64,000 nt of DNA from an uncultured Candidatus Sumerlaeota bacterium (lineage in GTDB: Bacteria; CAYMEV01): NCBI GenBank assembly GCA_964389675.1, contig CAYMEV010000009.1, positions 1 to 64,000 on the forward strand, given 5' to 3'. Below, in pieces: positions 1-64,000 of this stretch (its first letter is position 1; each line of letters begins with the position of its first letter). The notes under the pieces were generated by a model. That model was not told the origin of the DNA. It saw only the letters and a list, made by a program, of their open reading frames with translations, and did not search any database. Both the position numbers and the translations under genes were made by a program.

Positions 1-1
1 T

Positions 2-130
2 AAAATTGAAATAATTGACATCACATCACCTGAAATCCCCGAAAAATACAGGGCATCAAAATTCCTGCAGATACTTCCCTGTGAAGGGATGGATGGGATA
101 ACAGCATTTCTTCTTAAGCGGAGATCCTGA
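2..130 (+). CDS. rsmB: 3' end of probable 16S rRNA m5C967 methyltransferase (RsmB/Sun), partial
   Basis: Open frame from the window edge reads KIEIIDITSPEIPEKYRASKFLQILPCEGMDGITAFLLKRRS*. It resembles the RsmB C-terminal LP..g.DGff.a.L.K motif, and rsmB-PASTA-rpe is a common gene order. Confidence 0.55.
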   Translation, partial: KIEIIDITSPEIPEKYRASKFLQILPCEGMDGITAFLLKRRS

Positions 131-142
131 GCTATATATTAA

Positions 143-171
143 TTGACTAATATGTTAATGCAAATTACTAT
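143..171 (+). promoter_or_regulatory. sigma70-type promoter
   Basis: TTGACT-17 nt-TACTAT, about 50 nt upstream of the PASTA gene. Confidence 0.5.
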
Positions 172-221
172 CTAATTATAAATAATTTGACAGCTGTAAT
201 TGTTTTGAGGATTTTGCCGAT

Positions 222-1178
222 ATGAACAGGTACCTGAAAAGCATAGTGAGTATTTTCATTATTATGATAATATCTGGTATTATTTTTGCTGCTGTATTTT
301 ATGCCGGTATCAGGTTTATATTTGTCAAAAAGGAGATTGTCCTTCCTGATTTTACCAATAAGCAGTTATACAATGCGCAGAAAGAAGCTCAGGATTTAGG
401 GTGTCATCTGTACATAGCGGACCTGGCATATACCATGGATAAGGACGCAGGCATTGTAATAAGCCAGAGGATTAAGCCAGGCACAGTCGTGGCAAAAAGC
501 CGCAGTATTCCTGTAAATGTCAGCCTGGGACCGGAAAAGGCTTTCTTAATTGATTATACCGGACATTCATATTATGAGGCATTGAATAATCTAAAGATGA
601 AAGGCTTCTCCCCCGGTGAAATTACAGAGGTCTATTCAAGCTATTTTCTGCCAGGCCAGGTAATAGCACAGCACCCCTCTGCAGGCCAGGAGATTAACAA
701 GAATACTCCTGTAAACCTGCTTGTAAGCATGGGCAAGAAGAATAAGAGATATATACTCCCGGACCTTATAGGCAGGGATTTTTTTGAGGTTCAGTATATA
801 CTGGACAGCATGAATGTCTATATAGATGAGATTCATTATAAGGAGGTTAAGGGGTTCCCTGAGGATATAGTGGTCAATCAGAATCCGGTAAGCGGCACTC
901 TTGTTCATGAAGGGGATTATATCTCCCTCTACCTTAATAAAAGGGGTATTACCGACTATATAAGGCAGAAATACCTGTATGAGATAATTCCGGTACCCCC
1001 CGGAATAATCGATTATAAACTGGAGCTGTTCAAAAGGAAGGGAAAAAGCTCTGAACTCATTTGGGAAAAGAAGGTAAAGCCAGGCACACATTACCATCTT
1101 ATTATTAACGGATTTAAGGATGATACATATTATCTTTATATAAATGACAGGATGTTCAAGAAATATACATTAAGGTGA
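222..1178 (+). CDS. Membrane-anchored PASTA-domain protein (3 PASTA repeats, no kinase domain)
   Basis: N-terminal TM helix, then three repeats of the LPDf.G...A...L...G.VisQ.P..G..V......L.VS type. Confidence 0.9.
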   Translation: MNRYLKSIVSIFIIMIISGIIFAAVFYAGIRFIFVKKEIVLPDFTNKQLYNAQKEAQDLGCHLYIADLAYTMDKDAGIVISQRIKPGTVVAKSRSIPVNVSLGPEKAFLIDYTGHSYYEALNNLKMKGFSPGEITEVYSSYFLPGQVIAQHPSAGQEINKNTPVNLLVSMGKKNKRYILPDLIGRDFFEVQYILDSMNVYIDEIHYKEVKGFPEDIVVNQNPVSGTLVHEGDYISLYLNKRGITDYIRQKYLYEIIPVPPGIIDYKLELFKRKGKSSELIWEKKVKPGTHYHLIINGFKDDTYYLYINDRMFKKYTLR

Positions 1179-1186
1179 GTGATATA

Positions 1187-1876
1187 ATGAAAAAACCTAT
1201 AATAGCACCATCACTGCTTTCAGCTGACTGGGGAAATCTGAAAAAGGATATAATAAGAATGAAGAAGCTTGGTGCAGACCTCCTGCACATTGACGTCATG
1301 GATGGTAATTTCGTACCGAATATCAGTATCGGAATCATGGTCCAGAAGTATCTGACAGAAGATGGAAAACCCATACTGCCATTTGATACACACCTGATGG
1401 TCAATGAACCTTATTACCTTCTGGAGCAGTGCGCAAAATTCCAGTCTGAATTTGTTACTGTACATACAGAAGCAGTCAGGCATATTAACAGGCTGGTGCA
1501 GATGATCAGGGAACTTGGCATGAAACCGGGAGTTTCCATTAATCCCGGCACAAATGTAATGATGCTTGAGGATATACTGCCTTTTGTTGACCTTGTACTG
1601 GTAATGTCAGTAAATCCTGGATTTGGAGGCCAGAAGATGATACCGGAATGCCTTAATAAGGTAAAATGGCTTTATGAATACAGAAAGAAGCACTCCCTTT
1701 CATATCTAATTCAGGTGGACGGAGGCATTAAGATAGACAATATATCTTCTGTATGGGAAAATGGAGCAGATATTGCTGTAAGCGGATCAGGAATATTTGG
1801 ATCCGGAAACAGCAATATAATAATGGAGATGAAAAATAAATACAAAGAGGTAGGTCTACATGCTAAGGATAAATAG
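1187..1876 (+). CDS. rpe: Ribulose-phosphate 3-epimerase
   Basis: IAPSLLSAD, HIDVMDGNFVPN, DTHLMV, MSVNPGFGGQ, VDGG motifs. ATG 1187 is preferred over GTG 1175 because AAGGTG lies upstream. Confidence 0.97.
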   Translation: MKKPIIAPSLLSADWGNLKKDIIRMKKLGADLLHIDVMDGNFVPNISIGIMVQKYLTEDGKPILPFDTHLMVNEPYYLLEQCAKFQSEFVTVHTEAVRHINRLVQMIRELGMKPGVSINPGTNVMMLEDILPFVDLVLVMSVNPGFGGQKMIPECLNKVKWLYEYRKKHSLSYLIQVDGGIKIDNISSVWENGADIAVSGSGIFGSGNSNIIMEMKNKYKEVGLHAKDK

Positions 1877-3431
1877 AGCTCTTTTCAGCCTTACTGATAA
1901 GGACAGGTCATTGGAATTAGCACAAAGCCTTATAAAAAACAAAACGGAGATATATGCAAGCTCTGGCACCTGCAGATACCTTAAGGAAAACGGCATAGAT
2001 TCAGTAGATATCAGCACGATCACAGGATTCTCGCAATTGCTTGAGGGAAGGGTCAAGACACTTGATCCAAGGATATTTGCCCCGATACTTGCCAGAAAGC
2101 AGAAACCAGATGACTTAAAAGAGTTATCCTCTTTAGGCTTGAAGCCCTTTGACCTTATTGTCTGCAATCTCTACCCTTTTGAGCTGGTTTCACAGAATCC
2201 TTTCTGCAGCCACAATGATCTGCTGGAAAATATCGATATAGGCGGGGTAACTCTTATAAGGGCAGCTGCCAAAAACTACCAGAACTGCGCTGTCCTTACT
2301 TCACCAAGGCAGTATGCAGGTTTTACCAGGGAGCTTGATGATACTGGATGTATATCTTTAGAAACATTGCTTGAGCTGTCTGTTGAGGCCTTCCGAAGAA
2401 TAACTGTATATGACAGCTCAATTCTCAGAGAGCTCTCCCAGTTTAAGATAAGGGATGACAATATCGAGAAATCCCCTGAAAAGTTCCCGAGATACAATAC
2501 AATTCATCTGTCAAAACACAATGACCTCTCTTACGGTGAAAACCCCCATCAGGAAGCTGCCCTGTATACATGCCATGACAGAAACCTGCTGAGTGAATAC
2601 TCGATTGAACACCTGAATGGAAAGGACCTCTCCTACAATAATATAGTGGATACAGAAGGATGCCTTGCACTTCTTTCTGAATTTGAAAAAGAGAATATTT
2701 GCGCTATATTAAAACACACGAACCCTTGCGGAGTAGGTATCGGGGATACGCCTCTGAAAGCATTTAAGAGGGCATATGCAACGGATTCTGTAAGCCCTTT
2801 CGGAGGTATTGTAGGGTTCAACACAACACTTGATGAAGAAGCTGCCATAGAGCTTGCCAGAATGTTTCTTGAGGTGATCATTGCCCCCGATTATTCAGAA
2901 GACGCATTAAAAAGGCTTAAAAGAAAGAAAAAACTCCGCGTAATTAGATACAGAAGCAATAATATACCAAAAGGAGAGATTATTAATATAAAAAGGACTT
3001 CCATAGGGTTTATAATGCAGGACTCTGACTGGCTCAAGCCTGGATTTCCCATTAGAATAGCCACTAAAAGACAGCCTACGGAGGATGAGAAAACAGCAAT
3101 GGTCCTTGCATGGAAAACAGCAAAGCATACAAAAAGCAATGCTGTAGTTATAGCTGATAAGCATGGTACTGTGGGAATTGGCGCAGGACAGATGAACCGG
3201 GTAGGCGCATTAAAGATTGCACTGTCAAACAGCGAACTTGATGCAAAGGGAGCAGTAATGGCATCTGACGGATTTTTCCCTTTCAGTGACAGCATAGAAC
3301 TTGCAGTCAGGGCTGGAATAACCGCCATTATACAGCCCGGAGGATCAATAAGGGATGCAGAGGTGATCAAGGCTGCCGATGATGCAAATATAACCATGGT
3401 TTTAACAGGTTTCAGGAATTTTAAGCATTAA
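1860..3431 (+). CDS. purH: Bifunctional AICAR transformylase / IMP cyclohydrolase
   Basis: GRVKTL, NLYPF, ENIDIGG, YGENPHQ, KHTNPCG, KSNA, GIGAGQ, ASDGFFPF, QPGGS motifs. Confidence 0.98.
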   Translation: MLRINRALFSLTDKDRSLELAQSLIKNKTEIYASSGTCRYLKENGIDSVDISTITGFSQLLEGRVKTLDPRIFAPILARKQKPDDLKELSSLGLKPFDLIVCNLYPFELVSQNPFCSHNDLLENIDIGGVTLIRAAAKNYQNCAVLTSPRQYAGFTRELDDTGCISLETLLELSVEAFRRITVYDSSILRELSQFKIRDDNIEKSPEKFPRYNTIHLSKHNDLSYGENPHQEAALYTCHDRNLLSEYSIEHLNGKDLSYNNIVDTEGCLALLSEFEKENICAILKHTNPCGVGIGDTPLKAFKRAYATDSVSPFGGIVGFNTTLDEEAAIELARMFLEVIIAPDYSEDALKRLKRKKKLRVIRYRSNNIPKGEIINIKRTSIGFIMQDSDWLKPGFPIRIATKRQPTEDEKTAMVLAWKTAKHTKSNAVVIADKHGTVGIGAGQMNRVGALKIALSNSELDAKGAVMASDGFFPFSDSIELAVRAGITAIIQPGGSIRDAEVIKAADDANITMVLTGFRNFKH

Positions 3432-3458
3432 TAGCATATAATATAAAGGAGGAATATC

Positions 3459-4079
3459 ATGAAAAGGCTTTTTCCATTGTTTTTCATTCTAATTCTTGCA
3501 GGGTTCACAGTTGCTGATTCAGCAGAATACGGCATAAAGGGCGGATACCTGTATATAGGTGAATATGACTTTGAGGGCAGCGATGTCACAGGCATAAGGG
3601 ATGACTCAAGCGGTACCATATATGGATTTGAGAGTTACTCACAGATTCTCCCCATATTGGCACTGAATTTTGAGGTAGGCTATACAAAGAGTACCGAGGA
3701 TATTGATTTCGGCCCGGATATTGACTCTTCTTACGATACAAGAATAACACCCGTCTCCCTCAACCTGCTGCTGACATTTGGCAGTGACCTTCTTCAGTTA
3801 TATGGCGGTGCAGGTGTCGGAGGTTATTATGTAAAAAGCGACTTCAATTTCTCAAGCGGTGATTTTGACTTCAGCGGAAGTGAAAGCAAATGGTTCTGGG
3901 GGTTCCAGGTAAAAGGCGGTATCAAATTCTGGCTATCTGAAGCATTCGGCATATATGCAGAATACCAGTACAGAAGATTTGGTGAAGACATGGAATATGA
4001 TACTGATCTTGTAAACCTGAGGCATGATGATGATGTCATCCTAAGCCAGATCTGTGCCGGGATACTATTTACATTCTAA
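3459..4079 (+). CDS. Small outer-membrane beta-barrel protein (OmpA/OmpW-like)
   Basis: Signal peptide, alternating aromatic beta-strands (YGGAGVG, GIYAEYQY), C-terminal Phe. Confidence 0.85.
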   Translation: MKRLFPLFFILILAGFTVADSAEYGIKGGYLYIGEYDFEGSDVTGIRDDSSGTIYGFESYSQILPILALNFEVGYTKSTEDIDFGPDIDSSYDTRITPVSLNLLLTFGSDLLQLYGGAGVGGYYVKSDFNFSSGDFDFSGSESKWFWGFQVKGGIKFWLSEAFGIYAEYQYRRFGEDMEYDTDLVNLRHDDDVILSQICAGILFTF

Positions 4080-4129
4080 AGCATTATTTTATATTAAAAC
4101 ACATGCTTCCATATAACCGGACATGAAGC

Positions 4130-4435
4130 TTGAGAACTGAAACACTGGCTATAATTGAGGTTATATCAAAAATCCCTGAAGGAAGGGTAATGACCTATGG
4201 CCAGGTCGGGTCATGCGCAGGGATTTATAATGGTGCAAGGCAGGTCGTATGGGCTCTAAGGGCATATTCCCAAAAATACAGGCTTCCCTGGCACAGGGTA
4301 ATAAACTCTCGGGGTTATATTTCCTTAAAGGACTCTGAAGGCAGTTGTCTGCAGAGGAAGCTTCTTGAAGCAGAAGGCATTGAAATATCTATGGATGGCA
4401 GGGTTGATCTTGCCAGATATAGGTTTAATGAATAG
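4130..4435 (+). CDS. Alkyltransferase-like DNA-binding protein (Atl/YbaZ, MGMT family)
   Basis: IPEGRVMTYGQV...ARQV...PWHRVINS. Trp replaces the catalytic Cys of PCHR. TTG start. Confidence 0.88.
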   Translation: MRTETLAIIEVISKIPEGRVMTYGQVGSCAGIYNGARQVVWALRAYSQKYRLPWHRVINSRGYISLKDSEGSCLQRKLLEAEGIEISMDGRVDLARYRFNE

Positions 4436-4593
4436 CATTCAGACTGGAAGTAATATGCCAGAATAAATAAAAAAATTACTGAATTTTATTCTTGAAATGA
4501 ATTATAGCATCCAATATACTTATCTGTTTAACAATACAGGGCAGGAAACTTGAGCCTTTTGCTTATTGTTAGTAATAAAACAAGGAGAGAGTA

Positions 4594-5634
4594 ATGAGAA
4601 ATCTGGCATTTTTTAGCATTATTATCCTATTTTGTGCCTCATTTTTGATCGCCTATGAAGTAGGAGATGTGGTTGATGACTTTACATGGCTTGACAGTGA
4701 CGGTGGTGAGCCTGTCGAGAGGACGCTTTATGAAGTAACTGCGGCAAACAAGATACTGTTCATTGGCTTCGGAGCAACATGGTGCCCGCATTGCGTGGAA
4801 GCAGCGCCTATACTTCAGGAATACTGGGAAGAGATTGGAAGCACTCATTTTCACCTGATAATGACCATGCAGGATGTAAACAGCTGGGATGCTATAAATG
4901 GTTCCAGATGGCGCACCAGGTTTACGCCAAACCTTACATTCTTTCTTTCAATTGCATCCGCATTGTATAATCCTTACTACAGTGTTTTCGGGAATGGTTA
5001 TATACCCTATATTATAGTAATTGATACCAATAATGTCCTCAGGCACTCAGGCAATTCAAGGCCTACACTGCAGTTCCTCCAGAACCTGATTGCAGAAAAT
5101 ACACAGCTGGTGGTATACCGCTTCTTCAATACCTTAAGGGGTGGGCATTTATATACTAGCAGTGAGATTGAAAGGGATTATATACTGCAAAACCTTCCGG
5201 AGTGGAGTTTTGAAGGGCCGAAATTTGAGGTTCAGGAAGCCATGGAGCCTGGAACTACAGCAGTATACCGCTTCTTTAACAATATAACAGGAATTCATTT
5301 CTACACCATAAGCGAGCAGGAAAGGGATGAAGTAATGCAGCTGCCTCAATGGAACTATGAGGGCGTAAAGTTCTATCTTTATCCTGCCTTTGCTGAAGGT
5401 ACAATACCTGTTTACCGTTTCTTCAACCATGCAAGAGGAGGCCATCTCTACACAATTAGCGAGATCGAGAGGGATGCCGTTATGCAGCTGCCTGACTGGG
5501 ACTATGAAGGCATAGCATTCTATGTTCTTCAGTATGCAAAGGGAAGAAACAGCAATAATGATAAATTAAAGAAAAAGGAAAATACTCCCGGGAAGGAAAT
5601 TAAAATCAGGAAAGAATACAGCAAGATCCGGTAA
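4594..5634 (+). CDS. Secreted TlpA-like redoxin fused to a C-terminal DUF5648-type triple repeat
   Basis: Signal peptide, ATWCPHC, cis-Pro region YIPYIIVID, then three VYRFFN...H(L/F)YT..E.ERD...W.YEG repeats. Confidence 0.8.
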   Translation: MRNLAFFSIIILFCASFLIAYEVGDVVDDFTWLDSDGGEPVERTLYEVTAANKILFIGFGATWCPHCVEAAPILQEYWEEIGSTHFHLIMTMQDVNSWDAINGSRWRTRFTPNLTFFLSIASALYNPYYSVFGNGYIPYIIVIDTNNVLRHSGNSRPTLQFLQNLIAENTQLVVYRFFNTLRGGHLYTSSEIERDYILQNLPEWSFEGPKFEVQEAMEPGTTAVYRFFNNITGIHFYTISEQERDEVMQLPQWNYEGVKFYLYPAFAEGTIPVYRFFNHARGGHLYTISEIERDAVMQLPDWDYEGIAFYVLQYAKGRNSNNDKLKKKENTPGKEIKIRKEYSKIR

Positions 5635-5652
5635 TAACCAGGAAATAATGAT

Positions 5653-5683
5653 GAAGCAGCAGGGAAACCTGCTGCTTCTTTTT
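5653..5683 (+). terminator. Intrinsic terminator between convergent genes
   Basis: GAAGCAGCAGG-GAAA-CCTGCTGCTTC followed by T5. Confidence 0.85.
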
Positions 5684-5684
5684 A

Positions 5685-6263
5685 TTATATACCTTTTACA
5701 AGGTTTGCAAAACCCATAAAAGCAAGTGCAATAATTCCTGCTGTTATGAATGATATGGGGTTTCCTTTCATGCCTTCAGGGATATCAGAGACTTCCAGCC
5801 TTTCCCTGACTCCGGCAAAAATTACCAGCGCCAGTGTAAAACCTACTGCTGAACCAAATGCAAAAACAAGATTGTAAACCAGGCTATACTGCCTTTGAAT
5901 ATTCAATATTGCAACACCAAGTATTGCACAGTTTGTTGTAATCAGGGGAAGATAGATGCCAAGAGCCTTATAAAGCACAGGGCTGAGCTTTTTCAAGGCT
6001 ATCTCGACCAGCTGCACCAATGAGGCAATGACAAGTATAAACACAACTGTCTGGAGGTACTCTATCCCGAAATGAATGAGCAGCTGCTGCATGAAGTATG
6101 TAATACCGCTGGCAAGCGTCATTACAAAGACAACTGCCATTCCCATGCCCAGAGATGTTGAAATGCTCTTTGAAACTCCGAAATATGGGCATAGTCCAAG
6201 AAAATTTGAAAATATAACATTGGTAACAAAAACAGATGCAATAATTATAAGAATTAAAGTCAT
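5685..6263 (-). CDS. rnfA: Rnf complex subunit A
   Basis: [25 protein letters not shown]. Confidence 0.96.
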
Positions 6264-6275
6264 TTCAGTCCTCCT

Positions 6276-6872
6276 TTAGCCTTTTGCCTTTTCAAGCTTG
6301 TTCAGAAGGCCCATAAGAAGGCCTATTGTCAAAAATGCCCCTGGAGGGAGTATCAGCACTATAACGCCCGGGTAACTGCTTCCAAGCAGGGGAACCTTAA
6401 AGAGGCTTCCTCCTCCTATGAATTCCCTTACAATTCCAAGGCTCAAAAGTGCAAGTGTAAATCCAAGGCCCATTCCCAGCCCGTCAACTATTGACAGAAA
6501 CAGGCCGTTCTTTGAAGCAAATGCCTCAGCCCTGCCGAGGATTATACAGTTTACTACTATCAGGGGGATAAAAAGACCGAGGCTTTTGTGCAGGTCATAC
6601 ATGAAACCCTTCAGGAAAAGGTCTACAACTGTAACAAATGATGCTATAACAACAATAAAACATGGTATCCTGATCTTATCCGGTATAAGATTCCTTATCA
6701 TTGATATGACAATATTGGAGCAGACAAGGACAAATGTCATGGACATTCCCATCCCAAGCGCATCAGTTGCCGATGTTGATGTTGCCAGCGCAGGGCACAG
6801 GCCCAGCATAAGGCGGAATACGGGATTTTCCTTAAGAAAGCCCTTTGTAAATTCTTTCATGATTGAAGACAT
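6276..6872 (-). CDS. rnfE: Rnf complex subunit E
   Basis: ENPVF..MLGLCPALA, IPLIVVNCIILGRAEAFASKN, LPPGAF. Start moved to 6872 (AGGAG upstream) to avoid overlap with rnfG. Confidence 0.96.
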   Translation of the reverse strand: MSSIMKEFTKGFLKENPVFRLMLGLCPALATSTSATDALGMGMSMTFVLVCSNIVISMIRNLIPDKIRIPCFIVVIASFVTVVDLFLKGFMYDLHKSLGLFIPLIVVNCIILGRAEAFASKNGLFLSIVDGLGMGLGFTLALLSLGIVREFIGGGSLFKVPLLGSSYPGVIVLILPPGAFLTIGLLMGLLNKLEKAKG

Positions 6873-6873
6873 C

Positions 6874-7578
6874 TTACTCCTCCTTTCCTGTTCCAGTCTG
6901 TTCATCCACTTCGCCGGCTGTTTCTTGCTCCTGAAGGGCAGCAGGCTCTGCTTCTTCAATATCTGTTGTGGATTCTTCCTGTATTGTATCTGTATTTTCT
7001 TTAATAAACTCTGAATATATCGGATATGCTGTATTAAAGGCTTCACAAACTGCTCTTGAAGTAATTGTTGCAGCAGTCAGAGCATCAATCTGACCGCCGT
7101 CCTTAGTGACCTTGAATGTATAGTCTGCTGAAACCGGCTTGCCTTTGAACTGGGCATCCTGCCATTCCTTTTCCCTCATCTTGTCTCCAAGGCCCGGGGT
7201 CTCTGCATGTGAAAGGACATACATGCCATTGACAGATGAATCTGATGATCTAATGCCGACCATTATTGTCAGTCTGCCCCCATAACCGCTGTCAGACAAA
7301 ATATTGAAGGCCGCCCCTGTCATAATGCCGTTTTTTCTGCCTATATATACTGTAATATCATGATCATTATAGCTTACATTCTTTTTATCCTCGAACGGAT
7401 TGTTGTCATAATCCGGCAATACCTCATTAATTGCTTTCAGCGTTTCTTTCTCCTGGGATGCCCTTATTGGCTCCTGTACAATACCGTTTACATATGACAG
7501 CCCCGCAGCGCTGATGAAGGTAATTAATGTAAGGATAAGAACCATGTATAAAAGGGAGTTTTTGTTAATCTCAGCCAT
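6874..7578 (-). CDS. rnfG: Rnf complex subunit G (FMN-binding) with acidic C-terminal tail
   Basis: GYGG, HAETPGLG, IDALTAATITSRAV flavinylation motif. Start placed at MAEINK. Confidence 0.95.
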   Translation of the reverse strand: MAEINKNSLLYMVLILTLITFISAAGLSYVNGIVQEPIRASQEKETLKAINEVLPDYDNNPFEDKKNVSYNDHDITVYIGRKNGIMTGAAFNILSDSGYGGRLTIMVGIRSSDSSVNGMYVLSHAETPGLGDKMREKEWQDAQFKGKPVSADYTFKVTKDGGQIDALTAATITSRAVCEAFNTAYPIYSEFIKENTDTIQEESTTDIEEAEPAALQEQETAGEVDEQTGTGKEE

Positions 7579-8566
7579 TTTCTGCTGCCCTCCTTCCAAA
7601 CCTCTTTGGATGCAAATATTTATCTATCAGTGGAACTAATCCATTCATAAAAAGGATAGCAAAACTTACGCCCTCCGGATATCCTCCCCAAAGCCTTATA
7701 ATTATCGTTATAAGGCCGCAGAGAATACCGAAAAGCATCTTGCCGCTCCTTGAGAGGGGAGATGTAACATAGTCGGTTGCCATGAAAAATGCACCCAGAA
7801 AAAGCCCTCCTGAGAGTATATGAAATACAGGATCAATATACTTTGACGGGTCTATAAGGTAAAATATGCCTGTGGATATAAATACGGTCGCAATGAATGT
7901 AAAGGGGATCTCCCAGCTTATTATCCTTTTAGCCATCAGGTAAATGCCTCCTATAAGGAGTGCAGCAGCGGATATCTCACCCAATGAGCCTCCGACCTTA
8001 CCCAGGAAAAGATCAAGGTTTGTAACAGCCCCGTAGGCAGCCTGAACACCATCAGTCTTGAGTATTCCAAGGGGAGTAGCATGTGTTGCGACATCAAGGT
8101 CAAACGAGAACCCAAGGGCTTTAGGCCAGTTCGTCATATAAAGGGGGAATGAAATAAGCAGAAAAACCCTCGAGACAAGCGCGGGGTTAAAGGGATTCTG
8201 CCCTATACCGCCGAATATCTGCTTGCCAAGGTATATCGCGACAAAAGCACCTATAATAATAAGCCAAACAGGAGCTGAACTGGGAAGGTTCATTGCCAGC
8301 AGGAGCCCTGTCACTGCAGCGCTAAAATCACCAACTGTTATCTTTTTCCCCATAAGCTTCTGTATCAAGGCTTCAAAAAACACACAGGACAATACCGATA
8401 CTGCAATCACTATCAGGGCCCGTATGCCGAAGCAGCATATTCCTGCAAGCGATGCAGGGATAAGTGCCACAAAGACAGACCCCATGATATTCTTTACAGA
8501 GCTTTTATCATATATATGAGGAGAAGATGATACAATCAACTCTGTGTTATTTTGATTCATTTCCAC
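7571..8566 (-). CDS. rnfD: Rnf complex subunit D
   Basis: SSPHI, KQIFGGIGQNPFNPA, ATPL, MATDYVTSP, GGYPEG. Confidence 0.96.
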   Translation of the reverse strand: MEMNQNNTELIVSSSPHIYDKSSVKNIMGSVFVALIPASLAGICCFGIRALIVIAVSVLSCVFFEALIQKLMGKKITVGDFSAAVTGLLLAMNLPSSAPVWLIIIGAFVAIYLGKQIFGGIGQNPFNPALVSRVFLLISFPLYMTNWPKALGFSFDLDVATHATPLGILKTDGVQAAYGAVTNLDLFLGKVGGSLGEISAAALLIGGIYLMAKRIISWEIPFTFIATVFISTGIFYLIDPSKYIDPVFHILSGGLFLGAFFMATDYVTSPLSRSGKMLFGILCGLITIIIRLWGGYPEGVSFAILFMNGLVPLIDKYLHPKRFGRRAAENG

Positions 8567-8579
8567 ATTAATCCTCCTC

Positions 8580-10115
8580 TCACTTCTCGTTCTTTATTTT
8601 ATTGTACTTCAGCTTTCCTAAGCGAATCCACTGGACCAGATAGATCTTTGAAGGACATGCATATGAACAGCTTCCGCATTCCATACAATCCATGATGCCC
8701 AGTTCTCCCGCTTCACGCACCTTATCATTCTTTGTAAGACTGTACAGGGTAGTGGGAGACAGTCCCATCGGACATGCTTTGATACACCTGGTGCACCTTA
8801 TGCAGCTGTTCTCTTCATACAAGGGAGCCTCATCTGCATCCAGGAACAATATTCCGCTTGTACCCTTTGTAACCGGCACATCTGTATGCGAGACCGCTTT
8901 GCCCATCATAGGCCCTCCGAAGAGTATTTTTCTCGGATTATCCATTCCGCCGCAGAAATCAATTATATCACCAAGTTTTGTTCCTATTCTTGCAATTATA
9001 TTCTTATTGTCCTTTATTGCTCTTCCACCGATTGTCACAGTCCGTTCATATAATGGCTTATTTTTTATGACAGCATCATATACTGCAGAGGCTGTAGCTA
9101 CATTCTGAACAATGACACCGACATCAAAAGGAAGTTTCTGACTGGGCACTTCCCTGTTAAGGATGCTTTTTATAAGCTGTTTTTCACCTCCCTGAGGGTA
9201 TTTCACCTTTAATGGCACAACATCAATGTTCTTATAATTCTTGCAGATATCCTCAAAGGAAGCTATACAGTCTTTCTTATTAGATTCAATGCCAATATAC
9301 CCTTTTACCCCGGGAAACATTGACATCAGTATTACAAGGCCCTGAACAACCTTTGCTGCAGACTCCAGCATCAGCCTGTGATCAGAAGTCAGATAGGGTT
9401 CGCATTCAGCACCATTGAGTATCAATGCGTCTATTTTCTCAGGTTTGGGCGGATTCAGCTTAACAGCAGTCGGAAAAGCAGCCCCCCCCAGACCGACTAT
9501 ACCAGCTTTTGCAATAATATCCCTTATTGCATCGTTCTTGAGCCTGTCAAAAGGAATCTCCTCATTGTTGATAATATCTGTAAGGGATTTATTCTCGTCC
9601 TTAATCTTCTTTTTCAGAAAGCTGATGAAGGATATCTTCAGGGCGTTCTCCAGTGAAGGTATACCAGTAGGTCCTACAGGGACCTCTATATCATCAACAG
9701 ATTCAAGGCTGTTTGCAAAGTCTTTAAGCTTGTTTACCCTTTGAAGAATATATTCATCATTGAATTCTATCAGCTCGATGGAATTATCAATATCAGGAGA
9801 AATATCGTTCTTACCATCATTTTGTATAATTATGGCATCCATCTCCAGGCCGCCCGGAAAGGTGAATTTATCAATCTTCTTGACGGTTCCTGAAACAGGC
9901 GAATGCACTGGAGAGGATACATAGGATGAAGCCTGTGCAATAAGTGAACCTGCAAGCACAGCATCCTTTGGCTTTACTAATGGCTTTGCAGGAGCCCCGA
10001 TATGCTGGCTGAGAAACAATACCACCTCATCCTTCGGATTCAGGACCTCGATCGGATTCTTTGCAGTATGCTTCGATTCCGGAGGATGAATACCGCCCTT
10101 CTTAAACGTTTTCAT
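8580..10115 (-). CDS. rnfC: Rnf complex subunit C (with an internal insertion)
   Basis: GGIHPP, QHIGAP, GIVGLGGAAFPT, NGAECEPYLT, YPQGGEK, GGPMMG, two CxxCxxCxxxCP. Start placed at MKTFKK (10115) behind AGGAGG. Confidence 0.96.
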   Translation of the reverse strand: MKTFKKGGIHPPESKHTAKNPIEVLNPKDEVVLFLSQHIGAPAKPLVKPKDAVLAGSLIAQASSYVSSPVHSPVSGTVKKIDKFTFPGGLEMDAIIIQNDGKNDISPDIDNSIELIEFNDEYILQRVNKLKDFANSLESVDDIEVPVGPTGIPSLENALKISFISFLKKKIKDENKSLTDIINNEEIPFDRLKNDAIRDIIAKAGIVGLGGAAFPTAVKLNPPKPEKIDALILNGAECEPYLTSDHRLMLESAAKVVQGLVILMSMFPGVKGYIGIESNKKDCIASFEDICKNYKNIDVVPLKVKYPQGGEKQLIKSILNREVPSQKLPFDVGVIVQNVATASAVYDAVIKNKPLYERTVTIGGRAIKDNKNIIARIGTKLGDIIDFCGGMDNPRKILFGGPMMGKAVSHTDVPVTKGTSGILFLDADEAPLYEENSCIRCTRCIKACPMGLSPTTLYSLTKNDKVREAGELGIMDCMECGSCSYACPSKIYLVQWIRLGKLKYNKIKNEK

Positions 10116-10938
10116 CTGTAACTTCCTCCTTTTTAAGAAATAACCCTGCAATAGCGGATGTCGGACATACTTTGATACATTCTCCGCACCTTGTGCATTT
10201 CTCATCAATAATCCTGGCCAGTGGCCCATCCATTACGATCGCATCATATTTGCAGGCTTTGACACATCTTGTACAACCGATGCAACCTACACTGCAATTC
10301 TTTTTGGTAGCTGGGCCCTTGTCTTTTGAGCTGCACTGCACCAGAACCTTCGGGCCTGCCTTCCATAGGACCAGTACTTTCCTGGGGCAGGCTTTGATGC
10401 ATTTTCCGCATCCGGTGCATTTTTCTTCATCAATCTTTATAATACCATTGTATAGGGAAATAGCCCCGAACGGGCATGCCCTGATACAGTCCCCCAATCC
10501 AATACATGAATACTGGCATGTTTTTTCACCCGTGTAGAGGTTATGTACTGCCTCGCATTCCATGATACCCTGGTACCTTGACCTTATTGAGGCATTCTCC
10601 CTGTTTCCATTGCATAAAAGAACAGCCTTCCTGGCTACTCCAGCCTCCATTTCTATTCCGAGGATCTTACCTATTTCTGTCATTGTTTCCTTGGGAGCAA
10701 CGGGGCATATCAGCTCAGGGTCCTTTCTTTCAACTATCGCTTCAGCAAGGCCCGAGCAGCCTGGAAATCCGCAGGCTCCGCAGTTTGCCCCTGGCAGTAT
10801 GGACTCGACTTCTTTTATAAGAGGGTTTTCTCTAGTATAAAAGACTTTTGATGCAATATAGAGCAAAGCTGCCGCAATCAGTCCAACTAAACCAATTATC
10901 AGCGCTGGAGGCAAAATCTGGCTTAATAACTGCTGCAC
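10102..10938 (-). CDS. rnfB: Rnf complex subunit B (polyferredoxin)
   Basis: LPGANCGACGFPGC plus multiple 4Fe-4S motifs. GTG start. Confidence 0.95.
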   Translation of the reverse strand: MQQLLSQILPPALIIGLVGLIAAALLYIASKVFYTRENPLIKEVESILPGANCGACGFPGCSGLAEAIVERKDPELICPVAPKETMTEIGKILGIEMEAGVARKAVLLCNGNRENASIRSRYQGIMECEAVHNLYTGEKTCQYSCIGLGDCIRACPFGAISLYNGIIKIDEEKCTGCGKCIKACPRKVLVLWKAGPKVLVQCSSKDKGPATKKNCSVGCIGCTRCVKACKYDAIVMDGPLARIIDEKCTRCGECIKVCPTSAIAGLFLKKEEVTDENV

Positions 10939-10957
10939 ATCTAACCACCTCTTTTAT

Positions 10958-11389
10958 CTAAATTTTTTTAATAATAAAATTAAAACTCTTCTTTTTTTTA
11001 TTCAATTTTTCATATATGACAAGAATTATTATTCCAAATGCCAGTCCCAATAAAAAAAACAGGCCATTGTTCATATCCCTGCCTTCAAAAACAGTAATGT
11101 ACTGGCCTGCTATAACACCCAGAATAATGCATACTGCAGGTATAAGGTATGCAAACAGTATATCTGCCAGAAATCTTGAGCTTTTATACTCAATCTCTAC
11201 CCTGTCATTCACCTTCAGGTCACCTGGCACACAATCCCTGTCAAGTTCAATATCAATTATGCGCGTGCCTTCATAGGAATCAATGCATGAATCCTTTGCT
11301 TTGCAGTGTGCGCACATCGGGTTCCTTTCAACGGATACAACTACTTTTCTGGCATCAAGGCTTTTTATATAGCCTTCCTTGCATTCCAT
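10958..11389 (-). CDS. rseC: RseC/MucC family (SoxR reducing system) protein
   Basis: CAHC...C, AYLIP, two C-terminal TM helices; usual position upstream of rnfB. Confidence 0.85.
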   Translation of the reverse strand: MECKEGYIKSLDARKVVVSVERNPMCAHCKAKDSCIDSYEGTRIIDIELDRDCVPGDLKVNDRVEIEYKSSRFLADILFAYLIPAVCIILGVIAGQYITVFEGRDMNNGLFFLLGLAFGIIILVIYEKLNKKKKSFNFIIKKI

Positions 11390-13348
11390 TTATTCTTTTA
11401 TCTCGAAGATTTTTTTTATCTTTTCCTCGCTGTAGCCAAGAGAAATAAAATATGAAACAGCTTTCTCCCTGGTTTTCACGGCATTCTGATTATCATCCGA
11501 TGCTTTGTAGGAATCAATCAAATGCTGCCACCCGAATAAAAGCTCAGGGTTCTGGTCAACTACCTCTCTGGCATAAAGAAGAGCCCTCTTATAATCCCTT
11601 TTCTGGAAATAAAGCTGGAAGAGCTTATCAGCCGTATATGGGCTTTTTTCCTTTTCATACAGCAATTCTGATGCTTTTATCTCACTGTTCAGCCTGATTA
11701 CCTGGATTTTAATATACATTTCCCTTATCTCAGTTTCTGAAGGCAGCTTATTGGGCGGGTACAGGCCGAGTATAAGGTCAATATACCCTTCTGCCTTTTG
11801 CTCATTATGCATATAATTATATATCTCCACAAGATGATATGCACAGGCAATAATATCCCGCCTGTCCATAACAGTTTTCAGAAGTTTTTCAAAGACCTCC
11901 GAGGACTCCGCATATCTCTTCTTATGAAAAAGAAGCTCGCCATACAGCAATGCATACTCCTTTGATTCAGGGCTTTGCCTGTAAAGGTCTTCTGCAATCT
12001 CCAGGCCCCTTTCATAATCCCTTATTGTCTTGTAAAGATGGCAGAGCCTTAGCTTAAGTATTTCACAGTCCCCTTTAATTATCCTGTTTTCATTCTCAAT
12101 TCTTTCTTTCCTGTTTTTTTCCGCAAACTTTTCGATAGCATCATATTTATCAAGGTAAACAGAGATTCTTGAAAACTGGTCATCCACATTGAGGTCAGCA
12201 CTGATAACTGGCTGAAGGTTTCTCACTATGACACGAATCGTAGGGATAGGGACATCTTCAGAAGTCAGGTCTGCAATATAAACACCAAGATTTTTCTTTT
12301 TCAGATAGTCGAGGATAATATCAAGCTCTGTTTTTATGTCTCTGGATGAAATGCTGAGCATTTTATCAAACCGCTTTTTTGTTTTAATCTGCATTCTCTT
12401 TTCAAGCTCGCAGTTGAAGAGGCTTTCAGGTTTATCCGTTCTGGCCTGGTATTCCTTAAATACTGCTTTTCCATAGAAATACCTTGTCCTTGTCTGTGCA
12501 ATCTCAGTAATGCACCTCAGGAAGGCAACTTCCGGATGAGGATGGCATCCTGGTGATGACATATAGGTAAAAGCCTTGTAGGGGTACTCACCATCCCTTT
12601 TTAATATCAGGGAGACGACAGGGACCGGCAGGCCCATTGTATGGTCAGCCAGGTAAAAGCTGAAACCTTTTTTTGAAAGGTTTTCGACAAGCTCTGAAAT
12701 AAGGCCTATACTGCATGAGAAAGGGTCTATCAGCTCCAGCGGCCTTTTATTGTAATAATATATATCAAAAGAATGCCTTTCTATAAGCTCACAGAGGCCA
12801 TGTATGACTGCCTCTTCCATGGTATTGCCTGATGCAAGTCCATTGGTATCTTCCCTGTCTGAAAAATCCCTGTTTGCATTCAGGCATACAAGTGATGCGG
12901 GAATATATACTTCCTTATCCTCAAATAGTGAATAACAGGGATACCAGTCTATATCAATGCTGTCATAAACCTCTTTTGTATAAAGCTCTCTTTGTATATT
13001 GGTCGGGATCAGGTCAAATCTTGAAACTGCCATATCACATATATCATTATAGGAAGCGTGGATTATTCTGCTTCTGTCAGGGTTTGAAGCATTCCTTCTC
13101 TCAACAAACTCCATCAGGGCACTCGCTTTTGCAAACTCGGTGTTCAGGCCTTTACCCCAGTATGCATTGCCAATTTCATTGTGAATTATTGCAAATACGG
13201 GAATTCCCATGTCATCCAGATATGAAAGGTCTGTCAGGGCTTTATAATCCGCATATTGTTCGACCCTTGCAATTGTATCAGAGGGTAATACAGTCCTGTG
13301 AAGGATCTCAGACAGTATCAGGCCGCTTTTCAATGTTATTTTATCCAT
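11390..13348 (-). CDS. YcaO-family ATP-dependent amide-activating enzyme with C-terminal TPR domain
   Basis: GKG...ASALMEFVER, TNGLASG, GLCELIERH, RCITEIAQTR, ADLT...IPTIRVIV, then about 230 aa of TPR-like helices. Confidence 0.9.
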   Translation of the reverse strand: MDKITLKSGLILSEILHRTVLPSDTIARVEQYADYKALTDLSYLDDMGIPVFAIIHNEIGNAYWGKGLNTEFAKASALMEFVERRNASNPDRSRIIHASYNDICDMAVSRFDLIPTNIQRELYTKEVYDSIDIDWYPCYSLFEDKEVYIPASLVCLNANRDFSDREDTNGLASGNTMEEAVIHGLCELIERHSFDIYYYNKRPLELIDPFSCSIGLISELVENLSKKGFSFYLADHTMGLPVPVVSLILKRDGEYPYKAFTYMSSPGCHPHPEVAFLRCITEIAQTRTRYFYGKAVFKEYQARTDKPESLFNCELEKRMQIKTKKRFDKMLSISSRDIKTELDIILDYLKKKNLGVYIADLTSEDVPIPTIRVIVRNLQPVISADLNVDDQFSRISVYLDKYDAIEKFAEKNRKERIENENRIIKGDCEILKLRLCHLYKTIRDYERGLEIAEDLYRQSPESKEYALLYGELLFHKKRYAESSEVFEKLLKTVMDRRDIIACAYHLVEIYNYMHNEQKAEGYIDLILGLYPPNKLPSETEIREMYIKIQVIRLNSEIKASELLYEKEKSPYTADKLFQLYFQKRDYKRALLYAREVVDQNPELLFGWQHLIDSYKASDDNQNAVKTREKAVSYFISLGYSEEKIKKIFEIKE

Positions 13349-13357
13349 TAATGTCTC

Positions 13358-15157
13358 CTACTCATCGAGATGATATTTAAATAATGAAATACCCTCAAAT
13401 TCAGCTATAAAATCCAAATTATAAAAACTTTTTTTATTCCCAGCTTTCGCTATGAATATATTACCTTTCCTGGCCAAAACATCAATTATTGATTTTGACT
13501 CCTTATTCTCAAGGTCAATTGCGAGATATGGAATATCAATATAGAAATGATTGAATTCATCATCTATGATGAGTATATCTCCTTTTTTAAGCATTTTTTC
13601 AATACTGGGATATTTGCTGTAATCCTCGAGCTTTGAAGAAAGATAGTCATCAAAATTCTCAAGGCCGAATATGACATTTACCGGTTCATATTCTGTGACA
13701 TAGTACTGCAAAAGGCTAAGCATGTTTATTGATGCAACAGCAATCATAAATATTATTATAAAAAAAGAAACAAACCTGCTGCTCCTGTAGATCCTGTATA
13801 TTACCTCCGTTGCGATCAGTGCCAGGTAGAGATAAACCGGCAGAAAATCCTTGAAGTTAAACATAATGAAAACAGTTATAATTATAAAGAGGAGTATCAG
13901 TATTATGGCTTTCATTCTTCTGAGATACCTGATATAGTAAAAAATCATAAAAGGCAGCAGTATAAGCAATATTGGGCCTACAGGCAGATAATTGACCGCA
14001 AATTTATTGAAAAGAGATATTTCAATTGGAAACATGAACAGGTCAAATATATTGGCAAAATTTACATCTCTTATAACACCAAGGTATGTGTATGGTATCA
14101 TGAGAGGAAACCTGATAAATACAGTCAGGTATATTGCAGCTGATGAAAGAAAGAATATCAGGACCTTTGAATTCCTGAACCCGGCAAGGATCAGATATAT
14201 TAAGATCATAAAGGAATAGATAATCCCAAGTCCCAGTGAACAGGTTATGAAAATGAGGAAAAAACCCATTATGTACTGTGATTTATTATCCCAGTTGTGC
14301 TGGAGTTTTTGTATTATATAAATAGAAGAAATAAAGTAAAGCAGGTTGACGGGCCTGATTCCCGGAACTGTCCCAAGATATAATACAAGGGGTGCTGAAA
14401 GGAAGATAATTGACCCGAAAAGGGATTTGATCCTGGAACTGGCTCCCTGTCCAAACACGATAAAATAGAACATCACTGTCACACACATCATTATGACAGC
14501 ATTAAATATAGAGATGTCTATGGTCTGGTCAGGGAAAAAATACAGAAATGGAAGATAAAAAGACAGGCTTAAAGGGGGAACTGGCTTATTTAGTACAAAA
14601 GTATCAGTCAGAAGCCACTGCTTGGAAAGGCTGACCTCTCCCGCAAGTATGCTGTGGTCTATGGTCGGCGTATGGCTGAGGATAAGCACTGTAAGAAATA
14701 AAAGGACAAGCATGGCGAACAGGAATATTTCCCTTTTTTTAAGGTTAAGAAGGTTGATTTTTGTTTCAATTATCAATAATCTCAGGAAAGTCTTGTAAAT
14801 ATTTGAAAAACTAAGCATGAACAGCATGATGAGGCAGATAATAACTGAAACAGATACATCATTTATGATCAGGGAAATAAGATATATCATAATGTTAAAA
14901 ACGCCCAGCCCCATAGCAATGTCAAGGATAATCTTGGGTATTGACGGATACCTTTCTGCCTTGACGCTAAGATACTCGAATATACGTTCCCCGAATGCCC
15001 TTAGCATAAATAAAAATACTGCAAGAAAGATATAGACATTTACTTTTGGGGAAAAGGCTACATTATTTACAAGGTACACATAAAAAACAAAACAGACCCA
15101 TATTACTGAAAATAATATTACTATATAGCGGCTGCTGTTTTTTATCAGTTTACTCAT
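13358..15157 (-). CDS. Polytopic membrane protein, possibly GT-C-fold glycosyltransferase-like
   Basis: Many TM segments with a soluble C-terminal domain; layout resembles GT39/ArnT-like proteins. Confidence 0.55.
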   Translation of the reverse strand: MSKLIKNSSRYIVILFSVIWVCFVFYVYLVNNVAFSPKVNVYIFLAVFLFMLRAFGERIFEYLSVKAERYPSIPKIILDIAMGLGVFNIMIYLISLIINDVSVSVIICLIMLFMLSFSNIYKTFLRLLIIETKINLLNLKKREIFLFAMLVLLFLTVLILSHTPTIDHSILAGEVSLSKQWLLTDTFVLNKPVPPLSLSFYLPFLYFFPDQTIDISIFNAVIMMCVTVMFYFIVFGQGASSRIKSLFGSIIFLSAPLVLYLGTVPGIRPVNLLYFISSIYIIQKLQHNWDNKSQYIMGFFLIFITCSLGLGIIYSFMILIYLILAGFRNSKVLIFFLSSAAIYLTVFIRFPLMIPYTYLGVIRDVNFANIFDLFMFPIEISLFNKFAVNYLPVGPILLILLPFMIFYYIRYLRRMKAIILILLFIIITVFIMFNFKDFLPVYLYLALIATEVIYRIYRSSRFVSFFIIIFMIAVASINMLSLLQYYVTEYEPVNVIFGLENFDDYLSSKLEDYSKYPSIEKMLKKGDILIIDDEFNHFYIDIPYLAIDLENKESKSIIDVLARKGNIFIAKAGNKKSFYNLDFIAEFEGISLFKYHLDE

Positions 15158-15247
15158 AGCAATTACTGATATATTAAAAATGCAAATATTTCAATTTAAT
15201 TATTTTGCTATAAACAGAAATTTAAATATACTATTTTACCTAATAAT

Positions 15248-16009
15248 ATGGAAAATAAACCATTACTCAGGGAATATGTTCTGACAAATCCGATAAAAAA
15301 GCTTTTCAGGACGCTAAATGATAAAAACAGACGATTCTATAAGGTAATACTGCCCGTAACAAAAAAGTGCTTCAGTCAGTGTATATTCTGTGGAACGCAA
15401 GATCTGGCCTGCAACCTTGCAAAGAAGGATATATCATCAATTATATCGCCAAAAGAGGCTATTGATATAGCAAGGAAAATCAGATTTAAGAATGTCATAC
15501 TTGAGATCGGAGGCTTTGGCGATCCGCTTTTCAATGAAGAAACATTCCAGACACTCAGGCTGCTGATAATTGAGGATATTGAAATCCCTACTTTCATAAC
15601 AACAAACGGACTTCTGATACATGATAAGATAGATGATATTCTTTCTGTCAGCATAAAAACTGTTAAGATAATTATCAATTCCCTTGATCCGAATATAGGC
15701 AAAAGGCTTATAAAAGGTATTAACTTCAGGGGAACAAGCCTTATAGGGCTTGATTCAGCTTTTCTTTTCCAGGAGCTACAGCTGCAGGGCATTCAGAGGC
15801 TTCTTAAAAAGGATGTAAATGTTGTTGTACAGACTATAATCTTTCCCGGTACAAACGACAGGCATATACCTGAAATTATAGATGTATTGAACATGCTTGG
15901 AGTAAAATACCTCGATCTCAGGATATCTTCACTTGATGAAAAATCCATTAAAATTTATAAGAGGCTGAAAGCAGAGGTTAAGGACAAGATATCCCTTGTG
16001 CACTTCTAA
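15248..16009 (+). CDS. Radical SAM protein, NifB-like core
   Basis: CFSQCIFC (CxxxCxxC), ISPKEA, GDPL, TNGL, PGTNDRHI. Confidence 0.8.
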   Translation: MENKPLLREYVLTNPIKKLFRTLNDKNRRFYKVILPVTKKCFSQCIFCGTQDLACNLAKKDISSIISPKEAIDIARKIRFKNVILEIGGFGDPLFNEETFQTLRLLIIEDIEIPTFITTNGLLIHDKIDDILSVSIKTVKIIINSLDPNIGKRLIKGINFRGTSLIGLDSAFLFQELQLQGIQRLLKKDVNVVVQTIIFPGTNDRHIPEIIDVLNMLGVKYLDLRISSLDEKSIKIYKRLKAEVKDKISLVHF

Positions 16010-16033
16010 GGCATAATATGACCGATAAAGCTT

Positions 16034-16061
16034 TTGACAATTTTGGGCAGTTAATTATAAT
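16034..16061 (+). promoter_or_regulatory. Consensus sigma70 promoter
   Basis: TTGACA-16 nt-TATAAT ending 11 nt before ATG 16073. Confidence 0.7.
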
Positions 16062-16072
16062 GGTCTTCCGTA

Positions 16073-17269
16073 ATGATTAAAATAAATGGTTTTTTGCACA
16101 GGGAAAGATTATACGATATAATTAACCGCTGGTTCCTGAATGATTTTGATTCGGGAGATCCCTTTGCAATAAAGCAGATAATTAATTTCAATGCAATAAG
16201 CCTTAAGTTCTACCTTGAGAAATTAAGCATTAGAATATTCAAAAGGCTTCATTCCCAGCCGATAATAAAGATCCCTATAAGGCAGAAAAGCGAGATAAAG
16301 AACGCAATCGTAGAAAATCCGATGATAACCAACCCGAGAATAAAAAACCTGATCGAGCTCTACAAGGCTTTCCCTGAGAATTATTACCTTGAGACCCCAA
16401 TTGAGGGCAATATATATTACATACTCTCACAGGGGAGCAAGCTATTCATAGGCTCAAACAGGATGAAAAGAATTAAAAGGATTGCTGAAAAGGGATCAAG
16501 GAAGATCATTGATCTTCTGTTCAGCGAAATACTGAAAAGAGCTGAGCAAAAGGCGGAAGAAAGGGCAAAAAAGCTGGGGATCGACAAGAGGTTCCTTATC
16601 TCATCAATTCAGGAAATGGAAGAGGAGTTCATTGAATCAGAAAAAGAGGTTCAAAGACTGCTGAAGGAAAGGATGTACCCTGTTACAAATTCTCAGATTG
16701 ATATAAATGATGTCGGGGGCATCAAAATAATAAATACAGAAAGAAGCATTGACAAAATAATGGCAGTATTGAATGACATGCCATTTATTAAAATCAAGGA
16801 GGTCGAAAAGCATAAGGGCAATTATAACGCAACAAATATTATTGCTGATTATTACATCAACAAGGATGAGGTTGTTCAGAACCCGCCTCCTGATACAATT
16901 TTAAGGGTTCTTGAGGAAAGGGGAATGAGCCGTTTTGACATATCAAGGTACTGGAGAAATTTCTTCTATTCTGCTGAAGATTCAATCTCAATTGAGTTTA
17001 TAATATCATCCTACGAGGACCTGATTGAAAGCGAGATAGGAATATCAATGCACGAGAACATGATAATTCATTTCAGGCAAAAACAGGAATATATAGGCCT
17101 TCTCGCAAAAAATGTCGAATATCTGCTTGAATTTATCTTTCAGTTTGCGCTAAGCCCTAAAACAAATCTCAAGGAAATCCCAATAAAGCTCTGGGGTAAA
17201 TATTTTCCGGATTATTTTGAAATACTAAAAAGGGGCCTTTACGGGATACCGACAGAATTCGGAATATAA
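16073..17269 (+). CDS. Hypothetical protein, possible RelA/SpoT-like nucleotidyltransferase fold
   Basis: 398-aa ORF with INDVGGIKII, GNYNATNII and IEFIISS motifs in RSH order. Confidence 0.5.
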   Translation: MIKINGFLHRERLYDIINRWFLNDFDSGDPFAIKQIINFNAISLKFYLEKLSIRIFKRLHSQPIIKIPIRQKSEIKNAIVENPMITNPRIKNLIELYKAFPENYYLETPIEGNIYYILSQGSKLFIGSNRMKRIKRIAEKGSRKIIDLLFSEILKRAEQKAEERAKKLGIDKRFLISSIQEMEEEFIESEKEVQRLLKERMYPVTNSQIDINDVGGIKIINTERSIDKIMAVLNDMPFIKIKEVEKHKGNYNATNIIADYYINKDEVVQNPPPDTILRVLEERGMSRFDISRYWRNFFYSAEDSISIEFIISSYEDLIESEIGISMHENMIIHFRQKQEYIGLLAKNVEYLLEFIFQFALSPKTNLKEIPIKLWGKYFPDYFEILKRGLYGIPTEFGI

Positions 17270-17414
17270 GCTTTTAAAATGCCTGCAGGGATTCGAAATA
17301 AAATTATTGATTTATTGTTTACACTGTAATAGAATTTTCAAGTATTTTTATAAATATTGCAGTTTTTAAAAAAAATATTAACAATATAATTAAATTAAGG
17401 AGGATTCAGCAATT

Positions 17415-18059
17415 ATGAGGAAGATTGGAATAATATCCATTATAATTTTCGCTGTTGGCTTTATCTTTTACCTTTATCAGACAAATAAGATCCAGAGGGA
17501 AAAAATAATACAGGCTGAAACAGCTATCAGGGATAATATGGAAAAGTCATTCTTAAGATATGATAAAAAGATAAAACAAATGGAAAAAGACCTTGAAACA
17601 AGAATAGAAATGGAGAAAATAGAATTAGACCCGAAGCTTATAGACTATGCTTATTACCTTGTATTCCCGGTCAAAGAGGATTATGCAGAAATCAGAGATG
17701 AAATTACAAGGCTTGAAGACGGTTTTCGCTTATTTGAAGATAAGATAAAACAGTTTAAGGCTGCTCTTCCTGTAGAAAAATCGACAAAAGACACTGAAGA
17801 CCTCTATGACATGATCCTTCTTCATTTCCAGAAACACAGGGAATATTACTCCTGTCTGGAAAAGAGCAATATAAGCAGAGAATCTCTGCAGGCACGAATG
17901 GAAAAAGTCCAGCAGGACCTGAAAAGGAGAAGAAGGCTTAATATACCTGAGCCTGAAGAAGAAATGCCCTGTCAGGATGACAAAAAAACCTTTGAAAAAA
18001 CAAGGGAGGACCTTCTTACATTCTGGAAGGACCTTAAGAAAAAGCCAATTGCCTTTTAA
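17415..18059 (+). CDS. Hypothetical membrane-anchored coiled-coil protein
   Basis: AAGGAGG RBS, N-terminal TM, charged helical body. Confidence 0.75.
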   Translation: MRKIGIISIIIFAVGFIFYLYQTNKIQREKIIQAETAIRDNMEKSFLRYDKKIKQMEKDLETRIEMEKIELDPKLIDYAYYLVFPVKEDYAEIRDEITRLEDGFRLFEDKIKQFKAALPVEKSTKDTEDLYDMILLHFQKHREYYSCLEKSNISRESLQARMEKVQQDLKRRRRLNIPEPEEEMPCQDDKKTFEKTREDLLTFWKDLKKKPIAF

Positions 18060-18074
18060 TTTGCTAAATAGATC

Positions 18075-18110
18075 TAAGCCCGCTATTAATCTTATATAAT
18101 AGCGGGCTTA
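18075..18110. repeat. Perfect 14-bp inverted repeat
   Basis: TAAGCCCGCTATTA-N8-TAATAGCGGGCTTA. Confidence 0.8.
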
Positions 18111-18121
18111 TCGCTGTATAT

Positions 18122-20026
18122 ATGGAGATACTTGCGCCAGTCGGCAACAAAGAATCATTGGATGCCGTGATCAGATTAAGGCCGGATGCTGTTTATTTCG
18201 GACTCAAGGATTATAATGCGAGAATTAGGACCCACAACTTCTCAATAGACCAGGCAAACTATATCACCGCGATCTGCAGAAGCAATCATATCAAGACATA
18301 TATAACGCTTAATACACTCCTGAAAAACAGTGATTTTCATAATATAACATCACTCCTGTGTGCACTCGAAGAAATAAAGCCTGATGGGCTAATAATACAG
18401 GATCTTGGCCTGGCTGATGTAATAAGCAGATATTTCAAAGGCCTTGAAATATCTGCATCAACCCAGACCACTAATCTGAATTCCTTCAAGCTGAGATTCC
18501 TTGAAAAACTTAGCATCAAAAGGGCAATACTTGAAAGACAGCTTACACTCAAAGAGATAAGAGAGATAAAAGCAAACAGCCAAATAGACATAGAGGTTTT
18601 TATACTGGGTGCCATATGTTATTCCATAAGCGGAAACTGTCTTTTTTCTTCATTTATTGGCGGGAACAGCGCTAACCGCGGCTTATGTACACAACCATGC
18701 AGAAGGCTATACCAGCTCAAGAACAGCAGGAACTACCTTTTTTCAATTAAAGACCTTGATTTTTCTGATTATCTGAAGGAATTAGAGGATATTGGCATTA
18801 AGGGCATCAAGATAGAAGGAAGAATGAAGCCCGGCTCCTATGTTTACCAGGCAATAAAGTACATATATGAAAAGCTGGATGGTAGAGACAGGGATGAAAA
18901 CATAATTTCAAGGCCATTTACAAGCCTCATGATGGACAAAAAGAACGATATATATCATGTACCGGTAAGCGGGCTCTTTATCGGGACTGTCCAGGAATGT
19001 GATGAGACCAGGATCATAATCTCCTGCGGAGCACCTGTCTGCAGAGGTGATATCATCAGGATAAATGAACCTGAATCCGATAAAAGCTCTTCAAGTATAA
19101 AGATACTGGATGTTGAAGAGCTTCCGGACTCAAAACTGATACTTACAATCAACAAAGCATTCAAGCCTGGAGCTGGTGGATCAGTCTATCTTACAGGACG
19201 GGACTATGGACTCAAGGACCCTTTGAAGCAGATTAAGATCCGGAAGCTGAAGTATACCAATCACTGCAGATTGGTATATCCCGCCGAAGAAAAGGGGCAT
19301 ATAAAAAATTGCAGGATATATATCACCGACAATAAGGGCTGGCTTAAATTTTTGAAGGGGAAAAAGGTATTCTATGAACTTGAAGACTATAGACCTGATA
19401 AGCTTTCATCAATGAAACTGGATAATATTTATGGCATCAAGCTTCCGCAGTTTCTTTTTGAACTGGAAATCCCTGAACTCCAAAAATTGATTAAAACAAT
19501 TTCAGATATCGGGCTGAAAAACCTTATGATATCTGATGAAGGTCAGCTGGAGGCACTTCCTAAGAATAACGGCCTTAGATTATTTCAGGACCCGAATATG
19601 AAGAACCTTAATTCATTTTCCAATAATGTTTATATAAGGCATGGACTGAAAAATACATCCTTTTTTATCGAAGGGGACATACCATCACTTCTAAGCATGC
19701 CACGGCATATTTTCATTACGCTTTACAGTCGTCCGATCCTCTTTGCATCAAGAATAAAGCCGCTTTGTTATAAAAAACATCTTTCATTCAGGGATTTGAA
19801 AAACAAAAAGGAATTTCTGATAATGGAAAAGAACGGGGTTTTCTATACTGTACCCAGAACACCGATTAATGCCATTCACCTGGTTGAAAAATTCAGGAAA
19901 TACGGGTTTTCAAATTTCATATATGATCTAAGATATATTCAGCCAAACAGGGATACTATCAGAATAATTGACGGCCATAAGAAAGAAAATCCTGGCCTGT
20001 TCAATCTCAAGAAAGGATTAAGATGA
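18122..20026 (+). CDS. Peptidase U32 family protein (RlhA/TrhP-like RNA hydroxylase)
   Basis: MEILAPVG, DAVYFG, ASTQ, ICYSISGNC, NRGLCTQPCR, KIEGRMK. Confidence 0.92.
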   Translation: MEILAPVGNKESLDAVIRLRPDAVYFGLKDYNARIRTHNFSIDQANYITAICRSNHIKTYITLNTLLKNSDFHNITSLLCALEEIKPDGLIIQDLGLADVISRYFKGLEISASTQTTNLNSFKLRFLEKLSIKRAILERQLTLKEIREIKANSQIDIEVFILGAICYSISGNCLFSSFIGGNSANRGLCTQPCRRLYQLKNSRNYLFSIKDLDFSDYLKELEDIGIKGIKIEGRMKPGSYVYQAIKYIYEKLDGRDRDENIISRPFTSLMMDKKNDIYHVPVSGLFIGTVQECDETRIIISCGAPVCRGDIIRINEPESDKSSSSIKILDVEELPDSKLILTINKAFKPGAGGSVYLTGRDYGLKDPLKQIKIRKLKYTNHCRLVYPAEEKGHIKNCRIYITDNKGWLKFLKGKKVFYELEDYRPDKLSSMKLDNIYGIKLPQFLFELEIPELQKLIKTISDIGLKNLMISDEGQLEALPKNNGLRLFQDPNMKNLNSFSNNVYIRHGLKNTSFFIEGDIPSLLSMPRHIFITLYSRPILFASRIKPLCYKKHLSFRDLKNKKEFLIMEKNGVFYTVPRTPINAIHLVEKFRKYGFSNFIYDLRYIQPNRDTIRIIDGHKKENPGLFNLKKGLR

Positions 20027-20628
20027 TTATGGATAATAAACTAATAATTGCGACAAAGAATGAAAACAAGGTCAAAGAAATGACCAGGGCACTTAATGCA
20101 TTCTTTACAGAAATATATTCACTGAATCGGCTGGAAGGAATATTCGACATAATTGAAGACGGAGCATCATTTTACGATAATGCTATGAAAAAAGCACTAT
20201 ACATATATGAAAGGGCACATCAGCCTGTCCTTGCTGATGACTCAGGACTGTGCGTGGAAGCGCTTGACAACAGGCCAGGAATCTTCAGCTCCAGGTATGC
20301 AGGTGAGAATGCATGTGATAACGATAATAACATAAAGCTTCTTTCAGAGCTGCAGGGGATAGAAAACAGGAATGCCTACTTTGAATGCTGTATAATACTT
20401 ATTCTTGAAAGGGATACTATACTTAATGCCTCAGGAAGGGTTTACGGCAGGATAATAGACAAACCTGCAGGCAGCAACGGTTTCGGATACGACCCGCTAT
20501 TTTTCCTTGAAGATTATGGCAGGACGATGGCCCAGCTTTCACTTGATGAGAAAAACATGATAAGCCACAGAAGCCTGGCTCTCAGGAACATCCTTTCACA
20601 GCTGAAAACCCTTTGCCCTGAAAAATAA
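20023..20628 (+). CDS. rdgB: Non-canonical purine NTP pyrophosphatase (RdgB/HAM1)
   Basis: ATKNENK, ADDSGLCVEAL, PGIFSSRYAG, GFGYDPLF, KN.ISHR. Confidence 0.96.
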   Translation: MIMDNKLIIATKNENKVKEMTRALNAFFTEIYSLNRLEGIFDIIEDGASFYDNAMKKALYIYERAHQPVLADDSGLCVEALDNRPGIFSSRYAGENACDNDNNIKLLSELQGIENRNAYFECCIILILERDTILNASGRVYGRIIDKPAGSNGFGYDPLFFLEDYGRTMAQLSLDEKNMISHRSLALRNILSQLKTLCPEK

Positions 20629-20658
20629 GGCACTGAAGCAATATTGTATAAATCTGGG

Positions 20659-20868
20659 CTAATTGACACCTATCATTACATTTGATGCCTTAATGACTGC
20701 ATAGGCTTCTGAACCATTCTTCAGCTTCAGGTTTTCAGCTGATTTTCTTGTAATAATGGCAGAAATAATTATACCTGGCGCAATCTCTATTTCCACCTCA
20801 GCATTTACAGGACCAGGCACCATGCTAACGATCTTCCCCTTAAACTGATTCCTTGCACTTAATTTCAT
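20659..20868 (-). CDS. mop: Molbindin / TOBE-domain molybdate-binding protein (Mop)
   Basis: MKLSARNQFKG...SAIIT..SA..L.L..G..AYAVIKASNV. Confidence 0.92.
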   Translation of the reverse strand: MKLSARNQFKGKIVSMVPGPVNAEVEIEIAPGIIISAIITRKSAENLKLKNGSEAYAVIKASNVMIGVN

Positions 20869-21077
20869 ATCCTGACCTCCGGGTTATTTTTTTTATATTC
20901 ATGTGTGACTTCAGCTTCATATTATATAAGACATAAAATAATTAAAGACCTGTTCATCCTTAATGCACAAAGCATGCAGGCTTATACTTTTCCTTTCTCT
21001 GGCCTGCTGAAATACCAGGTGCTTAAAATCCGTTGAGCTGGCATAACTTAGAGGTTCTTCAGAAAAACTCAACCTGC

Positions 21078-21701
21078 TTAAAGATATCCCAGGTCTTCAA
21101 GCCTTTTTTTTATAACGGCTTCCTGATCACTTGTATAAGACTGCCCAGTTTCAAAGGTATGTTTATTTCCTATTTTGAGATAGCCGTTAAAATCCAGGAA
21201 ACCTATAATTGCCTTTGTGCATTCCTTTATATCATCAAGATAGGTATTCAGAACGATATCCGGGTTCTCGGGCTCTTCAAAGGCTGCATCCACACCAGGG
21301 ATGCCGTTTATCCTGTTCTCCCTCACCATCTCATACAGCCTGTGGGGATCTCTCTTTTCGCATTCTGACCTTTTGCATTTAGTATAAACAATTAGAGAAT
21401 CAGGAACTGATTCCTTTATGAACCTCCTCAGGGACTCCCTGGTAATCCTTAGGGAAAGAACAGGTATCTGAGAGGAGCTGAGCAGCAAAGAAGCAATATA
21501 TGAAGCCAGCCTGACAAGGTGCTCCTCATCTCCTGCCTCTGCAAACTCCTTTTTAAGGATATCATTGAGAAGGACATCTTCATCTATTCTCTGGACATTT
21601 ATTCCTGCATCTTTCAATGCAAAAGCCAGCTCATCAGCAATTGCGGACTTTCCTGATCCAGATATGCCTGTGAACCATATGCTGTACATGCTCTTGTTCA
21701 T
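21078..21701 (-). CDS. cysC: Adenylyl-sulfate (APS) kinase, divergent
   Basis: IWFTGISGSGKS, CEKRDP..LY, GVDAAFEEPENPD; C-terminal KKRLEDLGYL tail. Confidence 0.85.
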   Translation of the reverse strand: MNKSMYSIWFTGISGSGKSAIADELAFALKDAGINVQRIDEDVLLNDILKKEFAEAGDEEHLVRLASYIASLLLSSSQIPVLSLRITRESLRRFIKESVPDSLIVYTKCKRSECEKRDPHRLYEMVRENRINGIPGVDAAFEEPENPDIVLNTYLDDIKECTKAIIGFLDFNGYLKIGNKHTFETGQSYTSDQEAVIKKRLEDLGYL

Positions 21702-21722
21702 GCTGCTTCTCCTTTATCTGCA

Positions 21723-22565
21723 TTAGATCTCAGCGCCGATTGCCCCCTTGAAAAGGAAGCCACCTACAACTGAAAACACAAAGAAGAAGACGATATAATG
21801 GAATTTAATTCCAAAAACAGAGATCCTATTTTCATTATAGCTTATTGTAATTTCTTTTACAATATCTGAGTCAAAATTATTTAAAGGTTTTTCAAAGGGA
21901 TTTAAAAGGATCTCCAATATACCTGCTGAAGGCTTTTTATCACTGTATTTTCTCCTGAGGGGAGAATTGTTGAACATTTTTTTAATCTTATGGTCTTCAT
22001 TATTATATTTGAACCCTATATCAATATTCTCATTTTTCGGTTCTGTTACTTTAAGCTGATATACTATATAATTATTCGCTATATTCCTTAGCGGGCCTGC
22101 ATCAACAACAGCCTGTCCGTTAAGGTTGATATCCGGTTTCAGGTTCATTATATTGACATTATCTGCAAGATGTATCTTAAGAAGTGCTGTGTCTCCCTGG
22201 ATGTGAGCCCTCAGGCCATAGCGGAAATTAAGCTGTATGAGTATCAGCAGAACCGGAATAATCATGAATAACAATGGTACAGCTGAGTAACTGATATACC
22301 TGAGATTGTGCTTAAGTATTATTATAAGTATTTTTATAAGCTTTCCCGGGCTGAGGTCAAAAAGCCTTATCTCAAATATATGAGACTTTATCCTGTTTTT
22401 GATCTTTCTTATTGCATTCTGGTTTGAGGTAAGTTTAAAAATATAGACAAGCAATACCCCTGATAAAACAGATATGAAAAAAAGCCCCCAGAATTGACCC
22501 AGACCTGAAAAAGGAAAAAGCAGAATATCAAATATCGAATTGAGGATCTGGTTTATAAGAGTCAT
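21723..22565 (-). CDS. Membrane protein, possible EMC3/TMCO1 (DUF106) family with an inserted extracytoplasmic domain
   Basis: TM1, basic coiled coil (TSNQNAIRKIKNRIK), TM2 (PLLFMIIPVLLI), soluble domain, terminal TM3. Confidence 0.55.
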   Translation of the reverse strand: MTLINQILNSIFDILLFPFSGLGQFWGLFFISVLSGVLLVYIFKLTSNQNAIRKIKNRIKSHIFEIRLFDLSPGKLIKILIIILKHNLRYISYSAVPLLFMIIPVLLILIQLNFRYGLRAHIQGDTALLKIHLADNVNIMNLKPDINLNGQAVVDAGPLRNIANNYIVYQLKVTEPKNENIDIGFKYNNEDHKIKKMFNNSPLRRKYSDKKPSAGILEILLNPFEKPLNNFDSDIVKEITISYNENRISVFGIKFHYIVFFFVFSVVGGFLFKGAIGAEI

Positions 22566-22760
22566 TTAACCAAGGTATCCAAGCCCCTGCAGCTTCTTTT
22601 TTATCTCGTTTTCATCTTTTAATCCTTCGATCTGACTCAACTCCTTCTCAATAAGATGGACGACCAATTCATCCACACTGCTGTACCCTGCCTTTTTTGC
22701 AAAACCTAAAGCCCTGTCATATAAAGCCTTGTCAATACCAATCTTTTTCCTCCCGAACAT
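22566..22760 (-). CDS. Small ribbon-helix-helix (CopG-like) protein with LGY tail
   Basis: KIGIDKALYDRA...AGYSSVDELV...KKKLQGLGYLG; GGAGGAG RBS. Confidence 0.75.
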   Translation of the reverse strand: MFGRKKIGIDKALYDRALGFAKKAGYSSVDELVVHLIEKELSQIEGLKDENEIKKKLQGLGYLG

Positions 22761-22769
22761 ATGCTCCTC

Positions 22770-24875
22770 CTATTGTTCAAAACTGATTATTTTCCCGTCC
22801 ATATGGGCAGGCCTGTCAATCCCGAATAATGAAAGGACAGTCGGTGCAATATCCATTATATTAAGCTCATCATCCCTGATTTTTTTATTGCAAAAGAAAA
22901 TCCCTGGAACATCTTCAGGATTTACGCTGTGATCACCTGACCATAAGTTTGTATTATCTTCAAATATTTCTTCCGATATCTTTCCTTTTACTGAATCCCA
23001 CGAAGCCCTGTATCCTTCCCTATAACCTACAATAATGTCCGGTGCATTCGGTGTATAGGGCCCGTTGAATATCTCTGACTTTCTGTAGACCTTATTTATG
23101 CATCTCTGACCGGTATTTGGGTCAACCAGTGCCTCCAGCCCCTGAATTATCTTCTGCATTGTCTCCTCTATATCCTTTTCTTCCAGTATGCCTTCTGATT
23201 CTCTTTTCTTTATATTCAGATAAACACCCCCAAGGCCAAATCCGTATGCCATGGTGCGTGACCAGTCAACACCCTTATACCACTCGCCTGGAGGGGTATT
23301 GTCCTTCATTGAAAGAAGACCATTTTGCATAAGCCAGGCATTAAGGTTTATTCCCCTCTTAAACTGTTTGAATCCATGATCACTGATAATAAAAAGATAT
23401 TCATCATCTCCCATATCCTCCATGACTTTTCCGACAACAACATCCATCTTTTTATAGAGTTCCCTTATAATATCCTGTTTTGACCCTATATCCAGGCCCA
23501 TGTTGGCAGGATGCTCCTCATCAAGGTATCTGAAAAACATATGCTGCATCCTGTCTGTAGTGTCAAACACGCATACAACAACACCTTCCCTTATCTTTTT
23601 GAGAGAATCAAAAAGCATAAGCTCTCTTTCATTATGTATATCATATGTCTGCTTGATAAAGATATCATCGTCAATGATACCCTCACTCAGAGCCCATGTG
23701 TCTTCAGCAAGACCCAGGGTAGCATATTTGCCGAATTTTTTCGCCAGGTATATCGAATAGATAACTGGATTGCTGACTGGCATGGCAGGGTTCTCAGGAT
23801 CTATATTAATCGGTGTTACATAAAGCTCAAAATCTGGGGCTGTACTCTTGAGAAAGAACCTGGCAATCCCCCTGGCCTTGACCATAGGTGCCATCTTAAA
23901 GCTTATTTCTATCCAGTCGGTGTACTCCCCGGCCTTCAGCCTGTATTCTTTTTTATCCAGGACAAGAATTGCGTTATTATCATCCAGTATTTTCACCCTG
24001 AAATTTGTCCTTGCAAACTCCTGATCCTCTCTCATTGAATTTTCAGGCCCCTTCAGGTAGCTTGACACAATCCCGTTTTCAGAGGATACCTCTATTATCT
24101 GGCCACCCTCCTCTATATTCCTGTTCCTGTCTTTTCTTGATGTATAGAAAGTGAATGTACCCTGTGTGCCAAGTATATCAGGAACACACATTGCAGAGAG
24201 GCTTATGCCTTTGTGCTTTTCAGGGGGAAATGTTATTGGAACCCTCAGGATTATATTGTCTATTCCAAAATCTCCCAGGTATTTCCAGAATGGAATACTC
24301 TTCCTCATTAGAGTAATTACCGGCTTGCTCAGGGGGATTTTGTATTTCCCGATCTTCAGGCTTCTTTTGGAACCCTCTATATGCGTTGAGGAAAGGTCAG
24401 GCAGATATGTTGCCTTATCCCTGGAAAGAAAATCAAATATATTATGCTTCCCGGGATTACAGCCTGTCTGAAAACTGCTCCATGCAACAGGGCTTATGGC
24501 AGGCCTGGTGGTCTGCAGTTTGCTGAATGCATATTTTTCTGATATATTTTTAAGATTTGGAAGAATACCTTCATCTATGTACTTTCTCGTCAGGTCAGGG
24601 TCCATTCCGTCAAATCCGATCACAACAACCCTCTTTGTCCTTGAGTTTTTGATAATCCTGCGCTTCTTGTAGGATTTATATATATATCGTATCGGGTATG
24701 TCAGCAGAGAGAAGAAAACCAGAAAGAATGTTATAAACACCACAAAAAAGCTCGAGATAAATGCAAATCCTGCTCCTGGGCCCACATATGCATGTGAATA
24801 ATGAGCACATCCAAGGATAATAAAGAATAAAAAGAAAGTTAACCTGAAAGCAATTATTCTTATCTTAATGTTCAT
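22770..24875 (-). CDS. Alkaline-phosphatase superfamily / type I phosphodiesterase-nucleotide pyrophosphatase with N-terminal membrane anchor
   Basis: AYVGPGAG, VIGFDGMD, PAISPVAWSSFQTG.NPGKH, DRMQH, ISDHGF, SGDH, DIAPTVL. Confidence 0.9.
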   Translation of the reverse strand: MNIKIRIIAFRLTFFLFFIILGCAHYSHAYVGPGAGFAFISSFFVVFITFFLVFFSLLTYPIRYIYKSYKKRRIIKNSRTKRVVVIGFDGMDPDLTRKYIDEGILPNLKNISEKYAFSKLQTTRPAISPVAWSSFQTGCNPGKHNIFDFLSRDKATYLPDLSSTHIEGSKRSLKIGKYKIPLSKPVITLMRKSIPFWKYLGDFGIDNIILRVPITFPPEKHKGISLSAMCVPDILGTQGTFTFYTSRKDRNRNIEEGGQIIEVSSENGIVSSYLKGPENSMREDQEFARTNFRVKILDDNNAILVLDKKEYRLKAGEYTDWIEISFKMAPMVKARGIARFFLKSTAPDFELYVTPINIDPENPAMPVSNPVIYSIYLAKKFGKYATLGLAEDTWALSEGIIDDDIFIKQTYDIHNERELMLFDSLKKIREGVVVCVFDTTDRMQHMFFRYLDEEHPANMGLDIGSKQDIIRELYKKMDVVVGKVMEDMGDDEYLFIISDHGFKQFKRGINLNAWLMQNGLLSMKDNTPPGEWYKGVDWSRTMAYGFGLGGVYLNIKKRESEGILEEKDIEETMQKIIQGLEALVDPNTGQRCINKVYRKSEIFNGPYTPNAPDIIVGYREGYRASWDSVKGKISEEIFEDNTNLWSGDHSVNPEDVPGIFFCNKKIRDDELNIMDIAPTVLSLFGIDRPAHMDGKIISFEQ

Positions 24876-25036
24876 ATAATATATTCCTGTTTTAATAAAA
24901 AGCCTACGAGCGTAAAGTTATAATTGTTTAATAAATTATATCAAGAAAAAAGGTCTATTCTGTCAAAACAAAATAGAAATGAATCAAAAGGGACGGTTCC
25001 TTTTGTTTCATAAACGGCCCATCAGAAACTAAGGAG

Positions 25037-25064
25037 AAAAAAAGCAGGGGGCTGCGCCCCCTGC
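25037..25064 (-). terminator. GC-rich hairpin plus U7 (terminator and/or DGR homing hairpin)
   Basis: Minus strand reads GCAGGGGGC-GCA-GCCCCCTGC-TTTTTTT, 31 nt after the stop of 25096..26586. Confidence 0.8.
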
Positions 25065-25095
25065 AACCCTAAAGTATCAAATTTCCAAATAATCT

Positions 25096-26586
25096 CTATT
25101 GTCCTCCTCGGACAGGCCAGGCATAGTGCGTGCCCGTCTTATAGCCACAGTACACATAGCCGCTGTCCAGGTTCACGTACCACGCACCGTCAGTAACGTC
25201 CGCAAGGGTAGTAGACGACCAGTAGTGGTAGGACTGAACACCGGTAAAGGGATGACCGTCAGGCAGTGCAGCACCATAGTGTGCAATATCTATAAGGCTG
25301 TGAAGCTCAAGGATATTGGGCAATCTCCAGTCATCATGGCCTGCGTGATCAAGGGCATTACAGTAATCAATCGCATCATCCCATGTCTTATACCCGTCAA
25401 TATTGGCATCTTTAGCCCACATAAGGCCTGTAAGGTTATCCGTTACCGTCCCGTCTCCATTATCAGTAAAACGCGGTACAGGCAAGGATACACCCATCTG
25501 ATAGTCTCCGTCGTCTCCCGTCCTGTAGGATGTCGACTGACCTGTCCTGGGAACTGGAGCAGGACCGTGCGATACGCCCCGCACTGCCCAGGTATAGATA
25601 GTATTTGTCTTATCAGCAAACCATGAATCTCCATAATCAATACCAACATACCACACAATATCTGTATCGCCTGCATAAGTAGAGGATGACCAGTACCAGT
25701 TCTGAACATTTATAAAGGGATGGCCGTCAGGAAGCCCCGGGCTGTATTCTCCCCTGTCCAAAAGGCTAAAAAGCTCACGCCTGTTAGGAAGCCGCCAGTC
25801 ATCACGGCCCCCATGGGTAAGTGAATTGCACCAGTCTATGGCATCATCCCAGGTTTTTTGCCCGTCAATATTAGCATTCTTTGTCCACATCAGCCCTGTT
25901 AATTTGTCTGTTACTGTCCCATTACCATGGTCAGTAAAACGCGGCACTGGCCACTGGACTCCCATCTGATAATCTCCGTCATCTCCATCACGATAGGGTG
26001 TCGTCTGCCCTGTCCTGGGTACAGGGGCAAAAGTGCTCTCCTGATGGGGATATACATAAAAGGATATTCCCTCATAGGTCCAGTTGGGAAGCTGCATTAC
26101 TGTATCCCTCTCATGTTCGCTGATCGTATAGAGGTGACCACCACGGACATGGTTGAAAAAACGGTATACAGGTGTGGTATCTGTTGCAAAGCTTGCATAT
26201 ACATAGTATTTAATGCCTTCATAGTTGTAATGGTCAAGCTGCATTACTTCATCTCTCTCTGCTTCATTTATCGTGTAGAAGTGTATACCTGTCCTGGTAT
26301 TGAAAAAACGGTATACAGCACAGGTTCCTTCTGCCTGTGTCTCATGGACATCAAATTTTATCCCCTCATATGTCCACTGGGGCAAATTCTCCATTATATA
26401 GTCCCTTTCCACTTCCGATATGGTGTAGAGATGACCGCCCCTGGCCGTATTGAAAAAACGGTATACCGGTACCTGTCCGTCACGGCTGTTAAAGAACATC
26501 TCCAGTATACCATCGCCTGACTGATAACCTGAAAGCAGAACAGATAAAAACAGTAATGCCAGAATACAAAAAATTGCCCGCCTCAT
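25096..26586 (-). CDS. Secreted protein: DUF5648 triple repeat + two DUF1566 (Lcl C-terminal, CLec-like) domains; candidate DGR target
   Basis: Signal peptide, three VYRFFN..HLYT repeats, two PRFTD.G.GTVTD.LTGLMW...DWRLPN..EL...YWSS...W.V...W.VRG domains. Confidence 0.88.
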   Translation of the reverse strand: MRRAIFCILALLFLSVLLSGYQSGDGILEMFFNSRDGQVPVYRFFNTARGGHLYTISEVERDYIMENLPQWTYEGIKFDVHETQAEGTCAVYRFFNTRTGIHFYTINEAERDEVMQLDHYNYEGIKYYVYASFATDTTPVYRFFNHVRGGHLYTISEHERDTVMQLPNWTYEGISFYVYPHQESTFAPVPRTGQTTPYRDGDDGDYQMGVQWPVPRFTDHGNGTVTDKLTGLMWTKNANIDGQKTWDDAIDWCNSLTHGGRDDWRLPNRRELFSLLDRGEYSPGLPDGHPFINVQNWYWSSSTYAGDTDIVWYVGIDYGDSWFADKTNTIYTWAVRGVSHGPAPVPRTGQSTSYRTGDDGDYQMGVSLPVPRFTDNGDGTVTDNLTGLMWAKDANIDGYKTWDDAIDYCNALDHAGHDDWRLPNILELHSLIDIAHYGAALPDGHPFTGVQSYHYWSSTTLADVTDGAWYVNLDSGYVYCGYKTGTHYAWPVRGGQ

Positions 26587-26755
26587 TTATCCCTCCTTAT
26601 TCTCCTGGTATATAATAAACATTTTTATTCTGAAAATCAGATGCATAGTCCCATACCCCGTAAATAATTTGCTGATTCAGATATCTATTATAATACATTA
26701 CGATAACTTAGCCAAATAGAGAACCCCTGAAGTAAAAAGAACCTTCCCTTTTGCT

Positions 26756-28261
26756 TCATTCTGTCTTTTCCCTCTTAATAGGACCGTCAGTGTGCTTCAG
26801 CTTCTTTTTTTCAGTGACAGAATTCTCTTTTGCATCTTTTATCTGCTCTTTTTTTTCCTGGACCGGGGCCTTCTTTTTCTGCACATTCACTTCTTTCATT
26901 ATCTGGCTCTGTTTTGTCTTTAATGACTCCTTCTGGCTTTTATCAAGCTTTGGAATGATCGCCTCAAACTTTTCGGAGGTACCGGTATCCAGTCCGGCTT
27001 TCTCAAGGTCAGCTGTCTTGATCGTAAGCCTTTCTGCCGGCATGACCTTCTCCAGAAACTTTGCCCCGTCCTGGAACTCCTGTACCTGCGAGGATTGCAG
27101 TTTCGGTTTTATCTTTGAGCTGAATATGCTGTCAGGAAGCACTCTCATCGATACATCACTTGAAACAAAATCCTTGGATGTTACAAATACATATGGATTA
27201 TATGACGGATGAGAATAATCATAATTATAATTCCTTATCCGGCTATGATACACATGAGGCAATGGAGCAGGCCTCCAGCCTACATAACCCCTGATATAGT
27301 AAAAGACCACCATTGGCGGGTGCCATTCAAAATCCGGCAGCCATACCCATCCGTACCAGTAGTCAAAATACCAGTATCCGTAATAATAGGTCAGATTCCA
27401 GGGCTCGAAAGATATCCATATCCAGTTCCTTATACCGGGGGACCACCTCCAGTAACCATGGACAAATGGCCTCCACTGGTAAGATACATAGGGTTTCCAG
27501 ACCCTTACTCCGCCTATAAACACCCAGTAGCCGTAAGGATTCAGATAATGGTCAAATACCGTATTATAGCTTTCAGTTTCTTCCTGTCCAAGGACATAAA
27601 GCTCGGATGAATGATAATAAAACGGGAAATTGAACCTGATCACCGCACCATTCAGGTCATCAATGAAATATTCAATCGTTCTTTCAAAATTCCTGAAATC
27701 TTCAGATATCTGATCATAAGGAATACGGTAAATTGCGTCACTGCTGCCACGGTATATATTCCTGCTATTTCTGTATATTTGATTCCTCCCTGCAAGCACC
27801 AGCGGGAAATCACTCCCATAACCGAATCCTGAGCTGCTTATAAATGAGTATACAGGGTGGTATTCCGGCCAGTAACTGCTCCATAATGGTATCTGGCTTT
27901 CACGGTAGCTGAAACTTAATCTCCTGTCCCTGCTTGCGATTGCAAAGAGAAATACAGGGCCGCCTGCATCCGCCAGGACATTGTAATACCTTGTCAGAAA
28001 TATGCTCCCTGGCCTGACATAATTACTTTGAGTATCGCTGTTAGGGAATAATATCCTCACATCGCCATCCATATCCAGCCCGTAAACAATAAGGTAAGAC
28101 GGCTCCGAGACAGTAACCCTTATGTCAACGCTCTGCCCCTTTCTGTATATATTGCCTTCTATCTGGCCTGAAAGATCAATCCTCACACCTGATGCATATG
28201 AACTGAGGCTTATAGCAATTAGCAGGCAAAGCATAAAAAAGTATAATCTGTGTTTTAACAT
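26756..28261 (-). CDS. Secreted DUF4384 + aromatic-rich DUF6600-like protein (paralog 1)
   Basis: Signal peptide, SEPSYLIVYGLDMDGDVRILFPN, YGYW...WRPFVHGYWRW...YGWVWLP...W.P; Lys-rich tail. Confidence 0.7.
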   Translation of the reverse strand: MLKHRLYFFMLCLLIAISLSSYASGVRIDLSGQIEGNIYRKGQSVDIRVTVSEPSYLIVYGLDMDGDVRILFPNSDTQSNYVRPGSIFLTRYYNVLADAGGPVFLFAIASRDRRLSFSYRESQIPLWSSYWPEYHPVYSFISSSGFGYGSDFPLVLAGRNQIYRNSRNIYRGSSDAIYRIPYDQISEDFRNFERTIEYFIDDLNGAVIRFNFPFYYHSSELYVLGQEETESYNTVFDHYLNPYGYWVFIGGVRVWKPYVSYQWRPFVHGYWRWSPGIRNWIWISFEPWNLTYYYGYWYFDYWYGWVWLPDFEWHPPMVVFYYIRGYVGWRPAPLPHVYHSRIRNYNYDYSHPSYNPYVFVTSKDFVSSDVSMRVLPDSIFSSKIKPKLQSSQVQEFQDGAKFLEKVMPAERLTIKTADLEKAGLDTGTSEKFEAIIPKLDKSQKESLKTKQSQIMKEVNVQKKKAPVQEKKEQIKDAKENSVTEKKKLKHTDGPIKREKTE

Positions 28262-28489
28262 TTTTTACCCCTCCATTTTTTTCCTGTATTCAATTATACC
28301 ACATAATAATCCATCTTATAAGGATAAGCATTAAAATATTTTATAAATCCAATAAAAAAAGCAAGCCTTGATAGACTGAATAAAATGCATTTACAGAAAA
28401 ATTTAAAAAAACTGCAAAATCCATTGGGATAATCTGAAATTATATGGTAATATATGGGCACATAATGATTTTTTCAGGAGGTATGCAAT

Positions 28490-29614
28490 ATGTCATTTAG
28501 AAGAATTCTTCTGATTCTGATTCTTGCAGTCCTGACATGCGCACCAGTTTCTGCCAGGATAAAGCTTGTAGCAGTTCCAGAGAGGGACAGGGCCGTGGTA
28601 AGGCTTGACAACCCTATAGCGACCTTTGTTGAGGAAGAGCGTGTACTCCAGCTGCAGGAGGGCATAAACAAGGTCGATTTTTCTTGGAGGGGAGTGATGA
28701 TAGACCCTGATTCCATACGTATAAGGATTTTGTCAAACCCGGGTGAGGTGACACTGTTAAGTGTCAGCTATCCTCCGGACGAGAACGCCCTTGTATGGGA
28801 GATAAGCAGCACAAAAGCAAGGGAGGAAAAGATCAGGATTGGCTATATACTTTATAATATAGACCAGCTTGTTACATACAAAATGATAGCTGATAAGGAT
28901 GAAAAAAAGGTCAATATGCAGTCTTTCATGGTACTAAGGAACTTTTCAGGGGAAGATTTTAGCGATGCCGGTTTTTATCCTGATTATGGGGATTCATTTC
29001 AGAATTCTACGCAGCATGAAGAGACTAAGCAGTTTTTATTCCTGAAGAAGGATACTGTCCCCATTGAGAAAGTATTTACCTTTGACGCAGGCATACTCCC
29101 ATGGGACCCATCCAAAGAGGATACAAATGTAGGTATTCCGGTAACATACATCATAAGAAACAACCAGGCCTCAGGTTTGGGAGATCATAGCCTGTGGGGA
29201 GGCAAGGCACGTATATTCCAGGATGACGGCAAAGATTCAACGATTTTTCTTGGTGAGGATTATGCCTCCTTTACCCCTGCCGGCAAAAAGATGGAGCTGA
29301 AGATTGGAGAAAGCAGGGATATTGTTGTTACCCAGCATAAGATTAAGGATACAAGGATCAACCTGAAGCATAATTCAAGCAACAGCGTGATACTGTACGA
29401 TACAGATGAGACTATCAGGGCAAAGATAGAAAATTTCCGTAATAAGCCGGTTGTGCTGACCCTTATAGAGCATATACCGGGCCAGTGGGACATGTCAGAA
29501 TCTACTCATGAGTATGTAAAGGAAAACGCAAATACGATCAGATTCCTTGTTTCAATACCGGCGCAGGGAGAAGAAACAGTAGTGTTCAACTATAACAGGA
29601 GGAATTTAAGATGA
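28490..29614 (+). CDS. Secreted DUF4139-domain protein
   Basis: Signal peptide, IDPDSIRI, RNFSGEDF, GKARIF, IENFR.KPV.L.LIEH. Confidence 0.75.
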   Translation: MSFRRILLILILAVLTCAPVSARIKLVAVPERDRAVVRLDNPIATFVEEERVLQLQEGINKVDFSWRGVMIDPDSIRIRILSNPGEVTLLSVSYPPDENALVWEISSTKAREEKIRIGYILYNIDQLVTYKMIADKDEKKVNMQSFMVLRNFSGEDFSDAGFYPDYGDSFQNSTQHEETKQFLFLKKDTVPIEKVFTFDAGILPWDPSKEDTNVGIPVTYIIRNNQASGLGDHSLWGGKARIFQDDGKDSTIFLGEDYASFTPAGKKMELKIGESRDIVVTQHKIKDTRINLKHNSSNSVILYDTDETIRAKIENFRNKPVVLTLIEHIPGQWDMSESTHEYVKENANTIRFLVSIPAQGEETVVFNYNRRNLR

Positions 29615-30960
29615 AGAGAATAACAGCCTTTATAGCAGTTTATATTATTCTTTTTGCAGCTTACCAGGCATATGCAAGGATAGACCTGGTAACGCTTCCT
29701 GAGAGAGACAGCGTTCAACTGACCATATATAACTCTTCAGATATAACCCTTGTCAGAGATAACCGAATGCTCACCATGAGCAAGGGGGAGAACACTCTTC
29801 AGTTCTCATGGGCAAATACGCTTATAGACCCGACCTCCATCGAGATTTTTGCCAGGGGCATGGCCAATAAGATAAATATAATGGAACTCAGTTTCCCTCC
29901 GAGGGTAAAAGACCTGGGACTGTGGAGGTTAGAAAGCGATTTTTCAGGAATGGCCCCTGTTGAAATAACCTATTTTACCTCAGGAATATCATGGCGGGCC
30001 TATTATATTGCCACACTCACACAGGATGAAAAGTCAATGGAGCTTAAAGGTTATGTCCGTGTTACAAATAACAGCGGTGAAGATTATGAAAATGCCCAGG
30101 TCAGGGTAATAGTAGGCAGAATAAACCTGCTGGACCAGATAGCAGAGCTGGCACGCAGGCAATATCCTTACGGAAGTCCTGTAAAGCAGCCGCAACAACC
30201 CCCCATGGTCCAGATGCAGTACGAAGAATCAGTGATGAGGGCAAAATCACAGGTTTACGGGGCAATGGATGAAGCAGCAGCAAAACCAAAAGAAATTATC
30301 AAGGAAGGGCTTTCAGAGTATTTTCTCTATACAATAGAAGGCACTGAAAATATCCCTAACGGGTGGTCCAAGAGGCTTATCTCTCTCAGACAATCAGACA
30401 TTCCGGTAGTCAATTTCTATAAATATGAAGAAGAGAGGTATGGCAGGAATGCAATCAGGTTTATAGCCTTCGCAAATGATAAGGAGCATAAGCTGGGAAA
30501 TGAACCTCTTCCCGACGGTATGGTAAAAGCATTTAAATCAGTAGATAATGAGAATTACCTCAGCTATATAGGTGCTGATAATACCAAGTACATCCCCATA
30601 GGCGAAAAGGTTGAGCTTAATATGGGACAGTCAAAGGATGTCGAGGTTGAGATAAAGATGATGGATTACAGGACAAAGAATTATCAGTTCAAGAACCCCG
30701 GCGGAAATATCTCAGGATGGGATGAAGAGAAGACATATGAGGTTGCCGTCAATAATTACCGGAAACTTCCTGTAAAGGTCGAGGTTACAAGAAACCTTCC
30801 CCATCAGTACTTTGAACTTAAGAAGAAGGGGGATTTTGGTGAATATGAAAAGGTTGACATGGATACAGTAAGGTTCACCGTTTCACTTTCCCCAAATTCA
30901 GTTAAGAAGTTTACCTATACAGTGACACAGTTTGAGGGCGACAGAAGAGAAGGCAAATAG
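29611..30960 (+). CDS. Secreted DUF4139-domain protein
   Basis: LTIYN..TLVRD.R, IDPTS, Y.TSGISWRAYY, NNSGEDYENA, PLPDG.V; overlaps the upstream stop (ATGA). Confidence 0.8.
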   Translation: MKRITAFIAVYIILFAAYQAYARIDLVTLPERDSVQLTIYNSSDITLVRDNRMLTMSKGENTLQFSWANTLIDPTSIEIFARGMANKINIMELSFPPRVKDLGLWRLESDFSGMAPVEITYFTSGISWRAYYIATLTQDEKSMELKGYVRVTNNSGEDYENAQVRVIVGRINLLDQIAELARRQYPYGSPVKQPQQPPMVQMQYEESVMRAKSQVYGAMDEAAAKPKEIIKEGLSEYFLYTIEGTENIPNGWSKRLISLRQSDIPVVNFYKYEEERYGRNAIRFIAFANDKEHKLGNEPLPDGMVKAFKSVDNENYLSYIGADNTKYIPIGEKVELNMGQSKDVEVEIKMMDYRTKNYQFKNPGGNISGWDEEKTYEVAVNNYRKLPVKVEVTRNLPHQYFELKKKGDFGEYEKVDMDTVRFTVSLSPNSVKKFTYTVTQFEGDRREGK

Positions 30961-31044
30961 AAAGCCAGCTGGAGCTGGCAGGGCTGATAAAATATTTAAA
31001 TTGATTTATGTCATGCCCAAAACAGGGTTATAATTGAGAACATT

Positions 31045-31533
31045 ATGAAAGATCTGACGGTTCTATCAGTTCTTATTGTCAGCATTCTGTTTATGTCATG
31101 CCGGAATAATGATAACCCATTTCTTGGATACTGGGAAGCAAACATCTACAGGGAGGGTCATCACGAAAGGTATGTATATCATATTACCACAGGCTTTTTG
31201 GGCTCATACAAAGGTTCTGTCCAGTCTTACATTGACAGCACACCGCTTCCAGTCCTGGATATAAAAAGTATAAAAATAAATAATTCAGGAATTGAGATCA
31301 AAACAGTGACATCTGCAACTATAACCTATAAAGGAAAGCTTAACAAAGAAATGGATCAGATAAAAGGCCGGCTTATATACCCTGACAATACCACCCTGGA
31401 AATGAATCTGATAAAAAGGACAGCATCTCAGAAGAGCCTTCCCAAAACCCTGAACCAGGATGGAGATCATGTCTTTTCCTGCAACAGGCCTGAAGCAACA
31501 GGGCCGGTACATAGGAAAGGGGCCTGCTTATAA
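31045..31533 (+). CDS. Hypothetical lipoprotein, possibly truncated
   Basis: Lipobox LFMSC, then a G.W...Y.G beta-rich domain; the stop codon lies inside a hairpin. Confidence 0.55.
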   Translation: MKDLTVLSVLIVSILFMSCRNNDNPFLGYWEANIYREGHHERYVYHITTGFLGSYKGSVQSYIDSTPLPVLDIKSIKINNSGIEIKTVTSATITYKGKLNKEMDQIKGRLIYPDNTTLEMNLIKRTASQKSLPKTLNQDGDHVFSCNRPEATGPVHRKGACL

Positions 31534-31547
31534 TAAGCCGGCCCCTT
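31516..31547. terminator. Hairpin between convergent genes
   Basis: AAGGGGCC(T)GCTTA-TAA-TAAGC(C)GGCCCCTT. Confidence 0.6.
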
Positions 31548-31571
31548 CATTTTTGGTTCAGCCTTTAAGCT

Positions 31572-33665
31572 TCAGTCTTTCTTGCTGTCTTTATCAGAAT
31601 CCTTGCTATCAGACTTTGATGATTCATTCTTTGATTTGCTTTTGTTCGATTTTGATGTTGTAGATGATTTATTGCTGCTTTTTGATTTATCCGATGTCAC
31701 AGATGACCTGGAGGACTCTGACCGGGTCCTGCTGGTAACTGTTCTTGAAGATGATGGCCTTGTAATGCTCCTGCTCGAGTCTGATGTGCTTTTTGATTTG
31801 CTGTCTTTCTGTACAGATGATGTAAAATCCCTGTCCCTGTCTATTATTGATATCTGTTTTGTGCCTTCGGTCTCACTTCTAATAATGCTTTTCGAGCTTT
31901 CATTTTCTTTTTCATGGCTGTAATCTCCCCTGGCATCAGAGTCTCTACTGATTTTGCTGTCCTGATCAGTTTTGTCCCTGCTTATTTCACTTCTCTGAAT
32001 GCTTTTATCGCTGTCTTTTGATCCGGTCCGGGTTTCTGAGGATTTTACTGTCTTTGAATCCCAGGTTCTGTTGCGGGTTATTATTCCAGTATCTGAGCCT
32101 GATTTAACTCTTTCTGATGATATTGTGCTTTTCTCGGCCTGAGGATTAGACTTCTTCTGGATTTCAACCTCTTTAAGAATGGACTTCTGCTTTAGCTGGA
32201 CTGCTTCCTTATCCTTGCTGTCAAGCTTTGGAACTATAGCTTCAAACTGCTTATCATCACCTGTCTTCAATGTGGTCTTTTCAAGATCTGCTGTCTTGAT
32301 AGACAGTTTCTGCTCCTTACTCAGCTTGTCAAAGAATTTTGAGCCTTCCTCTTCGCTGAATTTAACCATATCTTTTGAGGATAATGCAGGCTTGAGATTC
32401 TTTGAAAAAACATCATCTGGAATTACCTTGCTTGCTATATCCCCTGCAGTAAAATCTCTCGATGAAACAAAAACATAGGGATTATGATCAGTGTGGCCTG
32501 TAAAATCCCGGCTTCTGACCCTGCTTCTGTATACATGAGGCAATGGTGCAGGCCTCCATCCTGTATATCCGCCATAGTAATAGAATTCTACCCATGCTGG
32601 ATGCCAGCTGTAATCAGGCAGCCATACCCAACCATATCTCCAGTCATAATGCCAGTATCCATAATTATAGGTAAAATCCCATGGCGAAAAGCATATCCAT
32701 AGCCATCCCCTGATGGACCATCTCCAGAATCCATGAACATAAGGCCTCCAGCTGAAATGGACATAGGGCCTCCACATCCTTATTCCGTCTATATAGACCC
32801 AATGACCGTAAGAATTAAGGTGCATGTCAAAGCCTATGCTGACATCTGCTCCATAGTAACTGCCTGATGAGTAATCATCATAATAATATCCGCCCCTGTC
32901 ATAATAATCCCTGCCATAATAATCACTGCCCCTTCCAGAATCTACTGAGGTTCCCCTTTGGTCATAAAGCTCGCTGTTGTACCTTGAGCTGGCAATATAA
33001 AACTCCCTTGTATCTGATGCAAATTCAATATTAATCTGTGATACGGCTTCATTAAGGTCTGTCAGGAAATAGTCTATAGTGTTGTCAAATCTGTTGAAAT
33101 CCCTTTCAATCTTGTCATTAAGCTCATCTAATATCCTTGAAAATTCAAAATCATTTATGAGCCGCTTGTTGTAATATCTCGGGGAAGTTCTTGCAAGCAC
33201 TATCGGAAAGCTGTTTTCCCTGCCGAAACCTTTATCACTGATAAATGAATACAATGGGTGATATTCACCCCAATGGCTGCTCCAGAGCGGGACATTCCTG
33301 TCCTGGTACCCGAAATTCAGCCTTCCGTTCTCAGATGCAACAGCAACCATGAAAAGAGGGCCTTCCATGTCTGCCAGCAGGGCAGAATAACTTGAAAGAG
33401 AAATATTTTTTGAGCTTACATAATTCTGCTTAATATCTGCATTTGGAAATACAATGCGGATATCCCCGTCAAGATTAATAGCATATACAAGAAGATAAGC
33501 AGGTTCTGAGAGCTCTACATTGATATCCGCTGCCTGGCCGTAATAATAGACAAAACCGCTGTCACCTCCATCTGATTCTATAGTTACTTCAAGAGCATCT
33601 GTATTCATTGCATAAGCAACAGCAAAAATCAGTACTACCATAATCAGTTTTTTTAGTCTGTTCAT
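31572..33665 (-). CDS. Secreted DUF4384 + DUF6600-like protein (paralog 2) with Tyr/Gly linker and long Ser/Lys/Asp-rich tail
   Basis: Colinear similarity to 26756..28261 (PLWSS.W.EYHP.YSFIS, GWRPAPLPHVY, IKTADLEK, FEAI.PKLD). Confidence 0.7.
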   Translation of the reverse strand: MNRLKKLIMVVLIFAVAYAMNTDALEVTIESDGGDSGFVYYYGQAADINVELSEPAYLLVYAINLDGDIRIVFPNADIKQNYVSSKNISLSSYSALLADMEGPLFMVAVASENGRLNFGYQDRNVPLWSSHWGEYHPLYSFISDKGFGRENSFPIVLARTSPRYYNKRLINDFEFSRILDELNDKIERDFNRFDNTIDYFLTDLNEAVSQINIEFASDTREFYIASSRYNSELYDQRGTSVDSGRGSDYYGRDYYDRGGYYYDDYSSGSYYGADVSIGFDMHLNSYGHWVYIDGIRMWRPYVHFSWRPYVHGFWRWSIRGWLWICFSPWDFTYNYGYWHYDWRYGWVWLPDYSWHPAWVEFYYYGGYTGWRPAPLPHVYRSRVRSRDFTGHTDHNPYVFVSSRDFTAGDIASKVIPDDVFSKNLKPALSSKDMVKFSEEEGSKFFDKLSKEQKLSIKTADLEKTTLKTGDDKQFEAIVPKLDSKDKEAVQLKQKSILKEVEIQKKSNPQAEKSTISSERVKSGSDTGIITRNRTWDSKTVKSSETRTGSKDSDKSIQRSEISRDKTDQDSKISRDSDARGDYSHEKENESSKSIIRSETEGTKQISIIDRDRDFTSSVQKDSKSKSTSDSSRSITRPSSSRTVTSRTRSESSRSSVTSDKSKSSNKSSTTSKSNKSKSKNESSKSDSKDSDKDSKKD

Positions 33666-33702
33666 TTTTAAGCCTCCTTATTTTTAATTTGCAGATATAT
33701 AA

Positions 33703-33719
33703 TGCAAATACTATGCCAA
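33703..33719 (-). promoter_or_regulatory. sigma54 (-24/-12) promoter
   Basis: Minus strand TTGGCATAGTATTTGCA (GG-N10-GC), about 38 nt upstream of ATG 33665. Confidence 0.75.
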
Positions 33720-33782
33720 AAAGGCCTATTCGCCTTTTTCCCTCCATGGAGAGGTATTCTGTCCGTTATAATTATAAAGAAA

Positions 33783-33802
33783 GTGTCCTATCCAGAGGAC
33801 AC
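33783..33802. promoter_or_regulatory. Palindromic operator / candidate enhancer (UAS)
   Basis: GTGTCCT-N6-AGGACAC (TGT-N12-ACA). Confidence 0.5.
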
Positions 33803-33843
33803 ACAATCCTCAAAAAGCGACATCCAAATATATATGCTGAATA

Positions 33844-33872
33844 TTGATTTTTAAGAGTTTTTGTGCTATAAT
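33844..33872 (+). promoter_or_regulatory. sigma70 promoter with extended -10
   Basis: TTGATT-17 nt-(TGc)TATAAT upstream of the subtilase gene. Confidence 0.6.
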
Positions 33873-33911
33873 GGATAAATAATTAGCTATTAACTATACA
33901 GGAGGATTAAG

Positions 33912-36665
33912 ATGTTCTCAGACTGCAGATTTAAAGGCTTTGTTATTTTGATTGCTGTTCTGTTACTGTTTTCATCTACAGGTTTTTGTCTATCCAGGCA
34001 ATTTGATGGAAACAAGAAGGTTGATCAAAAGGTATTCGATGAGATGGAGAATGAAATAGCGGGGATAATCTCCAAAAAGGGAGAGAAGGCCTATGATGAA
34101 ACTTTAATAAGAGTTGTGATCCATCTTGCTGATGAAGAGGAACCCTTGCTAAGTGAAGTGGGCATGGCAATGATGGACATGGTAAAAGAGAATGTATCCA
34201 GAAAACAGAAGGATTTCTTAAACAAGGTTTCAGAAAGTGAATTTCAGCTGGCTTTGAACCTGACCCTCCAGTATTCTGTTGCTGGATATGTTTCCTATAA
34301 TGGCCTTCAGAAACTGGCTGGACTGCCTGAGGTTAAAGCCATAGATTTCGACAATCTGAACAAGCCTTTTACAACCCAGGGAAGACAGCTCATGAATATT
34401 GACTGGGTAGCATCCAATCTCGGATATACCGGCTCAGGCATTGCAGTAGGTATGATTGACAGCGCATTTGACTACAAACATGCAGAGTTTGGGGGATATT
34501 CAACCTACCCTAATGCCATTGTTGTTGACGGTTACAATTTCAGCAATAACAGCACCAATATATATCCTGCAGACTGGGATGACGGCTACCACGGTACAGG
34601 CACTGCAGGGATTATAAGAAGGGTTGCACCCGGGGCAAAGCTGGTGCTTGCTACTGTTTTCCCGAATGCATATGACTCTGTTATTGCAAATGCTATCAAC
34701 TATATGGTGCAGAAACAGAGTGAGCATAATATCAGAGTAATAAACCTGAGCCTTGGAAGTGGCGGGTATTCCTCTATCTGTTCAAACAGCACCATAGGAG
34801 GCGCAATGAACAATGCCGTGGCTGCAGGGATAATCCCTGTCGCAGCTTCAGGAAATGACGGTTACACAAACAGGATATCAATGCCGGCCTGCCTTTCAAA
34901 TGTAATATCTGTCGGTTCAGTCTTTGATGTCGCAAATGCAAATTATACGCCTTTTTACCCTGCTTACTGCAGTCAAAGCCTCAGAAGGCAGGATGAGAGG
35001 ACCTGTTATTCCAATGCAGCATCAATCCTTGATATATATGCACCATCAGAAGAAGTAATAACTGCACAGGTTTTCGGAGGTACATTTGCACTTGGAGGTA
35101 CATCCTCGGCATCACCTTATGCAGCTGCTGCCATTGCTGTTCTGCTTGAAGCTGTTCCTTCCCTGAGCGGGGATGTAAATGCTGTAAGAAGCCTGCTTGC
35201 CCAGACAGGAGCATCAGTCATAGAAGACCTGGGCTATGGGCAGAAGAGAATAGACCTGAAAGCCGCCATTGAAGACAGCGGAGGAACATCAGGCTGTCAG
35301 GGTACAGAGCAGGAATTTGCATCATCTGATGTTCCAAAATCCATTCCTGACAATAATACCTCCGGTGTCAATTCAGTTCTTAATATATCAGCAGGGGGCA
35401 CCATAGCTTCCTTGAAAATAACGATGAATATTTCACATACCTACAGGGGTGATCTGAAGCTTAAGCTCAGGTCACCTTCAGGCACGGAGGTTCTTTTCTA
35501 TGACCCTGCAAGCAATGACAGTGCTGACAATATTGTAGGATATATTGATATTGCTGACTTCAATGGCCAGCCTATGAACGGTACCTGGACATTCAATGTT
35601 TCAGACCATGCTTCCCAGGATACCGGGACCATTAACAGCTGGAGCCTTACAATATGCTATGACCCTGCTCAAACAGACCCGCCGGAGATAAACAGCTTCT
35701 ATGCAAGCCCAGGCACTATCACACAGGGAAGCTCCTCAAGGCTTTACTGGTCTGTTTCCAATTCAACAGGCATAGAAATCGTGGGCGTTGGCACCTATAC
35801 ATCCTCAAGCGGTAGCGTTGCTGTTACACCATCATCCACAAGGTCATACACATTAAAGGCAACAGGGCCGGGAGGACAGGCACAGGCAACGACAACAGTA
35901 ACAGTTGAATCGTCAGGTGGCTGTACTCCCCAAAGCTTCTCGTTCAGTTCATCTGATGTTCCAAAATCCATACCCGACTATAATACCAGCGGTATAAGCA
36001 GCTACCTTACAGTCCCTCCGGATATTACTGAGATCAGTAATTTCACTGTAACAGTTAATATTTCCCATACCTATAAAGGAGACCTTATTGTCAAACTGTT
36101 CTCACCTTCCGGAAAAGAGCTTGTTATCCACAACCGTGCAGGGGGCTCTGCTGATAATGTCACAGGCACATTCTCAACAACAGCATTTAACGGTGATACC
36201 GCTTCAGGGCAATGGAGGCTTTTTGCAAGTGATAATGCCAGATATGATACAGGTTCAATTAACAGCTGGAACATAGACTTTTCAGCATGCGGTGAATCTG
36301 CATCACCACCGCCTCCTTCAGAAGATGATATATTTCAGTCAGCAGATACTCCAATAAACATCCCTGATAATAATTCAAGCGGAATAACCTCTTTAATCAA
36401 TGTGACCAGAAGTTCATCAGCAAACACTGTTATCATTAGTGTAAACATAAGCCATACATATACAGGTGACCTGACAGTAACTCTGATGACTCCTGCGGGC
36501 GATGTCATACTTCACAACAGGGAAGGCGGATCCGCAGATAATATTATAAAGTCCTACCAGGTGAATTACAATGGCAACAATCCTTACGGGCAGTGGAAAT
36601 TGAACGTAAAGGACCTTGCATCTTATGATACAGGCAAGCTTAACAGCTGGTCAGTCCAGTTTTGA
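33912..36665 (+). CDS. Secreted S8 subtilisin-like protease with three proprotein-convertase P-domains
   Basis: Triad motifs GMIDS, HGTGTAG and GTSSASP, oxyanion ASGND; three IPD.N...ISHTY.GDL...G.W....D.A..DTG..NSW domains. Confidence 0.92.
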   Translation: MFSDCRFKGFVILIAVLLLFSSTGFCLSRQFDGNKKVDQKVFDEMENEIAGIISKKGEKAYDETLIRVVIHLADEEEPLLSEVGMAMMDMVKENVSRKQKDFLNKVSESEFQLALNLTLQYSVAGYVSYNGLQKLAGLPEVKAIDFDNLNKPFTTQGRQLMNIDWVASNLGYTGSGIAVGMIDSAFDYKHAEFGGYSTYPNAIVVDGYNFSNNSTNIYPADWDDGYHGTGTAGIIRRVAPGAKLVLATVFPNAYDSVIANAINYMVQKQSEHNIRVINLSLGSGGYSSICSNSTIGGAMNNAVAAGIIPVAASGNDGYTNRISMPACLSNVISVGSVFDVANANYTPFYPAYCSQSLRRQDERTCYSNAASILDIYAPSEEVITAQVFGGTFALGGTSSASPYAAAAIAVLLEAVPSLSGDVNAVRSLLAQTGASVIEDLGYGQKRIDLKAAIEDSGGTSGCQGTEQEFASSDVPKSIPDNNTSGVNSVLNISAGGTIASLKITMNISHTYRGDLKLKLRSPSGTEVLFYDPASNDSADNIVGYIDIADFNGQPMNGTWTFNVSDHASQDTGTINSWSLTICYDPAQTDPPEINSFYASPGTITQGSSSRLYWSVSNSTGIEIVGVGTYTSSSGSVAVTPSSTRSYTLKATGPGGQAQATTTVTVESSGGCTPQSFSFSSSDVPKSIPDYNTSGISSYLTVPPDITEISNFTVTVNISHTYKGDLIVKLFSPSGKELVIHNRAGGSADNVTGTFSTTAFNGDTASGQWRLFASDNARYDTGSINSWNIDFSACGESASPPPPSEDDIFQSADTPINIPDNNSSGITSLINVTRSSSANTVIISVNISHTYTGDLTVTLMTPAGDVILHNREGGSADNIIKSYQVNYNGNNPYGQWKLNVKDLASYDTGKLNSWSVQF

Positions 36666-36684
36666 CAGATTCTTTGTCACCATT

Positions 36685-36714
36685 AAGGGAGCAGCCATAC
36701 TGCTCCCTTTTTTT
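36685..36714 (+). terminator. Intrinsic terminator
   Basis: AAGGGAGCAG-CCATA-CTGCTCCCTT followed by a T-run. Confidence 0.85.
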
Positions 36715-36751
36715 GTTTATATCGGACTGATTTCTCATATAATCAAAAGGA

Positions 36752-37531
36752 ATGAAAAGGATTACAAAAAAACAACTGAAAGCGGCAAAAGATTCTATTA
36801 AGGACATTAACAGCCCGCTTATTTTCCTGGAAGGCTTCAGGCTTCTTGACAGCATACAGGACACTGACATTATAACTATGGCAATAGCTGCAGACTCCTT
36901 TTCAAAAAATCCTGAAAAGATTAATGCTGTCGAGAAACTTTCATGTTCAACTGAAGTGCTGCTCTGTACTGACAGCCAGTTAAGCTATCTTAGCGGACTC
37001 AAGAACCCTGACGGTCTGCTGGTATCTGTGATGAAAAAATCACACCCTGTCGAAGACTTTTATTCAGCAGATAGGGCAGCTGGAGTTCTTCTTGACAATA
37101 TACAGGATCCGGGGAACCTGGGAACAATAATAAGGACATGTTATGGCTTTGGAATTAAAGGCTTGTTCCTTTACGGCAAGCATTGCAGTCCTTATAATCC
37201 GAAGTGCATCAGGGCCAGCATGGGGACAATAATCAGAATGCCTGTATTTACGCATGGCCAGTTCTGTATCAGGGATTTTGATAAAAGGGGCTTTAAATTG
37301 TATAAGGCAGTTAAGGATAAAGAGAGCTCAGCCATATCAGATATCTCATTTGCAGATAGATGCATTATTGCATTCGGCAATGAGGGCCACGGTTTTTCAA
37401 ATGAGCTTAGGGCTTTAAGGGGAAATGGCTTTTATATCCCGGTCAGAAAAGAGCTGGATTCACTGAATCTTGCAACCTGTGTGGGAATTACAGTTTTTTT
37501 TACAGAATGCCTTTTCAGGCACAAAGCCTGA
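36752..37531 (+). CDS. TrmH/SpoU family RNA methyltransferase
   Basis: LDNIQDPGNLGTIIRT, RASMG, FGNEGHG, DSLNLA. Confidence 0.93.
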   Translation: MKRITKKQLKAAKDSIKDINSPLIFLEGFRLLDSIQDTDIITMAIAADSFSKNPEKINAVEKLSCSTEVLLCTDSQLSYLSGLKNPDGLLVSVMKKSHPVEDFYSADRAAGVLLDNIQDPGNLGTIIRTCYGFGIKGLFLYGKHCSPYNPKCIRASMGTIIRMPVFTHGQFCIRDFDKRGFKLYKAVKDKESSAISDISFADRCIIAFGNEGHGFSNELRALRGNGFYIPVRKELDSLNLATCVGITVFFTECLFRHKA

Positions 37532-37590
37532 TATTATGAATTTGTCAAAAAACTGATGATACAGGCAGAATTAACTGTGCGGCGACAAGA

Positions 37591-38286
37591 TTAAAGCCCG
37601 GGGCCGATTAAATTTTCAAAAACCTCCCAGTAGAAGGGTATATCAGCCAAAAATTCTTTTCTGCTGTATCTGACTGGATAGGAGAGCAGGATCTTTCTGC
37701 AATGAAGAGCTATTGAATCCTTCATGAAGGGGACTGGCGACCCATATTTCCTGTCTCCTACCACAGGAATATTATAATAGGACAGAACAGCCCTTATCTG
37801 GTGTTTTCTGCCAGTTTTGGGATATACTTTCAACAGGGTGAACCTGCTTTCTGAAGCGATCCTTTCAATCCTTATTGATATACTTTTTGAGGCATAGCCC
37901 GGCTGATCAGTTATGACAGTTCTTTCATTCTCCCTGTGACAGTATAGATATTGCGGAACACCATTTTCAAGACTGCTTTTCTGATACTTTTCGCTTTCCA
38001 CAACAGCAAGGTATTCCTTATGCAGATTCCCTCTGCTGAACTGCTCTGATAAAAAACGAGCAATTTTGCTGGCAAGGGCAAAAACAACTACGCCGCTCAC
38101 CTGGAAATCAAGCCTGTGCACAATGCCCACGAACGGGTCGTCAGTATTTGAACCATCCGCAATATACTTCTTTATTCTGGAATACAGGCTCTCCCTTTTT
38201 GTAATGTCACCCTGGACAAGGCACCCTGATCCCTTGTTTACAACAATAATGGACTTATCCTGAAATATAATATCAATACTGCCCAT
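37591..38286 (-). CDS. RluA family pseudouridine synthase
   Basis: VNKGSG, VHRLDFQVSG, KEYLAVV, TGRKHQIR, GDRKYG, ALH. Confidence 0.93.
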   Translation of the reverse strand: MGSIDIIFQDKSIIVVNKGSGCLVQGDITKRESLYSRIKKYIADGSNTDDPFVGIVHRLDFQVSGVVVFALASKIARFLSEQFSRGNLHKEYLAVVESEKYQKSSLENGVPQYLYCHRENERTVITDQPGYASKSISIRIERIASESRFTLLKVYPKTGRKHQIRAVLSYYNIPVVGDRKYGSPVPFMKDSIALHCRKILLSYPVRYSRKEFLADIPFYWEVFENLIGPGL

Positions 38287-38397
38287 GCTTTCTCTATTAT
38301 ATTAATTAATAAATTAATTCTTTACAATTTTATTAATGTAAATATTTATATAAAAAATTGCTTTATAATAATTCTTAATTTTATTAGGGGTGCACTT

Positions 38398-39687
38398 ATG
38401 CTTTTTGGAAAATCAAAGCGAGATACCAGGGCTGTTTTTATTGGAATGGACGGTGTTCCCTTTGAGCTTATTGAAAAATACATGAACGACGGCACAATGA
38501 AGAATCTCAAAGCCATCGCAGATACAGGCCTATTTACGAAAATGAAATCATCCGTACCTGACATAAGCTCAGTAGCATGGAGCTGTTTTAATACCGGATA
38601 TGACCCTTCACATCACGGGATTTTCGGATTTATGGACCTTGACAGGGATTATAATATGTTTTTCCCCAATTTCCTGTCATTAAAAAAGCAGACACTCTGG
38701 GAAAAGCTTGCTGACTATAATAAAAAATCTACAGTTATTAATATTCCCCAAACATACCCTGTAAGGCCATTTAACGGTTCTATTATAAGCGGCTTTATTT
38801 CAATCGACTGGAAAAAGAGCATACATCCTTCTTCTCTTTTGCCTTTGCTCGAGAAATTAGGCTATAAGATTGATATTGACATACCTGATACTGACGATTA
38901 TGAATTAAAACGCGAAAAAATAATGGAAGAGATATTCCGGGTACTCTCTGCAAGGATAAACACAATAAAACAGCTTTTCAGGAAAAGGGACTGGGATCTT
39001 TTCATCGGCGTTATAACTGAAACAGACAGGCTTCACCATTATTTCTTTGATTCATTTGATGATAATGATAAGTGGACTCAAAGCTTCTGCGAAGTTTATT
39101 CAATGATCGACGAAATGATTGGAGAGCTTGCTGAACAGGCAGGAACAGAAAATTTCTATATCATGAGCGATCATGGCTTTACAGTTGCAAAAAAGGAAGT
39201 CCTTATTAACAATATACTGATAAAAGAGGGGCTTCTTAAGCTCAAAAAGCCTGATGCACCTGTTACTGGCCTGGACCCTGAAAATACCAAAGCTTTTTCG
39301 CTTGATCCTGCAAGAATATATATTAATGATAAACGTTTTTCAAAGGGTTTTGTAAAGGAAGATAAGGATAAAATAACGGATTATCTTGCAGAGATATTCT
39401 CAGGCCTTGAATATGAAGGTAAAAGGGTCTTTATGAATGTCTTCAGAAGAAATGATATATATAAAGGGCCCCTTGCTGAGCTTGGGGCTGATCTCCTGTT
39501 AGTCCCCAATTATGGATTTGACCCGAAAGCAAGCCTCAGGCAGCGAGACATCTTTGTTGATCCAAAGCTTAACGGGATGCATTCATACGATAATGCATTC
39601 TTTGTTTCTAAAACAAGACTTGAACTTCCTGACGGTTTCAGCGTAAAAGACCCGCACTGGATCCTTTTTTCCAAGGTTAAAATATAA
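38398..39687 (+). CDS. Alkaline-phosphatase superfamily / type I phosphodiesterase
   Basis: IGMDGVP, PDISSVAWSCFNTG, HGIFGF, TDRLHH, MSDHGF, GMH. Confidence 0.9.
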   Translation: MLFGKSKRDTRAVFIGMDGVPFELIEKYMNDGTMKNLKAIADTGLFTKMKSSVPDISSVAWSCFNTGYDPSHHGIFGFMDLDRDYNMFFPNFLSLKKQTLWEKLADYNKKSTVINIPQTYPVRPFNGSIISGFISIDWKKSIHPSSLLPLLEKLGYKIDIDIPDTDDYELKREKIMEEIFRVLSARINTIKQLFRKRDWDLFIGVITETDRLHHYFFDSFDDNDKWTQSFCEVYSMIDEMIGELAEQAGTENFYIMSDHGFTVAKKEVLINNILIKEGLLKLKKPDAPVTGLDPENTKAFSLDPARIYINDKRFSKGFVKEDKDKITDYLAEIFSGLEYEGKRVFMNVFRRNDIYKGPLAELGADLLLVPNYGFDPKASLRQRDIFVDPKLNGMHSYDNAFFVSKTRLELPDGFSVKDPHWILFSKVKI

Positions 39688-39708
39688 GTCAAAGGAGGAC
39701 ATTATCAT

Positions 39709-40308
39709 ATGAAAAGCTCTATTTCCCTATTATTGATTATGATCCTGTCAATAGGCCTTATCTATTGCGCCAAAGATAAAATAGATTATCAGGTAAGGCT
39801 GGATAAGATAAAAAAGCTTAAACAAACCGATGAACAGGCATATATATCACATTTAAGCAGTCTTTTAAAAGCAATTGAAAAGGAGAACCCTGTTTATGAT
39901 GAAGCACTGAACCTGCTCGTAAATCAGCTGATAGAGAATGCCAGGGAGTGGGAGGATATGGGCAGATACAGTGAAGCAGCTGATATTTATCTTCAGGCTG
40001 GCAGAATGAACAGGGATAATCAGAAGCTTAAGGAGTTATACAGCAGGGCAAAAGCTTATGAGGACCTGACACTGGAAGATTTCAACAGGATACTTATAGG
40101 AATGACAAACATTGATCTGCACAAGATTGCCGGCAACCCGTATAAAATAGAGACCATGACAGATGATAAGGATAATACGATACATGAGTACCACTTTCTC
40201 ACTAAGGCTAATCAGTGGGATAGCGTTGTAATAACACTTGATGAAGACCTTAAGGTAATTGACAAAAAATATCCTGAAATTCAAAATGCAGAAGAGCAAA
40301 AGGAGTAA
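39709..40308 (+). CDS. Lipoprotein with TPR-like helices and a BamE/SmpA-like C-terminal domain
   Basis: Lipobox LIYC; F..I.IGMT......IAGNP motif. Confidence 0.55.
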   Translation: MKSSISLLLIMILSIGLIYCAKDKIDYQVRLDKIKKLKQTDEQAYISHLSSLLKAIEKENPVYDEALNLLVNQLIENAREWEDMGRYSEAADIYLQAGRMNRDNQKLKELYSRAKAYEDLTLEDFNRILIGMTNIDLHKIAGNPYKIETMTDDKDNTIHEYHFLTKANQWDSVVITLDEDLKVIDKKYPEIQNAEEQKE

Positions 40309-40312
40309 TTAT

Positions 40313-41398
40313 ATGAAAAAAACACCATTATATGATGAACATGTAACATTAGGGGCCAAGATCATACATTTCGGAGACTGGCTAATGCCTGTATCCTACA
40401 GCTCAATGGTTGAGGAGCACGTAAACGTAAGAAAGAACGTGGGTCTTTTTGATGTAAGCCATATGGGGGAATTTATTGTTTCAGGAAATAAAGCTCTGGA
40501 ATACCTCAACTATTATACACCAAACAGTGTTCATAAACTTAAGATTGGCAGGGCGCATTATACGAACCTTCTCAGGACTGATGGCACAATTGTTGATGAC
40601 CTTCTTATCTACAGGCTTGGCGAAGATACCTACCTTCTTGTCGTAAACGCTCTTAATATTGACAAGGATTTTGATTATCTGAAGAAAAACCTTTATGAAG
40701 GTGTAGAGCTGGTCAATAAAAGCGATGAATATTCTCAGATAGCAGTTCAGGGAAGGCATGCTGTAAAGATAATAGAGAAGATAACCGGGAAAGACCTGTC
40801 AGAGATGAAGCTTTTCAGCTTTTTTATGTTTGACCATGAAGGCAGTGAGCTGCTTATATCAAGAACGGGCTATACAGGCGAAGATGGATTTGAAATATAT
40901 ATGCCTCCCAGGGTAGCTGTAAAGATCTGGAATATGGTAATGAAAACAGGCAGTGATTATAATATCTGCGCATGCGGACTGGGAGCCAGGGATTCTTTAA
41001 GGCTGGAAGCCGGGCTTCCCCTTTACGGTAATGACCTTGATGATACTACCACACCTATTGAAGCTGATCTGTCATGGATAGTAAAGTTTAAGAAGGATGA
41101 TTTCGCCGGCAGGGGTATACTGAAAAAACAGCATGACGAAGGCACCAGCAGGATACTTACAGGAATCGAGATACTTGAAAAAGCAATTCCACGGCAGGGC
41201 TACAGGATGTTCATAGATGAAAAAGAGGTCGGAGTAATTACAAGCGGTACAAAAAGCCCGTACACGAACAAATCTATTGCAATGGGCTATATAATTCCCG
41301 AACTGAACACCCTGGACAAAGAAGTGCAGGTACAGGTAAGGAACAAATTCGCAGAAGGTAAGATAGTGAAAAAGACCTTCTTTGAAAGGGATTATTAA
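40313..41398 (+). CDS. gcvT: Glycine cleavage system T protein (aminomethyltransferase)
   Basis: KTPLYDEH, FDVSHMGE, SRTGYTGEDGFE, GLGARDSLRLEAG. Start placed at 40313 after AAGGAG. Confidence 0.97.
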   Translation: MKKTPLYDEHVTLGAKIIHFGDWLMPVSYSSMVEEHVNVRKNVGLFDVSHMGEFIVSGNKALEYLNYYTPNSVHKLKIGRAHYTNLLRTDGTIVDDLLIYRLGEDTYLLVVNALNIDKDFDYLKKNLYEGVELVNKSDEYSQIAVQGRHAVKIIEKITGKDLSEMKLFSFFMFDHEGSELLISRTGYTGEDGFEIYMPPRVAVKIWNMVMKTGSDYNICACGLGARDSLRLEAGLPLYGNDLDDTTTPIEADLSWIVKFKKDDFAGRGILKKQHDEGTSRILTGIEILEKAIPRQGYRMFIDEKEVGVITSGTKSPYTNKSIAMGYIIPELNTLDKEVQVQVRNKFAEGKIVKKTFFERDY

Positions 41399-41477
41399 AA
41401 AAAATAACTTGATTTAATTAGAATTTTATTTATTTATTTTTTAAAATTATAAAACCGAAAAACAGGAGGTAAGAACA

Positions 41478-41867
41478 TTGAATAAAAAGGAATATAAATA
41501 CACAGAAACGCATGAATGGGTAAAAATCGATGGTAAATCTTGCATCGTCGGTATTACTGATTATGCACAGGATCAGCTCGAAGAGGTAACACTTATTGAA
41601 TTCCCTGATGAAGCATCTGAGGTTGAACAATTTGAAAAGACAGGCATTGTGATCGAATCCCACAAGAATGTTAACGATGTCAACTCACCCCTTTCCGGGA
41701 ATATGACGGAATTCAATACAGAACTTGAGGACTCTCCAGAGCTTATTAACCAGAGTCCTTATCAGAAGGGATGGATATATAAAATGGAATTATCTGATCC
41801 TGATGAGATAGATAATCTCATGTCATTTGAAGAATATGAAGCATTTGTAAAAGAAGAAATGGAATAG
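41478..41867 (+). CDS. gcvH: Glycine cleavage system H protein
   Basis: YTETHEWV, GITDYAQDQL, ESHK (lipoyl Lys), SPLSG, INQSPY..GWI. TTG start behind AGGAGG. Confidence 0.93.
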   Translation: MNKKEYKYTETHEWVKIDGKSCIVGITDYAQDQLEEVTLIEFPDEASEVEQFEKTGIVIESHKNVNDVNSPLSGNMTEFNTELEDSPELINQSPYQKGWIYKMELSDPDEIDNLMSFEEYEAFVKEEME

Positions 41868-41870
41868 TAT

Positions 41871-43226
41871 ATGGATTATACAACTCACTCCAAGGAAACA
41901 ATAGAGCATCTTCTTGATAAAATTGGCAAGAGCTCTATCCAGGAGCTCTTTGCATCAATTCCCGAAAGTATAAAAGCAAAGCACCCGCCATTTGACAAAC
42001 CCGGGTCAACTGAACAGGACCTGCTGGAATACTTTTCAAAACTCAGCCAAAAGAACAATATATGCAATTCTGTCTTTATCGGGGGAGGAGCATATAATCA
42101 CTATGCTCCTTCAGTGATAAACCATATTATATCCAGAGCTGAATTTCAGACCGCATATACCCCCTATCAGGCAGAAGTCAGCCAGGGCACACTGCAGACC
42201 ATTTTCGAGTTTCAGAGTATCATGGCAGACCTGACAGGCATGGAGATTTCAAACGCAAGCATGTATGACGGAGCTTCCAGCGCCGCTGAAGCAGTCCTTA
42301 TGGCTCACCGGCTTTCAAAAAGAAAAAAGAGCGAGTTCCTTATATCAAAATTTATGCACCCCGAATATATTGAGACCATCAGGACATATACACATCATTT
42401 AGGACTGAAGATGAGGTTTATGGATATCGACAAGGATGGCAGGATATCAGAAGATTTCCTGAAAAACACGGACTGGGACAATATTTTCGCTGTTATCTAC
42501 CAAAGCCCCAATTTTTATGGAATACTGGAAGACCATCAGATGATATCATCCTATGTCAGGGATATTGAAAGGGCTTATTCAATCTGCATAATAAATGAAA
42601 TAAGCTCACTTGGCATTCTGGAACCCCCGGGTGCTTTCGGCATAGACATAACTGCCGGCGAAGCCCAGGCACTTGGGCTGCCTCTTTCCTATGGCGGCCC
42701 CTATTTAGGCTTTCTTGCAACTAAACTTGATTATGTCAGAGAAGTGCCAGGAAGATTGGTAGGAGCAACTAATGATGCTGACGGGAACAGAGGATTCGTC
42801 CTTACCCTTGCAACAAGAGAACAGCATATAAGAAGGGAAAATGCAACTTCAAATATATGCACAAATCAGGCACTGTGTGCGCTGAGCGCTCTGATATACA
42901 TCGCCATGCTTGGAAATAACGGCCTTTATGACGCTTCATACCAGTCATTCCAGAAAGCAGGCTATTTAAGAGAGCTTCTCGCCTCAGTACCCGGCATAAA
43001 TATCCCCTATAAGGGTGCAATATACAATGAATTTGTCTACAGCACAGGAGATAAGGATGCCTCAGCAGTAATTGAAGCTATGGAGAAAAGGGGCGTATAT
43101 GCAGGGATTCCCCTCTCAAAATTTGACAGAAGCGCTGGAAATTTAATCCTGACAGCAGTAACGGAAAACAATACTGCAGAAGAGATTGAATACTATGCCA
43201 GCTGTCTTAAGGAGGTGCTTCAATGA
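41871..43226 (+). CDS. gcvPA: Glycine dehydrogenase subunit 1
   Basis: TAYTPYQAEVSQGTLQ, NASMYDGA, GGPYLG, REQHIRRE.ATSNICTNQ. Confidence 0.97.
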   Translation: MDYTTHSKETIEHLLDKIGKSSIQELFASIPESIKAKHPPFDKPGSTEQDLLEYFSKLSQKNNICNSVFIGGGAYNHYAPSVINHIISRAEFQTAYTPYQAEVSQGTLQTIFEFQSIMADLTGMEISNASMYDGASSAAEAVLMAHRLSKRKKSEFLISKFMHPEYIETIRTYTHHLGLKMRFMDIDKDGRISEDFLKNTDWDNIFAVIYQSPNFYGILEDHQMISSYVRDIERAYSICIINEISSLGILEPPGAFGIDITAGEAQALGLPLSYGGPYLGFLATKLDYVREVPGRLVGATNDADGNRGFVLTLATREQHIRRENATSNICTNQALCALSALIYIAMLGNNGLYDASYQSFQKAGYLRELLASVPGINIPYKGAIYNEFVYSTGDKDASAVIEAMEKRGVYAGIPLSKFDRSAGNLILTAVTENNTAEEIEYYASCLKEVLQ

Positions 43227-44716
43227 AAAAGAACAGGATAAAAAAATACTATGTAATCAATGAACCCTTATTAAAGGATATTGATAATGCTGGATGCAAG
43301 GGCTTTTCATTAAAAAAACTGGATATTTCTGAAGAGAAGCAATCTTCAACATCATCAATACCTTCACATCTTCTAAGGAAAACCAAGCCTGGCATCCCTT
43401 CATTAAGTGAGGTTCAGGTAGTAAGGCATTTCACCAGGCTTTCCAAGCAGAATTACTCAATTGAGGATGGGATCTTCCCTCTCGGAAGCTGCACGATGAA
43501 GTATAATCCCAAGATTAATAGCGATATAGCAAATATGCCGGGATTTGCAAAGCTTCACCCCTACAGCAGCGCATCCTGCTCGCAGGGTGCTCTAAAGGCG
43601 ATGTATGAACTGAAAATGGAGCTTATGCATATTACAGGGCTTGCAGACTGCTCCCTGATGCCAAATGCCGGGGCACATGGCGAACTTGTAGGAATGAAGC
43701 TTATCAAGGCATATTTTGAGGCAAAGAATGAAGAAAGGAATATAGTCCTCATACCTGATACAGCACATGGAACAAATCCCAGCAGTGCCCACCTTGCCGG
43801 ATTTAAGGCAAAAGAGATCAAATCCTCAAAGGCAGGATACCTGGATGTGGAAACCATAAAAAAGTATCTCAGCAGGGATGTGGCCGGCCTTATGGTAACA
43901 AATCCGAACACCCTCGGTATATTTGAGAGGGATATCAGAAAGATAGCAGACCTTCTGCACGAGAATGATTCCCTGCTCTATATCGACGGGGCAAACATTA
44001 ATGCAATACTGGGCAGGGCCAGGTTCTCTGATATGGGAGCTGATGTAATCCACTTAAACCTTCACAAGACTTTCTCCACTCCCCATGGAGGAGGAGGCCC
44101 CGGAGCAGGCCCTATCTGCGTATCAGAAAGGCTTAAACCTTTCCTGCCTGTCCCTAATGTATCATATAATAAAGAAAAGGACCTTTACTTCCTGGATCAT
44201 GACTACCCGGGAAGCATAGGCAGGGTAAGGGCTTATTACGGAAATTTCGCCGTCCTGATAAGGGCCCTTGTATATATAAAAATGCTCGGAGAAGAAGGCT
44301 TAAGGAATGTTTCAGGTATTGCAACACTGAATGCAAACTATATAAAAAAGATGCTGAAAGGGTATTACTTTCTCCCATATGAGGAAGAAACCCTCCATGA
44401 AGCAGTATTCTCCTATAAGCTTCAGAAGGACAGGGGCATAAAGGTATCCGATATAGCCAAGGCTATAATTGACAAGGGATTCCACCCACCAACAATTTCA
44501 TTCCCCCTGGTCGTCCATGGTGCTTTAATGATAGAACCCACAGAAACTGAAAGTCTGGAGGAGCTTGACGGATTTATTAATGCTCTTATTGAGATAGCAA
44601 ATGAGATAGAAGAAGACCCCTCAAAGGCTCAGAATGCTCCGCAGAACGCACCTGCAAAAAGGCTCGATGAGGTAACTGCAGCTAAAAACCCGGTACTAAC
44701 CTGGAATTATCTATAG
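43223..44716 (+). CDS. gcvPB: Glycine dehydrogenase subunit 2
   Basis: PLGSCTMKYNP, AHGTNP, HLNLHKTFSTPHGGGGPG, IEPTETES. Confidence 0.97.
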   Translation: MKKNRIKKYYVINEPLLKDIDNAGCKGFSLKKLDISEEKQSSTSSIPSHLLRKTKPGIPSLSEVQVVRHFTRLSKQNYSIEDGIFPLGSCTMKYNPKINSDIANMPGFAKLHPYSSASCSQGALKAMYELKMELMHITGLADCSLMPNAGAHGELVGMKLIKAYFEAKNEERNIVLIPDTAHGTNPSSAHLAGFKAKEIKSSKAGYLDVETIKKYLSRDVAGLMVTNPNTLGIFERDIRKIADLLHENDSLLYIDGANINAILGRARFSDMGADVIHLNLHKTFSTPHGGGGPGAGPICVSERLKPFLPVPNVSYNKEKDLYFLDHDYPGSIGRVRAYYGNFAVLIRALVYIKMLGEEGLRNVSGIATLNANYIKKMLKGYYFLPYEEETLHEAVFSYKLQKDRGIKVSDIAKAIIDKGFHPPTISFPLVVHGALMIEPTETESLEELDGFINALIEIANEIEEDPSKAQNAPQNAPAKRLDEVTAAKNPVLTWNYL

Positions 44717-44724
44717 TATTAAAC

Positions 44725-44757
44725 CAGGCACAGGGAAGATGATCTTCCCTGTGCCTG
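44725..44757. terminator. Long inverted repeat between convergent genes
   Basis: CAGGCACAGGGAAGAT-G-ATCTTCCCTGTGCCTG. Confidence 0.75.
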
Positions 44758-44765
44758 CCATTTAT

Positions 44766-44987
44766 TCAGTCAGCAGCCCCATTTCCCCCGGATCCTTTAC
44801 TACGAATAGCCGAGACAAGTGAAGCTCCGGAGGCAAAACCAGCGGCAAAGATCCCGATAACATGGACAATCCGCGCTTCCTCACCTAAAAGGGCTACACT
44901 GCCCATTATACCAGCAAGAGCTGTCAATACTGCTGCAATTATCATTCTTTTCTGTCTGCTTATCATACTTTTATCTACATCCTCCAT
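44766..44987 (-). CDS. Small two-TM membrane protein
   Basis: Two hydrophobic helices; follows the ASCH gene by 3 nt. Confidence 0.55.
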   Translation of the reverse strand: MEDVDKSMISRQKRMIIAAVLTALAGIMGSVALLGEEARIVHVIGIFAAGFASGASLVSAIRSKGSGGNGAAD

Positions 44988-44990
44988 AAA

Positions 44991-45344
44991 TTATTCCTGC
45001 TTTTTCAGTTCAAAATAATAGGCTATAAATTCAAAATCATCATCAGGGTCAGAAAAATAATCAATATGATCCTCCCTGAATTCCTCAGCACTCCTGTTTG
45101 TCTCACCACGCCAGAGCCTCTCGGGAATCCTGTTCCACCTGCATAATTCCATTCCTGTGATCCTTATAATGCATCTCGGCCTTTTTTGCAGGTCATAGAC
45201 CATATACTCCTCTCCAACAACCAGCGCACTGTTGTATTCATCCTCATCATGCTCTATATCCCCTGCATTTGCAACACTTGCCGTCTTTTCCCCCTGGATG
45301 ATCTGCTCAACAAGATGGTCTGAAACAAACTGTATCCTTTTCAT
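44991..45344 (-). CDS. ASCH-domain protein
   Basis: II.GEKTAS, PRCIIRIT, GE.....F...H..YF. Confidence 0.85.
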   Translation of the reverse strand: MKRIQFVSDHLVEQIIQGEKTASVANAGDIEHDEDEYNSALVVGEEYMVYDLQKRPRCIIRITGMELCRWNRIPERLWRGETNRSAEEFREDHIDYFSDPDDDFEFIAYYFELKKQE

Positions 45345-45592
45345 ATCTTCTCCAGTATTCTTTCACTGAATTTATCTTTTTTCTGCATTTAATCCAGGAA
45401 TAGCAGAAATATAAAAGCTTATCATAATGGTTTCTGGTACCCATTATTTCTTCCATGTCAAAGCTTTAATGACATAGCTATTTATAATATGATAAAGAAT
45501 ATATCTTTGCCAGTTACTGGCAATCTAAATCATTCAGGTTTATCTCTTAATGCCGGGCTTCTTAATGTATCCATTCTTGCCTGTATGTCACC

Positions 45593-48543
45593 CGGTTCAC
45601 CCCCACATGCGTGGGGAATATGCAAAGCTGATTGTGCAACCCATTTTTTCCTGCGGTTCACCCCCACATGCGTGGGGAATATGTATCAATATCCATCGCC
45701 CTGAACCAGTCTATCGGTTCACCCCCACATGCGTGGGGAATATGCGCCCGTGATTTTTTCGTCTATTTTCAATAACGGTTCACCCCCACATGCGTGGGGA
45801 ATATTCTGTCTTCAATATTCATAATTATTCACCCTCCGGTTCACCCCCACATGCGTGGGGAATATTAACCGTCATTGACTTTCTTGTCCGTGTCCTTCGG
45901 TTCACCCCCACATGCGTGGGGAATATGCTAACAATAAAGCAAACCTGTTGTAATTTTTCGGTTCACCCCCACATGCGTGGGGAATATTCTTGTATTTTCA
46001 GGTAATGCAACCCAAACACCGGTTCACCCCCACATGCGTGGGGAATATCTGATGACATCTCGCTCGTCTAATGGGATTATCGGTTCACCCCCACATGCGT
46101 GGGGAATATTATATATTGCGCGGTAACCTGGGCTTGACAAACGGTTCACCCCCACATGCGTGGGGAATATGCATCCTTAAATGTCTTATATACTTGTTTA
46201 TACGGTTCACCCCCACATGCGTGGGGAATATCTCCTGCCCGATGTCTTCTTTGTCGCTGATAACGGTTCACCCCCACATGCGTGGGGAATATAACAGTTC
46301 TATTGCAGACCCTATTACAGCATCCGGTTCACCCCCACATGCGTGGGGAATATAATATGAAATCGTCGTCTAAGTATAGCATATACGGTTCACCCCCACA
46401 TGCGTGGGGAATATATTAACAGCGCTCTCTATCGTTGCTATAATTGCGGTTCACCCCCACATGCGTGGGGAATATTAAAGAAACCCGGGATGACCCTGTT
46501 CTGGGTTCGGTTCACCCCCACATGCGTGGGGAATATTGTTATAGTAGCAATGAGCTTTGATGCTGTTGCGGTTCACCCCCACATGCGTGGGGAATATTTC
46601 GGCAGGCTCTTCAGATTCATCGGTGGCCTCGGTTCACCCCCACATGCGTGGGGAATATATACATTTCCCCTGATATAATAACCTGACTGTCGGTTCACCC
46701 CCACATGCGTGGGGAATATTTTTCGAAATAATCTTTAACCGGGTGGTATTGCGGTTCACCCCCACATGCGTGGGGAATATCTTTTAATCCTTTATCCTGT
46801 ATCCCTGTATCCCGGTTCACCCCCACATGCGTGGGGAATATTTAGTTAATCCAGCTGCCGGGTCGTAAAAGGGCGGTTCACCCCCACATGCGTGGGGAAT
46901 ATATCTCAATCTCAACAGTCAGCGTATGCTCGTCCGGTTCACCCCCACATGCGTGGGGAATATTCCCAGCATTACCTGCACAGACCGCAAGTGCACGGTT
47001 CACCCCCACATGCGTGGGGAATATTCAAACGCCGTTAAGTTCCAGCCCTCAGGTAACGGTTCACCCCCACATGCGTGGGGAATATCTGCAAGACCAGGAC
47101 GGCTATATCATAATTGACGGTTCACCCCCACATGCGTGGGGAATATTAATAACCACGCCAAAATTATATAAATGCTATCGGTTCACCCCCACATGCGTGG
47201 GGAATATATTTAATTTTGAAGAGGTTCAGGATGTAGGGGCGGTTCACCCCCACATGCGTGGGGAATATGCTATGAAGCTCAAAACTGAACTGGTCGCTTT
47301 CGGTTCACCCCCACATGCGTGGGGAATATGAAATGATACAGCCGTACCAGCTGGCAACGAAAGGTTCACCCCCACATGCGTGGGGAATATTTTGTTTTCT
47401 CAATAGCCTCTGGCTTTTTTAACGGTTCACCCCCACATGCGTGGGGAATATGAATCAATGTTTTCGGGGGAGTTTTAGCCTTGCGGTTCACCCCCACATG
47501 CGTGGGGAATATGTTATTCAGTCTCAACAGCACAGGGCTAATAACGGTTCACCCCCACATGCGTGGGGAATATCAAAAANNNNNNNNNNNNNNNNNNNNN
47601 NNNNNNNNNNNNNNNNNNNNNNNNNNNNNNNNNNNNNNNNNNNNNNNNNNNNNNNNNNNNNNNNNNNNNNNNNNNNNNNGGGCAAAGGCAAGTGCATCAG
47701 CGCAACGGTTCACCCCCACATGCGTGGGGAATATTCATAGTACTCGCCGATCCTTTTGATGTGCGTCCGGTTCACCCCCACATGCGTGGGGAATATATTA
47801 TATATCTCCTTTATTTAGTTTATTATTCCGGTTCACCCCCACATGCGTGGGGAATATGCAATGCAGTGCGCCAGGGTGTTCATGGAAAACGGTTCACCCC
47901 CACATGCGTGGGGAATATGGTTCCCTGAAATATGCGTATGCGTCGCCGTCCGGTTCACCCCCACATGCGTGGGGAATATCAAAAAGGGCAAAGGCAAGTG
48001 CATCAGCGCAACGGTTCACCCCCACATGCGTGGGGAATATGTCCCAATCACCAGGTACAGGGTCGCCGTCGTCGGTTCACCCCCACATGCGTGGGGAATA
48101 TGTTACAAACTACTTATAGATTAGCTAATGGGTCGGTTCACCCCCACATGCGTGGGGAATATTATATGAGCTCACATTTGACAGCAACGGCAGCCGGTTC
48201 ACCCCCACATGCGTGGGGAATATTATAGCGAGTACAAGCCTCGGTTGCCATGGTCGCAACGATGTACCACTGGTTCACCCCCACATGCGTGGGGAATATT
48301 GCTGTATCTCTGCGAGCCGTGTGTCCATGTTCGGTTCACCCCCACATGCGTGGGGAATATTTTTCATTATTTCTGACCGTCTGCCAGATTGACGGTTCAC
48401 CCCCACATGCGTGGGGAATATGCTTTGACCTGCGTCATATCTGACTTTTGTATCGGTTCACCCCCACATGCGTGGGGAATATTCCAGTAATTTGGGAGGT
48501 ATCGCCATATAGCTCGGTTCACCCCCACATGCGTGGGGAATAT
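45593..48543 (-). CRISPR. Type I-E CRISPR array: 47 repeats of 29 bp, mostly 32-bp spacers, 100-N gap at 47580..47679
   Basis: Repeat CGGTTCACCCCCACATGCGTGGGGAATAT on + (ATATTCCCCACGCATGTGGGGGTGAACCG on -), 61-bp period, CCCCAC/GTGGGG hairpin; leader on the cas2 side. Confidence 0.99.
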
Positions 48544-48585
48544 ACTGCTTTTTAATAGACTTATATCATTTCCCCTATTCTAAAT

Positions 48586-48864
48586 TTATTTTTTTGGAAT
48601 ATGCACCAGTTTCAATCCCTCATAGTCAATAATATTTCTTTTGGTTGCTCCCCAAAATTCAACATCAAAACCCTGTTCCTTCTGAGCAGAATATATCATT
48701 ATACATCCACCATCTTTTGTCTTGCTACAGATTTTCTGCCATAATTTTTCTCTTACAGCCGCTGATATTGTTCCTAAAAATATGCCCGTATGGGGCTCGA
48801 TCATCCATCGAGTTATTTCACCTCTTAATGAGGATGATACTCTTTCAAGAATGAATACTACCAT
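48586..48864 (-). CDS. cas2: Cas2 (type I-E)
   Basis: LRGEITRWMIE..TGIFLG..SAAVREKLW, EQGF, DYEGLKLV. Confidence 0.96.
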   Translation of the reverse strand: MVVFILERVSSSLRGEITRWMIEPHTGIFLGTISAAVREKLWQKICSKTKDGGCIMIYSAQKEQGFDVEFWGATKRNIIDYEGLKLVHIPKK

Positions 48865-49780
48865 TTACTTCCTTATTTTCCTCTTCCGGGTCCCACAGGG
48901 GAGCTGGGCAACAAGGATCAAGATTGTAGTCTAATGTGCTGATAGGAATAACCTCAGCTTGTTCAACATTCAGACAGTCCTCTATATCAAGTACAATTCT
49001 TTTTAATATTCTATTGCGTTTGAAAATATCTCTACACCTCATTCGCACTGTTTTCTCAATTCCGTGCTCATTTTCAGCAGCAGCCATAAATGACACCGGA
49101 ATACTAATTTCCGTTTTATATAGATCCGCTATATCATAAACAAAAGATAATTGTTTTCCTGTGTGAATAAAACCTAATGCAGGAGAATAACCTAATGAAA
49201 CAATTGAAGCATGACATATTCCATAAAGGCAAGAGTTTGCTGCCGATAGCGCCCTGTTCACAGGATCAGAATTGCCCCATTGGCTTCTATCATAGTTTCT
49301 GCCAGTCCATATTACTTTATATTTTTTTGATGCATCTTGATAGGCATTTCGGATTCTTAATCCTTCCTTTCCTCTTATTTCCTGTATTGTACAATCTTGA
49401 GGGAGTATTTCATCAAACCTTTTCTTATACATTCTCATAACAACCTGTAGCCTTTTTGCTTCATCAGAGCATAATTCAGCTTGTCTTATGATACGGGCAG
49501 AGCTATGTGTCTCTCCTATACTAGATGCATATGTCCTAACTCCCTCTTCTCCACACCAAATGACCATACAGCCATTATCTGCAAGCGCTACAATAGCTGC
49601 ATGCGTAATCGATGTCCCTGGACCCAGCATCAGGAGAGATAGAGAAGCAATAGGCACAGGAACCTTTCCAGTTTTATCATGAAATGCAATTGCTTTTGCC
49701 TCTTGATCTATCTTGCAGTGCTCAAGGTATAAATAGCTTAATGAATCCCGAATCTTGGGTAAATCATGAAAGTCATGCAT
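48845..49780 (-). CDS. cas1: Cas1 (type I-E)
   Basis: LMLGPGTSITHAA, IRGKEG.R, N..LYG, GYSPALGFIHTG, FVYDIADLYK. Confidence 0.98.
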   Translation of the reverse strand: MHDFHDLPKIRDSLSYLYLEHCKIDQEAKAIAFHDKTGKVPVPIASLSLLMLGPGTSITHAAIVALADNGCMVIWCGEEGVRTYASSIGETHSSARIIRQAELCSDEAKRLQVVMRMYKKRFDEILPQDCTIQEIRGKEGLRIRNAYQDASKKYKVIWTGRNYDRSQWGNSDPVNRALSAANSCLYGICHASIVSLGYSPALGFIHTGKQLSFVYDIADLYKTEISIPVSFMAAAENEHGIEKTVRMRCRDIFKRNRILKRIVLDIEDCLNVEQAEVIPISTLDYNLDPCCPAPLWDPEEENKEVNGSIHS

Positions 49781-49782
49781 AT

Positions 49783-50433
49783 CTACCTCCGATAAGGCGC
49801 TATTGAGAGAAGCCCAAACCCGAATGCCTTTGCGCTACCAATTCCTGATTTCAGAGTTGAAATAAATTTCTGTTTATCAGTTACCCTTATAATACCTTCA
49901 AATATAACAGAGAAATATCTTTTTGCATTTTCATCATCCTTGAACTTTTTTGATTCAATAATGCCCTGAGGAATAATTGAAATATTTAATATTTTAAACC
50001 CGGCTTTATCGCTTTTCCTTACCAGCCAGTCATATTGTTCCTTTTCTTTATACAGCCCAATTCTCTTACCATTATCTTTCCTGCGCTTGGTTGGGTTTGC
50101 CTGAAGACGAAAGTGAAAAAGATCTCTGGTATTAATATTCTCAAATGAGGCATGAATATTTTTAGTAATTGGGTTTGTATCATCAGTTCTTAACAGATAA
50201 TTAGTGTTTTTTCCGTTTATACAGCTCCAGTCAGGCTCTTTGTCTGATTGTATAAGCAGAACAGGAATACCTGTTTTATGATTAACATCAACGCGAAAAA
50301 GGACTCTACCCGGCCCACCTGCCTCTTTTTCCGGAAAAGCTCTTAGCAGAGTCCTGTGCATTTCATAAGGGTTTATTATTTCTTTTCTGACCTGATTTGA
50401 TTTTGGGTTTAAAATAAGCTTAGAAAGATACAT
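49783..50433 (-). CDS. cas6e: Cas6e (Cse3/CasE)
   Basis: MYLSKL, Y..HR.L..AF, FRLQANPTK, GIGSAKAFGFGLL. Confidence 0.96.
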   Translation of the reverse strand: MYLSKLILNPKSNQVRKEIINPYEMHRTLLRAFPEKEAGGPGRVLFRVDVNHKTGIPVLLIQSDKEPDWSCINGKNTNYLLRTDDTNPITKNIHASFENINTRDLFHFRLQANPTKRRKDNGKRIGLYKEKEQYDWLVRKSDKAGFKILNISIIPQGIIESKKFKDDENAKRYFSVIFEGIIRVTDKQKFISTLKSGIGSAKAFGFGLLSIAPYRR

Positions 50434-51158
50434 TATTTAATGCCCTCCCCTTCCTCATATTTTAGAGCAGATTTTTCTATCCATTTCGTTGTTATATATC
50501 GTACGCAGTATTTTCTGTCAGAGATCTCAAAGCTCTCAGGATTATCCATTCTAGTCTCTTCGCCTTCTCCATATTTTGTTTCAAAAATAAGGCGAATTCT
50601 ATCAGGTATTAAATGATCATTTTTATAAATATATTTAGGAAAAGGATGTTTCCTAAGCGCTGACTCAAGGGAATCTGATACTATTCCTCCCCTTTCTTCT
50701 GATATAAGGATAGGAATTGAAGGAACAAAAGATTTTCTGCCTAAAAATATCGGAAACTTAGGAGACATAATAGCACTATATATTCTTTTAAGAAAATCCC
50801 TATCTCCTTCAAGTCCAACAAGAAAATCAGCATCCGATAGATAATAACGGCGAGAAACAACAGTATCTGCACTGCTATTATCGGATTTAATAACCCCATA
50901 TTTTTTTTCACCTGGAATCTTGCCTCCTCCAGCGGTGTGAAAATCTTTTAGAATATGCCCTTCTTTATTGACCCTTACCCCCATCCGAAGAGCAGTTAGA
51001 TTATCCAGGGGCTCATTGCGCTTTTGGCCAAGGCAGGCTGCTATTATACCTAATATCCCGCTTTTTGAAGGTTCCCGTTCCGTATCCCGTACCAGAAAAC
51101 GGCTTCGGGTTCCCCAGGATTGCATGGGGGCTGCAATACGCATCAACAAAACATTCAT
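50433..51158 (-). CDS. cas5: Cas5 (CasD)
   Basis: APMQSWG, PSKSGILG..AACLG, R.YLSDA.F, LGRKS. Start placed at MNVLL behind GAGGTG. Confidence 0.96.
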   Translation of the reverse strand: MNVLLMRIAAPMQSWGTRSRFLVRDTEREPSKSGILGIIAACLGQKRNEPLDNLTALRMGVRVNKEGHILKDFHTAGGGKIPGEKKYGVIKSDNSSADTVVSRRYYLSDADFLVGLEGDRDFLKRIYSAIMSPKFPIFLGRKSFVPSIPILISEERGGIVSDSLESALRKHPFPKYIYKNDHLIPDRIRLIFETKYGEGEETRMDNPESFEISDRKYCVRYITTKWIEKSALKYEEGEGIK

Positions 51159-51174
51159 TTCTAACACCTCAGAA

Positions 51175-52344
51175 CTAATTAACAACGGAAATAACTGATT
51201 CTATTAACTCTTCGATGTTTTCTTTCTTCTCTTTTATGTTTTCTATTTTGCAGTTGCCAGGAATAAGGCTGTATACCATTTTTGAAATTCCATCAGACCC
51301 ATATACAGATAATATTTTACCCCAGTATTTATCAATTTCTTCAATAGATCTTTCAATTAGGCTTTTTTTGCTAAACTCATCTGGAATCACTGGAAATGCA
51401 AACGCATTTGCCAGATTTGCTGGCATTCCTGTATCGCGGACAACAATAAATAAAAAATCAGGCCTATTATTATTTGCGAAAGACGTTATTTTACCTGTTG
51501 GAACAGCAGCTATAGATGCACGGATAAAAGCCTCAAGAGTTCTTTTGGACAAACCTGGTTCTGTCTTATCGTTTTCGTTTAGGTTTTCTTTTAGCTGTTC
51601 AAAATCTACAAGAGAATAACGGTAGTAGCATGATGAATTACACTCTATTGTGCCCATCATGTCTGCACCTATCTCAGTATCTTTCTCAAGCAGATCATCC
51701 ATTGCAGTATAAAAATCCATTTCCATATCAATTTTATTAGTAGAGATTGCATGTGCGACCTGACATGCGGCATCAACATGTGCTTTCGGAACTTCTGCCA
51801 CCATCCTTCCAAACAATGCAATACCTGGAGAAAGAGAATCATACTTGGGCTCTTCCCAAATTTTTTTTAAGTCTTTTTTCAGTTTATTAATTTTTTCTTT
51901 ATTGTTCTTTTTGTCTCCATTTAATGCTGTTAATCTATTACATATTTCATTTGTTTCATTATAGCGCTCTTTTAATTGTTCAGCAATGGCTTTAATCTCA
52001 TCCTGACCTAAATATAAAAGAACTTTGGTCTTTTCTCCCTTATCATCCTGTAATGCACTCCAGAAAAGTTCTATATATATTTCTATCATCCCATCATATA
52101 TATCGCCTTGAGAACTCAATTCATCTTTAACTGCTTTTTTCAATCTTTTAGTTCTAATATCAAATAAATCATTATCAATAATTCGTCTAAATTCGGGGTT
52201 CCATCTGATAGCCCGTTTAATACATTGAGATGATATCCTTGATCTTCTATACCCGCCAAACTCACAGGTTTTAGGAGTATTTGTATCATCTCTATTTAAG
52301 CATGAAATAGGGAAATTCTGTAAAATGTGCAGTTCAATAAACAT
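51175..52344 (-). CDS. cas7: Cas7 (Cse4/CasC)
   Basis: SCLNRDDTNTPK, RISSQCIKRAIR, ALFGRM, QVAHAIST, DFYTAMDD, PTGK..SFA. Confidence 0.97.
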   Translation of the reverse strand: MFIELHILQNFPISCLNRDDTNTPKTCEFGGYRRSRISSQCIKRAIRWNPEFRRIIDNDLFDIRTKRLKKAVKDELSSQGDIYDGMIEIYIELFWSALQDDKGEKTKVLLYLGQDEIKAIAEQLKERYNETNEICNRLTALNGDKKNNKEKINKLKKDLKKIWEEPKYDSLSPGIALFGRMVAEVPKAHVDAACQVAHAISTNKIDMEMDFYTAMDDLLEKDTEIGADMMGTIECNSSCYYRYSLVDFEQLKENLNENDKTEPGLSKRTLEAFIRASIAAVPTGKITSFANNNRPDFLFIVVRDTGMPANLANAFAFPVIPDEFSKKSLIERSIEEIDKYWGKILSVYGSDGISKMVYSLIPGNCKIENIKEKKENIEELIESVISVVN

Positions 52345-52368
52345 ATTTTATTCCTCCATATTATTTAA

Positions 52369-52899
52369 TCATTTTGTTTCTTCAGTTGACCAATAGGATT
52401 TTGCCCAATTCTTCTGGACCTTTTTTTCTGAGTCATCCCATCTGATAATATCCCAAAGCAGAACTTTAAAATCAATAGGGATATCTAATGATTTACCAAG
52501 TGAGACAGCGTGCCTTAAATGCCTGAATAGTTCATCATAATGAGAATTAAGAAGTGCTAAAAAGCGCTTTTCTATACTTTCTGAATCTTTTTTTTTATTT
52601 GAAATTTTCTTAAAATAAGATCCGAGATTTCTTATTTTATTATTTTCAGGTTTCTGGTGAGCAGCAAAAAGAGCAGCTACCATAAAGAATGCATTCTGGT
52701 CTTTCTCTTTTTCTATTCCTTCTATTCTTGGAATCACGAATGGAAACATATCAATACATGTACCCGGATCTTTCCCCAGGCCTCTTTTAAGCTTTGCAAT
52801 CGTAGCCCTCGCGCTGGAATCACGCTGGTTCATTCTATCTAATAAGTTCTCCAGAGACGCAATAAAGGCCGCTATCTTTTGACTAATATCTGATGCCAT
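52369..52899 (-). CDS. cse2: Cse2 (CasB / Cas11)
   Basis: A.LKRGLG, VAALFA.H, EKRF.ALL, IDF..L..D...W, WAKSYW. Confidence 0.93.
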   Translation of the reverse strand: MASDISQKIAAFIASLENLLDRMNQRDSSARATIAKLKRGLGKDPGTCIDMFPFVIPRIEGIEKEKDQNAFFMVAALFAAHQKPENNKIRNLGSYFKKISNKKKDSESIEKRFLALLNSHYDELFRHLRHAVSLGKSLDIPIDFKVLLWDIIRWDDSEKKVQKNWAKSYWSTEETK

Positions 52900-52933
52900 G
52901 TTAAACCCTTTCCTCCTTTTTTATTTTCATCAC

Positions 52934-54481
52934 CTATTTTAATTCTTTTTTAAGCACATATAGCAAAGCTATTTCAGCATTTGCAATAGCATTCAGATTT
53001 CTACCAGAAGCTTGAAAACCGGATGTAGACTTTTGAAAAGCATTGCGCGCAGACTCTCTCAATGTAGCCTGCCATTTTTTTTGTTCTTCTTTTTTTTGAG
53101 AGGCTGTAGTACATTTTGTAATATTTCCAATAAAGATTTTAAATGGAATTTCTAATGAATTCCAGTATATATGCTCATGTATCAGGCTTGATAAAAACTT
53201 ATTAATACTATTTTTATCATTCCTAGACTTGCTTTTTTTGTCTTTATCAGGAAATAAAATAATACGAGAAAATTCTTTCATACTATATTTAAGGCATTTA
53301 TAATAGATATCTTCAGCTTTTGTAATAGCACATTCTAACTGATCTACTAGATTCATATCTTTTAATAAAACTAAAGGAAATGGAATATTTTCATGTCTCC
53401 AGAACTCCAACTTTGCCTTATCAGAGCAAACCCCCATTACTGATATATTATAGACCTTATTCCATGGAATAATTTCTTTGGAGGCAAGGTCAGATACCCA
53501 GTCGATGATCTTTGGTCTTTCTGTTCTATCATCTGTTCTATTAAATGTTTTAAATAAAGTATGGCTGTCTCTCCATAATGACTTTCCCTCTCTGAAAGAT
53601 AAAGCATATATTCCAGTCTTTTTGTTTTCTCGATAACTTAAAAAAGGATCATTGTGCATATTTTCAATATATAATCCCTGTGCTAAATAGACATTTTCTA
53701 CATTTTCTCCATTGGCATCTGGTATTAATCTGATATATCTACTCTGGAGGGTCAGATAATCAATATATCCATTCAGGTTGTGTTTCCCAGGTTTAATGTT
53801 ATTATCGATTTCCCATGCAGGAATATCCATATAAGGATCACCTGAAAATGGAATTTCACTATCTAAATCATAGTGATGAAAGTTTAACATTAAAGTCTCA
53901 AATAGATTTTCCCCCATAATAAGAACTGATGCAGTATTTGTTAATGGTGAATCTTTGGTGTGTATTGTGCTGCTTTTCCCCGCACTGGGAGAATAATTCT
54001 GCCTTGCAAGCAATAATCCAGCAGCCTTCTTTGCAGGAATTTTCAGATAATTTTTATCATAATTATGGTCAAATAGAACAGCATTATTTCCACTTGATAG
54101 ATCAAATGCAAGGACACTAACCGGCTGTTTCACACCTTTATTAAATCCTGCTGTCTGATAGAACGGGTATTTATTATCAAATAGATCGAATCTATTCTTC
54201 CATTTAGTTAGATAACATTCTAACTTCGTATTATATAGTTTTCCCTTACCTTTTGCCCACATTGTTTTCCAATCATTTTTATTCTTTGGCCCATTAAAGG
54301 CGCTATGCATTATAGCAAGAAGCAATCTGTGTATTGAAACTGTGACAGGGGGTGATTGGTCAAATACCATAGTAATACAATTTGCTTCCCTAAAGACATC
54401 TGCTATTCCAAATTCCTTTTTCTTCCCGTTTAAATAACAGGGTATCCATTTTTCATCAATCAGATTAAATGAAGGCACCAT
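52934..54481 (-). CDS. cse1: Cse1 (CasA / Cas8e)
   Basis: FNLIDEKWIP, RLLLAI, RFDLFD..YPFYQ, GNN..LFDH, G.NLFETL.LN, LWRD. Confidence 0.95.
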   Translation of the reverse strand: MVPSFNLIDEKWIPCYLNGKKKEFGIADVFREANCITMVFDQSPPVTVSIHRLLLAIMHSAFNGPKNKNDWKTMWAKGKGKLYNTKLECYLTKWKNRFDLFDNKYPFYQTAGFNKGVKQPVSVLAFDLSSGNNAVLFDHNYDKNYLKIPAKKAAGLLLARQNYSPSAGKSSTIHTKDSPLTNTASVLIMGENLFETLMLNFHHYDLDSEIPFSGDPYMDIPAWEIDNNIKPGKHNLNGYIDYLTLQSRYIRLIPDANGENVENVYLAQGLYIENMHNDPFLSYRENKKTGIYALSFREGKSLWRDSHTLFKTFNRTDDRTERPKIIDWVSDLASKEIIPWNKVYNISVMGVCSDKAKLEFWRHENIPFPLVLLKDMNLVDQLECAITKAEDIYYKCLKYSMKEFSRIILFPDKDKKSKSRNDKNSINKFLSSLIHEHIYWNSLEIPFKIFIGNITKCTTASQKKEEQKKWQATLRESARNAFQKSTSGFQASGRNLNAIANAEIALLYVLKKELK

Positions 54482-54491
54482 TTTTTAACTC

Positions 54492-57194
54492 CTATTTAGT
54501 ATTGCAATAAACACCACCGAGAGTATCATCCAGTTTGAATTTTAAATTATTATTATTAATCAAAAAACCATCATCATCAAATACTGCAGGATATAATTTC
54601 CTGAGCAGTGCATTATTTTTCCATGCCTCTGGAACCATAACAATATTTATAAAATAATCATAAAGAACAGGGTTGCTTATGCTCATTATTCGATTAATTA
54701 GATATATAACTGTCTTTTTGTCGGGTATTTTTGTTGGATCAAAACCATTATTTGATCTTAGGCATACTATTCTTATTGATGGCCGTTCTGAATAGCGTGT
54801 GGATGCCTGAAAGTATTTATGGAGCGTTGGATCATCTTCTTTTAGCTCTGCTTCCGATAAATGATATAGTTCTCCACTGAAATAAGGGCTTTTGATATAT
54901 TTATCCTTTGCTTCATTTTTTAACTTCGATTCATTTTCATCATCCTTTTGCTTTAGCTCATTCATATGGTTGACCTCTTCTGGCTTATTTGAGACATTGT
55001 TATCGTTTCCATATACCTTTTCAACAAGGCACTCAATATTATCAGGTATTTTAATGTCACATAGATCCCTTACCACAAGCCATGTCTTATATAGAATATA
55101 TTCTGAATATACGTAACTGCTTGATCCGAAATCAGGGAGGTTATTTTCATCTTCTGGAGTTACTATATATAAGACCGGTTTATTTCCAATGCTTTCTGGT
55201 CTTTTTATCTCATAATGCCTTTGAAGCCTTCCGGAGCGCTGCAGAATCAGGTCAATCGGAGCAAGCTCTGTAAACATTACATCAAAATCAATATCCAGGC
55301 TCTGCTCAACAACCTGAGTTGCCACAAGAATTGCTTTTTCAGGGCGCTTATTTGTCTTAAATCCCCTTTTTCCAAATAATTCAATTACCTCCTTTTCAAT
55401 TTTGTTTCTATCTTCAAATGGAAATCTGGCATGAAACAGCTTCAGGATAATATCTTCTTTAGTATTACATTGTTTGTCAATCTCTGATTTTATTTTGCAA
55501 TAAGCATCTTGTGCCTTTTTAACTGTATTACAGATAAATGCTGCACATCCTCCTTCTTTTATAGATCCAATGATTTTCTTAGCTAGTTCATCAAGATCTG
55601 ATGGTAATTTCTTGCATAAAATAATTTTCTTTTGTTTTGTTGAGAAGTTATTGGCTTTGCATTCTGTTTTAGTAAGATAGGTTATTCTGGGATATTCCAC
55701 ATTATTCGGGCAATTTTGATTATTATTAAGATTGCCATAGGTCCCCTTCTGCCAGCTTTCAATAAGTAACTTTCTTTTTTCTGAAGGAAGGGTAGCTGAT
55801 AAAATAATAATATTAGAACCAACTGCTGCAAGCCATTCAATCAACCTTTCTAATAATGTAGTCATATATGTATCATATGCGTGGACCTCATCAAGAATTA
55901 CCGTTTTATTTGAAAGGCCGAACAATCTGATAAAGAAATGTTTTGATTGCAGAATGCTCAGTAATGCCTGATCTATTGTTCCAGCACCATAGGGAGCCAA
56001 TAATCCTCTCTTCTTATATGAGAACCAGTCTACTGTCTGGGAAGTGCTATGCTTGTCATTGTCATTTTCATCATATATTCTCTCAGGTTCGAGAGAATTA
56101 ATCTCATTTTCATCTTTTGCAAGAATAGCATTACCATGAATAAGTTTTAAATCATTATAATTAGAAGTATAAATAATTTTAAGAAAATCATCTCTAAATC
56201 TGTCATACATTGCATTGGCAGTTGCCTGCGTTGGCAGAGCAATATAGGCACCATTCTGGTTTAATTTATGATTCATATAATTCATCAGGTAAAAAGCAGC
56301 TTCAGTTTTTCCATCTCCCATGGGAGCTTCGATTATAACAAGAGATGCGGAATCTAATCCATTTGAAATTTTAATTATTTCTTTTTGCAGAGTATTAGCG
56401 TCAAAACTAAATAAATCCTTAAACTCACGATTATTATTGCTTTCCCAAGCTTTCCATCTTATATGTTCTATTGCTTTTTCAGCTTTAATTTTTGCTTCAG
56501 CAAAATGAGTTTTAATATCATTCTTACAGCTGTTATATGGAAAAAACTCCTTGGATGAAGCAATCCAATCTGATACAGATACCAAGCCAGCAAGAACTAT
56601 AAAGAAAGAACAGTTTTCTTTGTTCCAATTATAACTCATTTTTAATGAATCAATCTTAAAATTTTTCTTTAAGGCTTTAAATATTTTTTTAACTGAACAT
56701 TTCCAGTTACATTCGAGAGATACAAATCTTATTTCTGCTATTCTAATATCTCTGGATGTATGGAATCTACCATGATGAGCTCCAATAGCAGCTGCAATTT
56801 TTTTTGCCCATGACGCACTGATAGATTCATTAAGCAAAAATTCTCTAATAATATATGTAGAATATAGTCCATGATGGCAATCAGAGTTTCCTGGGAATTT
56901 ATATCCCATATTCTCAAGTTTGCTTTTAAATTGAGGGCTCTTTCCCTGAAAATCTGGAGTTGCTTTACCAATATCATGCAGAGCTGCTAAAAAAGCAATC
57001 CGATTCCTAATGGCGGTGCCTCCCTGGTTACCATGCTTAATACTGAATGCATCTGACAAATATCTTTTTAGGCCCTGAGATAACGTCATATCCCATAGTT
57101 TACATAAAACAGCTGATGTATCTAGCAAATGACGGAATAAAGGGTAATGGCAATTTTTATCAAATTTTCCCCAGAATTCGTATAGGCAGTTCAT
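54492..57194 (-). CDS. cas3: Cas3 HD nuclease / helicase
   Basis: HLLD, LHDIGKA, AHHG, SDWIAS, APMGDGKTEA, DEVHAYD, LSATLP, ATQVVEQSLD, QRSGRLQRH. Confidence 0.98.
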   Translation of the reverse strand: MNCLYEFWGKFDKNCHYPLFRHLLDTSAVLCKLWDMTLSQGLKRYLSDAFSIKHGNQGGTAIRNRIAFLAALHDIGKATPDFQGKSPQFKSKLENMGYKFPGNSDCHHGLYSTYIIREFLLNESISASWAKKIAAAIGAHHGRFHTSRDIRIAEIRFVSLECNWKCSVKKIFKALKKNFKIDSLKMSYNWNKENCSFFIVLAGLVSVSDWIASSKEFFPYNSCKNDIKTHFAEAKIKAEKAIEHIRWKAWESNNNREFKDLFSFDANTLQKEIIKISNGLDSASLVIIEAPMGDGKTEAAFYLMNYMNHKLNQNGAYIALPTQATANAMYDRFRDDFLKIIYTSNYNDLKLIHGNAILAKDENEINSLEPERIYDENDNDKHSTSQTVDWFSYKKRGLLAPYGAGTIDQALLSILQSKHFFIRLFGLSNKTVILDEVHAYDTYMTTLLERLIEWLAAVGSNIIILSATLPSEKRKLLIESWQKGTYGNLNNNQNCPNNVEYPRITYLTKTECKANNFSTKQKKIILCKKLPSDLDELAKKIIGSIKEGGCAAFICNTVKKAQDAYCKIKSEIDKQCNTKEDIILKLFHARFPFEDRNKIEKEVIELFGKRGFKTNKRPEKAILVATQVVEQSLDIDFDVMFTELAPIDLILQRSGRLQRHYEIKRPESIGNKPVLYIVTPEDENNLPDFGSSSYVYSEYILYKTWLVVRDLCDIKIPDNIECLVEKVYGNDNNVSNKPEEVNHMNELKQKDDENESKLKNEAKDKYIKSPYFSGELYHLSEAELKEDDPTLHKYFQASTRYSERPSIRIVCLRSNNGFDPTKIPDKKTVIYLINRIMSISNPVLYDYFINIVMVPEAWKNNALLRKLYPAVFDDDGFLINNNNLKFKLDDTLGGVYCNTK

Positions 57195-57611
57195 AACATT
57201 TAAACTCCAATTATAAAATTTGAAAAGAATATGAACTTATATTTATTCTAACTTTATAAAAAGCTTAATGATTTTTAATCTGAAGATTTAATTTTTGATA
57301 TGTTATTCATAGAGATCACCCAGATTCATACTCCCATCATTTAATATAATAATACAAATAAGCATTGTATACAAGTATTATATAGAATTATTTTCCAGAA
57401 TCAAATAATCTCAAAATAAATAGTATATTCCAGCAAAAACTTGCTTTGTTTTAATTGATCGATCGTTTATAATAAATTCTTTAGTTTTTAAGTTGCTGAT
57501 CTTAAAAGCTTATATTCTTTCATTAGGCACTGACAACAACGCTTAAATGCTAAACATGCTATTACATGATATGGTTTATATTCACCAGATCAAATAGATT
57601 AGCATTTTGCA

Positions 57612-59639
57612 TCAGCTGTTTACCTTATCATAGTATTTCAGGGTCATGCTGAATGTCCCCTTGCCTTTTGTAAGAGACCTTACGATCGTTGAGTAACCGA
57701 ACATGTTCACCAGGGCAACTTCTGCATAAATTATCTCCATTTCCCCTCTCTGCTCAATTGAGAGAACCTTTCCATTCCTTGCTGACAGGGAACCTACAAC
57801 ATCGCCCACATCCTCTTTGGGTACCATTAGCTCAACATCCATAATAGGCTCAAGCAATACTGCATCAGCCTCCCTGAGGCCATTGATGCAAAGCTGGGCA
57901 ATGGCTCCCCTCAGCGCAATATCTGATACTCTTTCATCATTGAACTCTATCTTCTGGATATCAAAGCCTATGTCTGTTACAGGGTATCCTCCTACTATAC
58001 CTGACTGGATATTGAGAATTATCCCCTGCTTGATCTCTTCATCGATCTCAGGTGAAAAACTGTTTAAATCATTGCTGTATAAAAAGCCCTTTCCCCGCTG
58101 CAGGGGCTTTATAGCCGAACGGATGGAACAGTAATGTGCCTCCTTCCCAATTATCTTATTAAACTCTCCCTCTGCGATCACTTCCTTTGTAACGGTTTCC
58201 TTGTAGGCCACCTGCGGTTTGCCCCTCCTTATGGGAACCTTGAAGTCCCTTTCCATTCTTGATGAAACAATCTCGAGATGAAGCTCACCCATCCCGGACA
58301 GCAGAGTCTGCCCTGTATCCTTGGAAATGCTGACCTTAAGGCTTGGATCCTCAATCTGAATATTGGCAAGCAGCTCTTCAAATTTTTTGAAATCAGTACT
58401 GTATTTGGGTTCAATGGCAATTGAGATGACAGGTTCAGGAAACAGCATTGAATCATACAGGATAGGATTATCCTCAAAGCAGATCGTCTCACCTGTAGAT
58501 ATGGTTTTCAGGCCCCTTACGCCAACGATCATACCAGCAACAGCAGTATTGATCTCCTTGTATTTGTTTGAATAGATCCTGTATATCTTACTTATCCTGT
58601 CAGTTGTACCCTTATTTGGATTATATACCCTGTCACCCACACTCATTTTCCCTGAATATATGCGGACAAAACATAAAGGAAGCCCTGTATTATCAATGGA
58701 AATCTTAAATACCACAGCTGATAAAGGGTTTTCCTGATCAGGTTCAAATCTCATTTTCTTTTTCGTTTTCGGGTTTATCCCTGAGGGGATTACGCTTTCA
58801 GGAGGGTTGGGCAGGTAGTTTACTACAGCATCCATAAGAGGCTGAATTCCTATATTTTTGAATGATGATCCGCAGAAGACAGGAGAAATTTCATTGCTGA
58901 TACATATGGACCTTATAGAACTATGCAGCTTGTCTTCGCTGATTGCTTCATTCTCAAGGTACAGCTCCAGTATATGGTCATCCCGTTCTGAGATCCTCTC
59001 AATAAGCTTTTCACGGTAAGAATGAGCATCATCCTCCAGTTCAGGAGGTATATCATAGTAGCTGTATTCAGCTCCAAGAGTATCCCTGTCAAAATATACC
59101 GCCTTCATTTTTATAAGGTCTATAACACCCTTGAATTCTCCGGATTGTTCATATATCGGGATCTGCATTATAAGAAACTTATCGCCGAAGCTTTTTACAA
59201 GCTGTTCCGCCACATCGTAGAAATCCGCTCCAAGCCTGTCCAGTTTATTTATATAGGCGATTTTTGGAACCTTATACTTTTCAGACTGATTCCATACCTT
59301 TTCTGACTGTGTCTCTACACCCTCTACAGCTGAAAAGATCACCACCGCACCGTCAAGTATTCTTAAGGACCTCTCTACTTCAATAGTAAAGTCAACGTGC
59401 CCAGGCGTATCAATCAGGTTTATATCCGCATCATTCCACTGAAAGGATATTGCAGCCGCTGTAATTGTAATACCCTTTTCCTTTTCAAGGTCCATCCAGT
59501 CCATAGTCGCCAGCCCTTCATCAACTTCACCTATCCTGTGGGTATAGTGCGTATAGTATAGTATTCTTTCTGTTGTTGTGGTCTTACCTGCATCAATATG
59601 AGCAAGTATCCCTATATTTCTTGTATTGTTTATCGTCAT
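57612..59639 (-). CDS. fusA: Elongation factor G paralog (EF-G2-like)
   Basis: AHIDAGKTTTTERILY, KGITI, DTPGHVDF, NKLD, GMGELHLE, PQVAYKET, LLEPIM; not in an rpsL-rpsG-tuf operon. Confidence 0.93.
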   Translation of the reverse strand: MTINNTRNIGILAHIDAGKTTTTERILYYTHYTHRIGEVDEGLATMDWMDLEKEKGITITAAAISFQWNDADINLIDTPGHVDFTIEVERSLRILDGAVVIFSAVEGVETQSEKVWNQSEKYKVPKIAYINKLDRLGADFYDVAEQLVKSFGDKFLIMQIPIYEQSGEFKGVIDLIKMKAVYFDRDTLGAEYSYYDIPPELEDDAHSYREKLIERISERDDHILELYLENEAISEDKLHSSIRSICISNEISPVFCGSSFKNIGIQPLMDAVVNYLPNPPESVIPSGINPKTKKKMRFEPDQENPLSAVVFKISIDNTGLPLCFVRIYSGKMSVGDRVYNPNKGTTDRISKIYRIYSNKYKEINTAVAGMIVGVRGLKTISTGETICFEDNPILYDSMLFPEPVISIAIEPKYSTDFKKFEELLANIQIEDPSLKVSISKDTGQTLLSGMGELHLEIVSSRMERDFKVPIRRGKPQVAYKETVTKEVIAEGEFNKIIGKEAHYCSIRSAIKPLQRGKGFLYSNDLNSFSPEIDEEIKQGIILNIQSGIVGGYPVTDIGFDIQKIEFNDERVSDIALRGAIAQLCINGLREADAVLLEPIMDVELMVPKEDVGDVVGSLSARNGKVLSIEQRGEMEIIYAEVALVNMFGYSTIVRSLTKGKGTFSMTLKYYDKVNS

Positions 59640-59649
59640 AAAGATTCCC

Positions 59650-60567
59650 TTATGCTTTTCTTCTCCCGCTCAGGCTTTTATAGAAGCTCAATACATCATA
59701 CCAGTTGAAAAGTTTCAGGTTGCCGACCCTCTTGGAAGCAATAAACTTCTTATTTCGCAGTTGTCTTATGGTTGATTCTGATTTAATGATACCATAATCA
59801 GATAATCTTTTTATGATTTCCTTTATTGAAATGAATTCAACCTTTTCAGTTTCGTTACCGGCCTGGGGAACTTCAATACCGATGCTGTCATCTTCAGCAG
59901 GCTTATCCTCTTTTAGTACAGTATTTTCCGTATCGCCGGGATAATCAGGGAGATTGTAGTAATATGCAAGGCTCGGCCAGTAATACATATTTATTCTGTT
60001 ATCCTTCAAAGCATAGATCTTTTTTTTGCTTTTTAAGTCCCTCAGCCTGACCTCTGAAAGCCTTATTCCGTACTTTTTTAGCTTTTCAACTGTTTCAGAA
60101 GCAGAATAAAGCAAGGCAGGGTCAATATTATTTTCATATACGGAAAGATCGACTGCAGGGTATTTTACAGGCCTGCCAACCTGTTTTGCCGTATCACTTT
60201 CTTCATTTTTAGCAGGTTCGCTTACCTTCGGGATGTCATCTATTTCTATTCTCTGTCCTGAGCCTTCATCAAGCTTTATCTTTTGAGGCTCATTCAGGAT
60301 CTTCTCAATAATTTCAATAAGCCTGAAAATCATTTTATCCTTTTCCCTGATCTGCATTTTCAGGTTCTCGATAAAATCATTTAATTCAGGGCCGGGCTCT
60401 GTTTCGGCGGGTTTTGAGATATAATTTTTAAGAGTATCAAAATCCTCTTTTGTAATGAATCTCTCTCCCTCGCTTTCAAATACCCTGATGCTGAGTTTTG
60501 AGATAATTGATGAAATAAAGGGATAGGAAAGGTCAAAATCCTTAATAATACTGTCAATCCTAATCAT
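59650..60567 (-). CDS. Hypothetical DNA-binding protein with repeated MerR/excisionase-like HTH modules
   Basis: Two similar segments (YSASETVEKLKKYGIRLSEVRLRDL...YYW and ISIKEIIKRLSDYGIIKSESTIRQL...FNW) and a central coiled coil; AGGAGG RBS. Confidence 0.6.
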   Translation of the reverse strand: MIRIDSIIKDFDLSYPFISSIISKLSIRVFESEGERFITKEDFDTLKNYISKPAETEPGPELNDFIENLKMQIREKDKMIFRLIEIIEKILNEPQKIKLDEGSGQRIEIDDIPKVSEPAKNEESDTAKQVGRPVKYPAVDLSVYENNIDPALLYSASETVEKLKKYGIRLSEVRLRDLKSKKKIYALKDNRINMYYWPSLAYYYNLPDYPGDTENTVLKEDKPAEDDSIGIEVPQAGNETEKVEFISIKEIIKRLSDYGIIKSESTIRQLRNKKFIASKRVGNLKLFNWYDVLSFYKSLSGRRKA

Positions 60568-60695
60568 TTTGCACCTCCTGTATGATGCATTAAATTATAC
60601 TGTATACTTAAATTTTTATACACCAATATGCATTATTAAACAAATAGTATATATATTTTGTTTGAATTAAGCAATACCAAATAATGATCCGTTTA

Positions 60696-63600
60696 TTATA
60701 AAAATGATGAGAGCATTCTTGAATATTCTTTGCCTGATTTTATCTGCTCTGCCTCTTTTATCCTCTGCTGTTTAAGCCTGGTAAAATAATCCGATAATAT
60801 CTGGTATTCTCTTTTATCATCCTTATACTCAAGCACTTTAAGGGCAACTGCGAGATAATGCTCGGACCTTTGATACGTATAGAGAGATTCCCAGTATTTT
60901 TTCATCTGCAGCAGAATATTATATGCACTTTCATAGTCTTTTAACAGAAAAAGTGTCAAAAGCTGCTCTCCCAATATTGTGTACCTGTACAGCCTGCTAA
61001 AGATGCTCTTGACCTTCTTCTCAGCAAGGTTCAGCATTCTCATGGAGCAGTGATAAGATTTAATATCACCAAAACTTCTATAATAAGCAGATCTTGCTAT
61101 AAGTATCTTGTACCGGTAAAATTTTGATTCAGCTACCCAGTATATGCTGTAAAGGGCCTTGAATAGACTGTTTGCACTGGCATAGTCCCCAAGAGCTGAA
61201 TATAGCTGTATTCCCACACAAAGATTGCTGAAGAGGGCTCCTGCAGCTTTAACCCTTTTAGCGTTTCTAATACCCGATTTAAGGTATTTTTCAGCCTTTT
61301 TGTAGCATCCTATATTAAGGTAGAAATTTGCCATATTATACTGCAGAATTGATAACCCGTACTTGTTGTCAATCTCTGAGAATATGCTGAATGCCCGGTT
61401 AATCTCATTCAATCCGGTATTAAGCTTTCCTTTGGTAGTAAAATACAAAAAAAGAAGGTGAAAATTCCAGGCTTTTCCTTCGTAGTAATTTGTCCTTTTG
61501 TTGAATACCGCGTTATCCTTGATATACTTTCTTGAAAGGCTAAGGTTCCCTATTTCAAAGTATGCCCTGGCAAGGTAGTACATTACCCTTGAATCCGAGA
61601 ATGCCTTATTTTTGCCCTTTATAAGGCCCAAAAGCCTGTTCGCATAAAATATTGTTTCCTTGTAATGTCCGTTAAAAAGGCTGCTGTCGCATAATCCTTC
61701 CAGTATGAGGATACGGTAGTTAATGCTGTCAGGCATCTGCACCTGAAGGCCGCTGAAAATCCTGACAGCCTTGTTTGCATGGCCTATCCTGTTTAGCAGC
61801 CTTGCCTTGAGTATGCTTGCTTCAATGTATAAATCATAACTGCTTTCTCTAAGTGCTCTCAGGTCAAGCTGTTCCAGAAGCTTGAGCCCCTTCAGGTATT
61901 CGCCTTTATTATTGTAATAGTAGCCTTTAATCAGATTTATCTTATAATACTGTATATTATCATTCAGGTTAATGTAGATGTTTTTCAGCCTGTCTATTTC
62001 AAGCTTTCCCTCCTGCAATTGTCCCTTAAAAAGCATTATGAATGCATCTTCATAATACAGGTCAAAAAGCAGCTCTGAATTATTGTCCATATTTTCCAGA
62101 AGCAGCTTTCCCCTGCTTATATAGTATTGGGCATCATTATAGTTGTAAGCCTTTTTAAGGTCGCTGACTATCTCAAGGATCATCTGTACAGATTCCCTGA
62201 TATGCAGTGATTTTTCCAGATGCTTGGATGCAAGGATCTTAAGCCTGAGAGGATTGTACATCCTTTTTGAATCCTCAGCCATATTCATGATATATTTGCT
62301 TGCAAGATGGTGAAGCCTGATCTTATCCTCCTCAAGAAGCCCGAAATAAATTATATCCTTATAAAGCATATTCTTGAATATGTATATGTCAGGCGGCTGA
62401 TAGAGATAAATAAATCCATATGTCGTCAGAATCTCAATAATATGGAATATGAAATCCTGGCTAAAATATTCTCCCAGTACATAATCAAGGAAATTAAGAG
62501 GGAACCTTCCCCCGTAAACAGATGCAACCTGCAGAATCTTAAGCTGTGTGGGGTCAAGCTTCAGTATCCTGCTTTCTATTATAGCCTTTACATTGTTTGA
62601 TATAAGGAGGGATGGGTTTTTCAGAATATCCGGTACTGAGATCCCTTTTTTCAGGTCTTCAATCACAAGGGCGACTATTTCAGTTGTAAAAAGGTGGTTT
62701 CCCTGGGTTATCTGAAAGACCTTCTTGTTCAGGCTGTTAATATCGCCGGTACTGACAGCAAATTCAGAGAGTTTGTTCTTTATGTAATTTTTGATATCCT
62801 TCTGTTTTAGCGGGCTGAAGCTGATCTCATAAACACGGCCTGAATTCTTAAAGCTGTAAAGAGAAGTTTTAAGATCCTCTGCAATGGTTTTAAAGCTGAG
62901 CATAAACATCAGGGGGATACCCTGTAGGACGATATCTCTGATAACTTCAAAGGATTTGTGATTGATGAACTCAATATCCTCAAATATAATGCATATAGGT
63001 CTTTTATATGACAGATAACGGATATATTTTATGATAAAGTCCCTGAATATGGATGTGATATCCTTGGGTTTTTCACTGTGATAACCGAAGATATATGTCA
63101 ATGTATCAAATAGCTCCTGTGAATATAGCCTTATTGATGAAAGATACTTCTTCAGGTTCTGGATCTGTAAATCATTTTCAGGGTTTGTATCCACACTAAG
63201 AAGGGCTTTAAGGGGATCAAGCCAGACATAGAAGGGAATATCCTGCGTGAATGAGGAGCAGGTGTTGATCAGGCAGAGATACCCATTCTTCTGCAATATA
63301 CGTTTTGCATAAAGAATATAAGGCGTCTTTCCGCTTCCTGTACCACCATGCACTGTTACAATATCTGCTTTTTCACCGGTCCTTGAGCTGCTGAGCTGGC
63401 TGATGAATGAAAGTTCAGCCTCCCTGTCAATAAGCTCCATGCTTATTTCTTCGAAAGGCTTTTTGGACAGAAGCTCGTAGAGCTTCTCATCCTTTATGGT
63501 ATCCAAGCCGCGATAATTGAAAAGGTCTTTTGAAAGGTTATATATGGACGAATCAACCAGTATTGATGCCTTCTTAAGAGATGAATAGTGAATTGCTCTA

Positions 63601-64000
63601 GATATGCTGTCCAGAGCTATTGACCAGTCAAGCCTGCCCTCCGTGGTCAGCGGTATTCTCTGCATATTGATACCTAATTCAAAATTATCATCAATAACTG
63701 CAAGTACACTTCTTAAATACAGGGCACAGTCAAGGCCCCTCGAAATAATGTCCGCATACACATCAGCAGATCCGATGTTTATAATGTACACATCATCCCT
63801 GAACTGCTCCATATCGGCTTTATACTGCTCCAGCCCGCTTTCAAATACAGCTCTTGCAGCTGAAGTCTTAAGGAAAATTGTAACAATTGTCCTCCATTGA
63901 ACTACAAGATGCGGGCTTTCCCTGGGGGCTATAAGGTTCTTAATATCAGGCTGGCTTGCTTTTATCAAAAAAAGGAGCATGTCATCATTAAGATCGGAGC
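60696..64000 (-). CDS. Degenerate class III cyclase + AAA ATPase + TPR protein (probably 5'-partial)
   Basis: LIDREAEL, GGTGSGKT Walker A, IFEDI Walker B, TQGNHLF, LQVASVYG, then TPRs. The frame stays open upstream of ATG 63980 to the window edge. Confidence 0.75.
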   Translation of the reverse strand, partial: SDLNDDMLLFLIKASQPDIKNLIAPRESPHLVVQWRTIVTIFLKTSAARAVFESGLEQYKADMEQFRDDVYIINIGSADVYADIISRGLDCALYLRSVLAVIDDNFELGINMQRIPLTTEGRLDWSIALDSISRAIHYSSLKKASILVDSSIYNLSKDLFNYRGLDTIKDEKLYELLSKKPFEEISMELIDREAELSFISQLSSSRTGEKADIVTVHGGTGSGKTPYILYAKRILQKNGYLCLINTCSSFTQDIPFYVWLDPLKALLSVDTNPENDLQIQNLKKYLSSIRLYSQELFDTLTYIFGYHSEKPKDITSIFRDFIIKYIRYLSYKRPICIIFEDIEFINHKSFEVIRDIVLQGIPLMFMLSFKTIAEDLKTSLYSFKNSGRVYEISFSPLKQKDIKNYIKNKLSEFAVSTGDINSLNKKVFQITQGNHLFTTEIVALVIEDLKKGISVPDILKNPSLLISNNVKAIIESRILKLDPTQLKILQVASVYGGRFPLNFLDYVLGEYFSQDFIFHIIEILTTYGFIYLYQPPDIYIFKNMLYKDIIYFGLLEEDKIRLHHLASKYIMNMAEDSKRMYNPLRLKILASKHLEKSLHIRESVQMILEIVSDLKKAYNYNDAQYYISRGKLLLENMDNNSELLFDLYYEDAFIMLFKGQLQEGKLEIDRLKNIYINLNDNIQYYKINLIKGYYYNNKGEYLKGLKLLEQLDLRALRESSYDLYIEASILKARLLNRIGHANKAVRIFSGLQVQMPDSINYRILILEGLCDSSLFNGHYKETIFYANRLLGLIKGKNKAFSDSRVMYYLARAYFEIGNLSLSRKYIKDNAVFNKRTNYYEGKAWNFHLLFLYFTTKGKLNTGLNEINRAFSIFSEIDNKYGLSILQYNMANFYLNIGCYKKAEKYLKSGIRNAKRVKAAGALFSNLCVGIQLYSALGDYASANSLFKALYSIYWVAESKFYRYKILIARSAYYRSFGDIKSYHCSMRMLNLAEKKVKSIFSRLYRYTILGEQLLTLFLLKDYESAYNILLQMKKYWESLYTYQRSEHYLAVALKVLEYKDDKREYQILSDYFTRLKQQRIKEAEQIKSGKEYSRMLSSFL

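What the first reader, a model, noticed from the sequence alone, without database searches (positions are those of the whole stretch)
25096..25260. Candidate remote DGR target: variable-region signature in the last DUF1566 domain, with no RT or template repeat in the window
Seen: the 50 codons from 25260 to 25111 (minus strand) include none ending in A, while the equivalent stretch of the upstream DUF1566 copy in the same gene has eight (ATA, TCA x2, GCA x2, ACA x2, GGA). Scaffold residues use TCG/GCG/GTG/ACG, and the intervening positions are NNC/NNT (TAC CAC, CTT, GAC GTT, GAC GGT, TAC, GAC AGC, TAT, TAC TGT GGC TAT, GGC, CAC). Established: DGRs mutate adenines of AAC/AAT codons copied from a template repeat into C-terminal CLec-fold domains such as DUF1566, which leaves this pattern. 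Inference: a trans-acting DGR elsewhere in the genome diversifies, or recently diversified, the tip of a secreted chromosomal DUF5648-bearing protein, while the inner copy has drifted to host codon usage.
Basis: partly seen in the sequence, partly recalled or inferred. Interest (0 to 1): 0.85.

Follow-up and report, generated by a model that had tools for sequence, protein, structure and literature searches.

The report
DGR-type variable region, donor missing
The tip of a secreted lectin-like protein carries the target-side marks of a diversity-generating retroelement, a system that rewrites a short gene stretch, but the reverse transcriptase and template that should do the rewriting were not found in this genome assembly or in its sister species.

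Summary
None of the 50 named codons ends in A, against 21% in the rest of the gene. The A-free run is 52 codons, 25111..25266.

The gene (25096..26586, minus strand) encodes DUF5648 repeats plus two Lcl_C/DUF1566 C-type-lectin-like domains. Its last 38 codons match the scaffold of proven DGR template/variable repeats.

Among its four nearest homologues, 15 of 15 template-AAY columns vary, against 2 of 23 other columns. Against the closest DNA homologue, differences fall 13/10/5 on codon positions 1/2/3, while flanks and other paralogue pairs differ mostly at position 3.

A GC-rich end, a flank motif common after such variable regions, and a GC hairpin follow the stop codon.

No template repeat, DGR reverse transcriptase or Avd was found in this 94%-complete assembly or the 91%-complete sister species.

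Verdict: a DGR-written variable region (about 0.8). Whether it is still serviced by a donor outside the bin (0.45) or is a fossil (0.35) stays open. It is a new member of a known kind.

The parts
25096..26586 (-). Target gene, 496 aa: hydrophobic N-terminal leader, DUF5648 repeats and two Lcl_C/DUF1566 domains
   Evidence: ORF and translation. Pfam PF18885 (2.3e-43) and PF07603 (9.3e-62, two stretches). The leader is read from the sequence only and was not tested with a tool.
25576..26028 (-). Inner Lcl_C domain, with ordinary codon usage
   Evidence: 8 A-ending codons in the equivalent 50 codons; differences to the sister homologue are 9/11/13 on codon positions 1/2/3.
25099..25560 (-). Last Lcl_C domain with a C-type-lectin-like fold
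   Evidence: AlphaFold model with mean pLDDT 84.8 and pTM 0.78. Best PDB match is the Legionella Lcl C-terminal domain 8q4e_A (E 4.4e-6), followed by C-type-lectin-like proteins.
25108..25230 (-). Variable-region-like stretch: 38-codon scaffold from the Trp codon at 25221 to the Arg codon at 25108, plus three codons upstream
   Evidence: It matches the scaffold pattern of proven template/variable repeats. 15 of 15 template-AAY columns vary among 4 near homologues. Codon-position pattern is 13/10/5.
25111..25266 (-). Run of 52 codons with none ending in A
25101..25119 (-). GC-rich end of the variable region (IMH-like first part), coding the conserved Trp-Pro-Val-Arg-Gly-Gly end
   Evidence: The DNA is shared by 5 places in the assembly. 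In the proven cassette L225, homology between template and variable regions ends at the corresponding spot.
25071..25095 (-). AT-rich flank just after the stop codon, holding the 12-nt motif at 25080..25091 that recurs after such variable regions elsewhere
   Evidence: the motif lies within 60 nt after 42 of 231 variable-region-like ends, 0 of 12 template ends, and 0.0039 per 60 nt of background.
25044..25064 (-). GC-rich inverted repeat: 9-bp arms with a 3-nt loop (or 8 bp with 5 nt), followed by seven T at 25037..25043
   Evidence: It is conserved in the sister-species homologue, where no T run follows, and decayed in the orphan copy on contig 3.
24979..25011 (-). Second hairpin, a small repeat found elsewhere in the genome; probably not part of the target site
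   Evidence: its core has 23 copies in the assembly, about 9 of them beside genes of this family.

Best explanation
The last 38-43 codons of this secreted DUF5648 + 2x Lcl_C protein are a variable region of a diversity-generating retroelement (DGR). A template-repeat RNA is reverse-transcribed with random bases opposite its adenines. The cDNA replaces the region upstream of the GC-rich end, guided by the flank motif and GC hairpin after the stop codon. This rewrites about 16 surface residues of the lectin-like ligand-binding face. The gene is a remote target. The donor (template repeat, reverse transcriptase, probably Avd) is not on this contig or anywhere in the assembled bin, and I take it to lie outside the bin on an unbinned short contig or a mobile element.

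Shown: the codon signature, the scaffold match, the pattern of variation among homologues, the conserved flank, and the absence of a donor from the assemblies. Inferred: that retrohoming made the pattern, that the flank is the recognition site, and that a donor still exists. DGR origin of the region is about 0.8. The figure below is for the narrower claim that it is still, or was until very recently, serviced.
For: Codon signature:
- 0 of 52 codons end in A, against 21% in the rest of the gene. The run ranks 5th of 2317 long frames.

Scaffold and method check:
- The region fits a scaffold pattern that also picks up proven DGR cassettes. For 10 of 14 template-like hits, a partner had 15-24 mismatches, of which 0-3 were at non-A template positions.
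- Reverse transcriptase and bAvd genes lie beside such templates.
- Templates ending in the same Trp-Pro-Val-Arg motif exist in L130, L188/L190 and L225.

Variation among homologues:
- Among the window protein, P0003, P0004 and the sister-species homologue, 15 of 15 template-AAY columns vary against 2 of 23 others (Fisher 9e-9).
- Against the sister homologue, the region differs 13/10/5 on codon positions 1/2/3, with five double 1+2 changes.
- The rest of the pair differs 54:52 (positions 1+2: position 3; p 0.003). The paralogue pair C19/C8 differs 4/4/20 (p 1e-4).
- Third positions differ at 5 of 37 codons here, against 0.52-0.59 in the two flanking positional orthologues. None of the five involves A.

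Flank:
- From stop codon to hairpin, the 3' flank differs at about 4 of 52 non-loop positions between the two species. This is far less than synonymous sites, and no T run follows the hairpin in the sister species, so it is conserved for something other than plain termination.
- In cassette L225, two variable regions share this kind of flank and the template does not.
- DGR cassettes among the fetched loci often sit on very short contigs, which binning tends to drop.

Literature (passages read):
- PMC5758913 reports that DUF1566-class targets make up 14% of DGRs and that 10 DGRs have targets more than 100 kb away.
- PMC3240598 reports that a GC hairpin 4-34 bp after the variable region is needed for efficient homing.
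Against: - No donor was found. The only RVT_1 hit in the 93.8%-complete assembly is an AbiA-like enzyme. The 91%-complete sister species has none.
- tblastn with three DGR reverse transcriptases and three Avd proteins of this scaffold class gave nothing. Searches were likewise empty, and PF05635 reached only E 0.39.
- An ungapped scan that finds true templates at 0-3 non-A mismatches gave a minimum of 27 for any of 12 family tips (29 for this one). blastn was also negative.
- All 19 scaffold hits in the two genomes are coding tips, none AAY-rich.
- Nothing was found in phage or plasmid records, nor by a strict pattern in JGI metagenomes.
- P0003 and P0122 come from two sources and differ at 11 of 496 residues, yet have identical variable regions. 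The region is therefore not hypervariable on that time scale.
- The inner, non-DGR-like domain also varies preferentially at the same columns (12 of 15 against 5 of 23), so the protein-level pattern alone is not specific.
- The hairpin loop is not the GRNA loop described for phage DGRs.
- The flank motif's absence from templates rests on only 12 templates (42/231 against 0/12, p 0.23).
Confidence: 0.45

Rival explanations
1. Fossil target. The region was written by a DGR in an ancestor, or in this lineage after it split from its nearest homologues. The donor has since been lost, and the tip is now frozen and evolves by point mutation like any gene.
For: No donor was found in two assemblies of two species. 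The variable region is identical in two strain-level variants from different sources. The family shows decay and fixation: a frameshifted paralogue and a 5'-truncated orphan copy on contig 3. Other paralogue tips are under purifying selection (4/4/20 for C19/C8) and have lost scaffold residues. The two homologues also differ at 5 third positions and a few flank positions.
Against: No A-ending codon has arisen in 52 codons here or in the homologue, in a 40% GC genome. The non-coding flank is kept at about 4 changes in 52 positions while synonymous sites differ 0.27-0.59. Third positions of the region are more alike (0.14) than those of the rest of the same gene pair. That fits recent copying from similar templates better than long independent drift.
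Confidence: 0.35
2. No DGR was ever involved. The tip of a lectin-like binding domain is under ordinary diversifying selection in a paralogous family, and the codon pattern is chance or local codon bias.
For: The same columns also vary preferentially in the inner domain, which lacks the codon signature. These are the binding-site loops of the fold. No donor was found (same calls as above). One real gene elsewhere in the genome has a longer A3-free run.
Against: Point mutation under selection does not explain any of the following:
- Five codons changed at both positions 1 and 2 with position 3 kept.
- Third positions being more conserved inside the variable stretch than outside it.
- The total lack of A-ending codons.
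- A scaffold identical to proven templates.
- A conserved non-coding flank of the kind seen after serviced variable regions.
Confidence: 0.12
3. Mosaic by recombination. The tip was swapped in from another paralogue or another species by gene conversion or lateral transfer, and this produces the local pattern.
For: The gene sits between two genes that are adjacent in the sister species, so it has moved or been gained. Family genes are less diverged at third positions (0.2-0.35) than flanking orthologues (0.52-0.59). P0122 differs from P0003 in an N-terminal patch that resembles P0004. A small hairpin repeat flanks several family genes.
Against: No paralogue in either genome carries a similar tip. 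Recombination moves blocks. It does not create differences limited to codon positions 1-2 at template-AAY columns.
Confidence: 0.05

Closest known systems
DGR targets of the DUF1566/DUF823/Fib_succ_major class (CLec2; type example Legionella LdtA), as surveyed in PMC5758913 (passages read)
   Same: A C-terminal variable region in a C-type-lectin-like DUF1566 domain of a secreted or surface protein. The scaffold has variable codons where the template carries AAC/AAT. The end is GC-rich and is followed by an inverted repeat.
   Different: No template repeat, reverse transcriptase or Avd was found in the assembly. The domain is fused to DUF5648 repeats and a second, non-variable Lcl_C copy. That the Legionella element is the type example is taken from the paper, not tested here.
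Remote (non-adjacent) DGR targets such as those of Treponema denticola (PMC5758913)
   Same: The target gene is far from any cassette, as seen for 10 DGRs with 29 targets more than 100 kb away.
   Different: In those cases the template is known and differs only at adenines. Here the donor is unknown.
Bordetella phage BPP-1 Mtd target site: IMH plus hairpin/cruciform (PMC3240598, passages read)
   Same: A GC-rich stretch ends the variable region. A sequence not shared with the template follows, then a GC stem of 8-9 bp about 32 nt after the stop codon. The paper gives 7-10 bp stems at 4-34 bp.
   Different: The loop is 3-5 nt and not GRNA. The spacer carries its own conserved AT-rich motif. In the window a T run follows, so the hairpin may also terminate transcription.
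Legionella pneumophila Lcl C-terminal domain, PDB 8q4e
   Same: Best structural match of the modelled last domain (E 4.4e-6, TM 0.53/0.62, 24% identity). Pfam family PF07603.
   Different: Similarity of fold and family only. Nothing here tests ligand or function.

Membership tests
DGR target gene / variable region (DUF1566, C-type-lectin class) | Variable region lies in a C-type-lectin-fold domain, usually at the C-terminus | tested here: met
   PF07603 at 9.3e-62. Model pLDDT 84.8. Best match 8q4e_A, then C-type-lectin-like proteins. The stretch ends 3 codons before the stop codon.
DGR target gene / variable region (DUF1566, C-type-lectin class) | Sequence scaffold shared with proven template/variable repeat pairs | tested here: met
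   The same pattern finds the window's region and proven pairs with 0-3 non-A mismatches.
DGR target gene / variable region (DUF1566, C-type-lectin class) | A cognate template repeat that differs from the variable region almost only at template adenines | tested here: not met
   The scan of the whole assembly gave a minimum of 27 non-A mismatches for any family tip and 29 for this one. blastn was negative. None of 19 scaffold hits in this and the sister genome is AAY-rich. Fourteen template-like hits from elsewhere give 21-35 non-A mismatches. There was no match in phages, plasmids or the strict JGI pattern. The assembly is 93.8% complete, so absence from the organism is not shown.
DGR target gene / variable region (DUF1566, C-type-lectin class) | Variation among close relatives confined to codons that are AAC/AAT in templates, on codon positions 1-2 | tested here: met
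   15/15 against 2/23 columns. 13/10/5 by codon position against flanks dominated by position 3. Caveats: the inner domain shows a weaker version at protein level, and P0003 and P0122 have identical regions.
DGR target gene / variable region (DUF1566, C-type-lectin class) | IMH-like GC-rich end, plus sequence downstream that is not shared with the template | tested here: inconclusive
   The GC-rich end is present, and the flank motif is enriched after variable-region-like ends (42/231 against 0.0039 expected). In L225 it is shared by two variable regions but not the template. Without the cognate template, the IMH/IMH* contrast cannot be made for this gene. 0 of 12 templates is too few (p 0.23).
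DGR target gene / variable region (DUF1566, C-type-lectin class) | GC-rich inverted repeat downstream | tested here: met
   25044..25064 has 9-bp arms. It is conserved in the sister homologue. PMC5758913 finds this feature in only 34% of DGRs, and here it may double as a terminator.
Complete DGR system | DGR-clade reverse transcriptase in the genome | tested here: not met
   There is one RVT_1 hit, at C34:152-1927, and its best models are AbiA/DRT. There is none in the sister species. tblastn and protein searches with DGR enzymes of this class were negative. Those enzymes score 63-68 bits on RVT_1, so the family search would have seen one.
Complete DGR system | Accessory protein (Avd) | tested here: not met
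   PF05635 best E 0.39. PF22296 gave no match in either genome. tblastn with three Avd proteins gave a best E of 0.022. Avd is not universal.
Complete DGR system | Ongoing diversification within a population | not testable with these tools
   Only assembled contigs of the runs were available, and no raw reads. See Tried and rejected.

The most novel reading that the evidence does not exclude
The donor is carried on a mobile element that moves between the species of this deep-branching genus. It services chromosomal lectin genes in trans, recognising them by the conserved GC-rich end, AT-rich flank motif and G-rich hairpin. This would explain three things. The donor is missing from both binned genomes. 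Third positions of the region differ at only 0.14, while positional orthologues differ at 0.52-0.59. The same kind of flank follows Trp-Pro-Val-Arg-type tips in unrelated phyla. PMC5758913 expects remote targets only for non-mobile DGRs, so this would be an exception.
Probability: 0.15. Interest if true: 0.75.

Novelty: new member of a known kind. Interest (0 to 1): 0.45.

Why it matters
DGR surveys start from the reverse transcriptase, so targets whose donor is absent from a bin go uncounted. This case shows that a target can be recognised from its own DNA. The marks are codon structure, scaffold, position-specific variation among homologues and a conserved 3' flank. The organism belongs to a lineage with only two species-level genomes in the searched set.

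If the donor exists outside the bin, this organism tunes a secreted lectin-like binder by targeted hypermutation. If it is gone, the locus is a dated fossil of DGR loss. The recurring flank motif after such regions in many phyla is a candidate recognition element that could be tested in a tractable DGR.

Tried and rejected
Read-level variation. Only Logan contigs were available. The source-like run X1 holds the whole stretch without variants. Runs X2-X4 hold pieces identical to parts of the gene, but none covers 25096..25204 or the DNA downstream. At depth 2-5 this says nothing about variation. Loose ends at 25202 and 25207 in X3 come from contigs under 95% alike, so from other genes or organisms.

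Desulfonema magnum as a complete-genome model of a remote target. Its single matching tip has an early stop codon, and the 3' arm of its hairpin is replaced by a dispersed MITE-like repeat. The 12 or more genome-wide hits were to that repeat, not to the hairpin. No template-like match was seen. The 8 RVT_1 hits were not followed.

Other searches that gave nothing:
- Strict pattern in JGI metagenomes: 0 hits.
- Phage and plasmid records: no match.
- Among 80 metagenome loci encoding relatives, 3 held a template-like repeat (L188, L190, L225). None is cognate to this gene.
- L186 and L183, which end near such tips, are other paralogues of the sister species.
- The orphan copy on contig 3 was considered as a decayed template and rejected. 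It has one AAC codon only, and it shares the whole downstream flank with the genes.
- The run of 50 A3-free codons on contig 37 is a masked N stretch.

Other limits:
- The contigs of P0003/P0004 (ENA, 9985 nt) and P0122 (JGI, 3734 nt) could not be fetched.
- Supplementary tables of PMC5758913 were not opened. They may list similar tips.

Full report
WHAT IS THERE

The finding lies at the 3' end of a minus-strand gene, 25096..26586, of 496 codons. Pfam finds DUF5648 (2.3e-43) and two copies of the Lcl C-terminal domain, formerly DUF1566 (9.3e-62). The N-terminus is a hydrophobic leader, read from the sequence and not tested. A model of the last domain built on 36 aligned homologues has mean pLDDT 84.8. 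It matches the Legionella Lcl C-terminal domain best (8q4e_A, E 4.4e-6), followed by a long list of C-type-lectin-like proteins. The neighbours are a DUF6600/DUF4384 protein upstream and a type I phosphodiesterase downstream.

THE OBSERVATION

It is correct. None of the 50 named codons ends in A, and the run is 52 codons long. The rest of the gene has 21% A-ending codons. Across 2317 long open frames of the assembly, the run ranks 5th. The median longest run is 16 and the 99th percentile is 35. Three of the four longer runs are in frames that look non-coding.

IS IT A DGR-TYPE VARIABLE REGION?

I made a degenerate pattern of the scaffold and scanned one genome per species.

Among the 146 hits, 14 are rich in AAC/AAT, as templates are. 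For 10 of these 14, a partner hit differed at 15-24 places, of which only 0-3 were at non-A template positions. Reverse transcriptase genes (RVT_1, 63-68 bits) and bAvd genes lie beside such templates. So the scaffold is that of working DGRs, and the adenine test works.

Templates with the same Trp-Pro-Val-Arg end as the window's gene exist in L130 and in metagenome loci L188/L190 and L225. In L225 one template serves two regions, with 20/0 and 19/1 total/non-A mismatches.

VARIATION AMONG HOMOLOGUES

The nearest proteins are P0003 (81% identity), P0004 (78%) and a partial gene on contig 74 of the only other species of the genus, G001. Over the 38 scaffold columns, all 15 columns that are Asn in most templates vary among the four sequences. 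Only 2 of the 23 others vary (p 9e-9). The same test on the inner domain gives 12/15 against 5/23, so the protein-level pattern alone is not specific.

The DNA is more telling. Against the G001 homologue, the region differs at 13, 10 and 5 sites on codon positions 1, 2 and 3, with five codons changed at both 1 and 2. The rest of the same gene pair differs 54:52 (positions 1+2 against position 3; p 0.003). The paralogue pair C19/C8 differs 4/4/20 in the same stretch (p 1e-4). Of seven pairs compared, only this one has fewer third-position differences than first- or second-position differences in the last-domain tip. The pair with G1_C28 leans the same way (19/14/11).

The two positional orthologues beside the gene differ at 0.52 and 0.59 of third positions between the species. 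The figure is 0.14 inside the region.

THE 3' FLANK

After the stop codon come an AT-rich stretch, a G run and a 9-bp GC hairpin. From stop codon to hairpin, the window and the G001 homologue differ at about 4 of 52 non-loop positions. In G001 no T run follows the hairpin.

The same arrangement follows three other family genes and an orphan copy on contig 3. In cassette L225, the two variable regions share such a flank with each other but not with the template.

A 12-nt motif from it lies within 60 nt after 42 of 231 variable-region-like ends and after 0 of 12 template ends. The background is 0.0039 per 60 nt. The contrast with templates is not significant on its own (p 0.23). By eye, G-rich hairpins of similar sequence follow such tips in at least eight loci from other phyla. 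I did not test this formally.

The literature describes a 34-bp IMH with a GC-rich first part, and a GC hairpin 4-34 bp downstream that is needed for efficient homing (PMC5758913 and PMC3240598, passages read). The loop here is not the GRNA loop reported there.

THE DONOR

It was not found.
- The assembly (58 contigs, 93.8% complete) has one RVT_1 hit, an AbiA-like enzyme on contig 34.
- It has no Avd and nothing similar to three DGR reverse transcriptases of this class.
- An ungapped scan with 12 family tips gave no place with fewer than 27 non-A mismatches. blastn with short words found only paralogues.
- The sister species (91% complete) has no RVT_1 hit, no bAvd and no AAY-rich scaffold hit.
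- Phage and plasmid records and a strict pattern in JGI metagenomes gave nothing.

LIVE OR FOSSIL?

For a live or recently live target:
- There are no A-ending codons in either homologue.
- None of the five third-position differences involves A.
- The non-coding flank is conserved.
- Third positions are more alike than anywhere else in the gene pair.
- DGR cassettes often sit on short contigs that binning drops.

For a fossil:
- No donor was found in two genomes.
- P0003 and P0122 come from two sources and differ at 11 residues, yet have identical variable regions.
- The family shows decay: a frameshifted copy, a truncated orphan, and tips under purifying selection.

I put DGR origin at about 0.8, a live donor outside the bin at 0.45, a fossil at 0.35, no DGR at 0.12, and a recombination mosaic at 0.05.

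CONTEXT

The gene is not a positional orthologue of the G001 homologue. In G001 the DUF6600 gene and the phosphodiesterase gene are adjacent, with nothing between them. So the gene has moved or been gained. Family genes are less diverged at third positions (0.2-0.35) than the flanking orthologues.

COMPARISON AND NOVELTY

This is the DUF1566 class of DGR targets and the known phenomenon of remote targets (PMC5758913). Because the template and reverse transcriptase were searched for and not found, I do not file the locus as part of a demonstrated DGR system. I file it as a DGR-type variable region whose donor is missing.

It is a new member of a known kind, in a lineage with only two species in the searched set. 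The recurring flank motif and the possibility of a mobile donor are the parts worth following.

Noticed in passing
Own genome, contig 3, about 217264..217524 (minus strand); not in the window: An orphan copy of a variable-region-like tip in an intergenic gap. Homology to the window's gene starts exactly at the first scaffold codon and runs through the stop-codon position (now a sense codon), the flank motif and both hairpins. It has a 2-nt insertion. Upstream lies the tail of an unrelated beta-propeller-like reading frame on the other strand.
   Followed up: partly
Own genome, contig 3, about 26606..26880 (plus strand): A paralogue of the last Lcl_C domain with a frameshift at the start of its tip. 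It is probably a pseudogene.
   Followed up: no
Own genome, contig 34, 152..1927 (locus L016): The only reverse transcriptase in the assembly, 591 aa. Its best models are AbiA and defence-associated reverse transcriptases, which suggests an abortive-infection type defence gene.
   Followed up: partly
Window 24979..25011, and 22 other places in the genome: A small hairpin repeat whose core occurs 23 times in the assembly. About 9 copies lie beside genes of this Lcl_C family, sometimes on both sides. It may mark a cassette-like unit, or it may be a common terminator.
   Followed up: partly
Window 24876..26755 compared with G001 contig 15 (locus L281): In the sister species the DUF6600/DUF4384 gene and the phosphodiesterase gene are adjacent. 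The Lcl_C gene of the window is an insertion relative to that order, or a deletion there.
   Followed up: yes
Family genes of G000 and G001: Third-position differences between the species are 0.2-0.35 in most parts of the family genes but 0.52-0.59 in two flanking positional orthologues. This hints at exchange of family genes between the species or unusual constraint. Only two baseline genes were measured.
   Followed up: partly
Locus L254 (metagenome contig), four places: Four tandem genes each end in a tip of the same type, followed by nearly the same flank and G-rich hairpin. This looks like an array of targets.
   Followed up: no
Loci L054 and L261-L272 (Desulfonema magnum chromosome): A matching tip with an early stop codon, whose downstream hairpin is cut by a MITE-like repeat present in at least 12 copies, some as inverted pairs.
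   Followed up: partly
Proteins P0003, P0004 and P0122: P0122 differs from P0003 at 11 residues, all within the first 165. Several of them match P0004, which lies on the same contig as P0003. This looks like a recombination patch between tandem paralogues.
   Followed up: no
Own genome, contig 37, near 12553: A run of masked N inside a beta-propeller-like gene. It gave a false long run in the codon scan.
   Followed up: yes
Window 26756..28261 (minus strand): The upstream neighbour is a 501-aa protein with DUF4384 and DUF6600 domains, a very Trp/Tyr-rich middle and a Lys-rich tail.
   Followed up: no
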